Origin: a phage
Sequence record: PZ452594.1
Reading direction: 5' to 3' (one strand)
Length of the DNA stretch: 64,000 bases
Shown here: positions 1-64,000 of the stretch, in pieces
Position numbering within the stretch: position 1 is the first letter of the stretch
Layout: each line of letters begins with the position of its first letter
Position numbers and translations under genes: made by a program
The notes under the pieces: model-generated
The model's database searches: none
The model's input: the letters and a program-made list of their open reading frames with translations, nothing else
Told to the model about the DNA's origin: nothing

Positions 1-758
1 TCTTCGTCTAAAACAATATTAACTAATCTTTCATTAGCTTCTTCTATTTCCGATTTTAGCGTTCTAGCTTCTTTTGCCAAATCATCATACATATTCTGCA
101 AACGAGTAAGATTGTCACCCGTTAATTTTTTCTGGCGTTCAACGTTATCATTATATATTTTAATTTGTTGGATAATACTATCTTTTTTAACATCAAGCAC
201 TTGGTTTTGTGAATTTAATTCACGTATTAGTGCTTTATTAAGCTTATCCATTTCAGCTAATGTTCCTACCTCGAGCAGGTCTTCCACAAGCTTTCTTCGC
301 GCAGGGGTCGACAAACCCATGAAAGGGGTATACCCTGCTGTACCAAGGACAACAATCTGCTTGAAACTGGCATATGACATTCCGATAAGCTGTTCAAATT
401 CTGCTTGGAAATCTTTACTGCTGGCAGATTCATTAAGACGTGTACCGTTAACGGTGATTTCGAAAACGTTTGGTTTTTGTCCTCTTTTGATATAGTACTT
501 TTTCTCATCATATTCCATCCACAGTTCAACTAAAAGTTCTTTCTTATTTGTGCTGTTTATTAATTGACCTTTCTTTACATCACGAAATGGCTTACCAAAA
601 AGCCCAAATGTGATGGCTTCTAACATAGTAGACTTACCACCGCCATTTCGTCCAGTAATAAGAGTTTTTTGAACCTTATCTAATTGAATGTCAACTCCAT
701 TTTGACCAACTGACATTATATTTTTATATTTTACTCTATTAAGTTTAAATGATTTCAT
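1..758 (-). CDS. 46: Recombination endonuclease subunit gp46 (Rad50/SbcC-like ATPase), 5' portion; continues past window start
   Basis: Minus-strand ORF open to window edge; N-terminus MKSFKLNRVKYKN, Walker A GRNGGGKST; position next to gp47 as in T4. Confidence 0.85.
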   Translation of the reverse strand, partial: MKSFKLNRVKYKNIMSVGQNGVDIQLDKVQKTLITGRNGGGKSTMLEAITFGLFGKPFRDVKKGQLINSTNKKELLVELWMEYDEKKYYIKRGQKPNVFEITVNGTRLNESASSKDFQAEFEQLIGMSYASFKQIVVLGTAGYTPFMGLSTPARRKLVEDLLEVGTLAEMDKLNKALIRELNSQNQVLDVKKDSIIQQIKIYNDNVERQKKLTGDNLTRLQNMYDDLAKEARTLKSEIEEANERLVNIVLDE

Positions 759-773
759 TTTGTATCCAATTGT

Positions 774-1628
774 TCACAATGAAGAAAATTCTTTAACTAA
801 AGCCTGTAATGAAGCCTCTATTGGATATCCATTCTTAACTAACATTTTCCTAAACATTACATGTTTAGGACGATTATATGATATCCACAATTCATACAAT
901 TTATCTTTATTATCCCAATGATAGCCTTTTCGTCGAGATGCTATATGAGCTTTTCTAATCTCCGGATTTTTCCAACTAGCAGCTACTGAATTTGATATAG
1001 CTATTTTATATTCAGGTTTTGATAAAGCAGCACGAACAGCCTTTTGGTGTTTAATTTTATTTTCTTCGTTATTAAACCATTCCCTTGAAGCCATTGAAAT
1101 TTTTTGTTTTGTTTTAAAATTATTTAATCTTTCTTTATTATCTTTCCTATTTTTTGCTACTGAAAAATATTTTAATGCCCTTTCTCTAGCAGCATTTCTA
1201 TTTTGCGGATTTGAATAATACTGTTGAAGCCTTTTTGATATTGTGTCACTTACATCTTGTTTTATAAAACTATATTCAGCAGCTATTAAATCAACTTCGG
1301 CTAAAGATAAATTTTTATATGTTTTTCCTGACATCATTCTATTTAAAGCATTTAACATTTTTCCATTTTTACCTTTTGCTAATAAGAAGTGTGCTTTAAA
1401 ATGATTAAAATGACTTAAATTAACTAAATTCCATGTAGATTTTAAATATTCAGGAAATATTGATTTAGGAAGCACGTGGTGTGCTTCCGTTTTACCTGGA
1501 GTTTTAACAGTTGAATTCACAGAAATAAAATTAATGTAAGACTTGGCGTCTTCTTCACTCAACGCTAATTTTTCAACTAATTCCTTTATTAAAAATTCAT
1601 CATTAATGTCAAGTTTAAAATTCTTCAC
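774..1628 (-). CDS. Free-standing HNH homing endonuclease (Mob-like)
   Basis: 284-aa ORF with H-N-H motif EAHHVLPKS...NLVNLSHFNHFKAH; apparent GTG start with AAGGA SD; sits between genes 47 and 46. Confidence 0.65.
   Translation of the reverse strand: MKNFKLDINDEFLIKELVEKLALSEEDAKSYINFISVNSTVKTPGKTEAHHVLPKSIFPEYLKSTWNLVNLSHFNHFKAHFLLAKGKNGKMLNALNRMMSGKTYKNLSLAEVDLIAAEYSFIKQDVSDTISKRLQQYYSNPQNRNAARERALKYFSVAKNRKDNKERLNNFKTKQKISMASREWFNNEENKIKHQKAVRAALSKPEYKIAISNSVAASWKNPEIRKAHIASRRKGYHWDNKDKLYELWISYNRPKHVMFRKMLVKNGYPIEASLQALVKEFSSL
1593..1628 (-). repeat. Direct repeat copy 1 (GTGAAG-N12-GACATTAATGATGAATT), covers HNH start codons
   Basis: Read from sequence; matches copy at 1796-1831 in 23 of 36 positions incl. 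17-nt identical core. Confidence 0.7.
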
Positions 1629-1831
1629 AAAAGATTCCTTTTAATGTATCTTTTAGACCATTCTATCATATCATCATAATCTAAAAAGTATTCATCAAAT
1701 TCAGCCATGCAAACAACACCTTGTGCTGTTTTTGATGTAATATAAATTATTCCAACATATCTAGAATCTTCTTCGGTATAATCAATGTTTGCTATGAATT
1801 CATCATTAATGTCAAATGTCGAAAACTTCAC
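1625..1831 (-). CDS. Hypothetical small protein; N-terminus duplicates HNH N-terminus (KFSTFDINDEF); start uncertain
   Basis: ORF track 1625-1888; in-frame GTG at 1829-1831 mirrors HNH start; stop overlaps HNH GTG (GTGA). Confidence 0.3.
   Translation of the reverse strand: MKFSTFDINDEFIANIDYTEEDSRYVGIIYITSKTAQGVVCMAEFDEYFLDYDDMIEWSKRYIKRNLL
1796..1831 (-). repeat. Direct repeat copy 2
   Basis: See copy 1. Confidence 0.7.
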
Positions 1832-2075
1832 AGTATGCATCCTTAATACAAGATACAGCCATATCTCGTAATGATTTAGGTGTGTCATTATCTAAAATGT
1901 TGAAGTTAAAAGATACAGCCCAGTCAGTGCAGACCGTGACCTTTTTAATACAATTATCTTCAACCTCTAACGGTTCAAACCAATATTCAATAATTTCTTT
2001 ATGCCCAATATCATCTTTTACTTCGCATTCAAAATGCTGACTCATCATAACATTTTTAAATTCATCAAAAGTCAT
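1812..2075 (-). CDS. Hypothetical protein (87 aa)
   Basis: ORF start overlaps gp47 stop in ATGA arrangement (translational coupling). Confidence 0.45.
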   Translation of the reverse strand: MTFDEFKNVMMSQHFECEVKDDIGHKEIIEYWFEPLEVEDNCIKKVTVCTDWAVSFNFNILDNDTPKSLRDMAVSCIKDAYCEVFDI

Positions 2076-3091
2076 TGTGTTGCCTCTACATATAACTGAT
2101 TTGCATATTGAATAAGTGCTTCACGGTCAGAATCAGTGATGTCTGGAATTGCATTAATGTATTCTTCCATCAACGTCTGAAGCGATTGAACTTCAACTTC
2201 TTCACTGTCATCTGACTCGACAGAGTTATCAATCTTTGACACAACTCGTAACGAATGCACAACTTTTTCTAGTTCAGATTCGAACTTCGTCAGATTTTTG
2301 TCTACTTCAGTTACTATAACACGTACTGATAGATTTGTAAAATCTTTATAGTCAATTTTTCCTTTAAATGGATAATGAATTCTACGGTGCCAGGTAGTGT
2401 TGTTTGGAATAAATTCCATTCGTTCTGTTTCTGTATCAAACATCCAGAACCCGCGAGGGTCATTCTCGTCACCTGCTGTTAGTGTCCATGGTGTCCCAAT
2501 ATATCTGACGTTTGCAGCCTCAGAAATAGTATGGAAGTGACCAGACCACACTTCTTTATAAGTCTTAAGGAAATCAGGTTCAAGACCGTGAGATTTCATT
2601 CCTTTATAAAAATAAAATCCATTCAGTTCCCAGTGACCAACACAAAAAGAAGCAGATGAAGTTTTGATGTGTTCAAGAATTTCACCAGTATTTTCTTCGC
2701 ACATCCAAGGAATTAAATCAATCAAACATCCGTCAAAATCTACTGTAGTAGGCTTATCATATACTTTAACATTGGGATATTTAGCCAAAAGCTCAGTAGA
2801 GGCATTTGGAGTTAAAGTATTTTTAAAGTGCATATCATGGTTTCCTACAACAGTATGTAGGGTAATACCAGCATCATCAAGCATTTGAACTATTTCACGA
2901 GCAAACTCCATAGTTTTATGCGTGATTGCTTTTCGCACATCAAAAATATCGCCGTATTGAATCCAGGTAGTAATTCCATTTTTCTTAGAATATTCTATTG
3001 CTTGTTTAATTCCATCCAACTGAATAGATTGAACCCACTCATCATCGGCTTTAACGCCTAAATGCCAATCACCTAAATTTAAAATTTTCAT
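2072..3091 (-). CDS. 47: Recombination endonuclease subunit gp47 (Mre11-like phosphoesterase)
   Basis: 339 aa; phosphoesterase motifs GDWH, GDIFD, GNHD; T4 synteny. Confidence 0.9.
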   Translation of the reverse strand: MKILNLGDWHLGVKADDEWVQSIQLDGIKQAIEYSKKNGITTWIQYGDIFDVRKAITHKTMEFAREIVQMLDDAGITLHTVVGNHDMHFKNTLTPNASTELLAKYPNVKVYDKPTTVDFDGCLIDLIPWMCEENTGEILEHIKTSSASFCVGHWELNGFYFYKGMKSHGLEPDFLKTYKEVWSGHFHTISEAANVRYIGTPWTLTAGDENDPRGFWMFDTETERMEFIPNNTTWHRRIHYPFKGKIDYKDFTNLSVRVIVTEVDKNLTKFESELEKVVHSLRVVSKIDNSVESDDSEEVEVQSLQTLMEEYINAIPDITDSDREALIQYANQLYVEATQ

Positions 3092-3225
3092 ATATCAAGA
3101 ACCGTCATTGAAATGCAAAATAAAATTATTGAAATAAATCCATCTGGAGTGCTAAAGAACCCAATCCAACATGCTCTAGTGAATAGATAAAATGCAAGAA
3201 AAAGTATCACATATCCAAGAAATAT

Positions 3226-3262
3226 CATTATATCAAACTCCGTATAAAGCTAAAGGGCCGAA
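3226..3262 (-). promoter_or_regulatory. Putative MotA-dependent middle promoter upstream of gene 47
   Basis: Minus strand TAGCTTTA (mot-box-like) then 12 nt then TATAAT. Confidence 0.3.
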
Positions 3263-3270
3263 GCCCTTTA
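3251..3270 (-). terminator. C(UUCG)G-type hairpin at end of a-gt (weak terminator or RNA stabiliser)
   Basis: AAAGGGC-TTCG-GCCCTTT on minus strand overlapping a-gt stop; weak T tract. Confidence 0.3.
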
Positions 3271-4470
3271 TTTTGTAATAATGTCAAACTGTTCTTTAAA
3301 GCAGAAGCTTGAATCTTGATGCTGATACAAAAATTCATACGCTTTTTCTCGCTCACGGTCATAAAGAGCTCGGTCAGATGACAGTTCTTTAATACGCTCG
3401 AATGTTGATTCCATATCATTTTCATCAAACCAAATGATACCGCTATCATGCGAGGTCAAAGGAGTATTATCAACACGGAATTTTAAATTTTCGCCAGTAG
3501 ATTTCCAAAATACCGGAATTGTTCCACATGCACCAAGCTCGAGATGAGTATATTCTAAAGAACGTTGTAGATATTTTTTATCCAACTTACTCAACTGATA
3601 ACCAAATCCGGATTTACTCATGCGTTCAAGCATTTCGCTATTTACATAACGGTCAAGAATTTGCGTTGGCAAATTAGGAGCAATTTTAATTTGGTCTACT
3701 TGATGAAGACGATAATATTCATATGGAATTCCCTTTTCTTTAATAGGAATGAACGCTGGAGAACGTTCCAGACCTTCCATAATAGTACTTAGTCCTGCAG
3801 GTTTAAGATGTTTTTCGTGAAAATCAAACATCTGATAAAAACCTTTCCATGTAGTCGTACGACCAATCCAACGGTTAACATTCATGTTAATTTCAGAAAC
3901 ATCTTTCCAGTATGTTGATCGAACCTTCGCAATATCCATAGGAGGCTGAAAGTTGTATACGGTCGGTGCTTCTTCAATATCATCAAACAGAGAAACTGTT
4001 TCTGGATACCATTCTTTCATCAGAACTTTATTAAAATCGCCATTATCAGAATGACTAAAAATAACATCAGCTCGACGAACAGTTTCTTCTAATCCCAAAT
4101 TTCGGCGCAAAGAAAGAGAAGAATGGTCATGTTGATAAACTACAACACGAACCGAAGGTTTAATGTTATCAATAATTTTTTTATAGTTATTAATAGTGTC
4201 TTCTTCAACCGAAGTAGCAGGAACTGAATTGATAATTAGAATATCACAATCATTTACCAGCTTAAGTGTTTTATCGTATTCTTTTGCCAATAAAACCGGA
4301 ATTGAAAATGATTTATAATCATGCGCGCAATTACGAGTAAATGATTTATCTTTAGCATAAACCAAAGTTACTTCATGACCATTTTTAATAAACCAATCAC
4401 GTTGCTCAAGAGAAAATTTAGTTACACCGCAACCTTCAAGACCTCGAGCCATAAAAATACATACTTTCAT
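3268..4470 (-). CDS. a-gt: DNA alpha-glucosyltransferase
   Basis: 400-aa ORF at the T4 a-gt position between 55 and 47; length matches T4 AGT. Confidence 0.75.
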   Translation of the reverse strand: MKVCIFMARGLEGCGVTKFSLEQRDWFIKNGHEVTLVYAKDKSFTRNCAHDYKSFSIPVLLAKEYDKTLKLVNDCDILIINSVPATSVEEDTINNYKKIIDNIKPSVRVVVYQHDHSSLSLRRNLGLEETVRRADVIFSHSDNGDFNKVLMKEWYPETVSLFDDIEEAPTVYNFQPPMDIAKVRSTYWKDVSEINMNVNRWIGRTTTWKGFYQMFDFHEKHLKPAGLSTIMEGLERSPAFIPIKEKGIPYEYYRLHQVDQIKIAPNLPTQILDRYVNSEMLERMSKSGFGYQLSKLDKKYLQRSLEYTHLELGACGTIPVFWKSTGENLKFRVDNTPLTSHDSGIIWFDENDMESTFERIKELSSDRALYDREREKAYEFLYQHQDSSFCFKEQFDIITK

Positions 4471-4504
4471 TTAATATCCTCTTTGTTTTGGTTTATTTTA
4501 CCAA

Positions 4505-4540
4505 AAATTTATAAAGCAATATAGGAGCCGAAGCTCCTAT
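4505..4540 (-). terminator. Rho-independent terminator (UUCG hairpin + T tract)
   Basis: ATAGGAGC-TTCG-GCTCCTAT followed by ATTGCTTTATAAATTTTT on minus strand. Confidence 0.5.
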
Positions 4541-4713
4541 CCGCATAATACGCCATACAGAGGCTCATTAGAACTTTTAAATTTTATGCGCTTATATTTT
4601 ATAGTTCCTTCTGCTTTAGCTTTATCATGAGACTCTTTAAAGAGTCTCATCATTTCCTCTTTAGAGGAACGAATTTTATTATAATCTATTTCAGAAGTCT
4701 GGGTGTTCATCTT

Positions 4714-4920
4714 TCATAACTGCCACCATTTTTTGACTTGATAAGAATCAACCCACACTTTCATATTAGGGTCTGCTCTTACAATAGGAGGATTAACTTC
4801 TTTAATTGAACTATCATGGTATTCTTTTTCAGAAATTTTCACACAAAGATGACCATTCAAAGATTCAGTAAATCCTGCATTAATTTTAAGACGCTTGAAT
4901 TTTACGTGTGTAAGCATCAA
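4714..4920 (-). CDS. Hypothetical protein (68 aa)
   Basis: ORF in early small-gene cluster between 55 and a-gt. Confidence 0.4.
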   Translation of the reverse strand: MMLTHVKFKRLKINAGFTESLNGHLCVKISEKEYHDSSIKEVNPPIVRADPNMKVWVDSYQVKKWWQL

Positions 4921-5203
4921 TCATATCCTCAATTTGCGATCTAGTAGTCTTCCAAAGAATACTAATGAGTTCATCGTTATATGGCTGTTTTAGAATATCC
5001 CGACTTTTCTTGATAGCATATTCGTATTGAGCAAAATTATTATTTTCAGCTGCAATCTGAGCGTGCTTATAAAGACGATTCAGTTCGCGTTTGTTTTTAG
5101 ACAATAACTTATTTGCTTTTCTTTCTGCTTCAAGACGGTTCTTTTCTTCAATAGAAGAAATAAGCTTTTCCACTTCATCATTAATTTCGGGTTTATCAGT
5201 CAT
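4886..5203 (-). CDS. Hypothetical protein (105 aa, charged/coiled-coil)
   Basis: ORF, T4-like compact gene packing. Confidence 0.5.
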   Translation of the reverse strand: MTDKPEINDEVEKLISSIEEKNRLEAERKANKLLSKNKRELNRLYKHAQIAAENNNFAQYEYAIKKSRDILKQPYNDELISILWKTTRSQIEDMIDAYTRKIQAS

Positions 5204-5204
5204 A

Positions 5205-5423
5205 TTATTTCTCTAATATAAAATAAAAATCATCATCTGTTAAATGATACCGATAGTTTAATTCTACACCATTAGATTTAAAAGCGGTATCATACGGATT
5301 TTCTGGATCAATATCAATGTCAAGAGCTAAAACTTCCCTGAGATACATTTTAAGTAAATAGGGAATAGCTTCAACTTCAGGTATTTCTTCCAAGAATCCG
5401 GAGAGGTTAATCGTTAGCCTCAT
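5205..5423 (-). CDS. Hypothetical protein (72 aa)
   Basis: ORF immediately downstream of gene 55. Confidence 0.45.
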
Positions 5424-5964
5424 ATAAAAAATCCAAACTAGGAGAATCGTCTACAACACTTTTCTTTTCAGCCCCCGGTGTTCTATAGGTTGATTCTTCG
5501 TAATGCGTCATTTTATCATAGATGTCTTGAATAAAAGTTTCATCTACTAACGCAACCATATCGTCGTCACGACTGTCATAGACATTGTGAACGAAGTAAC
5601 TGTATTTCTTTGCAACTTCCTTACGTTCTTTTTTAATACGTTGGACGAATGCATTAAAACAAGCTTGAGTTATATATGCATGCGGGTTTTTATATTTCGT
5701 TTCATCAAAATTATGAAGCCCCTTAATAGAAGCTTCTATACCATCTGCAATCATTTCTTGTTTCCAAGATTGGGTGTATCCTGAAAAGTTGAAACGTTTA
5801 GATAAGCCTTCTGCAATAAGCATAATGGCTAATCCGATAGTATCATTCTGACGAACTACTTTATTTGGGTCTTTATTATTTGCTAATTCTGTTTTCCAAT
5901 CAATAATAGCTTGTAAAAGCTCTTTATTGTTTACGTAATTATATTTAGGCTTAGTTTCTGACAT
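5407..5964 (-). CDS. 55: Late-transcription sigma factor gp55
   Basis: 185 aa from ATG at 5962-5964 (track M1 is GTG); [17 protein letters not shown]; T4 synteny. Confidence 0.85.
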
Positions 5965-6042
5965 TTTCACCTCTTAGCTCAATTCATAGATCTATTATAT
6001 CATAATATTTGAAGATCTATCTTAAAGCATAGAGGATATCAG

Positions 6043-6312
6043 TTATCTAAGTAAACAGTATGCTTGGAACACTTTCTCCATCATCTTTTTAAATTCATGA
6101 ATATCTATATAATGACTAGTTAAATCAGCATGATATAAAAAGTCTAAAAACTTTTCATGTGTGCTAACATATTCACTTTCATTTAATTCAGAAACATGAC
6201 TTTCCCAATATCCAACACCAGTCTTATTTGGGAAAAATGAAATTTTCATGTATTGGTCAACATAGAAAATGCCATAATTTTCAATAGTAATAGAAATATT
6301 AATAAATTTCAT
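6043..6312 (-). CDS. Hypothetical protein (89 aa)
   Basis: ORF. Confidence 0.45.
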   Translation of the reverse strand: MKFINISITIENYGIFYVDQYMKISFFPNKTGVGYWESHVSELNESEYVSTHEKFLDFLYHADLTSHYIDIHEFKKMMEKVFQAYCLLR

Positions 6313-6524
6313 ACATTCATCAACTTAGCCGCTTCAAGAGCTGCATCTAGTGAATCAAATTGATCAACATATTCAATCAATTCGCCGTAATTGGCATATA
6401 ACCACCATTGGCTAAATTCATACTCAAGGATGAATCCGTTTCCTTCAATTTGAGTTAAACCAATGCCATTTGTATTTACTTCATATCCAGCAAGACGCAA
6501 ATCGTTAATAAGAGCTTCGTTCAT
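6309..6524 (-). CDS. Hypothetical protein (71 aa)
   Basis: ORF, 4-nt overlap with neighbour. Confidence 0.45.
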   Translation of the reverse strand: MNEALINDLRLAGYEVNTNGIGLTQIEGNGFILEYEFSQWWLYANYGELIEYVDQFDSLDAALEAAKLMNV

Positions 6525-6526
6525 AA

Positions 6527-6853
6527 TTATACCTTAGTAATTTTCAGGTCTGCAAATTTTTTCTTGCGTTGATTTTTCATGCGACGAATAGTTTTATCGG
6601 AAATTTCATGCTTTTGATAAGCTTTAGATTCTACACCAAAAGCTTTAACATCAAATTCTGACAAGATATATTGAACCAACAATTCACGGACAGTATTGCG
6701 TCCAATCTTCTGATCATTCTGTTTCATCGTCTGATGAAGCTCTTTTTCCCATTTATCCAAACTTTGAGGAGTTACAATATCGCCTTTTTCTAGCAAAGAA
6801 ACTACTTTATCATATGCGTAAGAATTAATGACGTTTTTAATTTGAATAGTCAT
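6527..6853 (-). CDS. Hypothetical protein (108 aa)
   Basis: ORF. Confidence 0.5.
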   Translation of the reverse strand: MTIQIKNVINSYAYDKVVSLLEKGDIVTPQSLDKWEKELHQTMKQNDQKIGRNTVRELLVQYILSEFDVKAFGVESKAYQKHEISDKTIRRMKNQRKKKFADLKITKV

Positions 6854-6883
6854 ACATTATCCTCAATTACGTTAAAATTTTAT

Positions 6884-6907
6884 TATCCAAAAAGGGCCGA
6901 AGCCCTT
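6884..6907 (-). terminator. Rho-independent terminator (UUCG hairpin)
   Basis: AAGGGC-TTCG-GCCCTT then TTTTTGG on minus strand. Confidence 0.5.
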
Positions 6908-7106
6908 AGCTAAACTTTTTGGCACCCTTCCAGCCTTCATACATCATTGCGGCTGATATTAATATTGCTCCTGAGCAACTTGAATATTTGTGATTCCAAA
7001 ACCAGTTTAGAAAAACTTCATCATCAATACCTTGAGCTATCATATTTTCAAAGAACTGACGACGAGCTTCGGCAATTCGCTGCGATAATTTAGATTCAGG
7101 ATTCAT
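6906..7106 (-). CDS. Hypothetical protein (66 aa)
   Basis: ORF. Confidence 0.45.
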   Translation of the reverse strand: MNPESKLSQRIAEARRQFFENMIAQGIDDEVFLNWFWNHKYSSCSGAILISAAMMYEGWKGAKKFS

Positions 7107-7322
7107 TTAAATTTCCCAATTACCATTTTCATCAATAAATTTAATCCAATCATTTACTGACCACTTGGTCGTATCGCCTTTTGGAGCAACATTTAAAGTG
7201 TATAATCCTTGCTTAAAAAGCATGCGTTTGATATTCATATTTTCCTCAGCTGTAACGATAGCACTCATTTGATTTACGTTTAGCAACTCGTTGAGAAGTA
7301 TTATAATCAAAATCATCGTCAA
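7107..7322 (-). CDS. Hypothetical protein; start uncertain (overlaps upstream ORF)
   Basis: ORF track; 77-nt overlap with 7246-7584 suggests internal start. Confidence 0.3.
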   Translation of the reverse strand: MTMILIIILLNELLNVNQMSAIVTAEENMNIKRMLFKQGLYTLNVAPKGDTTKWSVNDWIKFIDENGNWEI

Positions 7323-7539
7323 TATAAACTGATTTTTTCAACTTTCTTACTTCACCGCGTAATTGGCGATTTAGCTCATCTTTAACTTCTGAATCAATGC
7401 CTTTCATTCTACGCCATTTATCAGAGCGAAAAATGTTTTCAACCATATCTTTATGACTTACACCATCAGGAGCTTTACGCTTTCCGAAATAGTCATAATC
7501 ACGTACTTTTAAATCTTTACGACGATACGTTTTACCCAT
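7246..7539 (-). CDS. Hypothetical basic protein (about 97 aa)
   Basis: ORF; start moved to internal ATG adjacent to upstream stop. Confidence 0.4.
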   Translation of the reverse strand: MGKTYRRKDLKVRDYDYFGKRKAPDGVSHKDMVENIFRSDKWRRMKGIDSEVKDELNRQLRGEVRKLKKSVYIDDDFDYNTSQRVAKRKSNECYRYS

Positions 7540-7714
7540 GGAGTTTAATTTCCTTAGCAACTGAACTAAATACAGCACGATCACAAATCATGCGTTTATG
7601 TAACTTGAGTATAATATAGCAAACTTCAAAACTATTTACATGAGTAACACGAACAGCATTACCATTCACGAGATAATACTGTCCCTTTTTAATTTCTTTA
7701 TCAACCACAACCAT
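7532..7714 (-). CDS. Hypothetical protein (60 aa)
   Basis: ORF just downstream of early promoter. Confidence 0.35.
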   Translation of the reverse strand: MVVVDKEIKKGQYYLVNGNAVRVTHVNSFEVCYIILKLHKRMICDRAVFSSVAKEIKLHG

Positions 7715-7744
7715 ATCAATTCCTCAAAGGTAATTCATATGTTA

Positions 7745-7774
7745 ATAATATCATGGTTTGAACTTGTTGTAAAC
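7745..7774 (-). promoter_or_regulatory. T4-type early promoter
   Basis: Minus strand GTTTAC-N18-TATTAT. Confidence 0.45.
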
Positions 7775-7844
7775 AACTTTGTGAAAAATATTTTAGGGAA
7801 TGTTAAGAAAGGAACGATAGCTTAGAATGGTAATATACAGAATG

Positions 7845-7869
7845 TGAGAAAGAAAGGCCCAGAGGGCCC
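7845..7869 (-). terminator. Rho-independent terminator after nrdH
   Basis: GGCCC-TCT-GGGCC hairpin then TTTCTTTCT on minus strand. Confidence 0.5.
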
Positions 7870-7872
7870 GTC

Positions 7873-8181
7873 TTAATCTTCTATGATATCTCTATCATAT
7901 CCAAGTGAAATGAGAGTTTCTTTGAAGTGTTTAATGTTCTTTTGTCTAGAATCATTAATGAAAATGACCGGATAACGAATGTTAAGAGATGTGAATCCAG
8001 CGCGTTTAGCAAGAGATACAATCAGTGGACGATCATACTCAATCTTACCGTTATTTGTAAGAACTTTATAGAAAGTAAAAGGAGCATTGAGCTCCTTTAG
8101 AAGTTTTGTAACTGATTGACATCCAGGACAACGACCTACTTCATCTGGAATTCCATAGACTTCAATCTTATTTTGTTTCAC
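7873..8181 (-). CDS. nrdH: Glutaredoxin-like protein NrdH
   Basis: 102 aa with CPGC redox motif; adjacent to nrdG/nrdD. Confidence 0.7.
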   Translation of the reverse strand: MKQNKIEVYGIPDEVGRCPGCQSVTKLLKELNAPFTFYKVLTNNGKIEYDRPLIVSLAKRAGFTSLNIRYPVIFINDSRQKNIKHFKETLISLGYDRDIIED

Positions 8182-8183
8182 AA

Positions 8184-8396
8184 CTATTCCTTACTAAGAG
8201 CAGCATTCAGCTTGTTAGTAATTTTATCTAGACGCTCATTGAATTCGCTAGAAGATAGTCCTTTTTCTGGAGAAATCAAACTAATCACGAAAAATATAGC
8301 AATAAAAGGAATAAGGAAAATAGCTCCAACTGCCATAAACAAAAAGAATGTTACGGTTGTAAGAAAATCAGCTAAACCTTTACGAAATTTATACAT
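8184..8396 (-). CDS. Small membrane protein (about 70 aa)
   Basis: Hydrophobic segment FFLFMAVGAIFLIPFIAIFFVISLI; track M1 is TTG, ATG at 8394-8396. Confidence 0.45.
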   Translation of the reverse strand: MYKFRKGLADFLTTVTFFLFMAVGAIFLIPFIAIFFVISLISPEKGLSSSEFNERLDKITNKLNAALSKE

Positions 8397-8510
8397 ATTT
8401 ACCCTTAATTGATTAACCAAGCATTGATAAGCACTAAACTATACTGCGAATAAAATTCTGGACCAAAATGAAAAATCATATCATTTATAGTATCCATAAT
8501 ATAATTCAAT

Positions 8511-8981
8511 TTAATCATGTTTCCACACCCCATCGGTATTTGACCAAAGTCGCTGATTATCTGATCCTCGCCACAGCTTTTTAGTCGGAAGATTTTTCTC
8601 ATACTTCCCATCAATAATAACATCAACATATTTAAGCATTTCTAGTTGTTTAATATCTTCAAATTTATATCCTGTCCACAACCAAATGCTTTTATTGGGA
8701 TAAAGATTTTTTACTGTTTGAACCACAGAGTGAATCACGTCTCTGTTATCAGGATAAAGAGGGTCACCTCCGGTTATAGTTAATCCTTCTATATAATCAT
8801 TATTCAAACATTCAATCAATTGTTCTAGTGTTTCACCAGTAAATGGAATACCATTTCTAGCATTCCATGTTGATTTATTATAACACCCTTCGCATTTATG
8901 CAAACAACCTGTAACGAAAAGAACGACCCTGCAACCAGGGCCATTAACAAAATCGCAAGGATAAAATCTATCATAATTCAT
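8511..8981 (-). CDS. nrdG: Anaerobic ribonucleotide reductase activating protein (radical SAM)
   Basis: 156 aa; CLHKCEGC radical-SAM cluster motif. Confidence 0.9.
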   Translation of the reverse strand: MNYDRFYPCDFVNGPGCRVVLFVTGCLHKCEGCYNKSTWNARNGIPFTGETLEQLIECLNNDYIEGLTITGGDPLYPDNRDVIHSVVQTVKNLYPNKSIWLWTGYKFEDIKQLEMLKYVDVIIDGKYEKNLPTKKLWRGSDNQRLWSNTDGVWKHD

Positions 8982-10795
8982 TGGTGTTTAACCCTATGCA
9001 TGATTTCTTTATTTTTACCGAGATTAAATCCGCGTTCGTTTGGATTTCCCAAATAACCACATGTTCTTCTTATGGTGTTCATCTTTTTAGGATCAGTTTC
9101 TCCACAAATAGAACAAACAAATCCGTTTTCAGTAGGAGTCATTTCATGGGTACTTCCACATGTAAAACATTTATCTACTGGCATATTAACACCAAAATAA
9201 TCTAAATGTTGTGCAGCATAATCCCATACGGCCTCAAGACCTTTTAAGTTATTTTTCATATCAGGAAGTTCAACATAAGAAATGTGACCACCTGTCGCAA
9301 TGAAATGATATGACGCTTCACGAGAAATCTTTTCAAACGGAGTAATATTTTCTTCTACTGAAACATGGAAACTGTTAGTGTACCAGCCTTTATCGGTAAC
9401 ATCTTTTACACTTCCATATTTTTCTGTATCAAGTTTACAGAAGCGATAACAAAGGTTTTCAGCAGGAGTCGAATATAAACTAAAAGCAAATCCAGTTCTT
9501 TCAGTCCACTGTTTAAGATGAGCATTCATTTTAGTTAAAATTTCTCGTCCAATATCACGACCGACAAGAATATTCAATTCGTGAATACCAATGTATCCTA
9601 AAGACACTGAACTTCTACCGTTTTTAAATAACTCAATTATGTCGTCATCAGGTTTAAGACGAACCCCGAATGCACCTTCTTGGTAAAGAATAGGAGCAAC
9701 AGTAGCTTTAACTCCTTTTAAGGAACTAATTCTACACATCAATGCTTCAAAACATAAATCCATTCGTTCATTAAATAGCTCAACAAATTTTTGTTCATTG
9801 AATTGTGTTCCAATATAAGAATCTAACGCGATGCGAGGAAGATTCAGTGTTACAACACCAAGATTATTACGTCCATCAAGAATTTCATTACCAGTCGAAT
9901 CTTTCCATACGCTCAAGAAACTACGGCAACCCATTGGAGAAACAGGAACAGATGAACCAGTGATAGCTTTATTGTTCTTAGCTGAAATAATATCAGGATA
10001 CATCCTTTTGCTTGCACACTCTAGAGCAAGCTGCTTAATATCATAGTTCGGATCGTCTTTGTAAAGATTAACGCCTTCTTCGACGAACATAACAAGCTTA
10101 GGAAAAATAGGAGTTATCCCATCACGACCGAGACCTTTAATACGATTTTTCAGAATTGCTTTCTGAATCATTCGTTCAGTCCAGTCAGTTCCCGTACCAA
10201 ATGTAATTGTTACAAAAGGTGTTTGCCCGTTTGAACTAAAGAGAGTATTTACTTCATATTCATAAGCTTGGAATGCATCGTATACGTCTTTTTCTGTTTT
10301 AGATTGAGCATAATTCAACGCATCAGCGATTTGCCATTTTTCTGCATCCTCAATATGTTTTGCATAGGTGCGTTTAACATAAGGAGAAAGTACTTTATCT
10401 ACATTAGCAAAAGTCGTTCCGCCATATTGATGGGAAGCAACTTGCGCAGTAATTTGTGCCATAATTGCAGTAGCAACGCCAATTGATTTAGGAGTTTCAA
10501 TCTGTGCATTACCAAGCTTAAATCCGTTCTCAAGCATTCCTTTTAAATCTACTAAACAGCAATTAGTAAATGGAAGAGCAGGGGAATAATCAATATCATG
10601 GAAATGGATAATTCCGCTTTCATGCGCTTTCATAATAAAAGACGGGACCATATTTTTGGCAATGTGTTTAGACACAATACCAGCCATAAGGTCCCGTTGA
10701 GTTGGAAAAACACGAGAATCTTTATTAGCATTCTCGTTTAAAAGGTCTTTATTAGTTTTATGAATCAATCCTTCAATTTCTTTTTCAATTGTCAT
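8978..10795 (-). CDS. nrdD: Anaerobic ribonucleoside-triphosphate reductase (class III), uninterrupted
   Basis: 605 aa; C-terminal Zn ribbon CFTCGS...CSICG and glycyl-radical motif RRTCGY; single continuous ORF. Confidence 0.95.
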   Translation of the reverse strand: MTIEKEIEGLIHKTNKDLLNENANKDSRVFPTQRDLMAGIVSKHIAKNMVPSFIMKAHESGIIHFHDIDYSPALPFTNCCLVDLKGMLENGFKLGNAQIETPKSIGVATAIMAQITAQVASHQYGGTTFANVDKVLSPYVKRTYAKHIEDAEKWQIADALNYAQSKTEKDVYDAFQAYEYEVNTLFSSNGQTPFVTITFGTGTDWTERMIQKAILKNRIKGLGRDGITPIFPKLVMFVEEGVNLYKDDPNYDIKQLALECASKRMYPDIISAKNNKAITGSSVPVSPMGCRSFLSVWKDSTGNEILDGRNNLGVVTLNLPRIALDSYIGTQFNEQKFVELFNERMDLCFEALMCRISSLKGVKATVAPILYQEGAFGVRLKPDDDIIELFKNGRSSVSLGYIGIHELNILVGRDIGREILTKMNAHLKQWTERTGFAFSLYSTPAENLCYRFCKLDTEKYGSVKDVTDKGWYTNSFHVSVEENITPFEKISREASYHFIATGGHISYVELPDMKNNLKGLEAVWDYAAQHLDYFGVNMPVDKCFTCGSTHEMTPTENGFVCSICGETDPKKMNTIRRTCGYLGNPNERGFNLGKNKEIMHRVKHQ

Positions 10796-11265
10796 TTTAA
10801 ACTCTTTCTAAGCTGCTTCTTAAATGAAGCTATTAACTGTGTTTTAGTGTCAGATTCATTATATTCAAATCCTCTTTGAAGCATCTCAGCCATCATTTCC
10901 TCTTTTCCTAAACGAGAAAATTCCTTTGATTTATCTCCAACGAAGTTAGGGTGAATATTATTTTGGGTGTAATCGGATTTTAAATAAGTAAGTAAATTTT
11001 CTAACCATTCAAGATAATCAACACCTTGTCCCTTTAAGCCAGAACGATTAAATTTATGCTTCATTTGACCTTCTGCGGCATTGCAGAGATTACAAAGCAA
11101 TCCACGTACCTTTCCTGCTTTTGGTCCATTTAATTCATGGTCATGATCAAGATGATTAGCTTGAACATCAGGATTTAGTTCTCGTTGGCAAATTAAGCAT
11201 TTACCATTTTGTGCATCATAAAATTTCTGTTTTTCTTCTTTATATAATTTGCCAGTCAATAACAT
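10792..11265 (-). CDS. 49: Endonuclease VII (Holliday junction resolvase) gp49
   Basis: 157 aa; CLICQRE...HLDHDHE...LLCNLCN zinc/H-N-H core; matches T4 endo VII as recalled. Confidence 0.85.
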   Translation of the reverse strand: MLLTGKLYKEEKQKFYDAQNGKCLICQRELNPDVQANHLDHDHELNGPKAGKVRGLLCNLCNAAEGQMKHKFNRSGLKGQGVDYLEWLENLLTYLKSDYTQNNIHPNFVGDKSKEFSRLGKEEMMAEMLQRGFEYNESDTKTQLIASFKKQLRKSLK

Positions 11266-11306
11266 AATAAACCCTTACCTTAAATAGATAAGGGTATTTA
11301 TTATTT

Positions 11307-11792
11307 TCAAGTATTGTAAAACATTTGATTCAATCGCTTATATTGCCGAATCTTTTGGTCAGAAAAAGAAATTTGGGTTTCAAGCCATTCAATATATTCT
11401 GCCGCAGCTTGCATCAAATTTCCTTCATAGCCATCGTTATTTTCTTGTGCAGCTAATTTAGCTAATGCGTATGAAATGCGTTCACCTTGAAAAGCGGCTT
11501 TAGGTTTATGAACAACTTGATTAGTTCGCTCTACAACTTCTTCAATTTCGCCATTTTCAATGGATTCAGTATTCCACAAGCACCAATACGTAATTGGCTT
11601 ATCGTAGATGTTAATAATCTTTCCATCAGAAAGTTCAATTTCAATAATTCCAGTGTCAGGCTCTATATCATCTTCACATTCTTTTGCAAGTTCACGAACT
11701 TTAAAGACAGTACCTGCACTAAGTTCCGGCCAGTAATTACACAGCCCTGTATCAGCACGATTAATTCTAAACCACTTATCTACTGTAATCAT
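11307..11792 (-). CDS. pin: Pin-like protein (candidate Lon protease inhibitor); identity by position/length only
   Basis: 161 aa from second ATG (GGAG SD); neighbour of gene 49 as in T4. Confidence 0.4.
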   Translation of the reverse strand: MITVDKWFRINRADTGLCNYWPELSAGTVFKVRELAKECEDDIEPDTGIIEIELSDGKIINIYDKPITYWCLWNTESIENGEIEEVVERTNQVVHKPKAAFQGERISYALAKLAAQENNDGYEGNLMQAAAEYIEWLETQISFSDQKIRQYKRLNQMFYNT

Positions 11793-11915
11793 GTCCCATC
11801 TCCATATCAATTAAGTCATTTATCGTTGGTTCATTATATACTGTTTCTTCATCAGTGTAAACCGGTTCTTCCGGCTCTGGCTCTACAGTTTCCCATCTAG
11901 CCGCCCACCAAGGTT

Positions 11916-12236
11916 TTATAGCGTAATCCATTCTCGTACTATCTGAGTTACTACACGTTCACGGGGCTCGACTAGTTCAACAGTCGGAACTGCATAATAC
12001 CAGTCAGAATGATAAGAACCTGACCGAGATTCATTTACAGCCACATGTACATTATGTTTTGGACTAAAGTAAACACACTGACGATATTGACATTTACCAT
12101 CTTGCACCCAGTCTTCTATTTCGACAGGTTTAAGATAATCGGAAAAATCGAAATCATAGTTTTCCGAAAATGCATCATGGTCTTCAATGATTTCGCTCAG
12201 AACTGCATCAACATCTAATTTATTTTCAATAGTCAT
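11916..12236 (-). CDS. Hypothetical protein (106 aa)
   Basis: ORF. Confidence 0.5.
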   Translation of the reverse strand: MTIENKLDVDAVLSEIIEDHDAFSENYDFDFSDYLKPVEIEDWVQDGKCQYRQCVYFSPKHNVHVAVNESRSGSYHSDWYYAVPTVELVEPRERVVTQIVREWITL

Positions 12237-12246
12237 TTTTCACCAA

Positions 12247-12417
12247 TTAATTTCGCAATTTATTAAGTTCTTCATCATCAATCCAGGATTCTAGTCCTGA
12301 TGGCAAATCAGATTCAATTTCCCAAAGAAGTTCTTCAATTTTATGAAGACGATCTAGTTCTTCAGCAGGAATAGTAACCATTGACGGAGCTCTTGCTACA
12401 TTAATATCGTAAATCAT
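12247..12417 (-). CDS. Hypothetical small acidic protein
   Basis: ORF; internal ATG chosen next to upstream stop. Confidence 0.35.
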   Translation of the reverse strand: MIYDINVARAPSMVTIPAEELDRLHKIEELLWEIESDLPSGLESWIDDEELNKLRN

Positions 12418-12419
12418 AT

Positions 12420-12635
12420 TTACCCCAGTTTGACCATACAATCGCCGTATTTCCACTTAGAAATAGACTTTTCACCATTAGAATAATAAACTTCAAGTTT
12501 AGCACGATTATTTTTAATTTGAATAACCTTGGCTGTCATCAAAGTTCCATACCCATAATAAACTGCAACTTCATCACCTACATATACCGCGCTTCCGCGG
12601 TAATCATGAATATAGTCAGTTCCTTCGAGCATCAT
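12420..12635 (-). CDS. Hypothetical protein (71 aa)
   Basis: ORF overlapping nrdC stop by 4 nt. Confidence 0.45.
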   Translation of the reverse strand: MMLEGTDYIHDYRGSAVYVGDEVAVYYGYGTLMTAKVIQIKNNRAKLEVYYSNGEKSISKWKYGDCMVKLG

Positions 12636-12895
12636 TTAAAATATTCTCGCAGTTGGTCAAATCCACCAATATGACTTCCATCAGGAGCAAATACCTGGGG
12701 CATTGTCAAGCCGATTTGAGTATCACGACCTAGTTTAGTCAGAAGCTCAGCGATTTTCTCATCATCAAAAACACCTTTTTCCGGCATAATGTTGATAAAT
12801 TCAAACGGCTGTTTCTTCACGGTCAAAAGACGTTTTGCATTATCGCAATACACGCATTTATGAATGTTGCTATCATAACCATATACTTTAAACAT
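12632..12895 (-). CDS. nrdC: Thioredoxin (glutaredoxin-like) NrdC
   Basis: 87 aa with CVYC active site. Confidence 0.8.
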   Translation of the reverse strand: MFKVYGYDSNIHKCVYCDNAKRLLTVKKQPFEFINIMPEKGVFDDEKIAELLTKLGRDTQIGLTMPQVFAPDGSHIGGFDQLREYFK

Positions 12896-12896
12896 A

Positions 12897-13139
12897 TTAT
12901 TCCTTAATTCCTAGTACTTGTTTAAAAGTCTCGTCGTAATCAAGACTTTGGCCCGTTTGTTCTTTATGTTTGTATATAATATCACTTACTTCTGATAGCA
13001 TATTTTTATATGAACGAGTTAAAGCAGATTTAAGCACGCTGTATCTATCAGGAAATTTACCATGTTCATTATAATAAGCTATTGCTAATTCACGGACTGC
13101 CTTTTCAGCAGCCTCCATATATTCTTTACGCTTGGTCAT
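12897..13139 (-). CDS. Hypothetical protein (80 aa)
   Basis: ORF. Confidence 0.5.
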
Positions 13140-13141
13140 TT

Positions 13142-13531
13142 TTAATCCAAAATATTATTAGGCATTGGTTGAACACTCACAAGTTCTTTAAAGAACTCAG
13201 TAGAGTCAGGCAATTTAACCATTTCCGGAGCATGCTTACTGAATTTATGTTTACATTGACGGCATTTATATTCAAGCTCTGGTTTACGCCAGTTAATCAA
13301 CTGAACTTGTTCAGTACCGCATTCAGGGCAATTAGGAACGTTTTTAGAAGCTCTTTCACGTCGTTCAACCATAGCCATAATAGCATCCCATGCTGGAGGT
13401 TTAAAATCTAAATCGTCGCAGCCGTGAATCTTTCCACGCATTTCCATATCATCTTCCTCACCAGCCATAATAATTTTAATTAAACTGGAATTACTTGAAG
13501 CTGCAATGTCTTCTAATAAACGCTTTTTCAT
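13142..13531 (-). CDS. Hypothetical zinc-ribbon protein (129 aa)
   Basis: CPECG...CRQC four-cysteine motif. Confidence 0.5.
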
Positions 13532-14457
13532 TTCAATACCTCAATAGCATTACGTAAACCATTTGCTTTTGCATTAAGAGCTTTTAACAATTTGGTGTGT
13601 TCTGCAATTTGGGCTTCAACTTCAATCAAACGGGCATTGAGATATTCACGTTCTTCACTCAGATTATCAACCTTTTCTACTTTAGGCTCTTTTACAACTG
13701 TCTTATATGTATTAGGGTTCTTCAGTTTAATTAGAATGCGTGAACTGTATAACATTGAACCATTATCTTCGGTTTCGTCATACATTTCCACTACGTCCAT
13801 AATTTTTAACATCATGCGGAGTTTATAAGACAACGAACGAATAGTTTTGTTGTGCTTATTAATTTCTTTAGCTGTCATGGTGCCAAGATTACGTGAGTAA
13901 TAATAAGGAACCTGGATATTAATTAATACTGATGAACCACCTGGCTTGTGTGTTACTTCATCAGCAATAACCCAGTCCTTAACATGAACTGTATTTGTAC
14001 GGTCATCGCCCGCGGTAAATAGTTTGCGAGCATGCTTAAAAAGCATATTCACTTGGTCATTGAATTGACAAGCAAATTTATCAGCAAATTTAGTTTCAGG
14101 AATGGTAGAAAACCAATCAGCCAAATGAGTCTTTTTAACATCATTAACAATAGTAAATTCAACCAAATCGGTTATAGATGTCTCAGATTTAATGAAGCTC
14201 GGCTTCATAAAGTTTTTAATGTTCTCATGAGCTACAGTAGAAGATAACATACGAGAACGTTTAAACCATTCAAGCAAATTGCCTAACGAATGAGAATAAG
14301 CGTTTTGAGTATCTTTACAGATATGATTTTCCTGACCAACATATTGAAGGAAATCACGAAGAATATTATTGATTACTGCTCTGTGTCCTATCTGATAATT
14401 ACGATGTTTAGTAATAAGACTGTCAAAATAATCAATATAATGTTTACGAGTTTTCAT
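13528..14457 (-). CDS. Hypothetical protein (309 aa) with C-terminal coiled coil; nrdC-downstream cluster
   Basis: ORF; C-terminal heptad-like helix. Confidence 0.55.
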   Translation of the reverse strand: MKTRKHYIDYFDSLITKHRNYQIGHRAVINNILRDFLQYVGQENHICKDTQNAYSHSLGNLLEWFKRSRMLSSTVAHENIKNFMKPSFIKSETSITDLVEFTIVNDVKKTHLADWFSTIPETKFADKFACQFNDQVNMLFKHARKLFTAGDDRTNTVHVKDWVIADEVTHKPGGSSVLINIQVPYYYSRNLGTMTAKEINKHNKTIRSLSYKLRMMLKIMDVVEMYDETEDNGSMLYSSRILIKLKNPNTYKTVVKEPKVEKVDNLSEEREYLNARLIEVEAQIAEHTKLLKALNAKANGLRNAIEVLK

Positions 14458-14509
14458 GTTCTTCTCACTTGGTTAATGGTTTATACTCCGAGCCATCCTT
14501 GGCTTTAAA

Positions 14510-15508
14510 TTACTTAATTAACTGTAAAGCTTGTTCAAGACGATCAAGACGATTAACGGATTCTTCCCAAATCTTTTTAGCCTGCTCATATTCTTTCTGC
14601 GCTTTATTAGAAATTTCTAGAACTTCTTTATAAGCTTTTTCTAATGCAATAACTTCTGGACGAATTTCTACCGGTTCAGGTGAATCATCAAGACATTCCA
14701 TTAGTTCCTCAAGGGTAGTTTCTTCTTTAGGAGTATTCACAATTTCATCACATTTTTGTTGGTAAATTTCTTTACTAGTAGGTGAATAAGTACATTTCAC
14801 TTCACGAAGACTAACTACAATTTTATATCCTTCCCAACCGCATATATTCTTAAAAGGATATGTATGAATATTTTCTACTGTTTCCATACAGCCCAAAACC
14901 GCCTCTAATTGATAAGTTATAGTGCTAGCAATTGAGAAAAATTTATTAATATTCTTTTGGTTAGCGTTTGGTGTAAAAAATCCATAATTCACAAAAATAG
15001 CTACTTTATTTTCATCAAGCTCATATTCTTTTACGATAATCATATCAGAAGCCAAAGGATGAATTTGACGATAATCGCCATAACATAATTTAGAAGCTGA
15101 TTTTAGAATTTGTCCTTTGAAAAGTCTGAAATTACTAATCCAACGACGAGTAAAAATATTCTCAGGGTCTTCTTTATTAAGATGATAAGAATTAACATCA
15201 CCGAACCAATTATATCCTACTACATCTTTAGTTCGTTTAATTTCTTTCCCAAATTTACTAAGAATATCTCTGTTGACTAAGTATGAAAGAAGACGAGACC
15301 CTTTAAAGGTTTTCTTAATGTCATCTTTATCTGTACGACTAGAAATTTCACGAACTTCATGAATAAATTTGCCGGAAGAAACAATACTTGCATCAGTATT
15401 ATTGAGCCATTGATTGATAATAGAAATCACACTATTCTGACTAGACATAGGTTTAACTTTATCATCAATAACGCTGTTGAACGATTTAATATATTCGTTG
15501 CGAGTCAT
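14510..15508 (-). CDS. Hypothetical protein (about 332 aa) with C-terminal coiled coil
   Basis: ORF; start at ATG 15506-15508 preceded by GAGGAG SD. Confidence 0.55.
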   Translation of the reverse strand: MTRNEYIKSFNSVIDDKVKPMSSQNSVISIINQWLNNTDASIVSSGKFIHEVREISSRTDKDDIKKTFKGSRLLSYLVNRDILSKFGKEIKRTKDVVGYNWFGDVNSYHLNKEDPENIFTRRWISNFRLFKGQILKSASKLCYGDYRQIHPLASDMIIVKEYELDENKVAIFVNYGFFTPNANQKNINKFFSIASTITYQLEAVLGCMETVENIHTYPFKNICGWEGYKIVVSLREVKCTYSPTSKEIYQQKCDEIVNTPKEETTLEELMECLDDSPEPVEIRPEVIALEKAYKEVLEISNKAQKEYEQAKKIWEESVNRLDRLEQALQLIK

Positions 15509-15565
15509 ATTAATCTCCTCAGTAGAAAGTAAGAACATTATACCACATCCTTGTGGCGAAGTAAA

Positions 15566-16570
15566 CTAGTTTAGTGCATTTAGTGCGTTGTTCAATTTAG
15601 AACGTTGCTTCGTGAGATTTTTTACTTTTTCTTGGGCTTTTTCTAGCATCTTTTCAGCTTCTAACACTTCATTAGTTGCTTTAACGAGTTCATCATCTAC
15701 TGCCTTGATAGACTTCTCAATCGCATCCGCGTGCCATTTTTCAACAGGTTTAAGACTCGGATTTTCAACAGGAAGAAAATTCACTTTATTGAATTTCCAT
15801 GCATCATTATTACCTGAACTATACATCCAAAATTTAGGATCGTTTGATGAGTAATTAGTTTGGGGTTCAGGTTTTTTCTCTTGTGTAACTTCGTCCTTTC
15901 TCAAAAAATCATATTTAAATGAAACGATCATATCAAGTTCATATGTTGTCGTATCTAATTTAAATCGTTCGAAATGCTGCGAAATCTTAGATTGAACAGC
16001 AGCAACAACATCCATATACTTAAATGCTTCTGTCAGCTGTGATTTAAGACATTCACAAATTGAAAGAGAATTTTTTGTATTAGGTTTAAAGCTAATTCGT
16101 GCAGTTCTATTATTTTCTTTAGATGGTCTTACTTCCATCTGAAGAGTATAACCATCAAATTTCAGATTCTTTAAGTTAATATCAGAACCTTTTAATCGAC
16201 TAGCCGTCGACAAAATTTGCTTTAATTGTTTACGGAATAGAGCAATAAATCTCCATTCAATACGATAATGATTTGGATTGAAAAATCCAGATGATAAATC
16301 GACCTTACTCTGACCAACACCTTGAACAAATAGAGGATTTTTATAATCAATAGTTTTACAGAAATCGGTGAGCTGCTCACGAGCAGTCATTTGTGTAATA
16401 TACCCCGCTTTACTAAAATGACGTAACCATTCACTGCTATTCATATATTTAAAGTGAATATCACGATTAACTTTATCAGGGTCTAAATTATTTTGGCACA
16501 AAAATGTCATAACATCGCGAGTATAGCTGGCATTACGAACCATATCTTCAATTTGAGAACGAGTTTTCAT
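15566..16570 (-). CDS. Hypothetical protein (334 aa) with C-terminal coiled coil
   Basis: ORF. Confidence 0.55.
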   Translation of the reverse strand: MKTRSQIEDMVRNASYTRDVMTFLCQNNLDPDKVNRDIHFKYMNSSEWLRHFSKAGYITQMTAREQLTDFCKTIDYKNPLFVQGVGQSKVDLSSGFFNPNHYRIEWRFIALFRKQLKQILSTASRLKGSDINLKNLKFDGYTLQMEVRPSKENNRTARISFKPNTKNSLSICECLKSQLTEAFKYMDVVAAVQSKISQHFERFKLDTTTYELDMIVSFKYDFLRKDEVTQEKKPEPQTNYSSNDPKFWMYSSGNNDAWKFNKVNFLPVENPSLKPVEKWHADAIEKSIKAVDDELVKATNEVLEAEKMLEKAQEKVKNLTKQRSKLNNALNALN

Positions 16571-16578
16571 GGTGTTCC

Positions 16579-17487
16579 TTAAGATTTAAGTAAATCAACA
16601 ATTTTAATTAATTTTTCACGTTCAGATTTAGCTTTACTACTCAGTCCAGATAGTCTGAAAATTTCATCGTCATATTGTTGAATAGAAATATTCAGCTCTT
16701 CAATTTGCTTATTAAAATAATCAATTTGTTCAGAATGTTTTTCGTTACTACGAACTGGTACAGGTTTTGTAGGAAATTTAGTTAAACTGGATTCATCCGG
16801 GCGATAAATTAAAATGCAATTTGAACCAATCGGGCATTTAGCACCAGATGAATATTCTAACGTTCCAGCTTCTTTTAAAACTTCAAAAGCTAAACAGAGA
16901 TGATGCCCCATATTAACATAATCTGTAGAGCGAGCTCTGATATAATAATCATCGCCGCGAATACTAAATTTAAAGCATTTAAGGTCTTCTGTATTATTGG
17001 TCTTAAAAATCATTTGTTTATCTAGACCTTTAGCTAATCGAGCGCCTAATGCTAATAATCGTCGTTGATTTTCCCACAAATCCGCAATCATTTGATCGAA
17101 TGACAATTTCGGCATTAGTCTACCATAAAGGTCATATCCTTTATTATAATTGCGAAGAATTTCACTCGCGTTAATACGAGACAACGCTCCAATTTTATTA
17201 AGGGCTTTCATGATGCGATTAGATAAACCCATTCCAGACCCGTTTGTTCGCTGTAAATGTTTTTCTAATCCAAATCCAATATCAACTTTAAACTTATCTA
17301 AAATTTCTGCATGAACATCTCTGTCAATAACATTCAAATCCAAAGTTGGGTTAAATCTATGAAAAAATTTATCTGGCTCTCCACGACGAAGTACAGTCCA
17401 TTCATTCAATTTTTTATTAACTAAAGATTTAATTACTGCATTGACATTATTAATTACTACTGACATATTTTCCTCACTCAATTTCAA
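16579..17487 (-). CDS. Hypothetical protein (302 aa) with C-terminal coiled coil
   Basis: ORF. Confidence 0.55.
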   Translation of the reverse strand: MKLSEENMSVVINNVNAVIKSLVNKKLNEWTVLRRGEPDKFFHRFNPTLDLNVIDRDVHAEILDKFKVDIGFGLEKHLQRTNGSGMGLSNRIMKALNKIGALSRINASEILRNYNKGYDLYGRLMPKLSFDQMIADLWENQRRLLALGARLAKGLDKQMIFKTNNTEDLKCFKFSIRGDDYYIRARSTDYVNMGHHLCLAFEVLKEAGTLEYSSGAKCPIGSNCILIYRPDESSLTKFPTKPVPVRSNEKHSEQIDYFNKQIEELNISIQQYDDEIFRLSGLSSKAKSEREKLIKIVDLLKS

Positions 17488-17881
17488 TTTTACTAAATAC
17501 GCAGAATATGATGGAAAAGACTATATAAGCACCGCATACAGATTGAACTAATACCATTCCAAAGAACCAAACAATATTATCAAACAATGTCTGTTTTACG
17601 TCGAAAGGACGTAAACTTACAGTAATATTATCGCCTTTTTCTATTGATGAATACATCTCTGGGGAAATATATTCGCTAAATCTATAACCGTCTTTGAGTT
17701 CATATACGGCAATAAACGATAAACTAGACCCCTTTCCTTGAGTTCCTGTAAGGGTATTAACTACAGTAACATCATAATCTTTATAATGCATATAATCATT
17801 AATTGCGTAATAACCATATGCAATTACTATACATAAACAACATATCAATAAATTCAATCTTTTAATTATCAACTGTTTCAT
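17474..17881 (-). CDS. Membrane protein (135 aa, N- and C-terminal TM segments)
   Basis: Hydrophobic stretches LLICCLCIVIAYGYYAI and FFGMVLVQSVCGAYIVFSIIFCVF. Confidence 0.5.
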   Translation of the reverse strand: MKQLIIKRLNLLICCLCIVIAYGYYAINDYMHYKDYDVTVVNTLTGTQGKGSSLSFIAVYELKDGYRFSEYISPEMYSSIEKGDNITVSLRPFDVKQTLFDNIVWFFGMVLVQSVCGAYIVFSIIFCVFSKIEIE

Positions 17882-17936
17882 AATAATCTCAATTAAAAGG
17901 GCTTAGAACCATTATACCATCCTTGGTATAAAGCGG

Positions 17937-18464
17937 TTATGCGAGTACCGTCTTTAACCGTTCTTCAAACTTCCGAAGAGTATTCTGGCGTTCAGCTCTT
18001 TGCTTTTTGTAAGTTTCAATACGCTCTGAAATGAGAGTGTATCGTTCATTTACTGATTCTTTCATAAAATCAGGAATTTCACGAGAAGCTTTAATCTCGT
18101 CAAATTTATCAATAACAGCTTGCTCTTCAGCAATTAAGTTATCATACATCAAAATATCTTTCTTGATGAACTCAATATCTTCTTGAGTTACACGAGATAA
18201 TTTAGATGCTTTATCCTTTTTGTACTGTTCGTTAGTATCACGAGACCAGTGTAATGTACGATTTTTATTCGTATTCTTATAAATTTCTACAATACCAATC
18301 TCATCAATAATAACGATCCAATTCCAACGGGATTTGTAAATTTGTCCTCCATCAACAGTGATTTCACCTCCGATTGAGATGTCATTAAAGAACTTGCTTT
18401 GTGCTTCAGATTTAAATTTACCATCATTGTAGTTTACCAAGTTGAAAATATCTTTAGCATTCAT
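17937..18464 (-). CDS. Hypothetical protein (about 175 aa)
   Basis: Start at MNAKDIF with GGAGGA SD; early promoter just upstream. Confidence 0.5.
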   Translation of the reverse strand: MNAKDIFNLVNYNDGKFKSEAQSKFFNDISIGGEITVDGGQIYKSRWNWIVIIDEIGIVEIYKNTNKNRTLHWSRDTNEQYKKDKASKLSRVTQEDIEFIKKDILMYDNLIAEEQAVIDKFDEIKASREIPDFMKESVNERYTLISERIETYKKQRAERQNTLRKFEERLKTVLA

Positions 18465-18491
18465 TTTTGTTCCTCCGTAGTTGATAGTTGT

Positions 18492-18521
18492 ATAGTACCA
18501 CAGAGGAACAGTCTTGTAAAC
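18492..18521 (-). promoter_or_regulatory. T4-type early promoter
   Basis: GTTTAC-N18-TACTAT on minus strand. Confidence 0.5.
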
Positions 18522-18523
18522 CA

Positions 18524-18838
18524 CTAAAAGAAACTTCTTTCACAATTTTTTCCACTGAACCAAGCGCTCACTGCTTTCTTAGTCTCAGGAGCAGTGTTAT
18601 CCATAAACCATTCAAAGGCAGCCTTTTTATGATTCTGGAGGGCTTCTCGGGCTTTAATCTGCTCACGGTCTATTAACACTAACATATGAGCCTTTCTTGT
18701 CACCAAGGGCTTCTTATGATTCTTGGAGTATTCCCAGTCATTTGTCCAACGCATTGTCGTTGCGAACTGATGAACCGCGTCTTTAATTTTAGTTTCGTAA
18801 ATTTCACGAGCCTTTGAGTATAACATCACTACCTCCAT
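18524..18838 (-). CDS. Hypothetical protein (104 aa)
   Basis: ORF. Confidence 0.5.
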   Translation of the reverse strand: MEVVMLYSKAREIYETKIKDAVHQFATTMRWTNDWEYSKNHKKPLVTRKAHMLVLIDREQIKAREALQNHKKAAFEWFMDNTAPETKKAVSAWFSGKNCERSFF

Positions 18839-18927
18839 TTACCAGTTTAATTCTAATCATCTTTTTGATGGCAGTCCATATAATCTATTTCTGAACTGCC
18901 TTTTTGTCATAGAAGTCCTCTTATGAA

Positions 18928-19896
18928 TTATTTCAGAAGAGTAACCTCAGCGATTTCTTCCCAACCGTTTTTGTCGGTCATAATAAAGTCAGCAAGATAA
19001 AGAGCAGTACGCAGTGAAACATTACGTAAACGATTAACATTGACTTTCATCCATGATAATGCTTTATAAGTTTCTTCATCAGAAAGACCGCGCTTTTGCA
19101 TCATGTCAGTTGAAAGAATAACATCTTCAACCCTGACCATAATTTCTTCATTAGTGTGAACACCCAAATCCAAATAAACTGAGCGGGACACTAATGCTTG
19201 TAAATGTGGAGCAAGTTTAGTACCACGGTCTAATTCGCGGTCAATGTCAACGTTTGTGATAAAAACAATCGTTCCTTTAAATTCAAACTCACGCTCAATG
19301 CCTTTTTCTTCTAAGTAAGAAGATGCGGTGCTCCAGCAGACTTTACGGGTCTCTCCAGTGTCCAGAGCAGCTTTCAGAAGATTAAGAATGTCCATATCAG
19401 AGAAAACATCCACATCATCAATCAAAAGGACAGAATTCTCTTCACGATTATTCCAAAGCTGCTCATAAAGACCAATACCAGAGATTTTACCATTAATGCT
19501 TTTATATTCAATGTATCCAATATCATTTGCTTTATTTAAAGCTTTATCTAAAGAATACGTTTTACCAATACCTGCTGCACCAGAGATAATTAATGAACGA
19601 ATGTTTCCGTTAATAATACCATTCGTCATCATTCCCATAACATTAAATCTTTTATTAATGCGGGTTTTCATATCTTCATACGATTCTTTAACTTCTTCAA
19701 CTTTTACACCATCATATGAAATGTCTGATTTGTAAACCCAAACACCGCGACGTTTACCGTCAATTTCAACAAAAACTTTACCATCTCCTTGTGCATCTAC
19801 CGGAGCATTATCTGGGAACCATTCGCCTAAGAGCTCAAAAGTTCCAGAAATTTCTTTACCGAAGTAGATACCCTTATTGATAGTTACAGTTTTCAT
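18928..19896 (-). CDS. P-loop ATPase (AAA-like), function unknown
   Basis: Walker A GAAGIGKT and Walker B LLIDDVD. Confidence 0.6.
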   Translation of the reverse strand: MKTVTINKGIYFGKEISGTFELLGEWFPDNAPVDAQGDGKVFVEIDGKRRGVWVYKSDISYDGVKVEEVKESYEDMKTRINKRFNVMGMMTNGIINGNIRSLIISGAAGIGKTYSLDKALNKANDIGYIEYKSINGKISGIGLYEQLWNNREENSVLLIDDVDVFSDMDILNLLKAALDTGETRKVCWSTASSYLEEKGIEREFEFKGTIVFITNVDIDRELDRGTKLAPHLQALVSRSVYLDLGVHTNEEIMVRVEDVILSTDMMQKRGLSDEETYKALSWMKVNVNRLRNVSLRTALYLADFIMTDKNGWEEIAEVTLLK

Positions 19897-19953
19897 TTTA
19901 TTCTCCTTTGATTTGATAGGACTACTATAACATAGTCCTATCAGTTTGTATAC

Positions 19954-20154
19954 TTATTTTGACATTTCTTCGATGTCACGACGATACCCGTCACGAACTT
20001 CACGAAGAGCTTCAAGGCCACACATAGGCTCGATACCAGTAATGTGAACTTGATTAATCTGATACTCTACATCTTCTAACTGAGCGAAAACATAACGACG
20101 TTCAGCTGCACAACCAGATTTAGCTTTACCGAAACGTTTATTCAAAGTAGTCAT
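19954..20154 (-). CDS. Hypothetical protein (66 aa)
   Basis: ORF downstream of early promoter. Confidence 0.4.
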   Translation of the reverse strand: MTTLNKRFGKAKSGCAAERRYVFAQLEDVEYQINQVHITGIEPMCGLEALREVRDGYRRDIEEMSK

Positions 20155-20192
20155 TTTGTATCTCCAATTTACTCATTTGTTTTGATAGTTGT

Positions 20193-20222
20193 ATAGTACC
20201 ATAAAGCTTTATGCTTGTAAAC
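20193..20222 (-). promoter_or_regulatory. T4-type early promoter
   Basis: GTTTAC-N18-TACTAT on minus strand. Confidence 0.5.
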
Positions 20223-20242
20223 AGTTTTGTGAAAAAATTTTT

Positions 20243-20271
20243 GAAATAAAAAAGGGAGCCCGAAGGCTCCC
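20243..20271 (-). terminator. Rho-independent terminator (UUCG hairpin + T6)
   Basis: GGGAGCC-TTCG-GGCTCCC then TTTTTT on minus strand. Confidence 0.6.
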
Positions 20272-20273
20272 TA

Positions 20274-21287
20274 TCATTTATAATAACTTCGGTGGTTTTC
20301 AAGATAGACCTTCTCAAGGAAGTCATCCCAGAAACTCATGTCTACTTTTTGCTGCATACCGTTCTTAGAAGCTTCAGTAGATGCTGCTTCTACTTGATCA
20401 ACCACATCTTCCAAAAACTCTTGAACTGTTTTAAATGGATGTTTACCCAACTTCACGTCGAGAATAAATGGAGCATCTTGGAGTGGATAAATCAAGTCGC
20501 CAGTTTTGTAAATTTCCAATAGTTGAAGTCCACCACGACAAGCATGACTTAGTGCTTTCCAATCAATACCTTCATTAGCTTCGGCTTTACGAGCACGTTC
20601 ACCATATTCAGCATCTAATTTGTTCAGTGACTGCTTAAGCTCAATAAGAGAAAGTGTTGTCTGATATTTACGACCCAACACAGTGTAGAACGTTTGCGGG
20701 CCTGTTTTCTCGTGATTATGGAACACCCATTCACAGAATTCGTTTTCTGGAAGACGATGCTTAATATCTTCAACTTTAGTGCGACGCTGCTTAATAGAAC
20801 CATCTTCTTGGTAATCAATCCACTGCTCAGGAATTTGATTAACTACTTTCAATACATCACGTAATGCAGCCAAACGAGAACCCTTGACACCGTATTTAGA
20901 AGCTTGCTTGCGAACATATCCTAAATAGGATTTCATGTTAGTCGTATAAAAACGAGAACGGTTGTCTTGAATAAACTTCCACACGTCAGGCAAATCAGAT
21001 TTAACCACTAGTTCAGGTGGAGTGTGAAGCATATCCAATGCTACAGTTTCACCATCTGCTGCTAATTTAAAGAAATATTTAAGACTGTATAGTTCATGGT
21101 CAATATCATCTTTAGTGTTTTTAGATGATGTGTTGTTGGTATTTTTACTCATATGCTCTTTAACATTTCCGATAAGAATATCGCGAGCAGGAGGAACAAA
21201 GATTTCTTTAAAATCTACATCAGATTCTGGGGTAGAAGTTCCATAAAGATGACTACCAAAATAGCTTTTCATTACTGTTTTCATCAT
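20274..21287 (-). CDS. Predicted nucleotidyltransferase (Pol-beta-like fold), function unknown
   Basis: N-terminal GSHLYGTSTPESDVDF (GS...D.D NTase signature). Confidence 0.5.
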   Translation of the reverse strand: MMKTVMKSYFGSHLYGTSTPESDVDFKEIFVPPARDILIGNVKEHMSKNTNNTSSKNTKDDIDHELYSLKYFFKLAADGETVALDMLHTPPELVVKSDLPDVWKFIQDNRSRFYTTNMKSYLGYVRKQASKYGVKGSRLAALRDVLKVVNQIPEQWIDYQEDGSIKQRRTKVEDIKHRLPENEFCEWVFHNHEKTGPQTFYTVLGRKYQTTLSLIELKQSLNKLDAEYGERARKAEANEGIDWKALSHACRGGLQLLEIYKTGDLIYPLQDAPFILDVKLGKHPFKTVQEFLEDVVDQVEAASTEASKNGMQQKVDMSFWDDFLEKVYLENHRSYYK

Positions 21288-21745
21288 TCAGCCTTATATT
21301 CAATAACAGGACATACTTTAGCTTTACGCGCTTTTAAAAATTCAACGATAACCGATTTCTTGGGTTGAATAGGAGGTAAACCTTTATACGCCCTATCAAT
21401 ATTTTCTACGTGTAAAGCATAATCCTTTTTCCATTTATAATCTTTATATTTTTCACGCAAATGTGCAGGAATAACAAATGAACCGATAATAAGTAAAACA
21501 ACCAAAATCGCAAGTATAAATGCTGATGGAAGCAAAGTCCATAAACTACCAAAAATAATCCAACGCTGTAGGCTTTCTGCACAAATAATTGTTAGCCCTA
21601 CGAGTATAGCACATCCAAAAATAGAAACGAAAAATGTAGGAATGGCAATAGACCAAAAATATGCGCATAGTGTCTTAGGTCGTTGCCATTCATCGTTAAA
21701 CAATTTGAATAATTTATAGTGCCAAGAGTTTTCATTAATAATCAT
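21284..21745 (-). CDS. Integral membrane protein (153 aa)
   Basis: Multiple hydrophobic helices. Confidence 0.5.
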   Translation of the reverse strand: MIINENSWHYKLFKLFNDEWQRPKTLCAYFWSIAIPTFFVSIFGCAILVGLTIICAESLQRWIIFGSLWTLLPSAFILAILVVLLIIGSFVIPAHLREKYKDYKWKKDYALHVENIDRAYKGLPPIQPKKSVIVEFLKARKAKVCPVIEYKAE

Positions 21746-21747
21746 AA

Positions 21748-22269
21748 TTATACTTTCATTGAAGGTGTAACAGTTGTTAAATACTTAATCATAGCTTCAG
21801 CTTCTGATTTTGATAATGAAATTTCTCCACTGTTTTGACGAATAGAAATAAAATCCGGATGACGGTCACCACCAGCTTTTAAAACACACATATAAGTATC
21901 AACTTCGCCTTCAATATTTGAAATGATTGAAGCAGTTCCACATGAATGCGGTTTTTGATAAATCAACACAGCTTTTCTTCCGCCATTTGACTGTTCATAG
22001 GCTTTTAATACATCAAACAAATCAGTTCTTTTATCAATAGCTAAAATGTTATTTTCATCTTCAATGTTAAATCCTTCGGATACTTCATAAAGTGTTACCC
22101 ATAAATCACCAATGTCAATAACAGCATTTACTTTTCCACGGCTTTCAAGAGTATGACAAATTTTCTTGATTTCGTCATAACTCATTTTAATAATATCATC
22201 TCCTTGACTAAGAAAGATGTCATTTTTAAATTCAACACGAATTAAACCGCTTTCACTTGAAATAAACAT
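21748..22269 (-). CDS. Hypothetical protein (173 aa); paralog of 22276-22818
   Basis: Shared C-terminal motif (SKSEAEAMIKYLTTVTPSM vs TKDEAIALKTYLDSVIPTM). Confidence 0.5.
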   Translation of the reverse strand: MFISSESGLIRVEFKNDIFLSQGDDIIKMSYDEIKKICHTLESRGKVNAVIDIGDLWVTLYEVSEGFNIEDENNILAIDKRTDLFDVLKAYEQSNGGRKAVLIYQKPHSCGTASIISNIEGEVDTYMCVLKAGGDRHPDFISIRQNSGEISLSKSEAEAMIKYLTTVTPSMKV

Positions 22270-22275
22270 ATTTCC

Positions 22276-22818
22276 TCACTTTGAAATCATAGTTGGAATA
22301 ACAGAATCAAGATAAGTCTTTAGTGCAATAGCTTCGTCTTTGGTAAATGTGACAATATGTGCTCGAGAATCATCAATTTGGCGAACAAGTACGACATCGC
22401 CATCTTCATAAGAAGTCTTGACATCCAAAGTCGTAGTATAATTTGCAGCTACTGGATTAATAATGCTAGCACCGCGATCTTTAGCCCATTGAAGTTTAGC
22501 CTTTTCGGGTGTTTCGACTGTTTCAGATTCCAAGAATTCTTTCACCTTGGCAACGAATGTTGCCCAATTGTTGATAGAAAGACACATAAATTCAGTTTCA
22601 ATATTACCGCCGTAAAGGCCACGATAAAAACGAACTTGGAGGTCGCCTGTAATATTAGTTACACCGGTAACTCCTGAGGGAGCATAAGATAAAATCGCAG
22701 CCAGTTCCATAGGAAGAATAGTAATACTATCGTCTTCCTGCGTCAGAACGTATACATTATCACGTTTTTCGATAACCAGGTCACCGAACAAATCAGTTGT
22801 TTCAATTACAGCTTTCAT
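22276..22818 (-). CDS. Hypothetical protein (about 180 aa); paralog of 21748-22269
   Basis: ATG at 22816-22818 (track M1 is TTG). Confidence 0.5.
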   Translation of the reverse strand: MKAVIETTDLFGDLVIEKRDNVYVLTQEDDSITILPMELAAILSYAPSGVTGVTNITGDLQVRFYRGLYGGNIETEFMCLSINNWATFVAKVKEFLESETVETPEKAKLQWAKDRGASIINPVAANYTTTLDVKTSYEDGDVVLVRQIDDSRAHIVTFTKDEAIALKTYLDSVIPTMISK

Positions 22819-22819
22819 A

Positions 22820-23005
22820 TTATTTACCAATTAAAGTTTCAATATAAGAATCAAGATTTACTTTAGCTTCTTCCATAAGAGTTTTGTATTTAATCTTGTT
22901 AGCATGTCCGGAGAAAGCTGATTCATCAATAATTGTTGATGTATGAACAGCTCTACTATACGTCTCAATTAATTCTCTTAATTTAAAAGCCTGCTCACTC
23001 GTCAT
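22820..23005 (-). CDS. Small two-helix protein, member of paralogous family (61 aa)
   Basis: M-x-S/T-x-EQ N-terminus and L-x-x-Y-I/L-E-x-L C-terminus shared with 5+ neighbours. Confidence 0.45.
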   Translation of the reverse strand: MTSEQAFKLRELIETYSRAVHTSTIIDESAFSGHANKIKYKTLMEEAKVNLDSYIETLIGK

Positions 23006-23137
23006 TACATACTCCTTTGAATAATATCAATAATGTTATTCACCAAATTATAAGTAAACATTGGGTAATTATATTGAATCATCACATACACAACAAACAA
23101 AACTTTCATTCTCTTCTCCTTGGCAGTTGACAAGATT

Positions 23138-23167
23138 ACTATACCATAACCTTGCCAACTTGTAAAC
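23138..23167 (-). promoter_or_regulatory. T4-type early promoter
   Basis: GTTTAC-N18-TATAGT on minus strand. Confidence 0.5.
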
Positions 23168-23169
23168 CA

Positions 23170-23343
23170 TTAAATGACGTTTTCAATAAAATTCTGAAGC
23201 TTTGTGTGAGCATCAACCATGATTTTCAATTCTTCTTTGGCGAAAGCTATACCTCTTTCCCGAGAAGAACACTCATAGTCAGAAACTGCATTAGCATATT
23301 CTTCAATTAGCTTCATTAAAAACATCTGCTTTTCAGTTTTCAT
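23170..23343 (-). CDS. Small protein (57 aa), probable member of the small paralog family; below ORF-track size cutoff
   Basis: Translated by eye: MKTEKQMFLMKLIEEY...TKLQNFIENVI. Confidence 0.35.
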   Translation of the reverse strand: MKTEKQMFLMKLIEEYANAVSDYECSSRERGIAFAKEELKIMVDAHTKLQNFIENVI

Positions 23344-23527
23344 TATTCCACCTAATCATTTCAAGATATTGAACTAACTTAGCTTTGGATTTATCCAAAT
23401 CCTTTTTAGCTGCTTCTATACCGTCGTATGAATATCCTTCACAATGCTCAACTGCTAATTGGTATGAATCTATTTCAATATCACGTGCTAATTTAATGAT
23501 TTTTTCAAACTGTTCACGTGTTAGCAT
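23333..23527 (-). CDS. Small two-helix protein, paralog family (64 aa)
   Basis: MLTREQFEKIIKL...KLVQYLEMI. Confidence 0.45.
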   Translation of the reverse strand: MLTREQFEKIIKLARDIEIDSYQLAVEHCEGYSYDGIEAAKKDLDKSKAKLVQYLEMIRWNNEN

Positions 23528-23529
23528 AC

Positions 23530-23733
23530 TTAAACTCTCGTATTATGATCGATAATTTCATCAAGAAACATATCTAACGCTTCTAAAGCATTATCAACTT
23601 TAGCTTCAAGTTCATCAATGCCTTTATTTGCAATGCCTGACGAAAACCAAGCAAAGTCACTAAGTTCCTCGTCTGCTTTACGAATTAAAGCTACCAATTC
23701 TTTAATCTTATCCGCTTGTTCGATACTAATCAT
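23530..23733 (-). CDS. Small two-helix protein, paralog family (about 67 aa)
   Basis: Start at [13 protein letters not shown] (TAATG overlap with upstream stop). Confidence 0.4.
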   Translation of the reverse strand: MISIEQADKIKELVALIRKADEELSDFAWFSSGIANKGIDELEAKVDNALEALDMFLDEIIDHNTRV

Positions 23734-23966
23734 TATTCCACCACATATGAAAGAGAGAATATTGCACACGCCATGTGAGTTGCAACTTCATCACACATAT
23801 TATAACGTTTCTTAAGAAGTTCTACAAGTTCTTCACTAGTAACTTCATCCATGTCGACGAAAAAATCACCATTAATGATGACGTAGATATTTCCTTCTTG
23901 ATTGAGTGCTTCAATTTTCATGATGTTCTCCTCTTTATCCGATAGTTGTATAGTATCACAGCTCAA
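23733..23966 (-). CDS. Hypothetical protein (77 aa)
   Basis: ORF downstream of early promoter. Confidence 0.4.
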
Positions 23967-23979
23967 ACGGAAAGTAAAC
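23950..23979 (-). promoter_or_regulatory. T4-type early promoter
   Basis: GTTTAC-N18-TACTAT on minus strand. Confidence 0.5.
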
Positions 23980-23985
23980 CGGTAA

Positions 23986-24012
23986 AATGAAAAAAGTCTC
24001 CCGAAGGAGACT
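23986..24012 (-). terminator. Rho-independent terminator (UUCG hairpin + T tract)
   Basis: AGTCTCC-TTCG-GGAGACT then TTTTTT on minus strand. Confidence 0.6.
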
Positions 24013-24016
24013 AATG

Positions 24017-24403
24017 TTATTCGAGGGAAAGAAGATACTTACTCTGGTAAAACATTCCAGTAATATCATCTATCGTGCTTTGGATGGCTGGAGGCATTTC
24101 TTTATAAATGCTGTTAGATTGGTCTAGTATGCGATCAATCATTTTAATTGTGTCGGTAGGAAGTTTACTGGCATCTGGAATTGAAGGTGTGTATTTTCTA
24201 CCAGAATACCCCAAATATTGCTCACCAAATTTATCAATCAAATCTGGCAACTCGGAGAAAATAAAATCGTATGCTTTATGTCTAGCATAACTTTTAGTTT
24301 CAAAATGTGCAGAATGAAAATAAGCTTGTGCAGCCATTAATAAACCTAAGTATTCATCTGCCTTTGAAGGTTTTCCACTTTGTGAAAAGTCGCTGAATTT
24401 CAT
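24017..24403 (-). CDS. Hypothetical protein (128 aa) downstream of rI
   Basis: ORF; ATGA-type overlap with rI. Confidence 0.5.
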
Positions 24404-24693
24404 TCAGTCTCCAATTTAATGTTCATAATTCTAGCGTATGATTGTGCCATCTCCGCGCCTCGTTCTATACATTCAAAATCAGAAGAGCACGGGTCATTTT
24501 TATAGGTCGTTCTCATAAAACTATAGAATTGTTCAGACGATTCTACGCTTTTATTTTCAAAAAGCATATAAACGTGCCTAATACCAGATTCCATAAATTT
24601 ATCAAAATGAGAATCGACATTCGCTTCAATTGATGGAGATAAAACAAATGACAATCCTAGCATGGCAAAAAGTGCCGTTGCTTTTAAGGCCAT
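24400..24693 (-). CDS. rI: Lysis-inhibition regulator RI (antiholin), signal-anchored periplasmic protein
   Basis: 97 aa, N-terminal signal MALKATALFAMLGLSFVLSPSIEA; matches T4 RI as recalled. Confidence 0.8.
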   Translation of the reverse strand: MALKATALFAMLGLSFVLSPSIEANVDSHFDKFMESGIRHVYMLFENKSVESSEQFYSFMRTTYKNDPCSSDFECIERGAEMAQSYARIMNIKLETE

Positions 24694-24705
24694 AAAGGCC
24701 TCCTA

Positions 24706-24918
24706 TCATTTTTGTCCTGTATTTACTTTATGCCGGTGCACGGCCTTAACTTTATCAAAGTATTTTTCAAAATTTCGCAATCTAGTATAGTCTGCCGGAG
24801 ATTGGTTGAGCGATACTTCTCGACGCAAAGCTGAAATGATATTTCCAACTTCCCTACGAATTTCATCTAATTGAAGAACAGTAAGATTGCGAAGTTGCTT
24901 TTCAGTTAATTGTAGCAT
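24706..24918 (-). CDS. Small protein (70 aa), probable paralog-family member
   Basis: [13 protein letters not shown]-terminus. Confidence 0.45.
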
Positions 24919-24960
24919 ATATACCCCTTTAGTTAGATAAACCTATTTATAACTTTTGCA

Positions 24961-25542
24961 CTAACCAAGCTTTTTAGTTAATTCATTCCAATGTTTTCTA
25001 CACAAAGAAACATAAATTTCATCACCAATACAGATTTGATTACCTTCTTTAACTGGTGTTCCATCTTCCATTAATCGAGCTGTCATAATCGCTTTTTTAC
25101 CGCAATGACAAACTGCTTTTAGTTCAATAAGTTTATCTGCAATCGCTAAAAGTTCTTTAGAACCTTCAAACAATTTTCCAGCGAAATCAGTCCTTAATCC
25201 ATAAGCCATAACAGGAACATTATATGTATCAACAATTCGGCTCAATTGATGCACTTGTTCAGTTTTTAAAAACTGGGCTTCATCTACAAATACGCAATGA
25301 ATATCTTTTTGTGCTTCAGCCCATTTATAGAACTCGAAAATATCCATATCATCTGTGATAATATTCGCTTCCTGTTTAATTCCAATGCGAGAAACGACTT
25401 CACAGACAGAGTCGCGAGTATCAATAGCAGGCTTAAGAACTAATACACTCATTCCACGTTCTTTATAATTATGTGCAGCAGTCAAAAGAGAAGCAGATTT
25501 TCCAGCATTCATTGCTGCATAAGTAAAAATTAAACTCGCCAT
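24961..25542 (-). CDS. tk: Thymidine kinase
   Basis: 193 aa; P-loop AAMNAGKS; zinc-ribbon CHCGKK...C. Confidence 0.95.
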   Translation of the reverse strand: MASLIFTYAAMNAGKSASLLTAAHNYKERGMSVLVLKPAIDTRDSVCEVVSRIGIKQEANIITDDMDIFEFYKWAEAQKDIHCVFVDEAQFLKTEQVHQLSRIVDTYNVPVMAYGLRTDFAGKLFEGSKELLAIADKLIELKAVCHCGKKAIMTARLMEDGTPVKEGNQICIGDEIYVSLCRKHWNELTKKLG

Positions 25543-25543
25543 T

Positions 25544-25732
25544 TTAGTCCTTAGTTAAATTTTCTAAATATGTTTCTAAATCATTTTCAGCTTTATCGAT
25601 AGATTTTACTAATTCGTAATATGTTTCGGCATCTCCATAATCAGAAGATAATTCAAAAGACAAATCCTTTTCTAAACTAATAATTTCACCAACTAAAAAT
25701 AATATTTCGTTCTTTTGTTCGCGAGTAATCAT
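25544..25732 (-). CDS. Small two-helix protein, paralog family (62 aa)
   Basis: MITREQKNEILFL...DLETYLENL. Confidence 0.45.
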   Translation of the reverse strand: MITREQKNEILFLVGEIISLEKDLSFELSSDYGDAETYYELVKSIDKAENDLETYLENLTKD

Positions 25733-25914
25733 AAAGAATTTATATAATCAATGAGTTCTTGTTCTTTATTATCGAATTCTTTAGAAAGTTCTTCGTATTC
25801 ATTTGCATTAAAAGGACCGCATTCATCACAAACTTTTTCCAATTCACTGTTTTTATCCATAACTTCGTGGATAAGAGAAAAGAGTTTGTCTTTTTGTTCT
25901 TTGCTTAAACTCAT
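25729..25914 (-). CDS. Small two-helix protein, paralog family (61 aa)
   Basis: MSLSKEQKDKLFSL...ELIDYINSL. Confidence 0.45.
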   Translation of the reverse strand: MSLSKEQKDKLFSLIHEVMDKNSELEKVCDECGPFNANEYEELSKEFDNKEQELIDYINSL

Positions 25915-26084
25915 ATATTAATTTCCAAAAGTTTTAAAATAATTCGCTTTTGCTTAAATATTTCCACAGTTAAATGATCAGTATCTTTTTGACCAATTCC
26001 AATGGCAAAACCTTTATTAACAGCGAGTTCAATTAAATTATCAAGTTCACGTAACACTTCATATTGTAACTCAGAACTATTCAT
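25911..26084 (-). CDS. Small protein (57 aa), below ORF-track cutoff
   Basis: Translated by eye: MNSSELQYEVLRELDNLIEL...; ATGA coupling at both ends. Confidence 0.35.
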   Translation of the reverse strand: MNSSELQYEVLRELDNLIELAVNKGFAIGIGQKDTDHLTVEIFKQKRIILKLLEINI

Positions 26085-26293
26085 TTCGGTTTACCTTCTT
26101 TAACGAAATCTGGATAAGGATAAAATCCCGAATAAAATCCTTCACCTTTATGATTGATGCATCCTTTATTAGAACAATAGCACCAATAATCGAAATCACA
26201 AGCCATTTCATCGTTGCATAAAGCAAAAACAACCGGCCATTTACACTTTTCACAGTGGGCATTTTTAAGAATACTAGTTTGGCTCATAACCAT
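26081..26293 (-). CDS. Cysteine-rich small protein (70 aa), probable zinc binding
   Basis: Ten cysteines incl. CEKCKW and CYCSNKGC. Confidence 0.45.
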   Translation of the reverse strand: MVMSQTSILKNAHCEKCKWPVVFALCNDEMACDFDYWCYCSNKGCINHKGEGFYSGFYPYPDFVKEGKPK

Positions 26294-26511
26294 GTCACCT
26301 TTAAGCAGTATTCTTCTACATGCTGTTTACGACCTTTCTTATCAATAAAGGTATATTCAACGAATGTTCCAATGTAGTCTTTATCTACATCATGTGGACT
26401 ATTAATTGGACATTTAGTACGGCAAATGCGTTCCCATTGACGAATAATTACTGCCTTATTCTTTGGGTCATACGGATGTGGATAATGTATATTCATAATA
26501 ACGGTTCCCAA
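26284..26511 (-). CDS. Hypothetical protein (75 aa)
   Basis: ORF. Confidence 0.45.
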   Translation of the reverse strand: MGTVIMNIHYPHPYDPKNKAVIIRQWERICRTKCPINSPHDVDKDYIGTFVEYTFIDKKGRKQHVEEYCLKVTWL

Positions 26512-26960
26512 TCAACAATCACAATTTCTAATTTAGAGGAATATGTATCTAAAATCCCCTCAATAATATCCCAGTTCCCTTTACCTATGCCTGCACCAAT
26601 CCTAGGCATATAGATTGTAGGTTTAATCAGTTTATTTTCACCAAACTCATTTAATTCTAACATACAATTCATTAAAGCGGAATACTCAAAATTTGGCCCT
26701 GGTTGAAATTGAGTATAAAGGTTGAAGCAATACGCTTTATGAGTCCTAAAGTATTTTTCATAGACTGAGTAAGAACCGAGTTTAGTTACATCACCCCATT
26801 CAGTCTGTAATTTATCAGCTTCCAAAATTTTAGGGAAAGCTTTGGTTAATTGACCTGCGACTCCAGCTTTCATCGCGTGAAAACAATTACATCCATGCGC
26901 AATATTTTTACCTTCAGCGAAAAGGGCGACAATATCGCCCTTGATATATTTTACAATCAT
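26493..26960 (-). CDS. Macro-domain-like protein (candidate ADP-ribose binding/hydrolase)
   Basis: KGDIVALFAEGKNIAHGCNCFHAMKAGVAGQL and MPRIGAGIGKG resemble macro-domain motifs; by-eye only. Confidence 0.35.
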   Translation of the reverse strand: MIVKYIKGDIVALFAEGKNIAHGCNCFHAMKAGVAGQLTKAFPKILEADKLQTEWGDVTKLGSYSVYEKYFRTHKAYCFNLYTQFQPGPNFEYSALMNCMLELNEFGENKLIKPTIYMPRIGAGIGKGNWDIIEGILDTYSSKLEIVIVDWEPLL

Positions 26961-27304
26961 CTAGTACTCAATCCTCGATTATAAGAATCTACCAAACGGT
27001 CAACCATTGAATGACAAGCGGCTTTATCTTTCTCCTCCGCAACTGAACATTCTAAGGTATTCCACTTTTTAGCATATCGTTTTAATAATGTATCGTTTTT
27101 GTATCTACTTGATTTATCTCTTTCTCCGTCTTTATATGCATATATTAATTTCTGTGCAAATTCAGCTTGACATGCTTTATTTTTCCCACAATAATCTGCC
27201 GCAGTGCGGTTTACATATTCTCTAATTTCAGTATATGATGTATCTGCTGATGCAGAAGCAGAAAATGAAATTAATCCTATACATAAAACCAAAATTTTAG
27301 TCAT
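26957..27304 (-). CDS. Secreted small protein (115 aa); occupies the T4 vs position
   Basis: Signal peptide MTKILVLCIGLISFSASASA. Confidence 0.5.
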   Translation of the reverse strand: MTKILVLCIGLISFSASASADTSYTEIREYVNRTAADYCGKNKACQAEFAQKLIYAYKDGERDKSSRYKNDTLLKRYAKKWNTLECSVAEEKDKAACHSMVDRLVDSYNRGLSTR

Positions 27305-27842
27305 TTACTATTTCCAAAAGTTTATTATTTTTAAGGTAATTAGCCTTTTCTAGGACTTCAGAAGCATATTTAGAACCAGCTTTAACATTCCATCCCGAAT
27401 TATAAGAGGATATTGCTTTTCTTATATCGCCCTTATGTATATTTAACCAATAAGAAAGTTCAATGTACGCCCAGGAAGCTGAATTGGATCGTTTATTCAA
27501 CATTCTTTTTATTTCAGCATCGGTCATATTATAACCAAGTTCCTTAACTCTTGCTCGCATAGTAGGCAAATAATTTTGGAACATTCCGTAGGCGTGATGC
27601 TTTGGTTTAGATTTTAAATTAACTCCGCCAGAGCTTTCTTGCCATAAAATAGCAGCCATTATATGACCTAATCCGCTCTTGTGGATATTTTTGTGTGTTT
27701 TATATTTTCCATCCTTAGAAAATTGTTCCCCGAATTGATACGCGTAACGCATGTTATCGAGTTGGACATTACTGAAAGTATGCTCGGAGCTATGTGCCAT
27801 CATTGAAATGGCCAATAGACCAGCGAGTAGTGCTTTTCTCAT
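27297..27842 (-). CDS. Secreted lytic transglycosylase-like protein (SLT domain)
   Basis: Signal peptide; SLT core ILWQESSGG...AYGMFQ. Confidence 0.6.
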   Translation of the reverse strand: MRKALLAGLLAISMMAHSSEHTFSNVQLDNMRYAYQFGEQFSKDGKYKTHKNIHKSGLGHIMAAILWQESSGGVNLKSKPKHHAYGMFQNYLPTMRARVKELGYNMTDAEIKRMLNKRSNSASWAYIELSYWLNIHKGDIRKAISSYNSGWNVKAGSKYASEVLEKANYLKNNKLLEIVND

Positions 27843-27849
27843 GCTTACC

Positions 27850-28311
27850 TCATTGAGTTTTAATTACTGCTTTAGAAGCCTTTCCTGGTAAACGACGACT
27901 GTTGATAATTGCCATCCTACATTGAAGTGACGGGTTTTTGAACTTCTCATTAGGTTTACAAACCGTAAATCCAAGCCAAAGATTTCCATCTGTAATTTCC
28001 AAACGCCCAGGACGATATTCAACCCCATCAATAAAATCCTCGTCAATGTCAGGACGCGGAGGCATACTCAGGAATTCATTAACTTCTAAAACATGGTCTT
28101 TTATTTTATGGAATAATTCAAAAACGTATGTCTCATCAATCTCCCGTTGAATTGCGCGATCAAGAAGATGCTGAGAATATTTTAGATGAAACGATGAGAC
28201 TCCTGCTGCTTTTGATGCCTCACGAATCTCATTGTTAATTTGACGAAACTCCGACTCAAAGTGACGACGAAGCTTATTTCGACGGATAAAAACTTCTGTA
28301 TTGATAGTCAT
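27850..28311 (-). CDS. regB: RegB-like site-specific endoribonuclease
   Basis: 153 aa at the T4 regB position with own early promoter; identity by synteny/length. Confidence 0.55.
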   Translation of the reverse strand: MTINTEVFIRRNKLRRHFESEFRQINNEIREASKAAGVSSFHLKYSQHLLDRAIQREIDETYVFELFHKIKDHVLEVNEFLSMPPRPDIDEDFIDGVEYRPGRLEITDGNLWLGFTVCKPNEKFKNPSLQCRMAIINSRRLPGKASKAVIKTQ

Positions 28312-28338
28312 GTTATTCTCCTCTTAACTGATAGAAAA

Positions 28339-28368
28339 ATTATACCACAGTCAAGAGGAAAAGTAAAC
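28339..28368 (-). promoter_or_regulatory. T4-type early promoter upstream of regB
   Basis: GTTTAC-N18-TATAAT with TGG extension on minus strand. Confidence 0.6.
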
Positions 28369-28370
28369 AA

Positions 28371-28649
28371 TTATTCTTTAAATCTGATTAATTTATTCAT
28401 AGACTTTGAAACTTCTGCACGAACCTCATGTAAGTTTTTAAGCTGTTCAAGACGCTGTTCATAGTAAGCAATTTCATCTTCTTCGAGACAGTCCTGTGAA
28501 TCTTCTTTAAGATAACGTGCATAGTCCTGGAAAGCTTTACGGACTACTTCCTGGAAGTCATCAAGACTTTGAATTTTCTTAGGAGCGGCAGATACACGAC
28601 GAGGGGCAGTATAATACTCATAACCAAACCCTGCACTTAATTGAGCCAT
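28371..28649 (-). CDS. Hypothetical protein (about 92 aa)
   Basis: ORF; internal ATG coupled to upstream stop. Confidence 0.4.
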
Positions 28650-28915
28650 TAGTATTTTTCCTCTGGTTGGAACACAGCACGGCAAGCCCACATACTTGCT
28701 TCTTTGAGTTTCGTTTTAGCAATAGTTAACTGATCGAGGCTTTCGGCGTAATTCTTCGCGAGTTCATCATCTTCACAGCTATCAAATGCTTCCCAAAATT
28801 CATCGTATAAAGCATCAAAGATAAGTCCTAAACGAACTTCAGCGTCTTTGATAGCATTCACTTTACCGATTTTCTCTTCAGTATGCGGCTTATAACCTTT
28901 AATGTCTTCAATCAT
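28649..28915 (-). CDS. Small protein at the T4 vs.4 position (candidate Acb2-like cyclic-nucleotide sponge)
   Basis: 88 aa; assignment by position in regB-denV interval only. Confidence 0.3.
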
Positions 28916-29129
28916 ATTTGACTTCCTCACCAGTACATAAATCATATTCAACTAAACGAATAGGTTCATGAATGCCATATCCCTGAACAGAAATTTCTGT
29001 CGTAGGATAAATTCCATCAATATCACCCATATTCCACGCTTCGTTAAATTGCTGTTCGCCTGAATTACTAAACCACTCGGCGAAAGCATTTAGCACATCT
29101 TTAGAACCTTCAATAATTATCTTTGCCAT
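28908..29129 (-). CDS. Hypothetical protein (73 aa)
   Basis: ORF. Confidence 0.4.
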   Translation of the reverse strand: MAKIIIEGSKDVLNAFAEWFSNSGEQQFNEAWNMGDIDGIYPTTEISVQGYGIHEPIRLVEYDLCTGEEVKYD

Positions 29130-29491
29130 TATAAGCTCTCAGTAAAGGTACGAGCAATAACGTCGCGCTGCTGTTCCGGAGTCAGAGAGTTAAAGCGAAC
29201 TGCATAACCGGATACACGGATGGTCAGCTGTGGATATTTTTCCGGATGCTTAACTGCATCTTCCAGAGTTTCACGACGCAGAACGTTAACGTTCAGGTGT
29301 TGACCACCTTCAATTTTAACTGTAGGCTGTGGCTCAATTTCAATTTCACGAGCATGCAAACCGTAGAAAATTTCTGGGTCTACAAAAGAGTCCTCTTTAA
29401 AGGTTTTAGAGACAATAATTCGTGCTTGAATACCATCTTCAAAATAAATAGTACCTTTATGTGTGCCTTCAAGAATTTGATATGCTTTCAT
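29129..29491 (-). CDS. Autonomous glycyl-radical cofactor (GrcA/YfiD-like)
   Basis: C-terminus [60 protein letters not shown] with RVSGY glycyl-radical motif. Confidence 0.85.
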
Positions 29492-29498
29492 ATAAACC

Positions 29499-29828
29499 TC
29501 AATTAGAAAATAAATTTATCCAAGATTGTTCTTTAATTAAAAATGGCTCAGAATCATATGCCATTAAACTTTGGGTGATTAGTCCTTTAAAAGGTCCATC
29601 AATAAATTCCATGGTAAAATATGGAATTTTATTCATTAACTGTGCGTTAGGAGCAGTGCACAAAACTCTGCATCCTTTGAATACGCCTTTTTGTAATTTG
29701 TATTGCTTGGGATAAAATTCGCTTAAAATGTTGTTATTTGCCAAAATTTCAAAATGATTCACCAATTTATTTTTAATAGTTTTTGGCGAAAAATAAAGAT
29801 ATTCGAAAAGCTGTGTGTCTGTCATCAT
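29499..29828 (-). CDS. Hypothetical protein (about 109 aa)
   Basis: ORF; start at MMTDTQ coupled (ATGA) to upstream stop. Confidence 0.4.
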
Positions 29829-30364
29829 TGCATTCCGATTACGAAAAACTGCGGACGAGTAATACCACCAATGCAACATTTACTATTACAGCAGTAGTGT
29901 ACAGTGTCAATATGGACGCTATAAATCTTATCCATATCAGGAGATTTGACAGGCTCATCAATTATATACAAAATTCGCGAAAGCGATAAACCTCTGAACT
30001 TACTTCCTTTATTACCAATAAAACTGCGCACAGAATCAGTAAATAAACGAAAACGTATATCATCATTAGAATAACGCAAAAATTCCTTTTTAATGTTATT
30101 TGCAGAAATTTTAGCGTAAGCTGAAGTATTAGAAAGAACAATAACTGTTCCGCCATCATACAGCCAATTAGCAGCAAAGTTAGTCACAGCAATTGATTTA
30201 CCGGATTGACGTCCACCATCTATACGAAGTGTGCAGTACTGTTTAAGTAATTCTTCAAATGGCGGGATATATTCGTTTTTACAAATTTCTTCTACTCTAG
30301 CATCAGAATGGTGTGTAAAAGCATTCATCAGGGATAGATACGGGCCAGTTAAAAATGTTCTCAT
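29825..30364 (-). CDS. Small P-loop ATPase-like protein; start uncertain (30364 or 30421)
   Basis: Walker A GGRQSGKS, Walker B-like LYIIDEP. Confidence 0.45.
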   Translation of the reverse strand: MRTFLTGPYLSLMNAFTHHSDARVEEICKNEYIPPFEELLKQYCTLRIDGGRQSGKSIAVTNFAANWLYDGGTVIVLSNTSAYAKISANNIKKEFLRYSNDDIRFRLFTDSVRSFIGNKGSKFRGLSLSRILYIIDEPVKSPDMDKIYSVHIDTVHYCCNSKCCIGGITRPQFFVIGMQ

Positions 30365-30505
30365 ATTTTCTCTCTTAATTTTTGGGCCATTCCATGGCAC
30401 ATGAGTTGTCCATTCCTGCATTACCCATTACCGCGCTTTGGCTCGACCTTATTACAGGTTGGCGGGAATCCCTCACAGAATCATGAGGTCCAGGTTGTTC
30501 CCATA

Positions 30506-30979
30506 TTATTTGAACGATTTAACGTACTGAATAGAACCTTTACTATTTACGAAAGCGATTTTACCATTTTTATTATACATGGTAGCAGTACGCTGATAGC
30601 CATAAGTTTGTTTACCAGATTGATAACCAACTAATGCGAAATTATCTTCGCCCATTTTATTCTGTTTAGCGCGAATGCGTTCATGACCATGTGCCATAAG
30701 AACCTTAGCATCACCAGTTGCAATGGATCTACGAGTTTTTTCATCTTCAACTGTATTAACAAAGTCGTCAAATGAATCAAATTTAGCATGAGATTTATTA
30801 TACAGTTTTCCATCTACTGCATAATTATATCCCTGTACATCCATCTCAACTTCTGTACCATCATCCAATACAGCAGTGATTTTTTGACCTTTTTTAAATT
30901 TCAAAAGATCAGTAAAAGATTCAGCAATAATTTGAGAATTAATAGCTGCTTCAGTGATAAATTCTTGATATGTTTTCAT
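30506..30979 (-). CDS. Internal (capsid-packaged) protein with capsid-targeting leader
   Basis: N-terminus MKTYQEFITEA matches T4 internal-protein CTS; adjacent to denV. Confidence 0.65.
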   Translation of the reverse strand: MKTYQEFITEAAINSQIIAESFTDLLKFKKGQKITAVLDDGTEVEMDVQGYNYAVDGKLYNKSHAKFDSFDDFVNTVEDEKTRRSIATGDAKVLMAHGHERIRAKQNKMGEDNFALVGYQSGKQTYGYQRTATMYNKNGKIAFVNSKGSIQYVKSFK

Positions 30980-30988
30980 ATGTTTCCT

Positions 30989-31405
30989 TTAAATGTAAAT
31001 ATTTTTACCGTAATACTTATACCAATGTGGTTTCATTAAAATTTTTTCATCAAGTCGTTGTTGACTCAATTTAATAGCTGATTTGCATGGATTATAATCA
31101 TTTTTCCATTCTACTGGAATATCGCTGATGTCAGGAACTTCAGTATCTTTTATACTGAACCCGCGTTTTAAGCATTCCGTTATAATGTCCGATTGACGCT
31201 TTCGCAAAAATTCTAACTTATCGTAAAAGAAAGTAACATGACCAGAACCTAAAATAAATTTAGAAGATATTTTAAAATCTTTAACGCGCTTACCGTTTGC
31301 CACATGCTTACGAACTATACCAAAAACACGCGGCAATTCACGGTATTCTGCGATTAAATGTTGATCAGCAAGTTCAGATACTAAAGTCAAATTAATACGA
31401 GTCAT
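30989..31405 (-). CDS. denV: Endonuclease V (pyrimidine-dimer DNA glycosylase)
   Basis: 138 aa; [17 protein letters not shown]...WYKYYGK as in T4 DenV. Confidence 0.9.
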
Positions 31406-31430
31406 TTTATCCCTCCAAGTAACTGTGAAT

Positions 31431-31460
31431 ATACTATCACAATTCTAGGAAAAAGTAAAC
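31431..31460 (-). promoter_or_regulatory. T4-type early promoter upstream of denV
   Basis: GTTTAC-N18-TAGTAT on minus strand. Confidence 0.5.
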
Positions 31461-31464
31461 AACT

Positions 31465-32433
<969 letters not shown>

Positions 32434-32452
<19 letters not shown>

Positions 32453-32922
32453 TCAGTGATAAAGTTATTTAAATTTTGAGCGTATTTCTTTTCATCAAAA
32501 ATCTTTTGCTGTCTGCGTAAACGCCATGGCATTTCAATGAATATGCACCATATTCCTGATAATATTGCTGCTGTAAAAATATTAACAAGTATGGTTAAAA
32601 GAATCCAATCTCCTATTCTGTCCATTGGATTTTTTATAAAAAAGTAAAATACGAATGATGTCACAGGAAGACTAATAATATACCACAGAATCATAATTTT
32701 ATCTGTGAACCAATCAGCGTTCGTTAACTTAGCACGACCATTATGAATACACACGAATTTATCATCTGTTATAATAGATGGCTTAGCTGCTTGATATCCC
32801 ATTCTAAACTCCCTAATCAACAAATTTTTCATATCTTCGGAACAACCATTCCAGTCAACTCTATCAACTGAAATGCCATCATCCCCATCATCTAAATCAT
32901 ACCAGCGAGTTTTTAAAATCAT
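32434..32922 (-). CDS. Membrane protein (162 aa), tandem paralog 1
   Basis: TM helices; C-terminal motif FITECRKLK. Confidence 0.5.
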
Positions 32923-33281
32923 TTAATTTTCCTACAATCACTCACAAACTCTTCCATTGATTCTTTTTCAATATAAGACATGTAGCTATTATATTCCTTT
33001 AATTGTATTTTGTAATCCTTTTTTCTTTGCCAATTTATTTTAAAATTATCATAATGAAAATATAACACTGTACCAAAGAATGAAAATAATGAAATAATTT
33101 TAGTATAGTGAAGTTCACTCCAAACTTCTATTATATTTACTGTGCCGTCAATGTTTAAAATAAGACAGTCAATTAACAATCCAAAAAGACTACCCGCAAG
33201 AGCTGCAGCCAACGCTACAGCAAAAATTAAAAATGACTCAGGAAGAGAATATTTGACTTTATTTAGTTTTGGCTTTTGCAT
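32919..33281 (-). CDS. Membrane protein (120 aa), tandem paralog 2
   Basis: TM helices; C-terminal FVSDCRKIK. Confidence 0.5.
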   Translation of the reverse strand: MQKPKLNKVKYSLPESFLIFAVALAAALAGSLFGLLIDCLILNIDGTVNIIEVWSELHYTKIISLFSFFGTVLYFHYDNFKINWQRKKDYKIQLKEYNSYMSYIEKESMEEFVSDCRKIK

Positions 33282-33655
33282 CGTGATTCCTTAACAAATT
33301 TCATAATTTCATCAAATTCATGCGCAGCAAGTTTAAGCTGATGTTCCTTTTTAATCTTTTTACACTGAGCTTTCCAATCACGTACACGTTTACGATAGTG
33401 TCTTCCTTGATACCAATATCCTATCCAATTTATAGGTACTAATAAAAGCGGAACTACCAATGGAAGAATTAGTGTTGCTCCAAATATTGCACCAGATTCA
33501 ATATCAGTCATAACGTCTATAACTATTCCAGCAATCAACAGAATCACAAATGATACGGCTACCACAGGACCTATTAACACATCAGTAGAAATTATCTGAC
33601 GCTTTAATTCATACTTTAAGGGTTTACTTGGAAGATACATTGATGGCTTTGACAT
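33263..33655 (-). CDS. Membrane protein (130 aa), tandem paralog 3
   Basis: TM helices; C-terminal FVKESRCKSQN. Confidence 0.5.
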   Translation of the reverse strand: MSKPSMYLPSKPLKYELKRQIISTDVLIGPVVAVSFVILLIAGIVIDVMTDIESGAIFGATLILPLVVPLLLVPINWIGYWYQGRHYRKRVRDWKAQCKKIKKEHQLKLAAHEFDEIMKFVKESRCKSQN

Positions 33656-34229
33656 ATTCTCTGCATTCCTTCACAAATTTTTCTAATAATAAATCGCTTT
33701 CAAAATTGGGATTTTCTACGAATTTATCAAAAAGATCATCGACAATAGTTAAGATATTCTTTTTACTAAGAATACGTTTATTTTCATGCTTCGTTTCAGA
33801 ATCAACTATAAGAGTAAAGAAATATTTCTTGCCCTGAAATTTTACAGTAGTATCAATATAGAATAAATTTGACTTTTGTAAATTACGTTTAAACCATGCA
33901 TCACTTAAACTATAAACGCCAAGATAATCATAATCGTCGTTTAAATAACAGACCGTCCATTCAGGAGAAACAAAATCAGTAAATTCAACATCAAAATCAC
34001 ATGTTAATGAATGAATTGATTCAATACTGTTAATAAGTATTCCAGGACGTATTAAAGACTTTTTACCTTTATAAAATCCAGAAAGACTTTCATCAGTTTC
34101 ATATGAAGAACCCCAATAATAATTACGTCCTTCTGCCATACGTTTAAGAGCATTTAATAATTGGTCTGGAACATCAACCTGTCTTTGGAACTCTTCAAAC
34201 ATTGAATTGAAATCACTTTGCATTTTCAT
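33624..34229 (-). CDS. Hypothetical protein (201 aa)
   Basis: ORF; C-terminal FVKECREYVK resembles neighbours' motif. Confidence 0.5.
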   Translation of the reverse strand: MKMQSDFNSMFEEFQRQVDVPDQLLNALKRMAEGRNYYWGSSYETDESLSGFYKGKKSLIRPGILINSIESIHSLTCDFDVEFTDFVSPEWTVCYLNDDYDYLGVYSLSDAWFKRNLQKSNLFYIDTTVKFQGKKYFFTLIVDSETKHENKRILSKKNILTIVDDLFDKFVENPNFESDLLLEKFVKECREYVKAINVSSK

Positions 34230-34270
34230 TCCTACTTACTCCAAGTAATAGGGGCCGAAGCCCCTTATCA

Positions 34271-34864
34271 TTATTTCAGAGAATTAATGTATTCCTGAAC
34301 ATCGGCAGAGGTAGTTTCAACCCCAGAAATATTGCCATTAAAGGTTTCAACTCGAGCAAGAGTATCTTCAATATCAACCTTAGTCAGTGCTGCAATTTCA
34401 ACTACATCATCAGCAGTACTAATTCCGAGGGCATTCGCGGCGCGAGTTTCACGGATATATTCCAATTTAACTGCAAGTTCTTGGCGAGCATCATCTAACT
34501 CAACTACTTTCTTGGCGATTTCAATTCGCATTTCAGCATAACCATCAGCTTTAGTAGTCAACTGCTCAGCTGTTCGACGATATAGTAAACCGAGTTTAGC
34601 ATGCATTGTTACATCTTGACCTTCAGAAAGAAGCTTGCGAATTTCACGCTCTTTTGATTCGGCCTGCTTATTCTTTTCGACAATAAGTTCACGAATACGC
34701 TTTTCTTCATTAATAGATTTAACAGAAGCAGTTTTTAGATCTTTAATCTTATCAAGTAGTTTTGCTGCTGCAGCAGTATACTGCTCTTCAACAGATAGAT
34801 TTTTAGCCATAGCAGAACCAAGTTTAGTGCGAATAAACTCAACAATTTTCTTCAGCATGTTCAT
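34271..34864 (-). CDS. Hypothetical coiled-coil protein (197 aa)
   Basis: Long helical/charged sequence; weak resemblance to PspA-type proteins by eye only. Confidence 0.5.
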
Positions 34865-34941
34865 AGCATTTCCTTTAGTTAATTAAGGGTTTTATAATCC
34901 GTGGGAGTATTATACTCTACTCCCGAGAGTTTGTAAACATG

Positions 34942-35340
34942 TTATTTCATTTTTGCGAGGCAGATTTCATTGGCTTCCCATTGAGCTTGCTTAATAATAG
35001 CTTTGGATACAGGAACCTTTTGACCATAAGTTTTTGACGTTGAGAGAACAATATATTTGTTTGCCTCATTATGCCAACCCCATGATTCTTCGCCATGAGT
35101 ACCTTTAACTACAGCTGACACCTCAACAGAACATCCATCATCACCAATCTTGGTGTCTACAATCCATTCATTTCTCTCGACAGCTTCATTTTCCGATCTC
35201 ATTTTTTCTTCATACACGGCGACCCAATCAGTTTTTGTCAAGCTTAAACTAAGAGCTTTCTCTAATTCTTTAACAGATTTTTGTTGTTCGGGTGTTAATG
35301 AATTATATAACTCTCGCATTTCTTTATCTTCAATATTCAT
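34942..35340 (-). CDS. Hypothetical protein (132 aa)
   Basis: ORF downstream of early promoter. Confidence 0.5.
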   Translation of the reverse strand: MNIEDKEMRELYNSLTPEQQKSVKELEKALSLSLTKTDWVAVYEEKMRSENEAVERNEWIVDTKIGDDGCSVEVSAVVKGTHGEESWGWHNEANKYIVLSTSKTYGQKVPVSKAIIKQAQWEANEICLAKMK

Positions 35341-35366
35341 TATGTTCTCCTCAAAGTTATAGGCTC

Positions 35367-35396
35367 ATAATATCTCAATCATGAGCCTGTGTAAAC
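35367..35396 (-). promoter_or_regulatory. T4-type early promoter
   Basis: GTTTAC-N18-TATTAT on minus strand. Confidence 0.45.
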
Positions 35397-35672
35397 TTAT
35401 TTCATATTATTGAAATATTCTTCAGCAATTTCATCATTATCATGATAAACTTTAGAAGACAGTTTAACATAACTTTCAGCAGTGAACATGTTAATCACAA
35501 CCTTTACAGTATACCACTGACCGTCTTCATTACCCATTACTGCATAAGTTTCAAACATCGGATGGTCAGGACCGATAACTTTAATATCATTCACTGTACG
35601 ACCGAAATCTTCTGAAACGCATTTCATAAAGAAGTTAAACAGTTCGCCGTAATTATCCATTTCGTTCTCCAA
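35397..35672 (-). CDS. Hypothetical protein (91 aa)
   Basis: ORF. Confidence 0.45.
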   Translation of the reverse strand: MENEMDNYGELFNFFMKCVSEDFGRTVNDIKVIGPDHPMFETYAVMGNEDGQWYTVKVVINMFTAESYVKLSSKVYHDNDEIAEEYFNNMK

Positions 35673-35703
35673 GTTGTTTTCTGTATCAGTAGTTGATAGT
35701 TGT

Positions 35704-35733
35704 ATAGTACCATGGAAGAACAGGGATGTAAAC
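35704..35733 (-). promoter_or_regulatory. T4-type early promoter
   Basis: GTTTAC-N18-TACTAT on minus strand. Confidence 0.5.
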
Positions 35734-35861
35734 AGTTTTGTGAAAAATTTTTAAAAAGTTTTAGGGAATTCTAGGGCCAGGAGGGGCAATTAAAAGGTAG
35801 GATAATATATTATAAAGGGTATAAACTAAATGATGCCTAGAGAGGCCCGGAAAGGCCTAGA

Positions 35862-35893
35862 TACCAAAAAGCTCCAACCGAAAGGTTGGAGCT
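35862..35893 (-). terminator. Rho-independent terminator
   Basis: AGCTCCAACC-TTTC-GGTTGGAGCT then TTTTTGG on minus strand. Confidence 0.6.
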
Positions 35894-35900
35894 AAGAATG

Positions 35901-36362
35901 TTATTTGATTTGTTTAGCAGACCAAATGCGGTCTTTGATGATTTTTTGGAGGTCTTCAACATACTCTAGGTCATGAGCATGTGGATTATCTTTGAAACTA
36001 TGAGCTCGCGCAAGTTTCTGGCCTTCGGTCTTAATTATCAAAAGTTCTTTAAGAATTGCTTCATACCTAGAGATAATTCCTTTAGCAATATTTTTTTCTT
36101 GTGCTGCTTTAGGGTCAGCCTTAGGAGCAGGTTTACCAGAAGGTTTTTCGAAAGCCGCACCAGTAGCAACCAGGCTTTTCCAGGCGGTGGTAACATAGTT
36201 ACCCACAAAGCCTTCAGCTCTCATATCGTCATAGAACTTGTACCGAGATTCGTCAGAAGCATCTTTATAAGAATATTTACCAGCTTTAATAGCAGCAGTT
36301 GCTACAGCGCGAACATCTGAAGCGGATGCTTCGGTCATTAAAAATTGAGCATAAGTTTTCAT
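35901..36362 (-). CDS. Candidate capsid-targeted (internal) protein, 153 aa
   Basis: N-terminus MKTYAQFLMTEA resembles internal-protein CTS MKTYQEFIAE; TATAAATA late promoter 29 nt upstream. Confidence 0.5.
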   Translation of the reverse strand: MKTYAQFLMTEASASDVRAVATAAIKAGKYSYKDASDESRYKFYDDMRAEGFVGNYVTTAWKSLVATGAAFEKPSGKPAPKADPKAAQEKNIAKGIISRYEAILKELLIIKTEGQKLARAHSFKDNPHAHDLEYVEDLQKIIKDRIWSAKQIK

Positions 36363-36390
36363 TGTTATTTCCTGTGTTAATTAACTCATC

Positions 36391-36398
36391 TATTTATA
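36391..36398 (-). promoter_or_regulatory. Late promoter (TATAAATA)
   Basis: Minus-strand TATAAATA upstream of ORF 35901-36362. Confidence 0.5.
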
Positions 36399-36429
36399 CC
36401 AAAAAAGCCCCAACCTTTCGGTCGGGGCT
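36397..36429 (-). terminator. Rho-independent terminator ending the tRNA/stable-RNA transcription unit
   Basis: AGCCCCGACC-GAAA-GGTTGGGGCT then TTTTTT on minus strand. Confidence 0.6.
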
Positions 36430-36439
36430 AAGCCTTGCG

Positions 36440-36740
36440 GCAACCTTGTCGGGGTTCCACCTGCTAAGGCAAGTGTTTGTACGAAACGCCGGGATTCGAA
36501 CCCGGTTATTAAGCAGTTGACGCTACTCAATATTTTTAAAAGGCCATATCTCGACCATATCCGAACGTTCCGTCAAAAACGCTACTCGGCTTACGGCAAA
36601 GATATTTCCTCGAATCGATAATTCGGTGCGCCGTTTCTGCTGTGATATAAGAGGGCATTAACAAAACATAAAGATTTATTAATGCCAGTCCTTAAACAGG
36701 GAACATCAGTCCGACGACTTACCGGTAGCGACCCGGTTTC
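36440..36740 (-). ncRNA. Probable small stable RNAs (T4 RNA C / RNA D-like); boundaries approximate
   Basis: Non-coding 300 nt between tRNA-Arg and terminator; contains tRNA-like T-arm GGGTTCGAATCCCGG. Confidence 0.35.
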
Positions 36741-36745
36741 TTGTT

Positions 36746-36820
36746 TGGTATCCCGCCCTGGGATCGAACCAGGACCGCAAACTTAGAAGGATCGTATGCT
36801 ATCCATTACACCAGCGGGAC
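36746..36820 (-). tRNA. tRNA-Arg (anticodon UCU)
   Basis: Cloverleaf read by eye; acceptor GTCCCGC/GCGGGAT, loop CUUCUAA, encoded CCA. Confidence 0.85.
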
Positions 36821-36825
36821 ATAAT

Positions 36826-37491
36826 TTAAAATTTCATTTTTCGACCTTTAAACCATCCTTCTGGAATTGGGTCAGTTTTCTTAATACGTTTAGAAACTTT
36901 TTCATCTAATGAATGAATCCACATCATACCAAATTGGGAATTCTTTTCACCTTTCTGGTGATTATTTTTAGCGTGAATTTCTTTCATTTTATTAATAGTT
37001 TCAAGAGTATGATGCTTATTTAAAAATCTGCTATTATTTAAAAATTTTTCCTTGTATTCAGGAGTTGACCATAAACGTTTAAATACATTTGAACCATTTT
37101 GACGATATTTTTCTTGAAGTAAAATATCATTTTTAAAACGTGACTTAAACGATTTAGCTCCTTTTAAACTAGCGTCTTTCTTCTGATTTAGCATCTCAGG
37201 AATATTTATATGATCCCATCCGCCTTCACCGCCAAGTTTTAAATTATACACATCTGGTCTATTTAAAAACTCTTCTGTGACAATATTTTTCTCGGCTTCA
37301 AGCATAGATTCTTTATCATCAAAATATTCTAATATTTCTTTAGAAAAATTTTCTATACCATACCTGTCTTGGGCTCTTTTTAATAATTTACCAGAACCCA
37401 TATATCCATCATCTAAATTTTCGGTAGAATGCACACCAATATAAATTTTATTATTAATTTTATTTGTTATTTTATAAAGATAAAAATGCAT
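36826..37491 (-). CDS. segB: GIY-YIG homing endonuclease (SegB-like) within tRNA cluster
   Basis: 221 aa from MHFYLYKITN; GIY-YIG motif YLYKITN...IYIGV...YMGSG; ORF-track N-extension overlaps a tRNA. Confidence 0.8.
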   Translation of the reverse strand: MHFYLYKITNKINNKIYIGVHSTENLDDGYMGSGKLLKRAQDRYGIENFSKEILEYFDDKESMLEAEKNIVTEEFLNRPDVYNLKLGGEGGWDHINIPEMLNQKKDASLKGAKSFKSRFKNDILLQEKYRQNGSNVFKRLWSTPEYKEKFLNNSRFLNKHHTLETINKMKEIHAKNNHQKGEKNSQFGMMWIHSLDEKVSKRIKKTDPIPEGWFKGRKMKF

Positions 37492-37537
37492 ATCAGTCCT
37501 TAATAAAGAACTGAGCGTCTCACGACGAGTCATAAAT

Positions 37538-37624
37538 TGGTGGGGAGTGATGGAGTCGAACCACCCGAGTCGCAATGACAATGAATTTACAGTCCACACC
37601 GCTACCTCTACGGGATAACTCCCC
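37538..37624 (-). tRNA. tRNA-Tyr-like (anticodon GUA), type II, additional to the T4 set
   Basis: Perfect 7-bp acceptor GGGGAGT/ACTCCCC, T-arm GGTGG-TTCGACT-CCATC, loop CUGUAAA, variable hairpin, encoded CCA; D-arm non-canonical. Confidence 0.55.
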
Positions 37625-37633
37625 TAATTAATT

Positions 37634-37710
37634 TGGTGACCCAGACCAGATTTGAACTGGTAACCTTTCCCTTATGAGGGGACTGCTGCTAACCATTGAG
37701 CTACAGGGCC
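37634..37710 (-). tRNA. tRNA-Ile (anticodon CAU; could read as Met)
   Basis: Anticodon loop CUCAUAA, T-arm ACCAG-TTCAAAT-CTGGT, CCA encoded; D-stem irregular (TTAGCAGCAG). Confidence 0.65.
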
Positions 37711-37711
37711 T

Positions 37712-37787
37712 TGGTGCTGATTGACGGAATCGAACCGCCGACCTTCTCATTACAAGTGAGTTGCTCTACCTACTGAGCTAAATCAGC
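37712..37787 (-). tRNA. tRNA-Thr (anticodon UGU)
   Basis: Acceptor GCTGATT/AATCAGC, loop CUUGUAA, CCA encoded. Confidence 0.85.
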
Positions 37788-37789
37788 AA

Positions 37790-37876
37790 CGGAGGCGATA
37801 GGATTCGAACCTATGAATCGCCGGAGCGACTGCCGGTTTTCAAGACCGGTGCATTAAACCACTCTGCCACGCCTCC
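37790..37876 (-). tRNA. tRNA-Ser (anticodon UGA), type II
   Basis: Acceptor GGAGGCG/CGCCTCC, loop CUUGAAA, long variable arm; CCA not encoded. Confidence 0.85.
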
Positions 37877-37878
37877 AG

Positions 37879-37952
37879 TCTCCATACAAGGATTTGAACC
37901 TTGGACCTCCTGATCCCAAATCAGGCGCTCTACCAAACTGAGCTACACGGAG
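37879..37952 (-). tRNA. tRNA-Pro (anticodon UGG)
   Basis: Anticodon stem-loop CCTGA-TTTGGGA-TCAGG; abuts tRNA-Ser (dimeric precursor). Confidence 0.85.
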
Positions 37953-37962
37953 TAAATTAAAT

Positions 37963-38036
<74 letters not shown>

Positions 38037-38041
38037 AAATT

Positions 38042-38128
38042 TGGTGCGAGAAGTGGGACTCGAACCCACAAGGAAATCATTCCGCAGCATTTTAAGTGCT
38101 GTGCCTTTACCAATTTGACCATTCTCGC
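38042..38128 (-). tRNA. tRNA-Leu (anticodon UAA), type II
   Basis: GCGAGAATGGTCAAATTGGTAAAGGCACAGCACTTAAAATGCTG...; CCA encoded. Confidence 0.9.
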
Positions 38129-38129
38129 G

Positions 38130-38202
38130 CTGGGAATAAAGGACTCGAACCTTTGCATCCTGGAATCAAAATCCAGTGCCTTACCAACTTGGCTAATTCC
38201 CA
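38130..38202 (-). tRNA. tRNA-Gln (anticodon UUG)
   Basis: Anticodon stem-loop CTGGA-TTTTGAT-TCCAG; abuts tRNA-Leu. Confidence 0.85.
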
Positions 38203-38299
38203 ATTATTAACAAAGGCTCTCAAACAAGAACCCTTGATGATAGAGGGTATTAATCAGTGCGGTATGAGTTAATAATAACAAATAATTCTTAAAGCATAT

Positions 38300-38593
38300 T
38301 TACCATTTATGATGATACATACTTACGATGCATTCAAGACCCAAAGAATTCTTGAAAATATCATATTCAAGAGGACCTTTTTCTGTTTCGATAAAGAAAT
38401 CAAAATTTACTGTATTAAATTTACGGTCTTCCTTTACTAATTTAACTTGAGAAGATGAACGGTCAATGTAAACCTTTTCAACTTCAAAACATGTTAAAAT
38501 GCCATAATCATCGATCAAGGCTTTAGCTGCTTCTTGATCATATTTATATCCATTTTCAATGGATGATACTTTTGCATAAAGAATCATTATCAC
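38300..38593 (-). CDS. Hypothetical protein (97 aa)
   Basis: ORF in variable region between tRNAs and ipI. Confidence 0.45.
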   Translation of the reverse strand: MIMILYAKVSSIENGYKYDQEAAKALIDDYGILTCFEVEKVYIDRSSSQVKLVKEDRKFNTVNFDFFIETEKGPLEYDIFKNSLGLECIVSMYHHKW

Positions 38594-38970
38594 ACTCCGT
38601 AGTCTATCTTGACCAATCTACCTTTGTAGTAGCCAAAGTTCTTTGGAAAGGCATCATACTCAAAGAAATCACGGTCAAGCGTTCTACATTCATCACCATC
38701 AACATCATTATAGAGCTTTTGCAAATCAGATTTAAAAAGCTCCTTATCCTCAACTGGCTCTGCTTTGTGCATCACAACCATGAGACCAAATCTGTTTGAG
38801 TATGCTATTGGGCATAGGTGCTTGTTATCATACCCCTTCCACTGACCTTCTGTAAGATTGCTGAGCATACCCTGCACGAAGTGTTTCCATGTCTTGGGGA
38901 TAGGGAACTTAATAGCATACTTACGTGTTAGTAGTACCCATCTGGTTCCACCCGATTTAATTAATTTCAT
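38590..38970 (-). CDS. Hypothetical protein (126 aa)
   Basis: ORF, 4-nt overlap with neighbour. Confidence 0.45.
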   Translation of the reverse strand: MKLIKSGGTRWVLLTRKYAIKFPIPKTWKHFVQGMLSNLTEGQWKGYDNKHLCPIAYSNRFGLMVVMHKAEPVEDKELFKSDLQKLYNDVDGDECRTLDRDFFEYDAFPKNFGYYKGRLVKIDYGV

Positions 38971-39044
38971 AGTCTCAGCTACCTCAATATTAATTTAAGC
39001 AATATCATTCCTATAAGGTAATACTTTAGCATAAAGAATCATTG

Positions 39045-39455
39045 TCAGCCTCTATCAACGATAGCATGAGTATGGGCATTTACGATTTGCCACCAGTCGA
39101 AACGATTGGAACCATAATCTGGTTTATTTTCATTTTCTTTAATGATATCACGCAACTTATCTTCTGTTTCAGCATACGCAATTAAATCATCATATCCACC
39201 GCAAGGATAATAATTATCACCTGCGAATAAAAGAAAATTTACCTTAGATGGATTTACGTAATAATGGTCTTTAGGATATTTAGTTCCTCTCCAATCAGTT
39301 ACTTCAACATAACGGTAAGAAAATCCATTTTTACTTTCAATCCAACTCCACGCTTCAAAAGGAGTATTAAAAACTTTATCAGGTATTAAATTACCTTCAA
39401 AATGAGAAGGATTTGCATAATCCCCGGCATAAACATAATATTCGTTAATACTCAT
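39045..39455 (-). CDS. Hypothetical protein (136 aa)
   Basis: ORF. Confidence 0.45.
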   Translation of the reverse strand: MSINEYYVYAGDYANPSHFEGNLIPDKVFNTPFEAWSWIESKNGFSYRYVEVTDWRGTKYPKDHYYVNPSKVNFLLFAGDNYYPCGGYDDLIAYAETEDKLRDIIKENENKPDYGSNRFDWWQIVNAHTHAIVDRG

Positions 39456-39641
39456 TTATTCACCTTTAGAAATTTTATCCATAACGATAGCGATTAAACC
39501 AATTAAAAATGCTACTACAAGCGAAAACACATTTTCTGCTGTAGTTAATAATCCGCATATAAATCCAACAAACATTGAAAAACTAAAAGCGGAAGCAGAA
39601 ATTGCAATAGCAACATTTCGAATTAATTCACAACGTTTCAT
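39456..39641 (-). CDS. Small membrane protein (61 aa)
   Basis: Two hydrophobic helices; early promoter upstream. Confidence 0.4.
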   Translation of the reverse strand: MKRCELIRNVAIAISASAFSFSMFVGFICGLLTTAENVFSLVVAFLIGLIAIVMDKISKGE

Positions 39642-39660
39642 TTTATTCTCCTCGGTAGTT

Positions 39661-39690
39661 GATAGGGTAATAGTATCACTACCCTATCTA
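39661..39690 (-). promoter_or_regulatory. T4-type early promoter
   Basis: GTTTAC-N18-TACTAT; 23-bp block TGATAGGGTAATAGTATCACTAC repeated at 39959-39981. Confidence 0.5.
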
Positions 39691-39699
39691 AAAGTAAAC

Positions 39700-39933
39700 T
39701 TATTTTTTACGAAAAATTGATTTATATTTATCAGCCCATTTCTCAATGACTTTTGCCGGGCCATAGATAACAAAGTAATCGCCAAACTCTTCACCACCGA
39801 GTTGACCGAAATCATCTAATGCATCACGAAGAACTCCATGAGGCATTTCACCCATTTTATCTTTCTTGCCAGTGTAAATAAACTCAACTTTTACATCAGC
39901 AGTTTCAGCAATAAATTCTTGATACGTTTTCAT
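39700..39933 (-). CDS. ipI: Internal protein I-like capsid-packaged protein (variant)
   Basis: N-terminus MKTYQEFIAE (exact T4 CTS) from ATG at 39933; mature part unlike T4 IPI as recalled. Confidence 0.65.
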   Translation of the reverse strand: MKTYQEFIAETADVKVEFIYTGKKDKMGEMPHGVLRDALDDFGQLGGEEFGDYFVIYGPAKVIEKWADKYKSIFRKK

Positions 39934-39969
39934 TTTGTTCTCCAATTTCACATTTGTTTTGATAGGGTA

Positions 39970-39999
39970 ATAGTATCACTACTAAAACCCCATGTAAAC
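39970..39999 (-). promoter_or_regulatory. T4-type early promoter upstream of ipI-like gene
   Basis: GTTTAC-N18-TACTAT on minus strand. Confidence 0.5.
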
Positions 40000-40011
40000 A
40001 ACTTTGTGAAA

Positions 40012-40708
<697 letters not shown>

Positions 40709-40709
<1 letters not shown>

Positions 40710-41434
40710 TATAGTACCTTTAGTGTATTTTTAATTTTAGAAAAAAGTTCTTCAAGAGAACCATCGTTTGTAATTACTAAATCGCCATCACGAATTGGCA
40801 ATCCAGCTTCTGTAATATGTGTATCATTGGATTTTTGACCAGGACGAACTACATGAATTACTGTAGCACCCATCGCCCTAGCCGCATCCATTTCATGATC
40901 TTGACGAGTATCAGGAACGATATAATAATCATAACCTGAGTTAAATTTATCAAGATAATCTAAAGCAAATAATTTTACCCAGTACATGCGGTCGAAGTTA
41001 TTAACAATCAAATCCGTACCTAGGGCTTGCATCAGACGACGGACTGACCATTGATCTTCAATATTATTTATAACGTCAATAATCTTGTTAAATGCTACGG
41101 AATTAACTGATTCTTGTCCTTCGTCATCAAAAACAAACACACCCTTAATTGGGCTTTTACCGTTAAGATAGCAAAATGCTTGTTCCATAATCGTGATTAC
41201 TTCTGATTTAGTCAGATTTAAATTAGTCTCACGATCATAGTCAATTCCTTCAAACTCTTTACGAGTTAAGCAAGGATAGTCAGTGTTTTCTGCAAATACG
41301 CCCCATGCATAAGCCAATGCATCCTTAATAGGACCAGCAAGTTGGTATTTAACTGCAGAATAATTGCTCATGATAAAATCAGCAGTAGTATCTTTTCCAC
41401 TACGCTTTACACCGCTTAAAAAGATTAGTTTCAT
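40709..41434 (-). CDS. 1: Deoxynucleoside monophosphate kinase (gene 1)
   Basis: 241 aa from MKLIFLSG; P-loop GVKRSGKDT. Confidence 0.9.
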
Positions 41435-41483
41435 GTGTTTCTCCTCAAATTTAATTAAGATTATAACACACAAAACTGAAGCA

Positions 41484-42014
41484 TTAAACTTCTGCTATAA
41501 TTTTTCCATCTTTTTCTACTTGAAAATATGTGTAAGGAATCGTTGCAGTACATACTAAAGCCGGGTCTGAATCTTCTGTGTAGCTAAATTCTACTTCAGA
41601 TAGGTCAGAAACCCAAGGCTTATAAAAATTTATTGACATCACGATTTCAGTTTTGCTATTATCTAAGATGTAAAGCGTAATGTACTCAGGACCTGTTTTT
41701 TGGGCAGTATTTTCACCTGTAAGATAGTTGCTAGTTCCTAGCATCCATTCATACATTCCTATCCACGACTTAAGTTCTTCATCAACTATAAATCTCACAA
41801 TGAGTGGATCATACTCAAATGTAACACCTGGACGTTGTGCTCGGCCCAGTCCAAACGGCCCAGTCACGGTATCAGTAACAGGTATTCTAATTCCTGGAAT
41901 AGGAACTGACTGAGCATTTAAAGTAAAAGCAGATGTAGTATTACTATGTGGTATTGATACTACAAAGTTAGTTGTATTTGCTTGGTTAAAAATTTGTTGC
42001 AGAGCTTGCGACAT
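41484..42014 (-). CDS. 3: Tail completion / sheath stabiliser gp3
   Basis: 176 aa from internal ATG; T4 order 1-3-2-4. Confidence 0.7.
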   Translation of the reverse strand: MSQALQQIFNQANTTNFVVSIPHSNTTSAFTLNAQSVPIPGIRIPVTDTVTGPFGLGRAQRPGVTFEYDPLIVRFIVDEELKSWIGMYEWMLGTSNYLTGENTAQKTGPEYITLYILDNSKTEIVMSINFYKPWVSDLSEVEFSYTEDSDPALVCTATIPYTYFQVEKDGKIIAEV

Positions 42015-42120
42015 ATATTCCTCATAATGCTTTATAGTTGTTGGTGGTATAATGGGTCTAAGTCCCTTCCATTCAATTCCAATTAGAACAAACAACAGAA
42101 AAGAATGGAAGATAATAGAA

Positions 42121-42945
42121 TTAGATATTTGACCAGACTTTGTTTGCAGAGAAACGTTTTCCTTTTGAAACGAACTGCTGAAGTGGCATCAACACAACGT
42201 TCGCCCAGTCTTTCGGGGCGATTTCAACAAGGCTACCCATAATATTACCGGGTATATATGCCTTGATCATTTGGTCTGCACCCCTAAATCCTTTCACTTG
42301 ACTCCAATCAATTTTTAATTTCGTTTTATTAGTAATAGTAGGTGTATTTGAATATTGCTTTAAAAGCTCTTCTAGAAATTGCTGACGAGCTTTAGGTGGA
42401 ATATAGTGCAAGTTTAATCCGTACATTAAATTATGCTTACCTAAACCAAGGTAAATTATCAAAGGAAATTTATCCCAGTAAGGAAGAGTTTCCTTGTGTT
42501 TAGCATCATAAGCAAAAGCATATATTCGTCCCGGCTGCGGGCGAACAACTTTATGTCCTTTTACTTGCTTAATAGTTTCAGCAAACCATTTTCTGGTTTT
42601 ATTATTAATTGCTGCACCTTCATTACGAATTTTATCACGCAATGTTTGTCTGAATGAATTTATCATAAGCAGTTGTCTTTCTTGCTTATTGAGTTTATTC
42701 ATTGGTTTTGATTCAAGCTTTTGAATCTTTTCAGCCGTTTTAATTCCCGAAGCATATTTTGACATTGCCGAAGTAAACGTAGAGTATTTGATTCCTCTTT
42801 CTTCAGCAAATTGTTTTCCTGTCATTCCTTTTGCTTTGGCCTTTTTATATTCAAGACCTATTTGAATCCATTTCTTTTCGTTTAATGATTGCTTAACCTT
42901 TGGAACTTGGGGAGTGCTTTCATTAATTATTTGAAAAATAGCCAT
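42121..42945 (-). CDS. 2: DNA end-protector protein gp2
   Basis: 274 aa, T4 synteny and length. Confidence 0.75.
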
Positions 42946-43397
42946 TATGCCCCCTTAAAGCCAAGAGCTCGTAATCCATCTTCTGTTAGAATTCTAAATT
43001 TTATTCCACGCTTTTCAGCTAAAGCTTGCGCTGCTTTCCATTTGTCGGTATTAACGGAATATGTATAAATTTCATTCATAAATCTTTTCTTCGCTGCAGT
43101 TGTTAGATGTGCTGGTTTAACTGGTGGTTGTGTTTCTTTTTTAGGTTTTATTTCAATAAAAAATTCTTGTCCAGAAGAATCTTTCATCCAAATATCCATG
43201 AAGTATCTACGTTTTTTCCCTTCTGCATTACAAAAATAAGGAATTACTGCTGTTTCACTACCCCATGCAATAATTTCTGGATTTTTATCTAACCATTCAA
43301 AAAAGAATTTTTCCCAATTTGATCTATACGTAATTTTTTTAGGGTCACCTCTATACTTTGATATATTTTTAGGAACCCATTTTCCAGAATATGCCAT
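42945..43397 (-). CDS. 4: Head completion protein gp4
   Basis: 150 aa, T4 synteny and length. Confidence 0.75.
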
Positions 43398-43408
43398 TGG
43401 ATTCTCCT

Positions 43409-43416
43409 TATAAATA
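43409..43416 (+). promoter_or_regulatory. Late promoter (TATAAATA) for gene 53
   Basis: Plus-strand TATAAATA 29 nt upstream of 53 start. Confidence 0.55.
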
Positions 43417-43423
43417 GATAATA

Positions 43424-43431
43424 TATTTATA
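43424..43431 (-). promoter_or_regulatory. Late promoter (TATAAATA) for gene 4, divergent from gene 53 promoter
   Basis: Minus-strand TATAAATA 27 nt upstream of gene 4 start. Confidence 0.55.
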
Positions 43432-43444
43432 AACAGGAGGGCCC

Positions 43445-44035
43445 ATGCTCTTTACATTTTTTGATCCGATTGAATATGCGGCCAAAACGGTGAATAAAAA
43501 CGCGCCGACTATTCCTATGACAGATATTTTTAGAAACTATAAAGACTATTTTAAACGCGCTCTTGCGGGATACCGCTTACGTACTTATTATATTAAAGGT
43601 TCACCACGCCCGGAAGAATTAGCAAATACTATATATGGAAATCCACAGTTGTATTGGGTTTTATTGATGTGTAATGATAATTATGACCCGTATTATGGAT
43701 GGATTACTTCGCAAGAAGCTGCTTATCAAGCATCTATACAAAAATACAAAAACGTAGGTGGAGACCAAATAGTATATCATGTAAATGAGAACGGTGAAAA
43801 ATTTTATAATTTAATATCATACGATGATAATCCATATGTTTGGTATGACAAAGGTGATAAAGCTAGAAAATATCCTCAATATGAAGGAGCACTTGCTGCG
43901 GTCGATACGTATGAAGCTGCTGTTCTTGAAAATGAAAAACTTCGTCAAATAAAAATAATAGCAAAATCAGACATTAATTCATTTATGAACGACCTTATAC
44001 GTATAATGGAGAAATCTTATGGAAATGATAAGTAA
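43445..44035 (+). CDS. 53: Baseplate wedge protein gp53
   Basis: 196 aa, T4 synteny and length. Confidence 0.85.
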   Translation: MLFTFFDPIEYAAKTVNKNAPTIPMTDIFRNYKDYFKRALAGYRLRTYYIKGSPRPEELANTIYGNPQLYWVLLMCNDNYDPYYGWITSQEAAYQASIQKYKNVGGDQIVYHVNENGEKFYNLISYDDNPYVWYDKGDKARKYPQYEGALAAVDTYEAAVLENEKLRQIKIIAKSDINSFMNDLIRIMEKSYGNDK

Positions 44036-45746
44036 TAACCTTAATTGGTTTGTTGGTGTTGTTGAAGATAGAATGGACCCATTAAAATTAGGTCGTGTTC
44101 GTGTTCGTGTTGTTGGTCTGCATCCACCTCAAAGAGCACAAGGTGATGTAATGGGTATTCCAACTGAAAAATTACCATGGATGTCAGTTATTCAACCTAT
44201 AACTTCTGCAGCAATGTCAGGAATTGGAGGTTCTGTTACTGGACCAGTAGAAGGAACTAGAGTTTATGGTCATTTTTTAGACAAATGGAAAACTAACGGA
44301 ATTGTCCTTGGCACGTATGGTGGAATAGTTCGCGAAAAACCGAATAGACTTGAAGGATTTTCTGATCCAACTGGACAATATCCTAGACGTTTAGGAAATG
44401 ATACTAACGTACTAAACCAAGGCGGTGATGTAGGATATGATTCCTCTTCTAATGTTATTCAAGATAGTAACTTAGACACTGCAATAAATCCTGATGATAG
44501 ACCACTATCAGAGATTCCAACTGATGATAATCCAAACATGTCAATGGCTGAAATGCTTCGCCGTGATGAAGGATTAAGACTAAAAGTTTATTGGGATACC
44601 GAAGGATATCCGACAATTGGTATTGGTCATCTTATCATGAAGCAGCCAGTTCGTGATATGGCTCAAATTAATAAAGTTTTATCAAAACAAGTTGGTCGTG
44701 AAATTACAGGAAATCCAGGTTCTATTACAATGGAAGAAGCGACGACTTTATTTGAGCGTGATTTGGCTGATATGCAACGTGATATTAAATCACATTCTAA
44801 AGTAGGACCAGTCTGGCAAGCTGTCAACCGTTCTCGCCAAATGGCATTAGAAAATATGGCATTTCAGATGGGTGTTGGCGGTGTAGCTAAATTTAACACA
44901 ATGTTAACTGCTATGTTAGCAGGAGATTGGGAAAAAGCATATAAAGCCGGTCGTGATTCATTGTGGTATCAACAAACAAAAGGCCGTGCATCCCGTGTTA
45001 CCATGATTATTCTTACGGGGAATTTGGAATCATATGGTGTTGAAGTGAAAACTCCAGCTAGGTCTTTATCGGCAATGGCTGCGACTGTAGCTAAATCTTC
45101 TGACCCTGCTGACCCTCCTATTCCGAATGATTCAAGAATTTTATTTAAAGAACCTGTTTCTTCATATAAAGGCGAATATCCTTATGTGCATACAATGGAA
45201 ACTGAAAGTGGACATATTCAGGAATTTGATGATACCCCTGGGCAAGAACGATATAGATTAGTTCATCCAACTGGAACTTATGAAGAAGTATCACCGTCAG
45301 GGAGAAGAACAAGAAAAACTGTTGATAATTTGTATGATATAACCAACGCTGATGGTAATTTTTTGGTAGCCGGTGATAAAAAGACTAACGTCGGTGGATC
45401 AGAAATTTATTACAACATGGATAATCGTCTTCACCAAATAGATGGAAGCAATACAATATTTGTACGTGGCGATGAAACTAAGACGGTTGAAGGTAATGGA
45501 ACTATCCTAGTCAAAGGTAATGTTACTATTGTAGTTGAAGGCAATGCTGACATTACAGTTAAAGGAGATGCTACCACTTTAGTTGAAGGTAATCAAACTA
45601 ATACAGTAAATGGAAATCTTTCTTGGAAAGTTGCTGGGACAGTTGATTGGGACGTTGGTGGTGATTGGACAGAAAAAATGGCATCTATGAGTTCTATTTC
45701 ATCTGGTCAATACACAATTGACGGATCGAGGATTGACATTGGCTAA
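44019..45746 (+). CDS. 5: Baseplate hub / cell-puncturing protein gp5 with lysozyme domain
   Basis: 575 aa; internal T4-lysozyme-like domain (MAEMLRRDEGLRLKVYWDTEGYPTIGIGHL); C-terminal VxGxxxxx beta-helix repeats. Confidence 0.95.
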   Translation: MEMISNNLNWFVGVVEDRMDPLKLGRVRVRVVGLHPPQRAQGDVMGIPTEKLPWMSVIQPITSAAMSGIGGSVTGPVEGTRVYGHFLDKWKTNGIVLGTYGGIVREKPNRLEGFSDPTGQYPRRLGNDTNVLNQGGDVGYDSSSNVIQDSNLDTAINPDDRPLSEIPTDDNPNMSMAEMLRRDEGLRLKVYWDTEGYPTIGIGHLIMKQPVRDMAQINKVLSKQVGREITGNPGSITMEEATTLFERDLADMQRDIKSHSKVGPVWQAVNRSRQMALENMAFQMGVGGVAKFNTMLTAMLAGDWEKAYKAGRDSLWYQQTKGRASRVTMIILTGNLESYGVEVKTPARSLSAMAATVAKSSDPADPPIPNDSRILFKEPVSSYKGEYPYVHTMETESGHIQEFDDTPGQERYRLVHPTGTYEEVSPSGRRTRKTVDNLYDITNADGNFLVAGDKKTNVGGSEIYYNMDNRLHQIDGSNTIFVRGDETKTVEGNGTILVKGNVTIVVEGNADITVKGDATTLVEGNQTNTVNGNLSWKVAGTVDWDVGGDWTEKMASMSSISSGQYTIDGSRIDIG

Positions 45747-45780
45747 TATACTTCCAATGAGCGCTGATTTAGGAGAATCC

Positions 45781-46275
45781 ATGGAAGGTTCTTCTATCGA
45801 CGTCACCTTTACCGCTCAATTAGAAACAGGTGAAACGTTAGTATCTATAAATATAACTAGTTACGAAGAAACTCCTGGGGTTTTAGTAGAAGAAAATCGC
45901 TTATATGGAACATATGAATCTGTGTTTGGATTTGGAAATGACGCGTTGAAATATCGTTTAGGTGATGAATTTAAAACTGCTGCTTCATGGGAAGAACTTC
46001 CTACTGATTCTGACACTCAGTTGTATTTGTGGAAAGCTCCTCAGAATCTCCAGAAGACATTCACTTACGAAGTAACATTAATATATGACTACCAAGAACA
46101 AAGTGAATCTGGAGGTTCTGGCAGTAATTCTAGGTCATCTTCTGATACTACCGAACCAACGGATCCTCCTGCTCCAATAAGAAAAACTCTCGTTAAAAAT
46201 TATACTAAAACTATAGTTGGAAATTGGAGTCGTTGGGCTAATAAACTGAGAAGCTACGTGTATGAGAGGCCATAA
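45781..46275 (+). CDS. Hypothetical protein downstream of gene 5 (5.1-like); start uncertain
   Basis: ORF; ATG at 45781 preceded by AGGAG. Confidence 0.5.
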
Positions 46276-46569
46276 ATGTCAGGATTAAGTTATGATAAGT
46301 GTGTTACTGCTGGCCATGAAGCGTGGCCTCCAACAGTTGTGAATGCTACACAAAGTAAAGTATTCACTGGAGGAATTGCTGTTCTCGTAGCAGGCGATCC
46401 AATTACAGAACATACAGAAATTAAAAAGCCATATGAAACACATGGCGGAGTGACACAACCCAGAACTTCTAAGGTATATGTCACTGGAAAGAAAGCTGTT
46501 CAAATGGCTGATCCAATATCATGCGGTGATACTGTGGCTCAGGCATCATCTAAAGTATTCATTAAATAG
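46276..46569 (+). CDS. 5.4: PAAR-repeat spike-tip protein gp5.4
   Basis: 97 aa, glycine-rich PAAR-like; position before gene 6. Confidence 0.8.
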
Positions 46570-46577
46570 GATTTAAA

Positions 46578-48560
46578 ATGGCAAATACCCCTGTAAATTA
46601 TCAATTAACAAGAACAGCAAATGCTATTCCCGAGATATTCGTCGGGGGTACGTTTGCTGAAATAAAACAAAACCTCATTGAATGGCTTAATGGCCAAAAT
46701 GAATTTTTGGATTATGATTTTGAAGGCTCAAGATTAAACGTTCTGTGTGACCTTTTGGCTTATAATACATTATACATTCAGCAGTTTGGTAATGCTGCTG
46801 TGTATGAAAGCTTTATGCGTACTGCTAACTTACGAAGTTCAGTTGTTCAAGCTGCACAAGATAACGGATATTTACCTACTTCAAAATCCGCTGCACAGAC
46901 CGAAATTATGTTAACATGCACCGACGCATTGAATAGGAATTACATTACTATTCCTCGCGGAACTCGCTTTTTAGCATATGCAAAAGATACTTCTGTTAAT
47001 CCATATAACTTCGTTTCTACCGAAGACGTTATTGCTATTCGTGATAAAAATAACCAATATTTTCCACGTTTAAAATTGGCCCAGGGACGTATAGTAAGAA
47101 CTGAAATCATTTATGATAAATTAACACCTATTATCATTTATGATAAAAATATTGATAGAAACCAGGTTAAATTATATGTTGATGGAGCGGAATGGATTAA
47201 CTGGACGAGAAAGTCAATGGTTCATGCTGGTTCAACATCAACGATTTACTATATGCGTGAAACTATTGATGGAAACACTGAATTCTATTTTGGCGAAGGT
47301 GAAATTTCTGTTAATGCTTCTGAAGGAGCTTTGACCGCTAATTATATCGGAGGTCTTAAACCTACCCAGAACTCTACGATTGTTATTGAGTACATCAGTA
47401 CTAACGGTGCAGATGCGAATGGTGCAGTCGGATTTTCATATGCAGATACATTAACAAATATAACTGTCATCAATATTAATGAAAATCCAAACGACGACCC
47501 AGATTTTGTCGGAGCAGATGGCGGCGGTGATCCAGAAGATATTGAGCGTATTCGCGAATTGGGTACTATTAAACGCGAAACCCAGCAGCGCTGCGTAACT
47601 GCGACTGATTATGATACATTCGTTTCAGAGAGATTTGGTTCTATTATTCAAGCTGTTCAGACTTTCACTGATTCTACTAAACCTGGTTATGCATTTATTG
47701 CTGCTAAACCTAAATCAGGATTGTATTTAACTACTGTGCAGCGTGAAGATATTAAAAATTATCTCAAAGATTATAATTTAGCACCTATTACACCATCAAT
47801 TATTTCTCCTAATTATCTTTTCATTAAGACTAATTTAAAAGTCACATATGCTTTAAATAAGCTGCAAGAATCTGAACAGTGGCTTGAAGGTCAAATAATT
47901 GATAAAATTGACCGCTATTATACTGAAGATGTAGAAATTTTTAACTCATCTTTCGCTAAGTCTAAGATGTTAACTTATGTAGATGATGCAGATCATTCTA
48001 TCATTGGTTCATCAGCGACTATTCAAATGGTTCGTGAAGTACAAAACTTCTATAAAACGCCTGAAGCTGGTATTAAATACAATAATCAAATAAAAGACCG
48101 TTCTATGGAATCTAATACGTTTTCATTTAATTCTGGACGAAAAGTTGTAAATCCTGATACTGGTTTAGAAGAAGATGTATTATACGATGTTCGTATAGTA
48201 TCAACAGACCGAGATTCTAAAGGAATTGGTAAAGTTATTATCGGTCCATTTGCTTCTGGCGATGTTACAGAAAATGAAAATATTCAGCCATACGCAGGAA
48301 ATGATTTTAACAAATTAGCAAACTCCGCAGGACGTGACAAATACTATGTTATCGGTGAAATAAACTATCCAGCTGACACAATTTACTGGAATATCGCTAA
48401 AATTAATTTAACATCTGAAAAATTTGAAGTTCAGACTATTGAATTATATTCTGACCCAACAGATGATGTTATCTTTACTCGCGATGGTTCACTGATTGTA
48501 TTTGAAAATGACTTACGTCCACAATACTTAACTATCGATTTGGAGCCTATATCACAATGA
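46578..48560 (+). CDS. 6: Baseplate wedge protein gp6
   Basis: 660 aa, T4 synteny and length. Confidence 0.9.
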   Translation: MANTPVNYQLTRTANAIPEIFVGGTFAEIKQNLIEWLNGQNEFLDYDFEGSRLNVLCDLLAYNTLYIQQFGNAAVYESFMRTANLRSSVVQAAQDNGYLPTSKSAAQTEIMLTCTDALNRNYITIPRGTRFLAYAKDTSVNPYNFVSTEDVIAIRDKNNQYFPRLKLAQGRIVRTEIIYDKLTPIIIYDKNIDRNQVKLYVDGAEWINWTRKSMVHAGSTSTIYYMRETIDGNTEFYFGEGEISVNASEGALTANYIGGLKPTQNSTIVIEYISTNGADANGAVGFSYADTLTNITVININENPNDDPDFVGADGGGDPEDIERIRELGTIKRETQQRCVTATDYDTFVSERFGSIIQAVQTFTDSTKPGYAFIAAKPKSGLYLTTVQREDIKNYLKDYNLAPITPSIISPNYLFIKTNLKVTYALNKLQESEQWLEGQIIDKIDRYYTEDVEIFNSSFAKSKMLTYVDDADHSIIGSSATIQMVREVQNFYKTPEAGIKYNNQIKDRSMESNTFSFNSGRKVVNPDTGLEEDVLYDVRIVSTDRDSKGIGKVIIGPFASGDVTENENIQPYAGNDFNKLANSAGRDKYYVIGEINYPADTIYWNIAKINLTSEKFEVQTIELYSDPTDDVIFTRDGSLIVFENDLRPQYLTIDLEPISQ

Positions 48561-51500
48561 CAGTAAAAGCACCTTCAGTCACTAGTCTCAGAATTTCCAA
48601 GTTATCCGCAAATCAGGTGCAAGTACGCTGGGATGACGTTGGTGCTAATTTCTACTATTTTGTAGAAATCGCTGAGACAAAAACAGACTCGGGGGAAAAT
48701 CTCCCGAGTGATCAATATCGTTGGATTAATTTAGGGTATACAGCAAATAATAGTTTCTTTTTTGATGATGCTGATCCACTGACATCATATGTTATTAGAG
48801 TAGCTACGGCGGCTCAAGATTTTGAGCAGTCTGACTGGATTTATACCGAAGAGTTTGAAACTTTTGCTACGAATGCTTACACATTTCAAAATATGATTGA
48901 AATGCAATTAGCTAATAAATTCATTCAGGAAAAGTTCACTCTTAATAATTCTGATTATGTTAATTTTAATAATGACACCATAATGGCTGCATTGATGAAT
49001 GAATCATTTCAATTCAGCCCATCGTATGTTGATGTTTCATCAATAAGTAATTTTATTATTGGTGAAAATGAGTATCATGAAATACAAGGTTCTATTCAAC
49101 AAGTATGCAAGGATATTAACCGAGTTTATTTGATGGAATCAGAAGGGATTCTATATCTTTTTGAGCGTTATCAACCTGTAGTTAAAGTATCCAATGATAA
49201 AGGACAAACTTGGAAAGCTGTAAAGCTCTTCAATGACCGCGTAGGATATCCTTTATCTAAGACTGTATATTACCAATCTGCAAACACAACATACGTTCTA
49301 GGATACGACAAGATTTTCTATGGCCGTAAATCGACTGACGTTAGATGGTCAGCAGATGATGTCAGATTCAGTTCACAGGATATAACATTTGCTAAATTAG
49401 GAGACCAACTTCATTTAGGATTCGATGTTGAAATCTTCGCTACTTATGCTACTTTACCAGCGAATGTATACCGTATAGCTGAGGCTATTACTTGCACGGA
49501 TGATTATATCTATGTTGTTGCCAGAGATAAAGTTAGATACATAAAAACGAGTAATGCACCTATAGATTCTGATCCATTATCTCCAACATATTCGGAAAGA
49601 CTTTTTGAACCTGACACAATGACTATAACCGGAAATCCTAAAGCAGTATGCTATAAAATGGATTCTGTTGGTGATAAAGTTTTTGCTCTTATTATTGGTG
49701 AAGTTGAAACATTAAATGCTAATCCTAGAACATCAAAAATAATTGATTCCGCTGATAAAGGAATATATGTTTTAAATCATGACGAAAAAACATGGAAAAG
49801 AGTTTTCGGTAATACCGAAGAAGAAAGAAGACGTATTCAACCCGGATATGCGAATATGTCAACTGATGGTAAATTAGTTTCTCTGTCTTCGAGTAATTTT
49901 AAATTTTTAAGTGATAACGTTGTTAATGACCCTGAAACTGCAGCAAAATATCAGTTAATTGGTGCTGTCAAATATGAATTTCCTCGTGAATGGTTAGCTG
50001 ATAAGCATTATCATATGATGGCATTTATAGCGGATGAAAAATCTGATTGGGAGACTTTTACTCCTCAACCAATGAAATACTACGCAGAACCATTCTTTAA
50101 CTGGTCTAAAAAATCTAACACGCGTTGTTGGATAAACAACTCCGATAGAGCTGTAGTAGTTTATGCTGATTTAAAATACACTAAAGTTATAGAAAATATT
50201 CCGGAAACATCACCAGATAGATTAGTTCATGAATACTGGGATGATGGCGATTGTACTATAGTAATGCCAAATGTTAAATTCACTGGATTTAAAAAATATG
50301 CATCTGGGATGCTTTTCTACAAAGCCTCTGGCGAAATAATTTCTTATTATGATTTTAACTATCGTGTGAGAGATACAGTAGAAATTATTTGGAAGCCAAC
50401 TGAAGTATTTTTAAAAGCATTTTTACAAAACCAAGAGCATGAGACTCCTTGGTCACCAGAAGAAGAGCGTGGATTAGCTGACCCTGATTTAAGACCATTG
50501 ATTGGTACAATGATGCCTGATTCTTATTTGTTACAGGATTCGAATTTTGAAGCATTTTGCGAAGCATATATTCAGTATCTTTCCGATGGATATGGAACTC
50601 AATACAATAATTTACGGAATCTTATTCGTAATCAGTATCCACGAGAAGAGCATGCATGGGAATATTTGTGGTCAGAGATATATAAAAGAAACATCTATTT
50701 AAATGCTGACAAACGTGATGCTGTTGCGAGATTCTTTGAATCACGTAGCTATGATTTTTATTCTACTAAAGGAATTGAAGCATCATACAAATTTCTTTTT
50801 AAAGTTCTTTATAATGAAGAAGTTGAAATTGAAATTGAATCTGGGGCTGGTACTGAATATGATATAATCGTTCAATCTGATTCTTTGACTGAAGACTTAG
50901 TAGGACAAACGATTTATACGGCAACAGGAAGATGTAATGTTACTTATATAGAAAGAAGCTATTCTAATGGTAAATTGCAATGGACCGTAACTATTCATAA
51001 TCTTTTAGGACGATTAATTGCTGGTCAAGAAGTTAAAGCAGAAAGACTCCCTAGTTTTGAAGGAGAAATTATTCGTGGGGTTAAAGGAAAGGATTTGCTT
51101 CAAAATAATATAGACTATATTAATAGAAGTCGATCATATTATGTAATGAAAATTAAATCCAATTTACCTTCTTCTCGTTGGAAATCTGACGTTATTCGTT
51201 TTGTTCACCCAGTAGGATTTGGATTTATAGCAATTACCCTTTTAACAATGTTTATTAATGTTGGTTTAACTCTTAAACACACAGAGACTATAATTAATAA
51301 ATACAAAAACTATAAATGGGATTCTGGATTGCCTACTGAATATGCTGATAGAGTAGCTAAATTGACTCCAACTGGTGAAATTGAGCATGATTCAGTAACA
51401 GGCGAAGCAATTTATGAGCCTGGCCCAATGGCTGGCGTAAAATATCCTCTTCCTGATGACTATAATGCTGAAAATAATAATTCAATATTTCAAGGTCAAT

Positions 51501-51655
51501 TGCCGTCTGAACGACGTAAATTAATGAGTCCTTTATTTGATGCATCTGGAACAACATTTGCACAATTTAGAGATTTAGTTAATAAACGTCTAAAAGACAA
51601 TATAGGAAATCCAAGAGACCCTGAAAATCCAACACAGGTTAAAATAGATGAATGA
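48557..51655 (+). CDS. 7: Baseplate wedge protein gp7
   Basis: 1032 aa, T4 synteny and length. Confidence 0.9.
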   Translation: MTVKAPSVTSLRISKLSANQVQVRWDDVGANFYYFVEIAETKTDSGENLPSDQYRWINLGYTANNSFFFDDADPLTSYVIRVATAAQDFEQSDWIYTEEFETFATNAYTFQNMIEMQLANKFIQEKFTLNNSDYVNFNNDTIMAALMNESFQFSPSYVDVSSISNFIIGENEYHEIQGSIQQVCKDINRVYLMESEGILYLFERYQPVVKVSNDKGQTWKAVKLFNDRVGYPLSKTVYYQSANTTYVLGYDKIFYGRKSTDVRWSADDVRFSSQDITFAKLGDQLHLGFDVEIFATYATLPANVYRIAEAITCTDDYIYVVARDKVRYIKTSNAPIDSDPLSPTYSERLFEPDTMTITGNPKAVCYKMDSVGDKVFALIIGEVETLNANPRTSKIIDSADKGIYVLNHDEKTWKRVFGNTEEERRRIQPGYANMSTDGKLVSLSSSNFKFLSDNVVNDPETAAKYQLIGAVKYEFPREWLADKHYHMMAFIADEKSDWETFTPQPMKYYAEPFFNWSKKSNTRCWINNSDRAVVVYADLKYTKVIENIPETSPDRLVHEYWDDGDCTIVMPNVKFTGFKKYASGMLFYKASGEIISYYDFNYRVRDTVEIIWKPTEVFLKAFLQNQEHETPWSPEEERGLADPDLRPLIGTMMPDSYLLQDSNFEAFCEAYIQYLSDGYGTQYNNLRNLIRNQYPREEHAWEYLWSEIYKRNIYLNADKRDAVARFFESRSYDFYSTKGIEASYKFLFKVLYNEEVEIEIESGAGTEYDIIVQSDSLTEDLVGQTIYTATGRCNVTYIERSYSNGKLQWTVTIHNLLGRLIAGQEVKAERLPSFEGEIIRGVKGKDLLQNNIDYINRSRSYYVMKIKSNLPSSRWKSDVIRFVHPVGFGFIAITLLTMFINVGLTLKHTETIINKYKNYKWDSGLPTEYADRVAKLTPTGEIEHDSVTGEAIYEPGPMAGVKYPLPDDYNAENNNSIFQGQLPSERRKLMSPLFDASGTTFAQFRDLVNKRLKDNIGNPRDPENPTQVKIDE

Positions 51656-52652
51656 TTCAAGTGTTATCTATCGTGCGATAGTTACTTCAAAATTTAGAAC
51701 AGAAAAAATGTTGAATTTTTATAATTCAATTGGAAGTGGTCCGGATAAAAACACTATCTTTATCACATTTGGAAGATCAGAACCGTGGTCATCAAATGAA
51801 AATGAGGTGGGCTTTGCCCCACCTTATCCAACCGATTCTGTATTAGGCGTAACTGACATGTGGACGCATATGATGGGAACAGTAAAAGTTCTTCCATCAA
51901 TGCTTGATGCTGTTATTCCTCGCAGAGATTGGGGAGATACTAGATATCCGGATCCATACACATTTAGAATTAATGATATTGTAGTGTGTAACTCAGCTCC
52001 TTACAACGCTACTGAATCAGGCGCAGGCTGGTTAGTATATCGTTGTTTAGATGTTCCTGATACCGGAATGTGTTCAATCGCATCTTTAACTGATAAGGAT
52101 GAATGCCTTAAGTTAGGTGGAAAATGGACTCCTTCTGCTAGGTCAATGACTCCTCCTGAAGGTCGAGGAGATGCTGAAGGAACAATTGAACCTGGGGACG
52201 GATATGTTTGGGAATATCTATTTGAGATTCCGCCTGATGTATCTATAAATAGATGCACGAATGAATATATCGTGGTTCCTTGGCCTGAGGAATTAAAAGA
52301 AAATCCGACTAGATGGGGATATGAAGATAATCTCACTTGGCAACAAGATGATTTTGGATTAATTTACCGTGTTAAGGCAAATACTATCCGTTTTAAAGCA
52401 TATTTAGATTCAGTTTATTTTCCTGAAGCTGCATTGCCGGGAAATAAAGGATTTAGACAAATATCAATAATCACGAATCCTCTTGAAGCTAAAGCTCATC
52501 CAAATGACCCAAACGTTAAAGCTGAAAAGGATTATTATGATCCGGAAGATTTAATGAGGCATTCGGGCGAAATGATTTATATGGAAAATAGGCCACCTAT
52601 TATTATGGCAATGGATCAGACAGAAGAAATCAATATTCTGTTTACATTTTAA
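51648..52652 (+). CDS. 8: Baseplate wedge protein gp8
   Basis: 334 aa, T4 synteny and length. Confidence 0.9.
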   Translation: MNDSSVIYRAIVTSKFRTEKMLNFYNSIGSGPDKNTIFITFGRSEPWSSNENEVGFAPPYPTDSVLGVTDMWTHMMGTVKVLPSMLDAVIPRRDWGDTRYPDPYTFRINDIVVCNSAPYNATESGAGWLVYRCLDVPDTGMCSIASLTDKDECLKLGGKWTPSARSMTPPEGRGDAEGTIEPGDGYVWEYLFEIPPDVSINRCTNEYIVVPWPEELKENPTRWGYEDNLTWQQDDFGLIYRVKANTIRFKAYLDSVYFPEAALPGNKGFRQISIITNPLEAKAHPNDPNVKAEKDYYDPEDLMRHSGEMIYMENRPPIIMAMDQTEEINILFTF

Positions 52653-52657
52653 ATTAA

Positions 52658-52684
52658 GGGAGCCCATGGGCTCCCTTTTTCTTT
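52658..52684 (+). terminator. Rho-independent terminator after gene 8
   Basis: GGGAGCCC-ATG-GGCTCCC then TTTTTCTTT. Confidence 0.6.
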
Positions 52685-52691
52685 ATAAATA
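52684..52691 (+). promoter_or_regulatory. Late promoter (TATAAATA) for gene 9
   Basis: Plus-strand TATAAATA 25 nt upstream of gene 9. Confidence 0.55.
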
Positions 52692-52715
52692 CTATAAACT
52701 CATAAGGAAACCGCT

Positions 52716-53582
52716 ATGTTCATTCAAGAACCAAAGAAATTGATTGATACCGGCGAAATTGGTAACGCTTCTACTGGTGATATCTTATTCGACGGTGGTA
52801 ATAAAATTAATAGTGATTTTAACGCAATTTATAATGCGTTTGGCGATCAGCGTAAAATGGCAGTAGCAAATGGCACTGGAGCAGATGGTCAAATTATCCA
52901 TGCTACTGGATATTATCAAAAACACTCTATTACAGAGTACGCAACTCCTGTAAAAGTTGGTACTAGGCATGATATTGATACCTCTACTGTAGGTGTTAAA
53001 GTTATCATTGAAAGAGGCGAACTCGGCGACTGCGTTGAATTTATTAACTCAAATGGATCAATATCAGTTACTAATCCTTTAACAATTCAAGCTATTGATT
53101 CAATTAAAGGTGTTTCAGGTAATTTAGTAGTAACTAGCCCATATAGTAAAGTAACTTTACGCTGTATTTCATCTGATAATTCTACATCGGTTTGGAATTA
53201 TTCTATTGAAAGTATGTTTGGGCAAAAGGAATCACCAGCTGAAGGTACATGGAATATTTCTACGTCCGGATCAGTTGACATTCCATTATTTCATCGCACT
53301 GAATACAATATGGCTAAATTGCTAGTTACGTGCCAATCGGTAGATGGAAGAAAAATTAAAACAGCAGAAATAAATATTCTTGTGGATACTGTTAATTCAG
53401 AGGTCATTTCTTCTGAATATGCTGTCATGCGAGTTGGGAATGAAACCGAAGAAGACGAAATCGCTAATATTGCATTTAGTATTAAAGAAAACTATGTAAC
53501 GGCGACTATAAGTTCTTCAACTGTCGGTATGAGAGCAGCAGTTAAAGTTATCGCTACGCAGAAAATCGGGGTGGCTCAATAA
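52716..53582 (+). CDS. 9: Baseplate wedge / long-tail-fibre socket protein gp9
   Basis: 288 aa, T4 synteny and length. Confidence 0.9.
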   Translation: MFIQEPKKLIDTGEIGNASTGDILFDGGNKINSDFNAIYNAFGDQRKMAVANGTGADGQIIHATGYYQKHSITEYATPVKVGTRHDIDTSTVGVKVIIERGELGDCVEFINSNGSISVTNPLTIQAIDSIKGVSGNLVVTSPYSKVTLRCISSDNSTSVWNYSIESMFGQKESPAEGTWNISTSGSVDIPLFHRTEYNMAKLLVTCQSVDGRKIKTAEINILVDTVNSEVISSEYAVMRVGNETEEDEIANIAFSIKENYVTATISSSTVGMRAAVKVIATQKIGVAQ

Positions 53583-55390
53583 TGAAACAAAATATTAATA
53601 TCGGTAATGTTGTAGATGATGGTACCGGTGACTACCTGCGTAAAGGTGGTATAAAAATAAATGAAAACTTTGATGAGCTTTATTATGAACTCGGTGATGG
53701 AGACGTTCCATATTCAGCCGGTGCCTGGAAAACTTATGATGCTTCATCTGGGCAAACACTAAAAGCTGAATGGGGAAAATCATACGCTATTAATACCTCT
53801 TCTGGAAGAGTGACTATAAATCTTCCAAAAGGAACAGTTAATGATTACAACAAGGTAATTAGAGCTAGAGACGTATTTGCTACATGGAACGTCAACCCAG
53901 TTACTTTAGTAGCTGCTTCCGGCGATACGATTAAAGGGTCTGCAGTACCAGTTGAAATTAATGTTCAATTCAGCGATTTAGAACTAGTGTATTGTGCCCC
54001 AGGACGTTGGGAATATGTCAAAAATAAACAAATTGACAAAATTACCAGTTCAGACATTAGTAATGTAGCTCGTAAAGAATTTTTAGTCGAAGTCCAAGGA
54101 CAAACAGACTTTTTAGATGTTTTCCGTGGAACCAGTTATAATGTAAATAACATCAGAGTAAAACATCGTGGTAACGAATTGTATTATGGCGATGTGTTTA
54201 GCGAAAACAGTGATTTTGGCTCTCCGGGCGAAAATGAAGGAGAACTAGTTCCTCTTGATGGATTTAATATTCGATTAAGACAGCCTTGTAATATTGGTGA
54301 CACTGTTCAAATTGAAACATTTATGGATGGTGTATCGCAGTGGAGAAGTTCATATACAAGACGTCAAATTAGATTGTTAGATTCAAAATTAACGTCAAAA
54401 ACTTCTTTAGAAGGAAGCATTTACGTTACTGATTTATCAACAATGAAATCAATTCCATTTTCTGCTTTTGGATTAATTCCAGGAGAACCTATTAATCCTA
54501 ACTCTCTTGAGGTTCGTTTTAATGGAATTTTGCAGGAATTAGCTGGCACAGTTGGAATGCCATTATTTCATTGTGTTGGTGCCGATTCAGACGATGAAGT
54601 AGAATGCTCTGTTTTAGGTGGAACTTGGGAACAATCTCATACCGATTATTCAGTTGAAACTGATGAAAACGGCATACCGGAAATTTTACATTTCGATAGA
54701 GTATTTGAGCATGGTGACATTATCAATATCACCTGGTTTAATAATGATTTGGGTACATTATTAACGAAAGATGAGATTATTGATGAAACTGATAATCTCT
54801 ATGTATCGCAAGGACCAGGGGTAGATATTTCCGGTGATGTAAATTTAACAGACTTCGATAAAATTGGTTGGCCAAATGTAGAAGCAGTTCAATCTTATCA
54901 ACGCGAATTTAATGCTGTTTCAAATATCTTTGATACGATTTATCCTATTGGAACTATATATGAAAACGCTGTTAATCCAAACAACCCTGTTACATATATG
55001 GGATTTGGCTCATGGAAATTATTTGGGCAAGGAAAAGTTTTAGTTGGATGGAATGAAGATATTTCGGATCCGAATTTTGCTCTAAATAACAACGATTTAG
55101 ATTCTGGCGGAAATCCTTCGCATACTGCAGGTGGAACAGGTGGTTCTACTTCTGTTACATTGGAAAATGCTAATCTTCCTGCAACTGAAACAGATGAAGA
55201 AGTTCTAATAGTTGATGAAAATGGATCAGTCATTGTTGGTGGGTGTCAATACGATCCAGATGAATCCGGTCCAATTTACACTAAATACCGTGAAGCTAAA
55301 GCATCTACTAACTCTACTCACACTCCGCCAACATCAATAACTAACATTCAACCGTATATTACAGTTTATCGTTGGATAAGGATTGCATAA
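53582..55390 (+). CDS. 10: Baseplate wedge / short-tail-fibre attachment protein gp10
   Basis: 602 aa, T4 synteny and length. Confidence 0.9.
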
Positions 55391-56049
55391 TGAGTTTACT
55401 TAATAATAAAGCGGGAGTTATTTCCCGCTTAGCCGATTTTCTTGGTTTTAGACCTAAAGCTGGTAATATAGATGTAATGAATCGTCAATCAGTTGGGTCA
55501 GTGACAATTTCTCAATTAGCGAAAGGTTTTTATGAACCAAACGTAGAATCAGCTATTAATGATGTTCATAATTTTTCTATAAAAGACATTGGTACAATTA
55601 TTACTAATAAAACTGGTGTTTCTCCTGAGGGTGTTTCTCAAACTGATTATTGGGCATTTTCTGGAACTGTAACAGACGATTCTCTTCCTCCGGGTTCTCC
55701 TGTTACGGTATTAGTATTTGGTCTTCCAGTTTCAGCAACTACTGGAATGACGGCAATTGAGTTTGTTGCAAAAGTTCGTGTTGCCCTTCAAGAAGCTATT
55801 GCGTCATTTACTGCTATCAACTCATATAAAGACCATCCGACAGATGGTAGTAAATTAGAAGTTACTTATTTAGATAATCAAAAACATGTATTAAGCACAT
55901 ATTCTACATATGGAATAACTATTTCACAGGAAATTATTTCTGAGTCTAAACCTGGCTACGGTACATGGAATTTATTAGGCGCACAAACTGTAACTTTAGA
56001 TAATCAGCAGACTCCTACAGTACTTTATCATTTTGAGAGAACAGCATGA
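55390..56049 (+). CDS. 11: Baseplate wedge protein gp11
   Basis: 219 aa from [10 protein letters not shown] (TAATG overlap with gene 10 stop). Confidence 0.9.
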
Positions 56050-57629
56050 GTAATAATACATATCAACACGTTTCTAATGAATCTCGTTATGTAAAATTTG
56101 ATCCAACTGGTACAAATTTTCCGGAAGAGATTACTGATGTTCAGGCTGCTATAGCAGCCATTTCTCCTGCTGGCGTAAATGGAGTTCCTGATGCATCGTC
56201 AACAACAAAGGGAATTTTATTTCTTGCCACTGAACAGGAAGTTATAGATGGAACTAATAATACCAAAGCAGTTACACCGGCAACGTTGGCAACAAGATTA
56301 TCATATCCAAATGCTACCGAAGAAGTTTATGGACTTACACGTTATTCAACAGACGATGAAGCTGTAGCTGGTGTTAATAATGAATCATCTATAACTCCGG
56401 CTAAATTTACTACAGCAATTAATCACATTTTTGATACACGAATTTCTTCTGAAAGTTCACTTGGCGTTATTAAGTTATCATCTCTACCGCAAGCATTAGC
56501 TGGTGCAGATGATACTACTGCAATGACTCCATTAAAAACGCAGCAGTTAGCTATTAAATTAATTGCGCAAATTGCTCCTTCTGAAACCACAGCTACCGAA
56601 TCGGACCAAGGTGTTGTTCAATTAGCAACAGTAGCGCAGGTTCGTCAGGGAACTTTAAGAGAAGGCTATGCAATTTCTCCTTATACGTTTATGAATTCAT
56701 CTGCTACTGAAGAATATAAAGGCGTAATTAAATTAGGAACACAGTCAGAAGTTAACTCGAATAATGCTTCTGTTGCTGTTACTGGTGCAACTCTTAATGG
56801 TCGTGGTTCTACAACGTCAATGAGAGGCGTAGTTAAATTAACTACAACTGCCGGCTCACAGAGTGGAGGTGATGCTTCATCAGCACTAGCTTGGAATGCT
56901 GACGTTATCCATCAAAGAGGCGGTCAAACTATTAATGGAACACTCCGCATTAATAACACGCTTACAATAGCTTCAGGTGGAGCAAATATTACCGGAACAG
57001 TTAACATGACCGGTGGTTATATTCAAGGTAAGCGTGTCGTAACACAAAATGAAATTGATAGAACTATTCCTGTCGGAGCTATTATGATGTGGGCCGCTGA
57101 TAGTCTTCCTAGTGATGCTTGGCGTTTTTGCCACGGTGGAACTGTTTCAGCATCAGATTGTCCATTATATGCTTCTAGAATTGGAACAAGATACGGCGGA
57201 AGTTCATCAAATCCTGGATTACCTGATATGCGTGGTCTTTTTGTTCGCGGCTCTGGTCGTGGCTCTCACTTAACAAATCCAAATGTTAATGGTAATGACC
57301 AGTTTGGTAAGCCTAGATTAGGTGTAGGTTGTACTGGTGGATATGTTGGTGAAGTACAGAAACAACAGATGTCTTATCATAAACATGCTGGCGGATTTGG
57401 TGAGCATGATGATTCTGGAGCATTCGGTAATACCCGTAGATCAAATTTTGTTGGTACACGTAAAGGACTTGACTGGGATAACCGTTCATACTTCACCAAT
57501 GACGGATATGAAATTGACCCGGCATCACAACGAAATTCCAAATATACATTAAATCGTCCTGAATTAATTGGAAATGAAACACGTCCATGGAACATTTCTT
57601 TAAACTACATAATTAAGGTAAAAGAATGA
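56046..57629 (+). CDS. 12: Short tail fibre protein gp12
   Basis: 527 aa, T4 synteny and length. Confidence 0.9.
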
Positions 57630-59089
57630 CAGATATTGTACTGAATGACTTACCATTCGTTGACGGCCCTCCGCAGGAGGGCCAGAGCCGCATTTCCTGG
57701 ATTAAAAACGGCGAAGAAATATTAGGAGCTGACACACAGTATGGAAGCGAAGGTTCAATGAATAGACCTACAGTTTCTGTACTAAGAAATGTTGAAGTTC
57801 TTGATAAAAACATTGGAATACTTAAAACATCTTTAGAAACCGCAAATAGTGATATTAAAACCATCCAGGGCATCTTAGATGTATCTGGTGATATAGAAGC
57901 TTTAGCACAAATAAGTATCAATAAAAAGGATATTTCTGACCTCAAAACGCTAACCAGTGAACATACAGAAATATTAAATGGAACTAATAGTACAGTTGAC
58001 AACATTCTTGCTGATATTGGTCCATTTAACTCTGAGGCCAACTCTGTATATAGAACGATCAGAAATGATTTACTGTGGATTAAACGTGAATTAGGTCAAT
58101 ATACAGGTCAAGATATTAATGGTCTTCCTGTTGTAGGAAATCCTAGCACTGGAATGAAGCATCGTATTATTAATAATACTGATGTCATTACTTCACAGGG
58201 AATACGTTTAAGTGAGTTAGAAACAAAATTTATTGAATCTGATGTAGGTTCTTTGACCATTGAAGTTGGTAATCTTCGCGAAGAGCTTGGACCGAAACCG
58301 CCGTCTTTTTCACAGACTGTTTATAGTCGTTTAAATGAAATTGACACTAAACAGACAACAGTTGAGTCTGATATTAGTGCTATTAAGACCTCAATAGGAT
58401 ATCCAGGAAATAATTCGATTATCACGAGTGTTAATACAAACACTGATAATATTGCATCTATTAATTTAGAGCTAAATCAAAGTGGAGGTATTAAACAGCG
58501 TTTAACCGTTATTGAAACTTCTATTGGTTCAGACGATATTCCTTCGAGTATTAAAGGCCAAATCAAAGATAATACAACTTCAATCGAATCTCTAAATGGA
58601 ATCGTCGGTGAAAACACTTCATCTGGTTTAAGAGCGAATGTTTCGTGGTTAAACCAAATTGTTGGAACTGATTCTAGCGGTGGACAACCTTCTCCTCCTG
58701 GGTCTCTTTTAAACCGAGTTTCTACAATTGAAACTTCTGTTTCAAGCTTGAATAACGATGTTCAAAACCTACAAGTAGAGATTGGTAATAACAGCACAGG
58801 AATTAAAGGGCAAGTTGTAGCGTTAAATACTTTAGTAAACGGAACTAATCCAAACGGTTCAACTGTTGAAGAGCGCGGATTAACCAATTCAATAAAAGCT
58901 AACGAAACCAACATTGCATCAGTTACACAAGAAGTGAATACAGCTAAAGGCAATATATCTTCTTTACAAGGCGATGTTCAAGCTCTCCAAGAAGCCGGTT
59001 ATATTCCTGAAGCGCCAAGAGATGGGCAAGCTTACGTTCGTAAAGACGGCGAATGGGTATTGCTTTCTACCTTTTTATCACCAGCATAA
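57626..59089 (+). CDS. wac: Fibritin (whisker antigen control, Wac)
   Basis: 487 aa coiled coil ending in foldon [27 protein letters not shown]. Confidence 0.95.
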
Positions 59090-59092
59090 CAT

Positions 59093-59115
59093 GGGGCCGC
59101 AAGGCCCCAAAGGAT
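59093..59115 (+). terminator. Weak hairpin after wac (possible terminator/attenuator)
   Basis: GGGGCC-GCAA-GGCCCC; poor T tract. Confidence 0.3.
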
Positions 59116-59120
59116 TTTAA

Positions 59121-60822
<1,702 letters not shown>

Positions 60823-60863
60823 TAAATATTATAAACTAATTAAAGCCCAGATTAGGAGAAATC

Positions 60864-64000
<3,137 letters not shown>

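Follow-up and report, generated by a model that had tools for sequence, protein, structure and literature searches.

Free-standing homing endonucleases of the T-even phages are a classic system, and to our knowledge most Mob enzymes, MobC and MobD included, are without a known target. The gene for T4 MobE, which lies between nrdA and nrdB, has no promoter and is coupled to the gene upstream of it; in phages lacking mobE its product nicks nrdB, the next gene downstream, in the 5′ region, and mobE carriers are polymorphic at the nick site (PMC2790892; PMC2988022). Endonuclease genes can also lie inside coding regions, as seen for T4 MobA in gene 60/39 and for Aeh1 MobE in nrdA (PMC2988022).

In the window analyzed here, a stretch of 64,000 nucleotides of phage DNA (sequence record PZ452594.1), a 284-aa ORF on the minus strand (774–1628) can be compared with each of these systems. 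As with MobE, the ORF appears promoterless, its start overlaps the upstream stop, a conserved DNA-metabolism gene follows directly downstream, and its presence varies among T-even phages. MobE differs in having only weak sequence similarity, its own ATG and an intergenic position, whereas the window ORF continues in frame from the opening codons of genes 46 and 46.1 and its insert replaces the start of the host gene. The MobE nick has also been mapped experimentally, whereas that of the window enzyme is a prediction. By sequence, the closest named relatives are T4 MobC (36%) and MobD (30%), in both of which an N-terminal H-H...N...H region likewise precedes a variable C-terminal one, and MobC shares the overlap with the ORF upstream of it (PMC2988022); both differ in their loci (nrdG/nrdD and nrdC.11) and in their C-terminal regions. 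MobA and Aeh1 MobE share with the window ORF the lodging of a Mob-type gene within a host coding sequence, but in those cases the host protein comes as two polypeptides, whereas in the window six N-terminal codons are displaced and rebuilt. Nearer still are the endonucleases of F2 (annotated "MobD-like") and of the Salmonella phages SEA1 and Melville, members of the same subfamily with 43–44% identity over nearly the full length, which are also located directly upstream of gene 46, also use a resident stop-overlapping start, and are also accompanied by a divergent patch at gene 46 codons 12–21. The best explanation of the whole, which we hold at a probability of roughly 0.75, is that a Mob-type gene became nested in the start of gene 46 through two start captures and that gene 46 would be its target.

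The endonuclease gene and its setting

The ORF is intact in the window and begins with a GTG in a GTGA overlap with the stop of 46.1. It matched the phrog_655 "homing endonuclease" family (E = 7.8e-45), and tblastn aligned it with MobC-annotated ORFs at 35.6–36.1% identity (E ~1e-21 to 2e-22), with MobD at 30% (E = 2e-11) and with a MobE-annotated ORF at 36% over residues 31–120 (E = 2e-7), in agreement with the Mob/HNH membership suggested in the initial annotation. The profile search placed the ORF in phrog_655 and in no HNH model of Pfam (none at E ≤ 1 for the window protein or for four scanned paralogs) or NCBIfam; a PDB sequence profile search likewise gave no HNH match and no sequence relative, and one paralog in the alignment matched NUMOD/I-HmuI-like Pfam models that the window protein did not match. 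The product is 100% identical to cluster P0001, and RefSeq annotates the ORF as "homing endonuclease" in T6, PP01 and RB68. The predicted catalytic region spans residues 48–84 (E-A-H-H-V-L-P...W-N-L-V-N-L-S-H-F-N-H-F-K-A-H; 1377–1487, minus strand), within which H50, H51, N67, H76 and H80 (H-H...N...H) are invariant across two paralog alignments. AlphaFold predicts strands at 47–51 and 68–72 and a helix at 73–84 for this region with a pLDDT of ~85–92. The full-length model is confident solely at residues 11–100, the N-terminal domain modelled by itself was poorer (pLDDT 55), and a Foldseek search of the endonuclease model against the PDB gave no informative fold match (best E 0.37). On the family matches and conserved residues we take the 284-aa ORF to be a free-standing homing endonuclease gene of the Mob (HNH) type. 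The small subfamily to which it belongs is always directly upstream of the recombination-nuclease gene 46, which adjoins a subfamily member in 86 of the 86 records containing one. An intron-encoded origin was rejected, as Rfam matched no group I or group II intron over 500–2300 at E ≤ 1, and an intein origin was rejected because the ORF is closed by a stop codon, after which 15 nt precede a separate ATG for gene 46. The element is of a known kind, already annotated and uncharacterized, and the traces of its insertion can be read with unusual ease.

Gene order on the minus strand of the window is 47, 46.2, 46.1, the 284-aa ORF and 46. All ORF coordinates of the initial annotation were confirmed, as were the ATGA overlap, the H-N-H residues, and the K-N/S-F-K-L motif and 9-mer TTTAAACTT common to the starts of the HNH ORF and gene 46. 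Gene 47 (2072–3091), a 339-aa ORF for the SbcD/Mre11-like recombination nuclease subunit, is a resident outside the element, with counterparts annotated as 47 in RB51, RB68, T6 and T2 at a DNA identity of ~98–99%. Its stop forms the ATGA overlap with the start of gene 46.2 (1812–2075; 87 aa), which matched Pfam PF25721 T4_Y03C (E = 2.6e-43) and aligned near-identically with T4. Gene 46.1 (DUF5487; 1625–1831; 68 aa, with a GTG start at 1831) matched PF17589 (E = 4.4e-49), the match beginning at residue 20 of a longer ATG ORF, and is annotated in T4, RB68 and T6. These two small ORFs had been taken as parts of a cassette; they are residents with Pfam models and are present in T4, and T4 genes 47 and 46, given in the same annotation as adjacent, have 46.2 and 46.1 between them. 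In the T4 annotation the order is 47-46.2-46.1-46 with a GTGA overlap joining 46.1 and 46, and this is the cassette-free state in the genus of the window (T4, JK23, RB6, pSs-1 and ECp13). Only the 5′ part of gene 46 (1–758, ATG at 758), for the SbcC/Rad50-like subunit, is in the window before it runs off the edge; the full 560-aa product matched SMC_N/AAA_23.

Pairwise alignment with T4 and a 14-genome alignment defined an insert of 870 bp (741–1610, minus strand) in place of the cassette of about 1.3 kb first proposed, and the gap was found to start after 46.1. Identity with T4 continues through GTGAAGAATTTTAAACTT, breaks for the 870 bp and then resumes, such that the insert falls formally between gene 46 codons 6 and 7 with T4 as reference. 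It contains endonuclease codons 7–284, the stop, a spacer of 15 nt and six codons that give gene 46 a new start, and has a GC content of 25–29% as opposed to 32–39% in genes 46 and 47. The ORF has no start of its own and uses the original gene 46 GTG: the captured start GTGAAGAATTTTAAACTT (M-K-N-F-K-L; 1611–1628, minus strand) now serves as endonuclease codons 1–6 and matches the start of gene 46 at 18 of 18 nt in T4 and JK23 and at 17 of 18 in RB6, PYps32T, pSs-1 and ECp13. This is a translationally coupled slot, presumably of low expression. The replacement start ATGAAATCATTTAAACTT (M-K-S-F-K-L; 741–758, minus strand) arrives with the insert and is the same in all six aligned cassette carriers. 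It differs from the Tequatrovirus start at five positions, and its first 15 nt are those with which gene 46 begins in Shf125875, a cassette-free Mosigvirus (ATGAAATCATTTAAATTA). With the six codons rebuilt, gp46 remains one protein with a single altered start residue (MKSFKL as opposed to MKNFKL). Of the two duplications pointed out in the initial annotation, the one named second, between the HNH ORF and gene 46, is the key one. The suggestion that the ORF had copied the 5′ end of its neighbour is right in that its start is built from neighbouring gene starts, including a 17-mer of 46.1, but the gene 46 start was occupied rather than copied, since those 18 nt equal T4 and the insert supplies a different new start.

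The spacer ACAATTGGATACAAA (759–773, minus strand) lies between the endonuclease stop (776–774) and the new gene 46 ATG and holds a weak GGA Shine-Dalgarno-like element 7–9 nt upstream of that ATG. Frameshifted copies in RB68 and T2 terminate far upstream and retain the same spacer and ATG, suggesting that gene 46 initiation is independent of translation of the endonuclease ORF. Sigma-70-like sites were at background (13 found, 9.8 expected), and neither a strict MotA-box middle promoter nor a TATAAATA late promoter was found below coordinate 3300, cassette included. One MotA-box candidate picked by eye as a possible promoter for gene 46 within the cassette (CTGCTTTA...TATAAA, ~1030–1000) fails the strict spacing and the -10 pattern. 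By these sequence scans the cassette appears to be promoterless with a start that overlaps the upstream ORF.

The mosaic start of the endonuclease ORF

An imperfect direct repeat had been reported at this locus and it was found again, as two 45-nt copies (1585–1629 and 1788–1832) that are 78% identical, spaced by 203 nt, and share the exact 17-mer core GACATTAATGATGAATT at 1594–1610 and 1797–1813. Allowing up to two mismatches, the 17-mer had three matches against 0.07 expected, and none of 100 dinucleotide-preserving shuffles reached three; the 35–36 nt repeat is real and not a product of chance. The copy at 1797–1813 (minus strand), an exact match, is 46.1 codons 7–12 (D-I-N-D-E-F) and is the source from which the copy at 1594–1610 (minus strand), endonuclease codons 7–12, was derived. 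The motif is native to 46.1, because cassette-free T4 has the 17-mer (as do cassette-free JK23 and RB6) and 46.1 of the divergent Gaprivervirus VR20 keeps N-L-D-D-E-F at the same codons. To the endonuclease lineage codons 7–12 are foreign, since paralog alignments with the endonuclease begin only at residues 16–24. D-I-N-D-E-F was considered as native Mob-family sequence, given weak resemblances in MobC and the Pu-Krd-SF3 paralog, and rejected on these three grounds: the exact DNA identity, the late start of the paralog alignments and the conservation of the motif in divergent 46.1.

The simplest reading of the mosaic start is a two-step history, a possibility that the initial annotation had raised and that our results support. 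In the first step the ORF would fuse to 46.1 codons 1–12, probably replacing 46.1 as in F2, and in the second it would shift behind an intact 46.1 and fuse to gene 46 codons 1–6. Identity between F2 and Shf125875, which is cassette-free, covers 46.2 and the opening 22 nt of 46.1, after which a 44%-identical endonuclease replaces 46.1; the F2 ORF is fused after 46.1 codon 7, unlike in the window. SEA1 differs in that only the start slot behind gene 47 is taken: the ATG of the endonuclease and the stop of gene 47 overlap as ATGA, where the cassette-free STML-198 has the GTGA of gene 46. In both F2 and SEA1 the 3′ end of the endonuclease and the start of gene 46 share 14 nt, whereas the window has its 15-nt spacer.

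It is possible, though we think it rather unlikely, that short-patch ectopic gene conversion between similar neighbouring starts created the 17-nt identity in place, with no earlier fusion to 46.1. Both starts share GTGAAG in direct orientation 203 nt apart, other Mob N-termini are vaguely alike ("MDINFKS" in the Pu-Krd-SF3 paralog and "DFVNDKL" in MobC), and the intermediate architecture, with 46.1 codons 1–12 fused to the endonuclease in place of 46.1, was not found where it was looked for. In IMG/VR the exact junction pattern and a cassette 32-mer each gave 0 matches, and a degenerate pattern for the same fusion gave 0 matches in metagenome contigs. When phage records were queried by BLAST with the chimeric 46.1-endonuclease sequence, the full-coverage matches listed all had the ordinary two-piece arrangement. 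Contigs encoding an identical endonuclease protein have the same context as the window, and SYGD1, considered as a possible intermediate for its later alignment start, was rejected as having normal architecture and a drifted repeat. Conversion in place is opposed by the repeat copies of T2 and SYGD1, which have drifted apart independently (16/17 and 14/17 identical) with no ongoing homogenization seen, and by F2, which proves that this lineage does fuse to the start codons of 46.1.

Gene 46 alleles and the predicted target

Immediately beyond the insert, gene 46 codons 7–22 (N-R-V-K-Y-K-N-I-M-S-V-G-Q-N-G-V; 693–740, minus strand) form a cassette-linked allele that we call A. Alleles A and B differ at 10–11 of 44 nt, compared with 0–7 of 203 and 0–6 of 133 in the flanks (≤4.5%). 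Allele A is present in 71 of 71 cassette carriers and allele B in none, and ~70–85 cassette-free genomes, T4 included, also have allele A; like those given below, these genome counts are phylogenetically non-independent. Comparable gene 46 patches separate F2 from Shf125875 and SEA1 from STML-198. Across the three backgrounds the cassette-free phages read Y-Q-N-I-M-S-V-G-G-x-P and the carriers Y-(K/S)-N-I-M-S-V-G-Q-x-x, with divergence stopping at codon 21–22 each time and beginning in F2 only at codon 12.

Since the carriers share a distinct allele and related endonucleases go with a patch in two other genus-level backgrounds, we predict that the enzyme acts on gene 46 of cassette-free allele-B genomes (RB6, RB14 and RB3 are examples of allele-B phages), nicking or cutting it at about codons 12–21. 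The 47/46 junction had been put forward as the target, but these codons are the likelier one given how sharply carriers and cassette-free phages differ there in the three backgrounds. Allele A is proposed to be the co-converted, cleavage-resistant version of the target, and recombinational repair from a carrier genome would copy the endonuclease gene, the new start and the resistant patch together, a route modelled on the experimentally shown MobE/nrdB mechanism. Cassette-free allele-A genomes, including T4, are probably former carriers or co-conversion products, and the T4 sequence would be restored exactly if a deletion ran from one TTTAAACTT repeat to the other. The linkage of cassette and allele A spans 0–48 nt, a range in which physical proximity alone predicts linkage, and the first insertion of the cassette could simply have been into an allele-A background.

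A broader history can be put forward tentatively, with rather less than even confidence. The lineage may have moved among at least three T4-like genera by serial start capture, fusing at each move to any stop-overlapping start codon on offer and carrying along the first gene 46 codons of its previous host and a resistant patch; its target would be the gene for the gp46/47 nuclease, which may itself process the breaks of recombination and homing. The N-terminus of T4 gp46 (allele A, Q19) would then be the leftover of a cassette lost via the 9-bp repeats.

The relation of enzyme and allele could also be the reverse, with the enzyme recognizing the insertion point, cassette-free allele-A genomes such as T4 being the natural substrates, insertion destroying the site, and B being a non-substrate. 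The insert does split GTGAAGAATTTTAAACTT|AATAGAGTA, which is intact in T4, and carriers and T4 are alike at all but 2 of the 44 nt of the patch, as expected if a T4-like allele had been entered. We nevertheless judge this unlikely. The right junction keeps TTTAAACTTAATAGAGTA..., leaving only the upstream half-site altered, and the patches in F2 and SEA1 separate carriers from their local cassette-free relatives, with that of F2 beginning at codon 12 and thus off the junction. The characterized relative MobE, moreover, nicks away from its own insertion site.

Distribution and significance

The cassette was found in ~71 of ~515 Tequatrovirus records, or about one in seven T4-like coliphages, and T4 and most close relatives are without it, as expected for the insertion of a free-standing endonuclease gene that the initial annotation had proposed. 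At least 80% of a 3.2-kb region was covered by 72 of 663 matching records. Among Tequatrovirus records with 95–99% identical flanks, a junction probe fell in two places in 71 and was uninterrupted in ~445.

This distribution bears on whether the ORF is an active element at all, as it could be a decaying or domesticated resident gene that is immobile now and perhaps always was, with the gene 46 patch reflecting ordinary mosaicism from recombination between lineages. All 71 copies occupy one locus and are at least 97% identical, and at least two lineages have independent frameshifts at different sites, a 1-nt deletion in RB68 (with RB51) and a 2-nt deletion in T2. The background level of promoter-like sites fits this as well, as does the literature, in which our search found no paper on this locus and no report of nicking, cleavage or inheritance for this enzyme. 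We consider a resident gene in decay quite improbable all the same, because presence is patchy among phages with 98–99% identical flanks, GC is low relative to those flanks, and the combination of niche and patch is repeated in three genus-level backgrounds whose endonucleases are only 44–55% identical. The ORF is also intact in most carriers, T6 and PP01 among them, and among the matches listed all but RB51, T2 and Ac3 have it in a single piece. The arrangement first described, in which the HNH ORF and the small ORFs form a cassette between formerly adjacent genes 47 and 46 and the enzyme targets the empty junction, does have a parallel in Gelderlandvirus, where 47 and 46 are truly adjacent in STML-198 and the SEA1 endonuclease lies directly between them, but it is refuted for Tequatroviruses by the cassette-free gene order, the conserved families of the small ORFs and the position and length of the gap.

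Returning to a Mob-type gene nested in the start of gene 46, comparative data alone predict a target of ~30 bp in gene 46 codons 12–21 of allele-B phages, and a natural resistant allele exists as a control. The general picture of homing endonucleases is unchanged by this locus, which is instead an unusually clear insertion record of how a promoterless selfish gene can be expressed without harming an important host gene, namely by taking over the translationally coupled start of that gene and supplying a substitute. If the patch in T4 is indeed the footprint of a lost cassette, part of gene 46 in the reference T4 genome would be a product of the element, and this would bear on the origin of localized mosaic patches in phage core genes.

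Organization of the gene 47-46 region and anatomy of the insert

The first 3.2 kb of the window match T-even phages end to end (RB51/RB68 98.9%, PP01 98.8%, T6 98.3%, T2 97.6%), and every gene in this stretch lies on the minus strand. The gene 47 ORF (3091-2072) is followed by 46.2 (2075-1812; Pfam T4_Y03C, E=2.6e-43), whose start is in an ATGA overlap with the gene 47 stop, by 46.1 (1831-1625, GTG start; Pfam DUF5487, E=4.4e-49, matching from residue 20 of a longer ATG-initiated ORF), by a 284-aa ORF (1628-774) whose GTG start forms a GTGA overlap with the 46.1 stop, and by the 5′ part of gene 46, which opens with an ATG at 758 and is cut off by the window edge. The coordinates in the initial annotation were all correct and its observation of an endonuclease cassette was confirmed, but its interpretation was right only in part: it took genes 47 and 46 to be adjacent in T4, where the record reads 47, 46.2, 46.1, 46, and it sized the cassette at ~1.3 kb, where the T4 alignment gives 870 bp formally inside gene 46. 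In T6, 46.2 (comparison locus L007 1126-1389, NC_054907) carries the RefSeq label 'XhlA hemolysin' and Pfam lists the same family as 'T4_Y03C, function unknown'; the RefSeq label seems to have been transferred from some other annotation.

To define the insert, the window was first aligned with T4 and afterwards with a further 13 genomes. Window and T4 are nearly identical across 46.2, 46.1 and the 18 nt GTGAAGAATTTTAAACTT, which in T4 is the annotated gene 46 start (M-K-N-F-K-L), its GTG overlapping the 46.1 stop, and in the window is the opening of the 284-aa ORF. The 870 bp that follow (1610-741) have no counterpart in T4, where identity restarts at AATAGAGTAAAA, gene 46 codon 7. Toward its 3′ end the insert closes the ORF with a stop codon (776-774) and, after 15 nt of spacer, supplies ATGAAATCATTTAAACTT, a new start that restores codons 1-6 of gene 46, now reading M-K-S-F-K-L. 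The duplication that matters most is that of the gene 46 start, of which the left copy is the original and the right copy arrived with the insert. GC content is 25-29% over the insert versus 32-39% in genes 46 and 47, and over its first 15 nt the new start is identical to that of gene 46 in the cassette-free Mosigvirus Shf125875, with 5 positions differing from the Tequatrovirus start. Both features agree with an imported segment, and the match to Shf125875 suggests that the donor of the right end had a gene 46 of Mosigvirus type. The spacer before the new ATG (759-773; ..GGATACAAAATG) is similar to the 3′ end of 46.1 in Mosigvirus (comparison locus L017 ~1488-1501; ..GAATACATATG), a faint hint that the right end may formerly have abutted a remnant of such a 46.1. 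No intron-like RNA family was found at the locus, promoter-like sites were not above background, and no strict match to a T4 middle or late promoter occurs within the cassette, which agrees with the description of Mob cassettes as promoterless (PMC2988022).

In the Citrobacter phage PhiZZ23 (NC_054901; L009 110-733), 47.1 is replaced by a second and distinct HNH endonuclease ORF, which lies upstream of gene 47 and runs 23 nt into its start, so the 47/46 operon hosts more than one such element. RB68 (L002 5627-6199) and F2 (L004 4976-5692) have an ORF annotated 'homing endonuclease' on the opposite strand directly downstream of gene 46, between 46 and 45.2, and some phages therefore have endonuclease genes on both sides of gene 46; this position is outside the window, since the window begins within gene 46.

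Identity and mosaic N-terminus of the endonuclease

The full length of the 284-aa ORF is covered by a match to PHROG 655 'homing endonuclease' (E=7.8e-45), and tblastn returned MobC-annotated ORFs (~36%, E about 1e-21 to 2e-22), MobD (30%, 2e-11) and, over residues 31-120, a MobE-annotated ORF (2e-7). Residues H50, H51, N67, H76 and H80 are invariant in the paralog alignments and sit on a strand-strand-helix unit (pLDDT ~85-92) of an AlphaFold model that is unreliable over the C-terminal two-thirds of the protein. RefSeq already labels the ORF 'homing endonuclease' in T6, PP01, RB68 and others, and it is probably the one 'other HNH' endonuclease gene counted in T2 by a 2010 review (PMC2993671). 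A literature search found no paper describing the cassette locus; the ORF is an already-annotated, uncharacterised free-standing homing endonuclease of the Mob family. A palindrome (GGAAGCAC-ACCAC-GTGCTTCC, 1468-1488) lies exactly over its E-A-H-H-V-L-P codons and scanned as terminator-like on the antisense (+) strand only. Internal terminators have been reported near the 5′ ends of mobE and segF (PMC2988022), whereas this palindrome lacks a following T-run on the coding strand.

The direct repeat seen in the initial annotation is real, a 45-nt pair with 78% identity and 203 nt spacing. Its core is an exact 17-mer, GACATTAATGATGAATT, at 1594-1610 and 1797-1813, and at up to 2 mismatches the window contains 3 matches versus 0.07 expected from shuffles. 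Endonuclease codons 1-6 are from gene 46, the next six (7-12) are copied from the codons of the same number in 46.1, with 17/17 nt identical, and similarity to the closest paralogs starts only at residues 16-24. The motif is found in 46.1 of cassette-free T4, JK23 and RB6, and the divergent Gaprivervirus VR20 46.1 reads N-L-D-D-E-F at codons 7-12; judged from these relatives, the motif is native to 46.1. The third match (GAAATTAATGATGAAGT, 2 mismatches; 5172-5188, minus strand) covers codons 6-11 of a small ORF (4886-5203; MTDKPEINDEVEKL...) between a-gt and gene 55, whose position suggests that it is a-gt.4-like. The DNA downstream of this near-copy is dissimilar, and it is probably due to chance or to AT-rich codon bias at N-termini.

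F2 is identical to cassette-free Shf125875 across 46.2 and on into 46.1 for its initial 22 nt (ATGACGAAGACTGATTATGAAA), beyond which a 44%-identical endonuclease replaces the rest of 46.1, in direct parallel to the window ORF. In Salmonella phage SEA1 the ATG of a related ORF is in an ATGA overlap with the gene 47 stop, where cassette-free STML-198 has the gene 46 GTGA. Since the window type, F2 and SEA1 all show capture, this endonuclease lineage takes over resident stop-overlapping starts repeatedly. The simplest history for the window type would involve two steps, in which the ORF was fused to 46.1 codons 1-12 and was then shifted behind an intact 46.1 through a join between codons 1-6 of gene 46 and the 17-mer. 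The two start regions agree at 12/18 nt, microhomology at the join is only ~2 nt, and no intermediate was found in phage records, IMG/VR or metagenome contigs. Short-patch conversion in place could instead explain the 17-nt identity, but the two copies have diverged, to 16/17 matching nt in T2 and 14/17 in SYGD1, which argues against ongoing conversion.

Distribution of the cassette and its linked gene 46 allele

Seventy-two of 663 matching phage records span at least 80% of the 3.2-kb query, and a T4 junction probe fell in two separate places in 71 records and was uninterrupted in ~445. Copies in carriers (genomes with the cassette) are all at least ~97% identical, and tblastn found no relatives at 60-90% protein identity to the ORF. 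The ORF is intact in the window, and a cluster of 85 protein sequences is identical to it. The RB68/RB51 copies have a 1-nt deletion in an A-run and the T2 copy a 2-nt deletion at a different site, which are independent inactivations. Translation of the frameshifted copies ends far upstream of gene 46; because the spacer and the new ATG are unchanged in them, we infer that the new gene 46 start functions independently of endonuclease translation.

Among Tequatroviruses, 46.1 differs at 0-7/203 nt and gene 46 past codon 22 (~nt 67-200) at 0-6/133, and the 44-48 nt directly after the insertion point (codons 7-22) occur as two alleles differing at 10-11/44 positions. Allele A (N-R-V-K-Y-K-N-I-M-S-V-G-Q-N-G) is present in every carrier plus T4 and JK23, and allele B (N-R-V-R-Y-Q-N-I-M-S-V-G-G-N-P) in RB6, PYps32T, pSs-1 and ECp13. 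Compared with the Mosigvirus sequence, allele B differs at only 6/44 positions and allele A at 15-16/44. Probes counted 71 carriers with allele A and 0 with allele B, and ~360-370 cassette-free records with B and ~70-85 with A, though these records are mutually non-independent and linkage over so short a distance is expected anyway. In GenBank records of RB6, PYps32T and ECp13 (L013, L012, L014, L015 1601-1670 versus window 693-740), gene 46 is annotated from an internal ATG (codon 15) and not from the GTG overlapping 46.1, so gp46 seems 14 residues shorter than that of T4 in several allele-B records.

T4 has the derived allele A, 2/44 nt from carriers, without the cassette, and a deletion between the two TTTAAACTT 9-mers flanking the insert would restore its sequence exactly. 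It is possible that T4 is a former carrier; alternatively, the patch may have been co-converted without the endonuclease gene, or allele A may be the background that the cassette first entered.

Predicted target of the endonuclease

F2 and Shf125875, like SEA1 and STML-198, have near-identical flanks and diverge only at the gene 46 start, with the divergence ending at codon 21-22. Cassette-free genomes in three backgrounds read Y-Q-N-I-M-S-V-G-G-x-P and carriers in three backgrounds read Y-(K/S)-N-I-M-S-V-G-Q-x-x, with a GGN to CAA change at codon 19 common to all three carriers and a patch that in F2 begins only at codon 12. MobE nicks the nrdB 5′ region in mobE-less T2, and mobE-carrying genomes are polymorphic at the nick site (PMC2790892), the same carrier versus non-carrier pattern as in the gene 46 patch. 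Because the contrast in three backgrounds matches the MobE pattern, we predict by analogy that the endonuclease targets gene 46 codons 12-21 of allele-B genomes; a site that spans the insertion point is a less likely alternative. With a target in codons 12-21, the endonuclease gene and the patch would be co-converted as one, and carriers would be protected by the patch.

The main value of these findings lies in this concrete, testable target prediction and in a clear example of such elements nesting at a gene start. The anatomy of the cassette is tidy and informative: the ORF opens on a captured start followed by a segment copied from 46.1, the insert brings a substitute start for gene 46, and linked to it is a patch for which resistance is proposed.

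Follow-up and report, generated by a model that had tools for sequence, protein, structure and literature searches.

T4 is the reference phage, and its genes nrdC.3 to nrdC.6 take up ~4 kb of the early region, for which the functional lead has so far been one genetic result, obtained for nrdC.5. The corresponding locus of the phage DNA analysed here, a stretch of 64,000 nucleotides that is referred to as the window, raises the question of whether four consecutive reading frames downstream of nrdC are copies of one gene and what such an array may be for. A tandem paralog array was proposed in the initial annotation, and the present analysis bears this out. nrdC.3, nrdC.4, nrdC.5 and nrdC.6 arose as four copies of one gene specific to T4-like phages and have since diverged, the relationship being direct for nrdC.3, nrdC.4 and nrdC.5 (BLASTP and hhalign, E values of 1e-14 to 1e-5) and transitive for nrdC.6.

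Gene identities and start codons

All four reading frames are present at the positions first assigned to them, on the minus strand and with the listed lengths of 302-334 aa; they are adjacent, co-oriented and separated by gaps of 8-57 nt. The coordinates are summarized in Table 1, which also gives the MKTR and MTR starts that had been noticed in three of the frames. For the fourth, 16579-17487, the reading frame stands and the start does not: position 17487 is a TTG, from which 302 aa are read. A ribosome-binding site (GAGGAAAAT ATG) precedes the ATG at 17466; the T4 annotation likewise places the start there, and the protein read from it has 295 aa. The nrdC.4 frame is extendable upstream to an ATG at 15538, which lies within the promoter-like sequence TTTACT-17-TGgTATAAT; the MTR start follows a GAGGAG Shine-Dalgarno sequence and is retained in other genera. 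A promoter scan of the region returned 29 promoter-like sites against 29.1 expected in shuffled sequence, which is no excess.

Table 1. Positions in the window of the four genes, their protein segments and the shared motifs
Feature	Position	Strand	Remarks
nrdC.3	13528..14457	-	309 aa; starts MKTR; phrog_1435 member
NrdC.3 C-terminal heptad helix	13531..13662	-	aa 266-309; heptad phasing
nrdC.4	14510..15508	-	332 aa from MTR start; phrog_1435; homologues bear PF26897
NrdC.4 C-terminal heptad helix	14513..14659	-	aa 284-332; heptad phasing
Promoter-like TTTACT-17-TATAAT with TG extension	15537..15565	-	directly upstream of nrdC.4; consensus scan, pattern match only
nrdC.5	15566..16570	-	334 aa; starts MKTR; DUF7235 / phrog_2351; ortholog of T4 anti-Dsr1 protein
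NrdC.5 C-terminal heptad helix	15569..15733	-	aa 280-334; AlphaFold2 helix 278-333
NrdC.5 disordered Pro/Lys/Glu/Asn-rich linker	15743..15889	-	aa 228-276; pLDDT 27-47
Head motif 2 (FRKQLKQILSTASRLKGSDINLKNLKF in NrdC.5)	16157..16237	-	helix ending A-S-R-L, then strand; hhalign-aligned
Head motif 2 equivalents	13972-14064 (nrdC.3); 15053-15130 (nrdC.4); 16999-17079 (nrdC.6)	-	
Head motif 1 (HFSKAGYITQMTAREQLTDF in NrdC.5)	16361..16420	-	hhalign-aligned; in the window only in these four genes
Head motif 1 equivalents	14209-14268 (nrdC.3); 15251-15310 (nrdC.4); 17146-17205 (nrdC.6)	-	
nrdC.6	16579..17466	-	295 aa from ATG 17466; phrog_2257; homologues bear PF26899
NrdC.6 C-terminal helical tail	16582..16737	-	aa 244-295; AlphaFold2 helices 242-271 and 277-294, break at SGLSS

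The identity of each gene is supported by family models and close relatives. The 98%-identical phage KMB22 annotates ORF 13528-14457 as nrdC.3, and full-length HMM matches to phrog_1435 are obtained for both nrdC.3 (7.8e-116) and nrdC.4 (1.2e-165). NrdC.3 is 60-61% identical to T4 NrdC.3, compared with 77% to a Mosigvirus allele. PF26897 is found on nrdC.4 homologues and on an NrdC.5::NrdC.3 fusion, P0057. nrdC.5 matches Pfam PF23882 (DUF7235) with 393 bits against a gathering score of 30 bits (E 1.2e-117; protein residues 1-334, model positions 1-307 of 307), and its product is 91-93% identical to T4 NrdC.5; the PF23882 model has no match in nrdC.3, nrdC.4 or nrdC.6. For nrdC.6, the full-length match is to phrog_2257 (1.4e-152 across residues 1-295), and PF26899 is present on all 105 of its 105 homologues.

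The “thioredoxin” label in many GenBank records derives from the gene names nrdC.x. A thioredoxin or glutaredoxin assignment was considered and rejected, as no such Pfam match is found at E values up to 1 and CxxC is absent from all four sequences. A Pfam search for known relatives gave sub-threshold coiled-coil noise only (AAA_23, CENP-F, DUF4164, PHL, DUF3905), the sole PADLOC match is that of a tail with BrxC (0.004), and no relative of the four proteins was found in the PDB by sequence. An exhaustive HMMER search with a merged profile recovered 18 proteins and no cellular homologues, the only leads being the bridging sequences P0234 and P0239.

Homology of the four genes

The array would have been doubtful had similarity been confined to low-complexity helices, but all-vs-all alignment and profile comparison reveal that it extends beyond them. 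BLASTP over all pairs is significant for nrdC.3 and nrdC.4 only (E = 8e-7), where it aligns head residues 3-224 with 2-212; profile comparison was therefore needed. With hhalign, the nrdC.3 and nrdC.4 families match at 98%, nrdC.3 and nrdC.5 at 80%, and nrdC.4 and nrdC.5 at 90% (E 1.4e-6, 245 columns), the best decoy reaching P 0.01. When the heads alone are compared, the values are 98.5% for nrdC.3-nrdC.4 and 87.3% for nrdC.4-nrdC.5 (E 3.7e-6). The six-frame translation of the 64-kb window contains a head motif defined post hoc, [LI][ST]x3[AN]x[ED]x[IL]xx[FY], at exactly four places, one in each gene and all colinear. The neighbouring nrdC.8 was also considered as a fifth member and rejected on the present evidence; it possesses a heptad tail, but one whose register is off by a single residue, and the hhalign P value is 0.03.

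Direct comparison of nrdC.6 with nrdC.3, nrdC.4 and nrdC.5 stays at background (hhalign P 0.0015-0.05, decoy floor 0.01), and with the merged nrdC.3+4+5 profile included the values of P 4e-4 to 0.05 are too near that floor, so that the membership of nrdC.6 rests on bridging families and structural models. nrdC.6 matches the Kanagawavirus homologues at 88.5% (E 2.7e-6) over 162 columns, among them motif 2 and the beta-beta-alpha-beta-beta part. The Kanagawavirus homologues in turn match those of Marfa at 96.4% and of Jiaoda at 92.9%, and these are linked to nrdC.4 (Marfa, 93%), nrdC.5 (Marfa, 94%) and nrdC.3 (Jiaoda, 86%). PHROG cross-hits via phrog_26858 agree with this bridging, and the 335-aa protein of IME523 matches phrog_2257 at 7.2e-6.

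The AlphaFold2 models of NrdC.5 and NrdC.6 were compared by the order of their elements after the N-terminal region and by their BFVD matches. Both follow the order helix-helix, loop, helix-helix, strand-strand, helix, strand-strand, linker and long helix, and they have five BFVD targets in common (E 5e-7 to 1e-3); all significant BFVD matches of either model are 300-375-aa proteins of T4-like phages. The evidence that nrdC.6 belongs to the same family, drawn from profiles and predicted structures, is thus transitive but consistent.

Domain architecture

Each protein consists of a head with a helical part and a beta-beta-alpha-beta-beta part, a disordered proline/charged linker, and a C-terminal heptad helix of ~50 aa. 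This agrees with the architecture initially described for all four, in which the tails are now phased and the head and linker are modelled for NrdC.5 and NrdC.6. Phased from the C-terminus, the four tails fall in one heptad register, with hydrophobic fractions of 0.75-0.94 at the a and d positions versus 0.17-0.33 elsewhere. Over the 56 residues counted in each of the four proteins, every tail has the periodicity taken to indicate a parallel coiled-coil domain (at least five heptads with hydrophobic a and d positions). In the NrdC.5 model (mdd753f0aeb61), a single helix, 278-333, follows the disordered segment 228-276, a linker that varies by indels among phages (gap fraction 0.11). In the NrdC.6 model (m5ef9e7d3c2d0), a low-confidence linker is followed by two helices, 242-271 and 277-294, which makes this tail a broken helix; by the model, it could double back and pack against itself rather than form an oligomer.

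Conservation of the tail is at least that of the head in every family. The last 20 aa of NrdC.3 are 100% identical to T4, with 25-70% in the head; the nrdC.4 family scores 0.76 in the tail versus 0.61 in the head; and the DDEIFRL motif of the NrdC.6 tail is invariant within its family. Since the tail is conserved at least as well as the head, the suggestion that it serves to oligomerise the proteins or to bind a common target remains plausible from the sequences. C-terminally anchored BLOSUM scores of the tails exceed those of shuffles (z 1.9-3.6), yet most pairs do not exceed heptad-shift controls, so that homology cannot be established from the tails alone.

Copy number and variation

The family genes are situated between nrdC.2 and nrdC.7/8 in conserved synteny, with one copy in Kanagawa-, Marfa- and Jiaodavirus, three in Mosig-, Dhaka- and Gaprivervirus-type genomes, and four in Tequatrovirus. 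The 256-262-aa ORFs adjoining the single-copy homologues (IME523, Marfa, JD18) were evaluated as possible members and found to be unrelated. Deletions and frameshifts occur in the array in nature, and some phages drop certain members and keep others. The head of nrdC.3 is mosaic. The dN/dS ratios are 0.30 for nrdC.3, 0.24 for nrdC.4 and 0.14 for nrdC.5, against 0.00-0.08 for most neighbours; that of nrdC.6 versus T4 is 0.06, which denotes strong purifying selection. We also note that nrdC.6 is at once the most diverged paralog and the most conserved one.

nrdC.3-6 are dispensable early accessory genes, as others have shown for T4, from which nrdC.1-6 can be removed (PMC9825161). The HIDEN-SEQ supplement lists nrdC.3-6 as non-essential, and in the comparison rows retrieved from it they are unflagged, which counts against a counter-defence role.

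Possible role in counter-defence

When T4 nrdC.5 is supplied in trans, the phage plates again on MG1655 with dsr1 from ECOR17 (Srikant, Guegler and Laub 2022, PMC9391042). From the 91-93% identity to the T4 allele, nrdC.5 of the present phage would likewise be expected to neutralise the SIR2-type abortive-infection protein Dsr1. The published result is a genetic rescue with the T4 allele, and direct binding need not be the mechanism. Because T4 nrdC.5 switches off Dsr1, nrdC.3, nrdC.4 and nrdC.6 are good candidates for immune evasion.

The explanation that we favour, and hold to be somewhat better than even, is that the four diverged copies have an anti-defence role, with a variable head for specificity and an oligomerising tail. 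The head would bind a host immune protein; the target of NrdC.5 would most likely be Dsr1 itself, perhaps the TPR domain with which it senses the major capsid protein (PMC12803255). The conserved tail would oligomerise the protein, such that several heads could engage an oligomeric target with high avidity, and duplication followed by divergence of the head may have yielded paralogs aimed at different defence proteins or alleles. An accessory, anti-defence role is favoured by the Dsr1 result, the dispensability and natural losses of the genes, the anti-defence genes next to them, and the dN/dS values of nrdC.3, nrdC.4 and nrdC.5. The low dN/dS of nrdC.6, its background-level direct similarity to the other three and its broken tail helix speak against parts of this explanation.

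More tentatively, the array may constitute a modular counter-defence platform, in which an oligomer-building tail carries a fast-exchanging head that chooses the immune sensor. Each paralog would then act against a different defence protein, for example Dsr1/Avs7-related clades whose TPR sensors recognise the capsid protein, and the tandem duplication of one ancestral inhibitor would have widened the Tequatrovirus host range. If so, the fusion or chimera proteins P0057 and P0237 would show head swapping in progress.

It is rather unlikely, though still the most serious of the alternatives, that the genes are paralogs of which only NrdC.5 antagonises immunity, the others serving in early host take-over by binding to conserved host complexes such as transcription or nucleoid proteins. 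The anti-Dsr1 activity would then be a side effect or a recent specialisation. The dN/dS of nrdC.6 bears on this, as a value of 0.06 suits an arms race less well than a conserved housekeeping or take-over function; the rescue by T4 nrdC.5 is what makes its three paralogs immune-evasion candidates.

We regard as improbable a joint action in which similar tails form a hetero-oligomeric coiled coil and the array builds one multi-headed complex. The common C-terminal heptad register with the similar ending L-x-x-[AI]-[ILV]-x-x-[LI]-K/N, the adjacency of co-oriented genes with gaps of 8-57 nt, and tails conserved within families at least as well as heads would suit such a complex. However, plasmid-borne nrdC.5 alone rescues a phage whose deletion took in nrdC.5 (PMC9391042), related genera have a single copy, natural phages drop some members and retain others, and the tail sequences are very different between paralogs, with anchored scores mostly no better than heptad-shift controls.

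Convergence, in which unrelated accessory proteins each gained a coiled-coil tail independently, is very hard to credit and already largely refuted for nrdC.3-5: direct nrdC.6 comparisons at background (P 0.0015-0.05) and the heptad helix that ends the neighbouring nrdC.8 without detectable homology point that way, but head-only profile matches, bridging families, PHROG cross-hits, colinear motifs exclusive to these four genes in the window, conserved synteny, and the common secondary-structure order and BFVD targets of the NrdC.5 and NrdC.6 models all point the other way.

Treating the genes as one expanded family gives anti-defence screens three concrete candidates among formerly orphan ORFs and corrects a widespread “thioredoxin” mis-annotation. 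It also suggests a domain map for how NrdC.5 stops Dsr1, with the head as a putative specificity module and the tail as a putative oligomerisation module, and allows host range across T4-like genera to be set against allele mosaicism and copy number (1, 3 or 4).

Comparison with known systems

In the PHROG and Pfam libraries, every ORF falls clearly into one family (phrog_1435/PF26897, phrog_2351/PF23882 or phrog_2257/PF26899; phrog_26858 and phrog_23608 also belong to this group). The libraries keep these families separate, only nrdC.3 and nrdC.4 sharing a PHROG, whereas the analysis here joins them; we propose that profile, cross-hit and model evidence unites them into one superfamily. ORF 15566-16570 occupies the same position as T4 nrdC.5, has a full-length Pfam match and is its ortholog. 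In the published study T4 nrdC.5 figures as an isolated gene, in contrast to the present picture of one of four paralogs within a wider family that only T4-like phages possess.

The proposed logic resembles that of DSAD1, the phage inhibitor of DSR2 (PMC10973363, PMC10981675, PMC11087589), in that a phage protein would block, most simply through binding, a NADase sensor of the SIR2 type. Structural similarity to DSAD1 was looked for and not found.

Among the neighbours, pin is a Lon inhibitor. gp49.2 is an anti-OLD protein (PMC13096335) and nrdC.1 an anti-Septu one (bioRxiv 10.1101/2025.11.20.689424). All three are located in the same early, dispensable and variable block between endonuclease VII and nrdC.11 as nrdC.3-6, with which they have in common the pattern of one small gene for one defence system. 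gp49.2, nrdC.1 and pin are small, unrelated, single-domain proteins, whereas the members of the nrdC.3-6 family are 3-4 times larger, modular and tandemly expanded.

Identity of the locus and gene starts

The 5-kb stretch around the four ORFs shares 98% identity with Escherichia phage vB-Eco-KMB22 and has matches in 742 phage records, nearly all from T4-like Escherichia, Shigella and Yersinia phages; in annotated relatives the ORFs are named nrdC.3, nrdC.4, nrdC.5 and nrdC.6. They are flanked by nrdC.2 on one side and nrdC.7/nrdC.8 on the other, downstream of endonuclease VII, pin and nrdC. The ORF check placed all four where the initial annotation had put them, with two starts qualified, and the MKTR or MTR start is present in three of the four proteins as it had described. 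The start of nrdC.6 is most likely the ATG at 17466 (295 aa), as in the T4 annotation, rather than the TTG at 17487. A longer nrdC.4 is possible from an ATG at 15538, which lies within a promoter-like TTTACT-17-TGgTATAAT site; a GAGGAG ribosome-binding site serves the MTR start at 15508, which is retained in other genera.

Coordinates of the features discussed (window positions, or comparison locus L and position)
Feature	Coordinates	Strand
nrdC	12632-12895	
nrdC.1 to nrdC.11	12897-19896	
nrdC.3	13528-14457	minus
nrdC.4/nrdC.3 gap	14458-14509	minus
nrdC.4	14510-15508	minus
nrdC.5/nrdC.4 gap	15509-15565	minus
nrdC.5	15566-16570	minus
nrdC.6	16579-17466	minus
nrdC.8/nrdC.7 gap	17882-17936	minus
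nrdC.8	17937-18464	minus
Window interval lacking the homing-endonuclease gene	18839-18927	
Homing-endonuclease gene of KMB22	L001:9917-10636	
Deletion in vB_EcoM_ACG-C40	L004:5805-6216	
Split nrdC.4 of a viral contig	L008:9950-10982	
Protein P0237	L018:120-641	

The three tabulated gaps, each of ~55 nt, have in common a CAAGGATGG(T)ATAAT element resembling an extended -10 promoter; upstream of nrdC.3 it is degenerate. nrdC.7, nrdC.6 and nrdC.5 are spaced by just 7-8 nt and, judged from sequence, look co-transcribed. The window lacks a homing-endonuclease gene that its closest relative, KMB22, has between nrdC.9 and nrdC.10. Many public records, including GenBank matches to the window, label nrdC.1 to nrdC.11 "thioredoxin". 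Since a Pfam search of the NrdC.3-6 proteins returned no thioredoxin match and reading of their sequences no CxxC motif, this label is judged to be inherited purely from the nrdC.x gene names. nrdC itself is the sole glutaredoxin/thioredoxin-like protein of the nrdC-named set.

Relationship among the four proteins

The membership of nrdC.3, nrdC.4 and nrdC.5 in one superfamily is very secure. BLASTP aligns nrdC.3 with nrdC.4 over 226 residues of the N-terminal globular heads (E 8e-7, 25% identity), and both belong to phrog_1435. Family profiles (C3 to C6 for nrdC.3 to nrdC.6), built from database homologues and syntenic loci of other genera, were matched by hhalign with probabilities of 98% for C3-C4 (E 1e-14), 90% for C4-C5 (E 1.4e-6, 245 columns) and 80% for C3-C5. 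With the tails removed, C4-C5 still matches at 87% (E 3.7e-6); therefore, the similarity resides in the heads and is not confined to low-complexity helices. In the window translated in all six frames, a motif-1 pattern chosen post hoc has four matches, one in each gene and at colinear positions.

nrdC.6 is probably a member as well. Direct hhalign comparison gave no match to nrdC.3, nrdC.4 or nrdC.5 (P 0.0015 to 0.05; 4.4e-4 against a merged C3+C4+C5 profile); among 49 decoys, window ORFs outside the array with 150 aa or more, the best P was 0.01. Three independent lines tie it in, namely bridging families, PHROG cross-matches and AlphaFold2/Foldseek. Exhaustive HMMER search and tblastn reached homologues that occupy the same locus as single copies in Kanagawavirus (K; IME523, CIP9, Kosakonia 305, PEi26), Marfavirus (M) and Jiaodavirus (J). 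These form a chain from C6-K (88.5%, E 2.7e-6, 162 columns) through K-M (96.4%, E 1e-9) and K-J (92.9%) to the array, with C4-M at 93%, C5-M at 94%, C4-J at 87% and C3-J at 86%. The IME523 protein (phrog_26858) also matches phrog_2257, the nrdC.6 family (7e-6), and phrog_2351, the nrdC.5 family (1.4e-6), and the Marfa protein of the same PHROG matches phrog_1435 across its full length (1.4e-10).

AlphaFold2 models built from alignments A2 (NrdC.5) and A3 (NrdC.6), with mean pLDDT of 74.8 and 76.1, have an identical order of elements beyond the N-terminal region. A helix pair (motif 1) is followed by a loop and a second helix pair (motif 2, ending in A-S/R-R-L), then by two strands, a single helix (motif 3), a further two strands, the linker and a long helix. 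In Foldseek searches of BFVD, the significant matches of both models are solely uncharacterised 300-375-aa proteins of T4-like phages, and five targets are common to both (fHyAci03, Mineola, Acj61, Merlin and fHe-Yen9-01). A search of the PDB by sequence found no related solved structure for NrdC.3-6. Pairwise BLASTP, profiles, bridging families and models thus bear out the tandem paralog array downstream of nrdC proposed in the initial annotation; its finding is real and its interpretation correct.

Tails and linkers

The coiled-coil-like C-terminal tails, also proposed earlier, hold up: all four follow a single heptad register phased from the C-terminus, and hydrophobic residues make up 75-94% of the a/d positions versus 17-33% of the remaining ones. 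The NrdC.5 model shows a disordered linker (228-276, pLDDT about 30) and a single helix (278-333), and the NrdC.6 model a low-confidence linker and helices 242-271 and 277-294. In no family is the tail less conserved than the head; indels cluster in the linker.

The C-terminus of nrdC.8 (175 aa) is also a heptad helix, its register off by one residue; homology of this protein to the NrdC.3-6 family is undetectable by hhalign (P 0.03). A 175-aa protein of Klebsiella phage KPV15 is a weak BFVD match (2.4e-3) to the NrdC.5 model.

Distribution, divergence and natural variants

The family is extremely narrow: exhaustive HMMER retrieved 18 proteins at E 1e-3 among 1.84 billion cluster representatives, all phage-like. 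Copy number increases from one in the K, M and J genera, through three in Mosigvirus (6-, 5- and 3-like) and in Dhaka- and Gaprivervirus-type loci (6-, 5- and 4-like), to four in Tequatrovirus, in constant gene order. Relative to T4, identity and dN/dS are 98% and 0.06 for nrdC.6, 93% and 0.14 for nrdC.5, 91% and 0.24 for nrdC.4, and merely 60-61% and 0.30 (dS about 1) for nrdC.3, versus dN/dS of 0.00-0.08 for most neighbouring genes. Conservation in nrdC.3 covers residues 1-60 and the tail, the head being 25-70% identical. The window nrdC.3 is closer to the Mosigvirus MM02 allele (77%) than to that of T4 (60%), with flanking genes 91-100% identical to T4 (comparison loci L002 and L003), which indicates allele exchange. 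Over the phage collection, nrdC.3 alleles fall into three classes, with identities near 60%, near 75% and over 90%.

Losses within nrdC.3-6 are common across phages. In vB_EcoM_ACG-C40, an out-of-frame deletion runs from codon ~68 of nrdC.5, within head motif 1, to codon ~238 of nrdC.3, and nrdC.6 is therefore the sole survivor. The metagenomic protein P0057 (299 aa) fuses the middle of NrdC.5 in frame to the C-terminal half of NrdC.3, with nrdC.4 deleted, at a short stretch similar in both paralogs (KFNKVN|MLFKHARKLF). A frameshift near GFF/TPE splits nrdC.4 of a viral contig into two overlapping ORFs, which points either to a pseudogene or to a homopolymer sequencing error. P0237 (173 aa), from an 803-bp ENA contig, begins with 118 unrelated residues and continues into the NrdC.5 tail as an exact copy of the final 54 residues of the window NrdC.5; with so short a contig, it may represent natural head swapping or else chimeric assembly.

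Function and relation to known systems

A T4 clone with a deletion that removed nrdC.5 no longer plated on ECOR17 or on MG1655 with ECOR17 dsr1, and plasmid-expressed nrdC.5 restored plating (PMC9391042). This is the one functional result for nrdC.3-6 in the literature searched, which yielded no function or relationship under the names nrdC.3, nrdC.4 and nrdC.6. Dsr1 is a SIR2-type effector and, per a 2026 preprint, has a TPR sensor that recognises phage major capsid proteins (PMC12803255). Transposon mapping of T4 rated nrdC.3-6 non-essential, and nrdC.1-6 are among its large removable blocks (PMC9825161). Nearby lie gp49.2, which is anti-OLD (PMC13096335), nrdC.1, which is anti-Septu, and pin.

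Paralogy, a modular build, and dispensability coupled with fast evolution are demonstrated for the array, which is best read as an expanded family of counter-defence proteins, early and dispensable. By orthology with T4 NrdC.5, the window NrdC.5 may be expected to act against Dsr1. The anatomy suggests that the variable head would bind a host target, that the conserved tail would oligomerise the protein for avidity, and that the other paralogs would target other defence proteins or alleles. A point against counter-defence is the housekeeping-like evolution of nrdC.6. The heaviest rival, albeit an unlikely one, is that the paralogs have take-over roles outside immunity. A single hetero-oligomeric complex assembled via the tails accords with their common register and is rather improbable, single copies occurring in the K, M and J genera. 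Convergence, to which the failed direct comparisons of nrdC.6 might be ascribed, is highly improbable with similarity located in the heads.

The chief value of the finding is that it offers experimenters three candidate genes, together with a domain map, in the best-studied phage. nrdC.3-6 are long-known T4 ORFs, one with a published phenotype, which libraries split into three or four families of unknown function.

What the first reader, a model, noticed from the sequence alone, without database searches (positions are those of the whole stretch)
22820..26084. Expanded family of at least six paralogous 57-70-aa two-helix proteins flanking rI and tk
Seen: small ORFs at 22820-23005, 23170-23343, 23333-23527, 23530-23733, 25544-25732, 25729-25914 (and probably 24706-24918) share an N-terminal M-x-T/S-x-E-Q-x-x-K-I/L...L motif and a C-terminal D/E-L-x-x-Y-L/I-E-x-L motif, about 60 aa apart. 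Most are chained by ATGA/TAATG start-stop overlaps, arguing for real translation. Inference: a multi-copy small-protein family diversified by duplication; such families in phages are often host-takeover or anti-defense factors.
Basis: seen in the sequence. Interest (0 to 1): 0.55.

Follow-up and report, generated by a model that had tools for sequence, protein, structure and literature searches.

The report
Six-copy small helical-hairpin phage family (DUF7438)
This T4-like phage carries six diverged copies of a roughly 60-residue two-helix protein that Pfam already lists as DUF7438; they are real, early-made and dispensable in the laboratory, and their function is still unknown.

Summary
The window is a Tequatrovirus, 98.4% identical to RB18. 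The six ORFs are RB18ORF101, mobD.2a, mobD.3, mobD.4, tk.1 and tk.2. All six match Pfam PF24219 (DUF7438) end to end at 50-69 bits against a 25-bit cutoff. In leave-one-orthogroup-out HMM tests, each is the top hit among 704 six-frame segments of the window. Each also beats 2000 composition-preserving shuffles, except mobD.2a, which one shuffle reached. AlphaFold2 gives confident alpha-hairpins for Tk.2 and ORF101 (pLDDT 91-93).

rI.1 (24706-24918) is not a member. The family is therefore real but already catalogued in Pfam and PHROGs, with no known function.

Published T4 data show MobD.3, MobD.4, Tk.1 and Tk.2 detected by mass spectrometry as early or middle proteins. Knockdown of each gene has no fitness effect in a laboratory host.

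Copy number ranges from 1-2 (Moonvirus, Kanagawavirus) to 6 (this phage). I also saw a pseudogene, allele swaps and paralogue chimeras. dN/dS is about 0.1-0.4, and most members are acidic.

My best guess, held at low confidence, is that they are diversified and partly redundant early binders of host or defence proteins. This is ordinary for T-even accessory regions, so I score interest low to moderate.

The parts
22820..23005 (-). RB18ORF101 homologue, 61 aa; DUF7438 member (phrog_4859, mislabelled 'helicase loader')
   Evidence: Pfam PF24219 56.9 bits, E 2.6e-15. Leave-one-out top hit at E 2.9e-3; 0 of 2000 shuffles reach the real score. AlphaFold2 hairpin H3-28/H34-60, pLDDT 90.9. Its start overlaps the mobD.2 stop as TAATG. 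Absent from T4.
23170..23343 (-). mobD.2a, 57 aa; DUF7438 member (phrog_2758)
   Evidence: Pfam 50.2 bits, E 3.4e-13. Leave-one-out top hit at E 1.4e-3; 1 of 2000 shuffles reaches the real score. hhalign to the ORF101 orthogroup E 1e-4. Overlaps mobD.3 by 11 nt, with an AGGTGG Shine-Dalgarno sequence. Intact here but frameshifted in T4.
23333..23527 (-). mobD.3, 64 aa; DUF7438 member (phrog_653)
   Evidence: Pfam 64.1 bits, E 1.5e-17. Leave-one-out E 2.1e-5. The T4 orthologue is classed early RNA / early protein in proteomics (PMC9697503 supplements). No fitness effect in CRISPRi-ART.
23530..23733 (-). mobD.4, 67 aa; DUF7438 member (phrog_653); net charge -9
   Evidence: Pfam 57 bits, E 2.5e-15. 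Leave-one-out E 7.8e-5. TAATG overlap with the mobD.5 stop. Loop-length and allele polymorphism: 60 aa in T4 and KIT03, 67 aa here; dS up to 0.66 against about 0.03-0.1 for most flanking genes and up to 0.24 for rI. The T4 orthologue is an early protein.
25544..25732 (-). tk.1, 62 aa; DUF7438 member (phrog_653); net charge -10; immediately upstream of tk
   Evidence: Pfam 56.2 bits, E 4.6e-15. Leave-one-out E 1.8e-6. hhalign to Tk.2 E 1.3e-6, probability 91%. ATGA overlap with tk.2. The T4 orthologue is classed early RNA / middle protein.
25729..25914 (-). tk.2, 61 aa; DUF7438 member (phrog_653); net charge -9
   Evidence: Pfam 68.8 bits, E 5.3e-19. AlphaFold2 hairpin H5-30/H37-60, pLDDT 92.6. 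ATGA overlap with the ORF109c stop. A divergent allele (54-56% identity) sits in KIT03 and PE37 next to a 99-100% identical tk.
23950..23979 (-). T4-type early promoter upstream of mobD.5, driving mobD.5-mobD.4-mobD.3-mobD.2a (GTTTAC, spacer, TG-n-TACTAT)
   Evidence: Read directly from the sequence. In T4 the mobD.5 promoter was mapped by primer extension, and its transcript is present 3 min after infection (PMC1702504). The assignment in this window rests on sequence similarity, so it is an inference.
23995..24012 (-). Intrinsic terminator-like hairpin after rI.-1, separating the rI unit from the mobD.5 unit
   Evidence: Terminator scan: 7-bp stem with 4 G-C pairs, followed by TTTTTTCATTT.
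23138..23166 (-). Promoter-like site (TTTACA, 17 nt, TATAGT with upstream TG) ahead of mobD.2-ORF101-mobD.1
   Evidence: Consensus scan, 10 of 12 matches with extended -10. This is a consensus match only. The region holds no more such sites than shuffled sequence does (27 found, 26.5 expected).

Best explanation
Shown. The six ORFs are genuine, translated paralogues of the phage family Pfam DUF7438 (PHROGs 653, 2758 and 4859). Each is a single alpha-helical hairpin of about 60 residues. The conserved positions are the a/d hydrophobic core plus an N-terminal T-x-E-Q that reads as a helix cap. Surface and loop residues vary freely. The genes lie in two early transcription units: mobD.5 to mobD.2a plus mobD.2 to ORF101 on one side of rI, and the tk.4 to tk unit on the other. 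The family arose by tandem duplication and is continually remodelled by loss, frameshift, allele replacement and paralogue recombination.

Inferred, at low confidence. The proteins are made in the first minutes of infection. They probably pair into Rop-like four-helix bundles and act stoichiometrically as small, mostly acidic binders. Their likely targets are host proteins, plausibly nucleic-acid-binding or defence proteins. Different paralogues may have different or overlapping targets, which would explain why single knockdowns show nothing in a laboratory host.

Split of confidence: about 0.95 that this is a real DUF7438 paralogue family, and about 0.35 that its role is host-takeover or counter-defence binding.
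For: Homology:
- Pfam scores of 50-69 bits for all six.
- Leave-one-out rank 1 of 704 for each gene.
- Shuffle control.
- hhalign links within and between the two subclusters.

Fold:
- AlphaFold2 hairpins at pLDDT 92.6 and 90.9.

Expression:
- T4 MobD.3 and MobD.4 are early proteins; Tk.1 and Tk.2 are middle proteins made from early RNA.
- The T4 mobD.5 promoter is mapped experimentally.
- Genes are translationally chained.

Selection:
- dN/dS of 0.06-0.45, similar to rI, rI.1 and mobD.1.

Accessory character:
- The nrdC.11-mobD.3 block is deletable in T4.
- All five T4 copies are 'Not Fit' in CRISPRi-ART.
- Copy number runs from 1-2 to 6 across genera.
- mobD.4 and tk.2 alleles are far more divergent than their flanking genes.
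- Chimeras exist.

Other properties:
- Median pI is 4.4; three window copies carry net charge -9 or -10.
- Conserved columns are the core plus the helix cap only.
- For mobD.4, tk.2 and mobD.2a the middle of the protein varies more than the ends.
- Neighbours tk.4 (AdfM, anti-DarTG2) and nrdC.1 (anti-Septu) are proven counter-defence genes.
- The family also occurs in unrelated high-GC phage contigs, inside arrays of small ORFs, sometimes in two copies.
Against: - No target, interaction or phenotype is known for any member.
- There are no hits in NCBIfam or PADLOC.
- The main text of the T4 transposon screen on defence-expressing and clinical hosts does not name mobD.x, tk.1 or tk.2 among its hits.
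- Three of the six copies are only mildly acidic, with net charge -1 to -3.
- The 'variable tip' pattern is absent in ORF101, mobD.3 and tk.1.
- Dimerisation was not modelled.
- Guilt by association is weak in T-even genomes, where hundreds of early genes are contiguous.
Confidence: 0.4

Rival explanations
1. Phage-internal adaptor. The tk-adjacent copies, and by descent the others, would be small subunits or regulators of phage nucleotide-metabolism enzymes such as thymidine kinase or the dNTP-synthetase complex, rather than host-directed factors.
For: A DUF7438 gene sits just upstream of tk in Tequatrovirus, Mosigvirus and Kanagawavirus, and in Moonvirus with only a seg endonuclease inserted between them. 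The tk.1 stop and the tk start are 1 nt apart. In an unrelated 62.7-kb phage contig the single copy lies two genes upstream of a dCMP-deaminase-family gene.
Against: The four mobD-side copies are not next to nucleotide-metabolism genes. Other non-T4 contexts show only unannotated small ORFs. phiD1, PE37 and KIT03 lack tk.1 altogether and keep only a divergent tk.2 allele beside a conserved tk. T-even genomes are broadly syntenic, so adjacency carries little information. tk itself is dispensable in the laboratory host (tk is 'Not Fit' in CRISPRi-ART).
Confidence: 0.12
2. Nearly neutral, decaying duplicates. Under this reading the copies are expressed passengers of a hyperplastic region with no function of their own.
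For: Single knockdowns have no fitness effect. Part of the block is deletable. T4 mobD.2a is frameshifted, ORF101 and tk.1 are missing from many relatives, and copy number is unstable.
Against: dN/dS is well below 1 wherever there are enough substitutions. Members stay intact across at least four Tevenvirinae genera and in unrelated high-GC phages. Four T4 proteins were detected by mass spectrometry. The reading frames are tightly coupled.
Confidence: 0.1
3. Rop-like nucleic-acid binders. Homodimeric hairpins would form a four-helix bundle that binds RNA or DNA structures and regulates phage or host gene expression.
Confidence: 0.05
4. Not a family. The shared motifs would reflect coiled-coil composition and AT-rich codon bias rather than common descent.
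For: Pairwise identity is only 20-33%, and most pairwise BLASTP comparisons are not significant. Several hhalign orthogroup pairs are weak.
Against: Leave-one-out HMMs pick out only the omitted gene among 704 compositionally matched segments, which include many other small helical ORFs. Shuffles do not reproduce the scores. Alignments are collinear from residue 1 to the C-terminus, and lengths are equal. An independent curated Pfam model scores all six at 2-2.7 times its cutoff.
Confidence: 0.02

Closest known systems
Pfam PF24219 (DUF7438); PHROGs phrog_653, phrog_2758, phrog_4859; T4 genes mobD.2a, mobD.3, mobD.4, tk.1, tk.2
   Same: The six ORFs are members. They give full-length matches above the curated cutoff, and they are 85-100% identical to the T4 and RB18 orthologues.
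   Different: Nothing structural differs. This phage keeps six intact copies, whereas T4 has four plus a frameshifted mobD.2a and lacks ORF101. PHROGs splits the family into three groups that Pfam joins into one.
Rop/Rom of ColE1 plasmids (63-aa hairpin, homodimeric four-helix bundle that binds RNA kissing complexes)
   Different: There is no detectable sequence relationship. DUF7438 is acidic and lacks Rop's RNA-binding surface. Dimerisation was not tested. This is a resemblance of form only.
Small acidic early phage inhibitors of host proteins (T7 Ocr and Gp5.9, T4 Arn, many anti-CRISPRs); named from general knowledge as a functional analogy
   Same: They are small, acidic, early, dispensable in laboratory hosts, vary between related phages and are encoded among other counter-defence genes.
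   Different: There is no sequence or fold similarity to any of them. No target is known. Half of the copies are only weakly acidic.
T4 gp59 helicase loader and bacterial Mob (molybdopterin-guanine dinucleotide biosynthesis) proteins: names attached to these genes in RefSeq and PHROGs
   Same: Only the label is shared.
   Different: The real gp59 is a 217-aa protein encoded elsewhere in the genome (RB18 145333-145986). The 'MobD' name comes from the neighbouring mobD homing-endonuclease gene, not from molybdenum-cofactor synthesis. No Pfam or NCBIfam match supports either name.

Membership tests
Pfam DUF7438 (PF24219) | Whole-protein score above the curated gathering cutoff (25 bits) over the full 57-position model | tested here: met
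   The six ORFs score 50.2-68.8 bits and cover model positions 1-56/57. rI.1, RB32ORF109c, mobD.5 and mobD.2 give no DUF7438 hit.
Pfam DUF7438 (PF24219) | Single-domain protein of about 55-70 aa that folds as one alpha-helical hairpin | tested here: met
   Lengths are 57-67 aa. AlphaFold2 gives two helices for Tk.2 (H5-30/H37-60, pLDDT 92.6) and for ORF101 (H3-28/H34-60, pLDDT 90.9). The other four were not modelled.
Pfam DUF7438 (PF24219) | N-terminal M-[IL]-T-x-E-Q...L[IV] and C-terminal L..[YF][IL]..[IL] signature | tested here: met
   Column statistics on 45 family sequences and alignments A1 and A2.
Pfam DUF7438, candidate seventh member rI.1 (24706-24918) | Any significant profile match to the family | tested here: not met
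   No Pfam hit. It belongs to phrog_1826, not 653, 2758 or 4859. The six-member HMM gives E 6.2. hhalign probability is 0.5%. Its pI is 10.2 against a family median of 4.4.
Rop/Rom family | Sequence homology to Rop | tested here: not met
   hhalign of the 39-sequence family profile against ColE1 Rop gives probability 0.1% and E 0.49.
Rop/Rom family | Antiparallel homodimer forming a four-helix bundle that binds RNA | not testable with these tools
   Only monomers could be predicted. The fold resemblance is generic.
T4 gp59-type helicase loader (label on ORF101 / phrog_4859) | Two-domain protein of about 217 aa homologous to gp59 | tested here: not met
   ORF101 is 61 aa and matches only DUF7438 in Pfam. 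The genuine gp59 is annotated elsewhere in RB18.
Known anti-defence proteins / defence-system components | Sequence or structural match to a characterised inhibitor or defence protein | tested here: not met
   PADLOC gives no meaningful hits. A PDB sequence-profile search gives nothing below E 0.03. Foldseek against PDB and BFVD returns only uncharacterised T4-like relatives or generic hairpins. No dedicated anti-defence library was available.
Known anti-defence proteins / defence-system components | Host-dependent or defence-dependent phenotype | not testable with these tools
   The literature gives no effect in a laboratory host, and these genes are not named among hits in the main text of the HIDEN-SEQ preprint. 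I did not examine that paper's supplementary tables.

The most novel reading that the evidence does not exclude
DUF7438 may be a phage-encoded scaffold for mini-binders. The hairpin base stays conserved while the surface and tip vary freely. T-even phages would keep an array of 2-6 such binders that neutralise different, or overlapping, host defence or nucleic-acid-binding proteins. Redundancy among paralogues would explain why every single-gene screen so far has scored them as dispensable.
Probability: 0.25. Interest if true: 0.6.

Novelty: already known. Interest (0 to 1): 0.27.

Why it matters
The finding adds no new kind of element. The genes have long been annotated in T4, and the family is already catalogued as Pfam DUF7438 and in PHROGs. 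Its value is practical.

- It shows that six 'hypothetical' genes, two of them mislabelled 'helicase loader' and 'MobD molybdopterin' in related records, are one family of early hairpin proteins.
- Four T4 orthologues are detected by mass spectrometry, the genes are under purifying selection, and their number varies between close relatives.
- They sit in the same early cluster as proven counter-defence genes.

That makes them a reasonable target for a multi-copy deletion. Single-gene screens cannot reveal a function if the paralogues are redundant.

Tried and rejected
- Pairwise BLASTP among the ORFs was mostly non-significant, so I moved to profile methods.
- A search for further members in the window gave only weak hits at 39459-39683, 40470-40730 and 6312-6533 (E 0.14 or worse). 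I rejected these.
- rI.1, RB32ORF109c, mobD.5 and mobD.2 were rejected as members.
- Domain fusions were uninformative. P0053, P0084, P0139, P0141 and P0149 show only DUF7438 or tandem repeats of it. P0129 and P0142 are spurious coiled-coil or HTH repeat hits.
- The Rop relationship was rejected at sequence level.
- The search for related loci on the broad alignment failed because no stretch was conserved enough. I used tblastn and exact-protein look-ups instead.
- Literature searches for DUF7438, mobD.x and tk.1/tk.2 found no functional study. The T4 genome review PMC150520 is not held.
- The toxic early protein Emp of Mosigvirus AV110 is a different, 109-aa protein next to motA.


Full report
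**What the window is.** The region is 98.4% identical to Enterobacteria phage RB18, a Tequatrovirus, and 633 phage records match it.

| Window coordinates (minus strand) | Gene |
|---|---|
| 22820-23005 | RB18ORF101 |
| 23170-23343 | mobD.2a |
| 23333-23527 | mobD.3 |
| 23530-23733 | mobD.4 |
| 24706-24918 | rI.1 |
| 25544-25732 | tk.1 |
| 25729-25914 | tk.2 |

RB32ORF109c lies at 25911-26084. All are on the minus strand, within the long leftward early region.

**Is the family real?** All six listed ORFs match one curated Pfam model, PF24219 (DUF7438). The matches run end to end at 50.2-68.8 bits against a 25-bit cutoff. rI.1, ORF109c, mobD.5 and mobD.2 do not match.

PHROGs splits the six into three groups, linked by weak cross-hits:
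- phrog_653: mobD.3, mobD.4, tk.1 and tk.2
- phrog_2758: mobD.2a
- phrog_4859: ORF101

Pfam may have been built from these very genes, so I tested homology independently.
- Pairwise identity is only 20-33%, and BLASTP is mostly non-significant.
- I built an HMM from five orthogroups and searched all 704 six-frame segments of at least 35 aa in the window. The omitted sixth gene was always the top hit, at E 2e-6 to 3e-3, and the next best segment was at E 0.33 or worse.
- Composition-preserving shuffles of the omitted protein reached its score in 0 of 2000 trials for five genes and 1 of 2000 for mobD.2a.
- hhalign between orthogroup alignments gives Tk.1-Tk.2 E 1.3e-6, MobD.3-MobD.4 E 2e-5, MobD.3 or MobD.4 to Tk.1 E 1e-4, and ORF101-MobD.2a E 1e-4. 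The two subclusters are joined more weakly.

An expanded 48-sequence HMM finds exactly six members in the 64 kb. rI.1 fails every test and is basic rather than acidic.

**Anatomy.** AlphaFold2 predicts a single alpha-hairpin for Tk.2 (H5-30/H37-60, pLDDT 92.6) and for the most divergent copy, ORF101 (H3-28/H34-60, pLDDT 90.9).

Across 45 family sequences, the conserved columns are of two kinds:
- the a/d hydrophobic positions of both helices
- the N-terminal T-x-E-Q, with E at 91% and Q at 87%, which I read as a helix cap (an inference)

No other polar position is conserved. The family is acidic, with median pI 4.4. Tk.1, Tk.2 and MobD.4 carry net charge -9 to -10, while the other three carry -1 to -3.

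Gene junctions are tight:
- TAATG at mobD.5/mobD.4 and mobD.2/ORF101
- ATGA at ORF109c/tk.2 and tk.2/tk.1
- an 11-nt overlap at mobD.3/mobD.2a
- 1-2 nt gaps at the remaining junctions

A terminator-like hairpin at 24012-23995 follows rI.-1. After it comes a T4-type early promoter, GTTTAC...TG-n-TACTAT at 23979-23950, upstream of mobD.5. In T4 that promoter is mapped, and its transcript is present at 3 min (PMC1702504). A second promoter-like site precedes mobD.2 at 23166-23138.

**Expression and dispensability (T4 literature).**
- In the time-resolved T4 transcriptome and proteome, MobD.3 and MobD.4 are classed 'early RNA / early protein'. Tk.1 and Tk.2 are classed 'early RNA / middle protein', so all four were detected as proteins. 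The truncated mobD.2a has no protein class (PMC9697503 supplements).
- In CRISPRi-ART, mobD.2a, mobD.3, mobD.4, tk.1 and tk.2 are all 'Not Fit' (PMC11879866 supplement).
- An nrdC.11-mobD.3 block is deletable in T4 (PMC9825161).

**Evolution.** A profile search of 5.8 billion proteins returned 115 clusters. Every one is an orthologue of one of the six, and all come from T4-like phages. An exhaustive HMM search of 1.84 billion representatives found only 45 clusters at 50% identity, nearly all 57-67 aa.

Copy number in the syntenic nrdC.11 to vs region:

| Phage or genus | Copies |
|---|---|
| This window, RB18 | 6 |
| phiD1, PE37 | 5 |
| KIT03 | 4 |
| T4 | 4, plus mobD.2a split by a frameshift |
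| Mosigvirus | 2-4 |
| Moonvirus, Kanagawavirus | 1 clear copy next to tk, plus 1 borderline |

- phiD1, PE37 and KIT03 lack tk.1 and carry a tk.2 allele only 54-56% identical to the window's. The adjacent tk is 99-100% identical.
- mobD.4 alleles differ in loop length (60 against 67 aa) and reach dS of 0.5-0.66, against about 0.03-0.1 for most neighbouring genes and up to 0.24 for rI.
- Clusters P0021 and P0090 are Tk.2(N)-Tk.1(C) chimeras.
- Pairwise dN/dS is 0.06-0.45. Counts are small. These values resemble rI, rI.1 and mobD.1 and are higher than tk at 0.02-0.07.
- Variation concentrates in the middle of the protein for mobD.4, tk.2 and mobD.2a, but not for the other three.
- Rare members occur in non-T4 phage contigs of 41-64% GC. 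One lies in a 62.7-kb contig with PolA, an integrase and a dCMP-deaminase-family gene. Another contig carries two copies.

**Function.** Nothing of known function matches.
- PDB sequence profile: best E 0.029, a kinetochore coiled coil.
- NCBIfam and PADLOC: nothing.
- Foldseek against PDB: E 0.8 or worse. Hits are FrmR/CsoR, ZraP and Rop.
- Foldseek against BFVD: only uncharacterised T4-like relatives.
- Rop is unrelated by sequence.
- No informative domain fusions exist.

I found no paper on the family. A recent T4 transposon screen shows that neighbouring genes of the same early cluster are counter-defence factors: tk.4 is AdfM (anti-DarTG2) and nrdC.1 is anti-Septu. Its main text does not mention mobD.x, tk.1 or tk.2.

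**Interpretation.**
- Shown: this is a real paralogous family of hairpin proteins under purifying selection. The T4 orthologues are made early, four are detected by mass spectrometry, and all are individually dispensable. The family is evolutionarily unstable.
- Inferred: the proteins work by binding rather than catalysis, because only core and cap residues are conserved. They probably act as dimers by analogy with Rop. They most likely target host proteins as accessory takeover or counter-defence factors, with redundancy masking single-gene phenotypes. I put this at roughly 0.35.
- Rivals: a phage-internal adaptor for Tk or nucleotide metabolism (0.12), neutral passengers (0.10), Rop-like nucleic-acid binders (0.05) and chance similarity (0.02). 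The remaining probability is unassigned.

**Novelty and score.** The family is already in Pfam and PHROGs, and the genes are standard T4 annotations. It is typical of T-even hyperplastic regions, so interest is low to moderate.

Noticed in passing
window 21748-22269 (-) and 22276-22818 (-): RB32ORF097c and mobD.1, directly downstream of the DUF7438 cluster, are a tandem paralogue pair. BLASTP gives 29% identity over 173 aa at E 2e-8, and they share a C-terminal ...EA.A...YL..V.P.M motif. In this phage they occupy the place where T4 has the mobD homing endonuclease.
   Followed up: partly
L015 43435-43665 (-) = RB18 pseT.1, outside the window: PseT.1 (76 aa) is the only other hit of the DUF7438 HMM in the rest of the RB18 genome, at E 4.6e-4 among 1774 segments. 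It has MIS..Q...L..LI and DLHDYIQSL at its ends, but no Pfam hit. It may be a seventh, divergent member with a longer loop.
   Followed up: partly
protein clusters P0021, P0090: Some phages encode a single protein whose N-terminal half is Tk.2 and whose C-terminal half is Tk.1. This is evidence of unequal recombination between the adjacent paralogues.
   Followed up: partly
L003 (T4) 3997-4178 (-): T4 mobD.2a, annotated as 38 aa, is a frameshifted copy. The N-terminal and C-terminal halves of the full-length protein are both present, in two different frames.
   Followed up: yes
L005 (phage ATK48) 8986-9183 (+): An unannotated DUF7438 gene (Pfam 35.9 bits) lies between the annotated tk.2-like gene and tk.
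   Followed up: yes
RefSeq and PHROGs annotation of window 22820-23005 and 23530-23733 homologues: ORF101 homologues are labelled 'helicase loader' (phrog_4859). MobD.1, MobD.4 and MobD.5 homologues are labelled 'molybdopterin-guanine dinucleotide biosynthesis protein MobD'. Neither name has any support, and the second comes from confusing gene names.
   Followed up: yes
window 24706-24918 (-), rI.1: rI.1 is a conserved, basic (pI 10.2) 70-aa protein that also begins M-L-Q-L-T-E-K-Q-L. It is unrelated to DUF7438 by profile. One GenBank annotator flagged a ribosomal-protein-L29-like domain in its Klebsiella-phage homologue.
   Followed up: partly
window 26493-26960 (-), tk.4: This macro-domain gene, four genes upstream of tk.2 in the same unit, is the orthologue of T4 tk.4. 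A 2025 preprint names it AdfM, an anti-DarTG2 factor.
   Followed up: no

Follow-up and report, generated by a model that had tools for sequence, protein, structure and literature searches.

A phage DNA of 64,000 nucleotides (PZ452594.1; we refer to this whole stretch as the window) contains, in the interval between tk and vs, an open reading frame for a 155-amino acid protein, which starts with ATG and runs along the minus strand (26493..26960 in the ORF listing). An earlier note had described this frame as macro-domain-like and as a possible eraser or reader of ADP-ribose. The locus thus raises the questions of which gene this is, to which class of macrodomains its product belongs, and which type of ADP-ribosylation the protein may act upon.

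The open reading frame is tk.4 (adfM) of a Tequatrovirus

The frame is real, and both peptide segments quoted in the earlier note are present in its translation. In the window, rI, rI.1, tk, tk.1, tk.2, two small extra ORFs, tk.3, tk.4, vs, vs.1 and regB follow each other on one strand (Table 1). The 3.5 kb surrounding tk.4 share 98-99% identity with the phages RB18, RB14, SH7 and T2, with RB18 representing the best overall regional match (99.0%) and Shigella phage SH7 matching at 98.7%. These identities define the window as a Tequatrovirus genome and the ORF as tk.4. The encoded protein is equal in length to T4 Tk.4, aligns with it from end to end, and is identical in 152 of the 155 residues (98%). 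The placement of the gene between vs and tk.3 matches that in T4 and RB18, and the overlapping start and stop codons are alike in T4. The ORF is the orthologue of T4 tk.4/adfM. The gene is already known: its macrodomain has been part of the T4 annotation for years, and a link to the DarTG2 toxin-antitoxin system was published in 2025. The T4 and RB18 database records name the product 'phosphatase; contains A1pp phosphatase motif', and other records list it as 'macro domain protein' or 'Poa1p-like family protein'.

The ATGA overlaps at the vs/tk.4 and tk.4/tk.3 junctions point to a single, translationally coupled message. Our scan for promoters and terminators between 24300 and 29200 returned 19 promoter-like sites where 18.8 are expected, and thus no excess. 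At 26922..26942, within codons 7-13 of tk.4, an inverted repeat with perfectly matching 8-bp arms (AAGGGCGA-caata-TCGCCCTT) scored terminator-like on the non-coding strand. Cells infected with T2 contain the Tk.4 protein at detectable levels, and a preprint describes an interaction of the T2 tk.4 mRNA with ArcZ, a host sRNA.

When compared to T4, the region contains a 367-nt insertion between tk.2 and tk.3 (25915-26283), which accounts for two small genes missing from T4; in RB18, the genes of this insertion are named RB32ORF109c/110c. Further upstream, the Vs.1 protein has a hydrophobic, signal-peptide-like N-terminus ahead of its SLT domain.

Table 1. Coordinates of tk.4, of its active-site elements and of neighboring genes in the window
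Feature	Coordinates	Strand	Description
tk	24961..25542	minus	from the ORF listing
tk.1 and tk.2	25544..25732 and 25729..25914	minus	tandem paralogues; DUF7438, E 5e-15 and 5e-19
57-aa ORF in insertion	25911..26084	minus	no Pfam match
70-aa Cys-rich protein in insertion	26081..26293	minus	PF23895 'Phage zinc binding domain'
tk.3	26284..26496	minus	DUF7202; downstream of tk.4, ATG overlaps tk.4 stop (ATGA)
tk.4 / adfM	26493..26960	minus	155-aa protein, one macrodomain
Loop 2 (phosphate-binding), P119-R-I-G-A-G-I-G-K-G-N-W130	26571..26606	minus	from conservation and SCO6735 alignment
Gln84 codon	26709..26711	minus	catalytic-Lys position of DarG/TARG1; Q in 108/108 homologues
Mosaic patch on loop 1 (codons 28-35)	26856..26877	minus	window H-A-M-K-A-G-V-A, T4 H-T-M-G-S-G-V-A
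Asn25 codon	26886..26888	minus	conserved macrodomain Asn; N in 107/108 homologues
vs (valyl-tRNA synthetase modifier)	26957..27304	minus	upstream of tk.4, stop overlaps tk.4 start (ATGA)
vs.1	27297..27842	minus	annotated 'hypothetical'; SLT lytic transglycosylase domain, 25.1 bits (cut-off 21.3)

Tk.4 is a macrodomain of the TARG1/ALC1-like class

We compared the Tk.4 sequence to domain families and to proteins of known structure. The Pfam family Macro (PF01661) covers it from profile positions 2 to 113 of 118 and scores 24.3 bits (E 3.2e-5), above the gathering cut-off of 22 bits. When Tk.4 was used as single query in a phmmer search of PDB sequences, we found BT1257 (1e-8), Poa1p, SCO6735, TARG1 and DarG. 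A family profile built from 82 homologues strengthened these matches to 4e-21 for BT1257, 2e-17 for SCO6735, 3e-17 for TARG1, 4e-15 for Poa1p and 1e-14 for DarG from Mycobacterium tuberculosis, with MacroD-type and viral macrodomains scoring 1e-3 or worse. The PADLOC model for DarG likewise recognizes Tk.4 (E 1.2e-7).

An AlphaFold2 model of Tk.4 (pLDDT 95.9, pTM 0.91) folds into the three-layer alpha/beta/alpha sandwich of macrodomains. The macro-domain call of the earlier note is thus borne out by the Pfam family, by the family profile and by the predicted fold, that is, by the profile search and the structure prediction it had proposed as checks. Sequence and structure together place TARG1, DarG, Poa1p and SCO6735/BT1257 next to Tk.4, and not MacroD, PARG or the viral macrodomains; by this comparison Tk.4 is assigned to the TARG1/ALC1-like class. 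The connection to SCO6735 rests on the profile alignment and not on Foldseek, where the SCO6735 entry 5e3b is absent from the top 50 matches to the Tk.4 model.

A glutamine occupies the position of the catalytic lysine

We next turned to the active site, the positions of which were read from an alignment of 108 homologues with reference sequences. N25 aligns with the asparagine of the 'TVN' motif in DarG, with N27 in SCO6735 and with N23 of PhiKZ gp104, which is the first residue of the only stretch of gp104 aligned by BLASTP. An N23A variant is among the gp104 constructs listed for that protein (PMC13309987). Q84 is found where DarG has K80, TARG1 has K84 and PhiKZ gp104 has the lysine of its T-K motif. 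In a profile alignment to PDB 5e3b, it coincides with Gln85 of SCO6735 and with a glutamine in BT1257; Gln85 here is residue Q105 of the 5e3b chain minus an assumed 20-residue tag. The residue is embedded in an N-L-Y-T-Q-F-x-P-G motif conserved among the 108 homologues, whereas SCO6735 and BT1257 share N-M-I-G-Q-H-G. In loop 2, P119 and G122 are invariant, and G124, G128 and W130 are conserved in at least 90% of the family alignment. G33 and A35 are invariant in loop 1, whose first glycine is replaced by lysine in the window allele. The two signature segments recognized in the earlier note correspond to N25 together with loop 1 ('MKAGVA'), and to loop 2 ('PRIGAGIGKG').

Streptomyces coelicolor SCO6735 (5e3b) and Bacteroides BT1257 (2fg1/2afc) are, like Tk.4, stand-alone TARG1/ALC1-like macrodomains of the Gln type. 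SCO6735 lacks the Lys/Asp pair of TARG1 and DarG; it removes ADP-ribose linked to thymidine in DNA and confers protection against DarT (PMC9411070). Its residues H24, N27, Q85, G126 and G128, all of which have been mutated experimentally, align with H22, N25, Q84, G122 and G124 in Tk.4; the Q85A mutant is inactive, N27S is nearly inactive and G128E is impaired (PMC9411070). An activated water has been proposed to act in SCO6735, with Gln85 positioning the distal ribose (PMC9411070). The likeness has limits: sequence identity to Tk.4 is only ∼26-29%, and both reference proteins are cellular (SCO6735 being DNA-damage inducible), whereas Tk.4 is phage-encoded. K34, which contacts DNA from loop 1 of SCO6735, aligns with A32 in Tk.4 (S32 in T4), so that no lysine is present there, and the DNA-contacting K89 is part of a loop that is shorter in Tk.4.

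We considered membership in the DarG2 group and rejected it: the catalytic Lys80 is replaced by Gln84 in all 108 homologues, and Tk.4 has no C-terminal DarT-binding domain. The DarG2 macrodomains used for comparison were those from Thermus aquaticus (5m31/5m3e) and M. tuberculosis (5m3i). Consistently, the NCBIfam DarG model (NF048014, cut-off 250 bits) matches Tk.4 with 24.9 bits and in its macro part only (profile positions 2-146 of 338). There is no darT gene beside tk.4, where we find vs, vs.1 with its SLT domain, regB, tk.3 (DUF7202) and the gene for the phage zinc-binding protein. The Lys84/Asp125 dyad of human TARG1/OARD1 is likewise missing, with Q84 and G126 at the equivalent positions in Tk.4. 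The invariant Gln84, in an arrangement as found in SCO6735, makes T4-type AdfM a stand-alone "YTQ"-type macrodomain rather than a DarG derivative.

Cellular relatives are stand-alone genes

By tblastn, the tk.4 family is present in 2,733 of 50,697 phage records (∼5%), from phages infecting Escherichia, Klebsiella, Salmonella, Pseudomonas, Vibrio, Acinetobacter and Aeromonas. Among bacteria and archaea, at least 502 genome stretches encode relatives. The best 80 of these are nearly all stand-alone proteins of ∼150 amino acids, and 79 contain a Y-[TS]-Q motif. When the ORFs flanking these 80 genes were clustered, 136 ORFs were distributed over 103 clusters with no recurrent neighbor, and an occasional DarT among them is possible. 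The most populated clusters had the appearance of unrelated genes whose order is conserved within a lineage, and not of a shared partner. The stand-alone relatives and the missing recurrent neighbor point to a stand-alone cellular macrodomain, and not to a DarTG operon, as the source of the phage gene.

Phage PhiKZ encodes another single macrodomain named AdfM, gp104, which also targets DarTG2 and takes DarT2-made ADP-ribose off DNA in vitro (Cell Rep 2026, PMC13309987). Its similarity to Tk.4 is remote, with BLASTP aligning 23 residues at an E-value of 0.019 and hhalign reporting 96.8% probability at 20% identity. PhiKZ gp104 is DarG-like: it has the T-K motif where Tk.4 has a glutamine, and its PDB matches are to DarG entries only (9e-25). 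Remote homology and the DarG-like character of gp104 together indicate that the two AdfM proteins represent separate recruitments, by two phage groups, of different lineages of the same macrodomain class against the same defense.

Within a lineage, bacterial Tk.4-like genes retain their neighbors. In five Roseobacter-group genomes, both ORFs flanking the Tk.4-like gene form conserved clusters, and in seven Desulfobacter-group genomes the downstream ORF is conserved; by eye, these neighbors appear threonine-dehydratase-like, endonuclease/exonuclease/phosphatase-like and ArgC-like. Streptomyces phage Annadreamy (NC_048719.1, 82555-82977) encodes a distant Tk.4 homologue (28.6% identity) beside a gene for a Sir2 protein (NAD-dependent deacetylase), and this pair resembles the Sir2-family (SirTM)/macrodomain gene pairs. 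In OL964745.1 ('Escherichia phage T4', 159,752 bp), the tk.4 match at 53142-53586 is in two pieces, each with its own annotation as a macro-domain protein; adfM may be disrupted in this T4 stock.

Loop 1 carries a polymorphic patch

All three amino acid differences between T4 and the window protein (T29A, G31K and S32A; TMGSG in T4, AMKAG in the window) are located in loop 1. At the nucleotide level, 16 positions of the 468-nt gene differ from T4 tk.4, and 11 of them lie within 22 nt; four of these 11 changes are synonymous, and codon 31 is changed at all three bases. Clustering as tight as this did not occur once in 200,000 simulated random placements. The synonymous divergence in the patch speaks for a short tract acquired by recombination from a more distant allele, rather than for recent point mutation. 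By megablast, the K-type patch is present in ∼47 phage records including T6, AR1, RB51, RB68 and SH7, and the T4-type patch in ∼169. RB18 has the T4-type loop 1, despite being the best regional match to the window. AMKAG is found in SH7, whose protein is identical, and in an IMG/VR contig; TMKAG is found in others, and TMGAG in a group with 85% identity. From these comparisons the tk.4 region reads as a mosaic at the scale of tens of nucleotides.

Loop 1 aligns with M-G-K-G in DarG and with W-G-K-G in SCO6735 and BT1257. Residue 31 is a glycine in 85 of the 108 homologues and Lys, Ala, Asn, Asp or His in others, so that this position accepts substitution. In the alignment, K31 of the window protein adjoins the position of the SCO6735 K34 contact, being located one residue earlier.

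Tk.4 probably counteracts DarTG2

The function of T4 tk.4 has been addressed by HIDEN-SEQ, where a T4 transposon library was grown on a DarTG2-expressing host and tk.4 was the single significant hit (bioRxiv 10.1101/2025.11.20.689424). A clean knock-out made T4 sensitive to DarTG2; the new name given to the gene, adfM, stands for anti-DarT factor Macrodomain, and the experiments concern the T4 allele only (bioRxiv 10.1101/2025.11.20.689424). The test against DarT proposed in the earlier note had thus already been done by others. On plain K-12 the gene is non-essential, and it scored only in the presence of DarTG2 (bioRxiv 10.1101/2025.11.20.689424). It was previously found that T2 and T4 without AdfN, and T4 without both AdfA and AdfN, are still resistant to DarTG2 (PMC11825919). 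A further resistance factor was thus to be expected, and the tk.4 finding fits this expectation. We therefore consider it probable that the ORF in our window, as the orthologue of T4 tk.4 (adfM), encodes an anti-defense enzyme against the DarTG2 toxin-antitoxin system.

How might such an enzyme work? DarT2 would transfer ADP-ribose from NAD+ to thymidines in single-stranded phage DNA (at TNTC motifs) and thereby block replication. The small, stand-alone macrodomain would be made from a polycistronic vs-tk.4-tk.3 message and would hold the ADP-ribose in the cleft between loop 1 (residues 28-35) and loop 2 (residues 119-130), with Asn25 and the invariant Gln84 positioning the distal ribose. An activated water could then hydrolyze the N-glycosidic bond between ribose and thymine, as proposed for SCO6735, with no need for a lysine nucleophile or acid of the DarG/TARG1 kind. 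ADP-ribose would leave, and the thymidine would be intact again. We propose this Gln/water mechanism because the active-site residues of SCO6735 are kept in Tk.4 (H22, N25, Q84, G122 and G124), and by this analogy it appears to be the most likely one. A precedent for the removal of DarT2-made ADP-ribose from DNA is PhiKZ gp104, although it belongs to another macrodomain lineage. It implies that Tk.4 would be a hydrolase with ADP-ribosylated thymidine in DNA as its substrate; the authors of the HIDEN-SEQ study also state that enzymatic removal of ADP-ribose from DNA 'seems likely' (bioRxiv 10.1101/2025.11.20.689424). Against this reading, the alignment shows that the catalytic lysine of DarG and TARG1 is absent and that neither of the two DNA-contacting lysines in SCO6735 has a direct counterpart in Tk.4. 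We infer that the loop-1 allele of the window (G31K) behaves like the T4 allele, although the glycine that it exchanges for lysine is the first one of loop 1 and is shared by 85 of the 108 homologues. Uracil-linked ADP-ribose on RNA is a further adduct that TARG1-like enzymes, SCO6735 among them, can reverse (PMC13036486), which makes an additional RNA substrate conceivable for Tk.4.

Alternatively, Tk.4 might protect without any hydrolysis: it could neutralize DarT2 in a stoichiometric manner, through binding to the toxin itself or, as a 'reader', through capping of the ADP-ribosylated DNA. Catalytically dead SCO6735 (Q85A) inhibited DarT in vitro, as did DarG K80A and TARG1 K84A (PMC9411070), which makes a binding route possible; the missing DarG/TARG1 lysine and the Gly to Lys exchange in loop 1 of the window allele would agree with it. 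However, the pattern of conservation is enzyme-like, with the SCO6735 hydrolysis residues N27, Q85, G126 and G128 kept in Tk.4 and with Q84 present in 108 of 108 homologues. Moreover, the protein, 155 residues long and matched by positions 2-146 of the 338 in the DarG profile, has no extra domain akin to the C-terminal DarT-binding domain of DarG, and its relatives in bacteria likewise stand alone, with no neighboring gene that recurs. We regard a stoichiometric mode of action as improbable, and a 'reader only' role is less likely given that the residues required for catalysis by SCO6735 are conserved in Tk.4. The names found in databases suggest another activity, in which Tk.4 would clear NAD-derived small molecules, as a Poa1p-like ADP-ribose-1''-phosphate phosphatase or as an O-acetyl-ADP-ribose deacetylase, and would affect DarTG2 only in a secondary manner. 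These 'phosphatase' names are a homology transfer from yeast Poa1p, an enzyme that acts on a small-molecule phosphate ester and for which mutant structures (H23A, S30A, F152A) exist. The equivalent of Poa1p H23 is conserved as H22. The residue at the S30 position varies among the homologues (T 35, A 24, V 14, L 12), with an alanine in the window protein and a threonine in T4. No phage pathway producing Appr-1''-p is evident in the tk.4 neighborhood, and the only phenotype on record for tk.4 is the DarTG2 sensitivity of the knock-out (bioRxiv 10.1101/2025.11.20.689424). A primary role in small-molecule turnover is thus quite improbable.

Finally, Tk.4 could erase the marks set by the phage itself, namely those of Alt, ModA and ModB on host proteins or RNAylation of the ModB type, and thereby time the infection program; we judge this to be highly improbable. 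Arginine-linked ADP-ribose is reversed by ARH/DraG-type enzymes and, to our knowledge, not by TARG1-like macrodomains. T4-type phages have three ADP-ribosyltransferases, for which an eraser would be a logical partner (PMC8120803), and SCO6735 and TARG1 do remove protein-linked ADP-ribose as well (PMC9411070). Alt, ModA and ModB, however, modify arginine (PMC8120803), tk.4 is dispensable on plain K-12 and became a hit only when DarTG2 was present (bioRxiv 10.1101/2025.11.20.689424), and neither alt nor a mod gene lies next to tk.4 in the window. We rejected reversal of self-ADP-ribosylation on the basis of the linkage chemistry and the missing phenotype in the absence of DarTG2. The earlier note had envisioned an eraser of host or self ADP-ribosylation; the host part is now supported by the DarTG2-sensitive tk.4 knock-out, and nothing speaks for the self part, the reversal of Alt/ModA/ModB modification.

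Discussion

The present analysis adds three points to a known gene: a Gln-type active site, which as far as we could find is described here for the first time and which is deduced from the alignments; independence from both DarG and PhiKZ AdfM; and a polymorphic patch in loop 1. With a glutamine rather than a lysine at the catalytic position, T4-type AdfM proteins offer no counterpart to DarG-based mutants such as 'K80A'. The residues to mutate in these proteins are Q84 and N25.

The natural alleles of T-even AdfM differ precisely in the ADP-ribose-binding loop 1. TMGSG, TMGAG, TMKAG and AMKAG are found in genes that are otherwise 95-99% identical, between which they would move as a recombination patch of ∼22 nt. 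The lysine of the G31K allele stands next to the position at which SCO6735, DarG and BT1257 have their DNA-contacting loop-1 lysine. It is tempting to speculate that loop 1 is a naturally exchanged specificity module, and that the active site is the scene of a continuing arms race. We consider this unlikely at present, and put it forward as a tentative idea suggested by the sequence pattern. If it were true, the alleles would differ in efficiency or in substrate range, for example toward different DarT2 variants, or toward ADP-ribosylated uracil in RNA versus ADP-ribosylated thymine in DNA. The arms race would then take place at a Gln-type macrodomain that phages have recruited independently of DarG.

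T4 AdfN (gp30.3) offers a parallel within the same phage group: this ADP-ribosylglycohydrolase, likewise an orphan that resembles an antitoxin, undoes the damage caused by DarT (PMC11825919). It differs from AdfM in having a NADAR fold, in acting on guanosine and against DarTG1, and in giving no protection against DarTG2 (Nat Commun 2025, PMC11825919). T-even phages would thus possess two separate orphan 'antitoxin-like' erasers, with the NADAR protein AdfN directed against guanine ADP-ribosylation and the macrodomain protein AdfM directed against thymine ADP-ribosylation.
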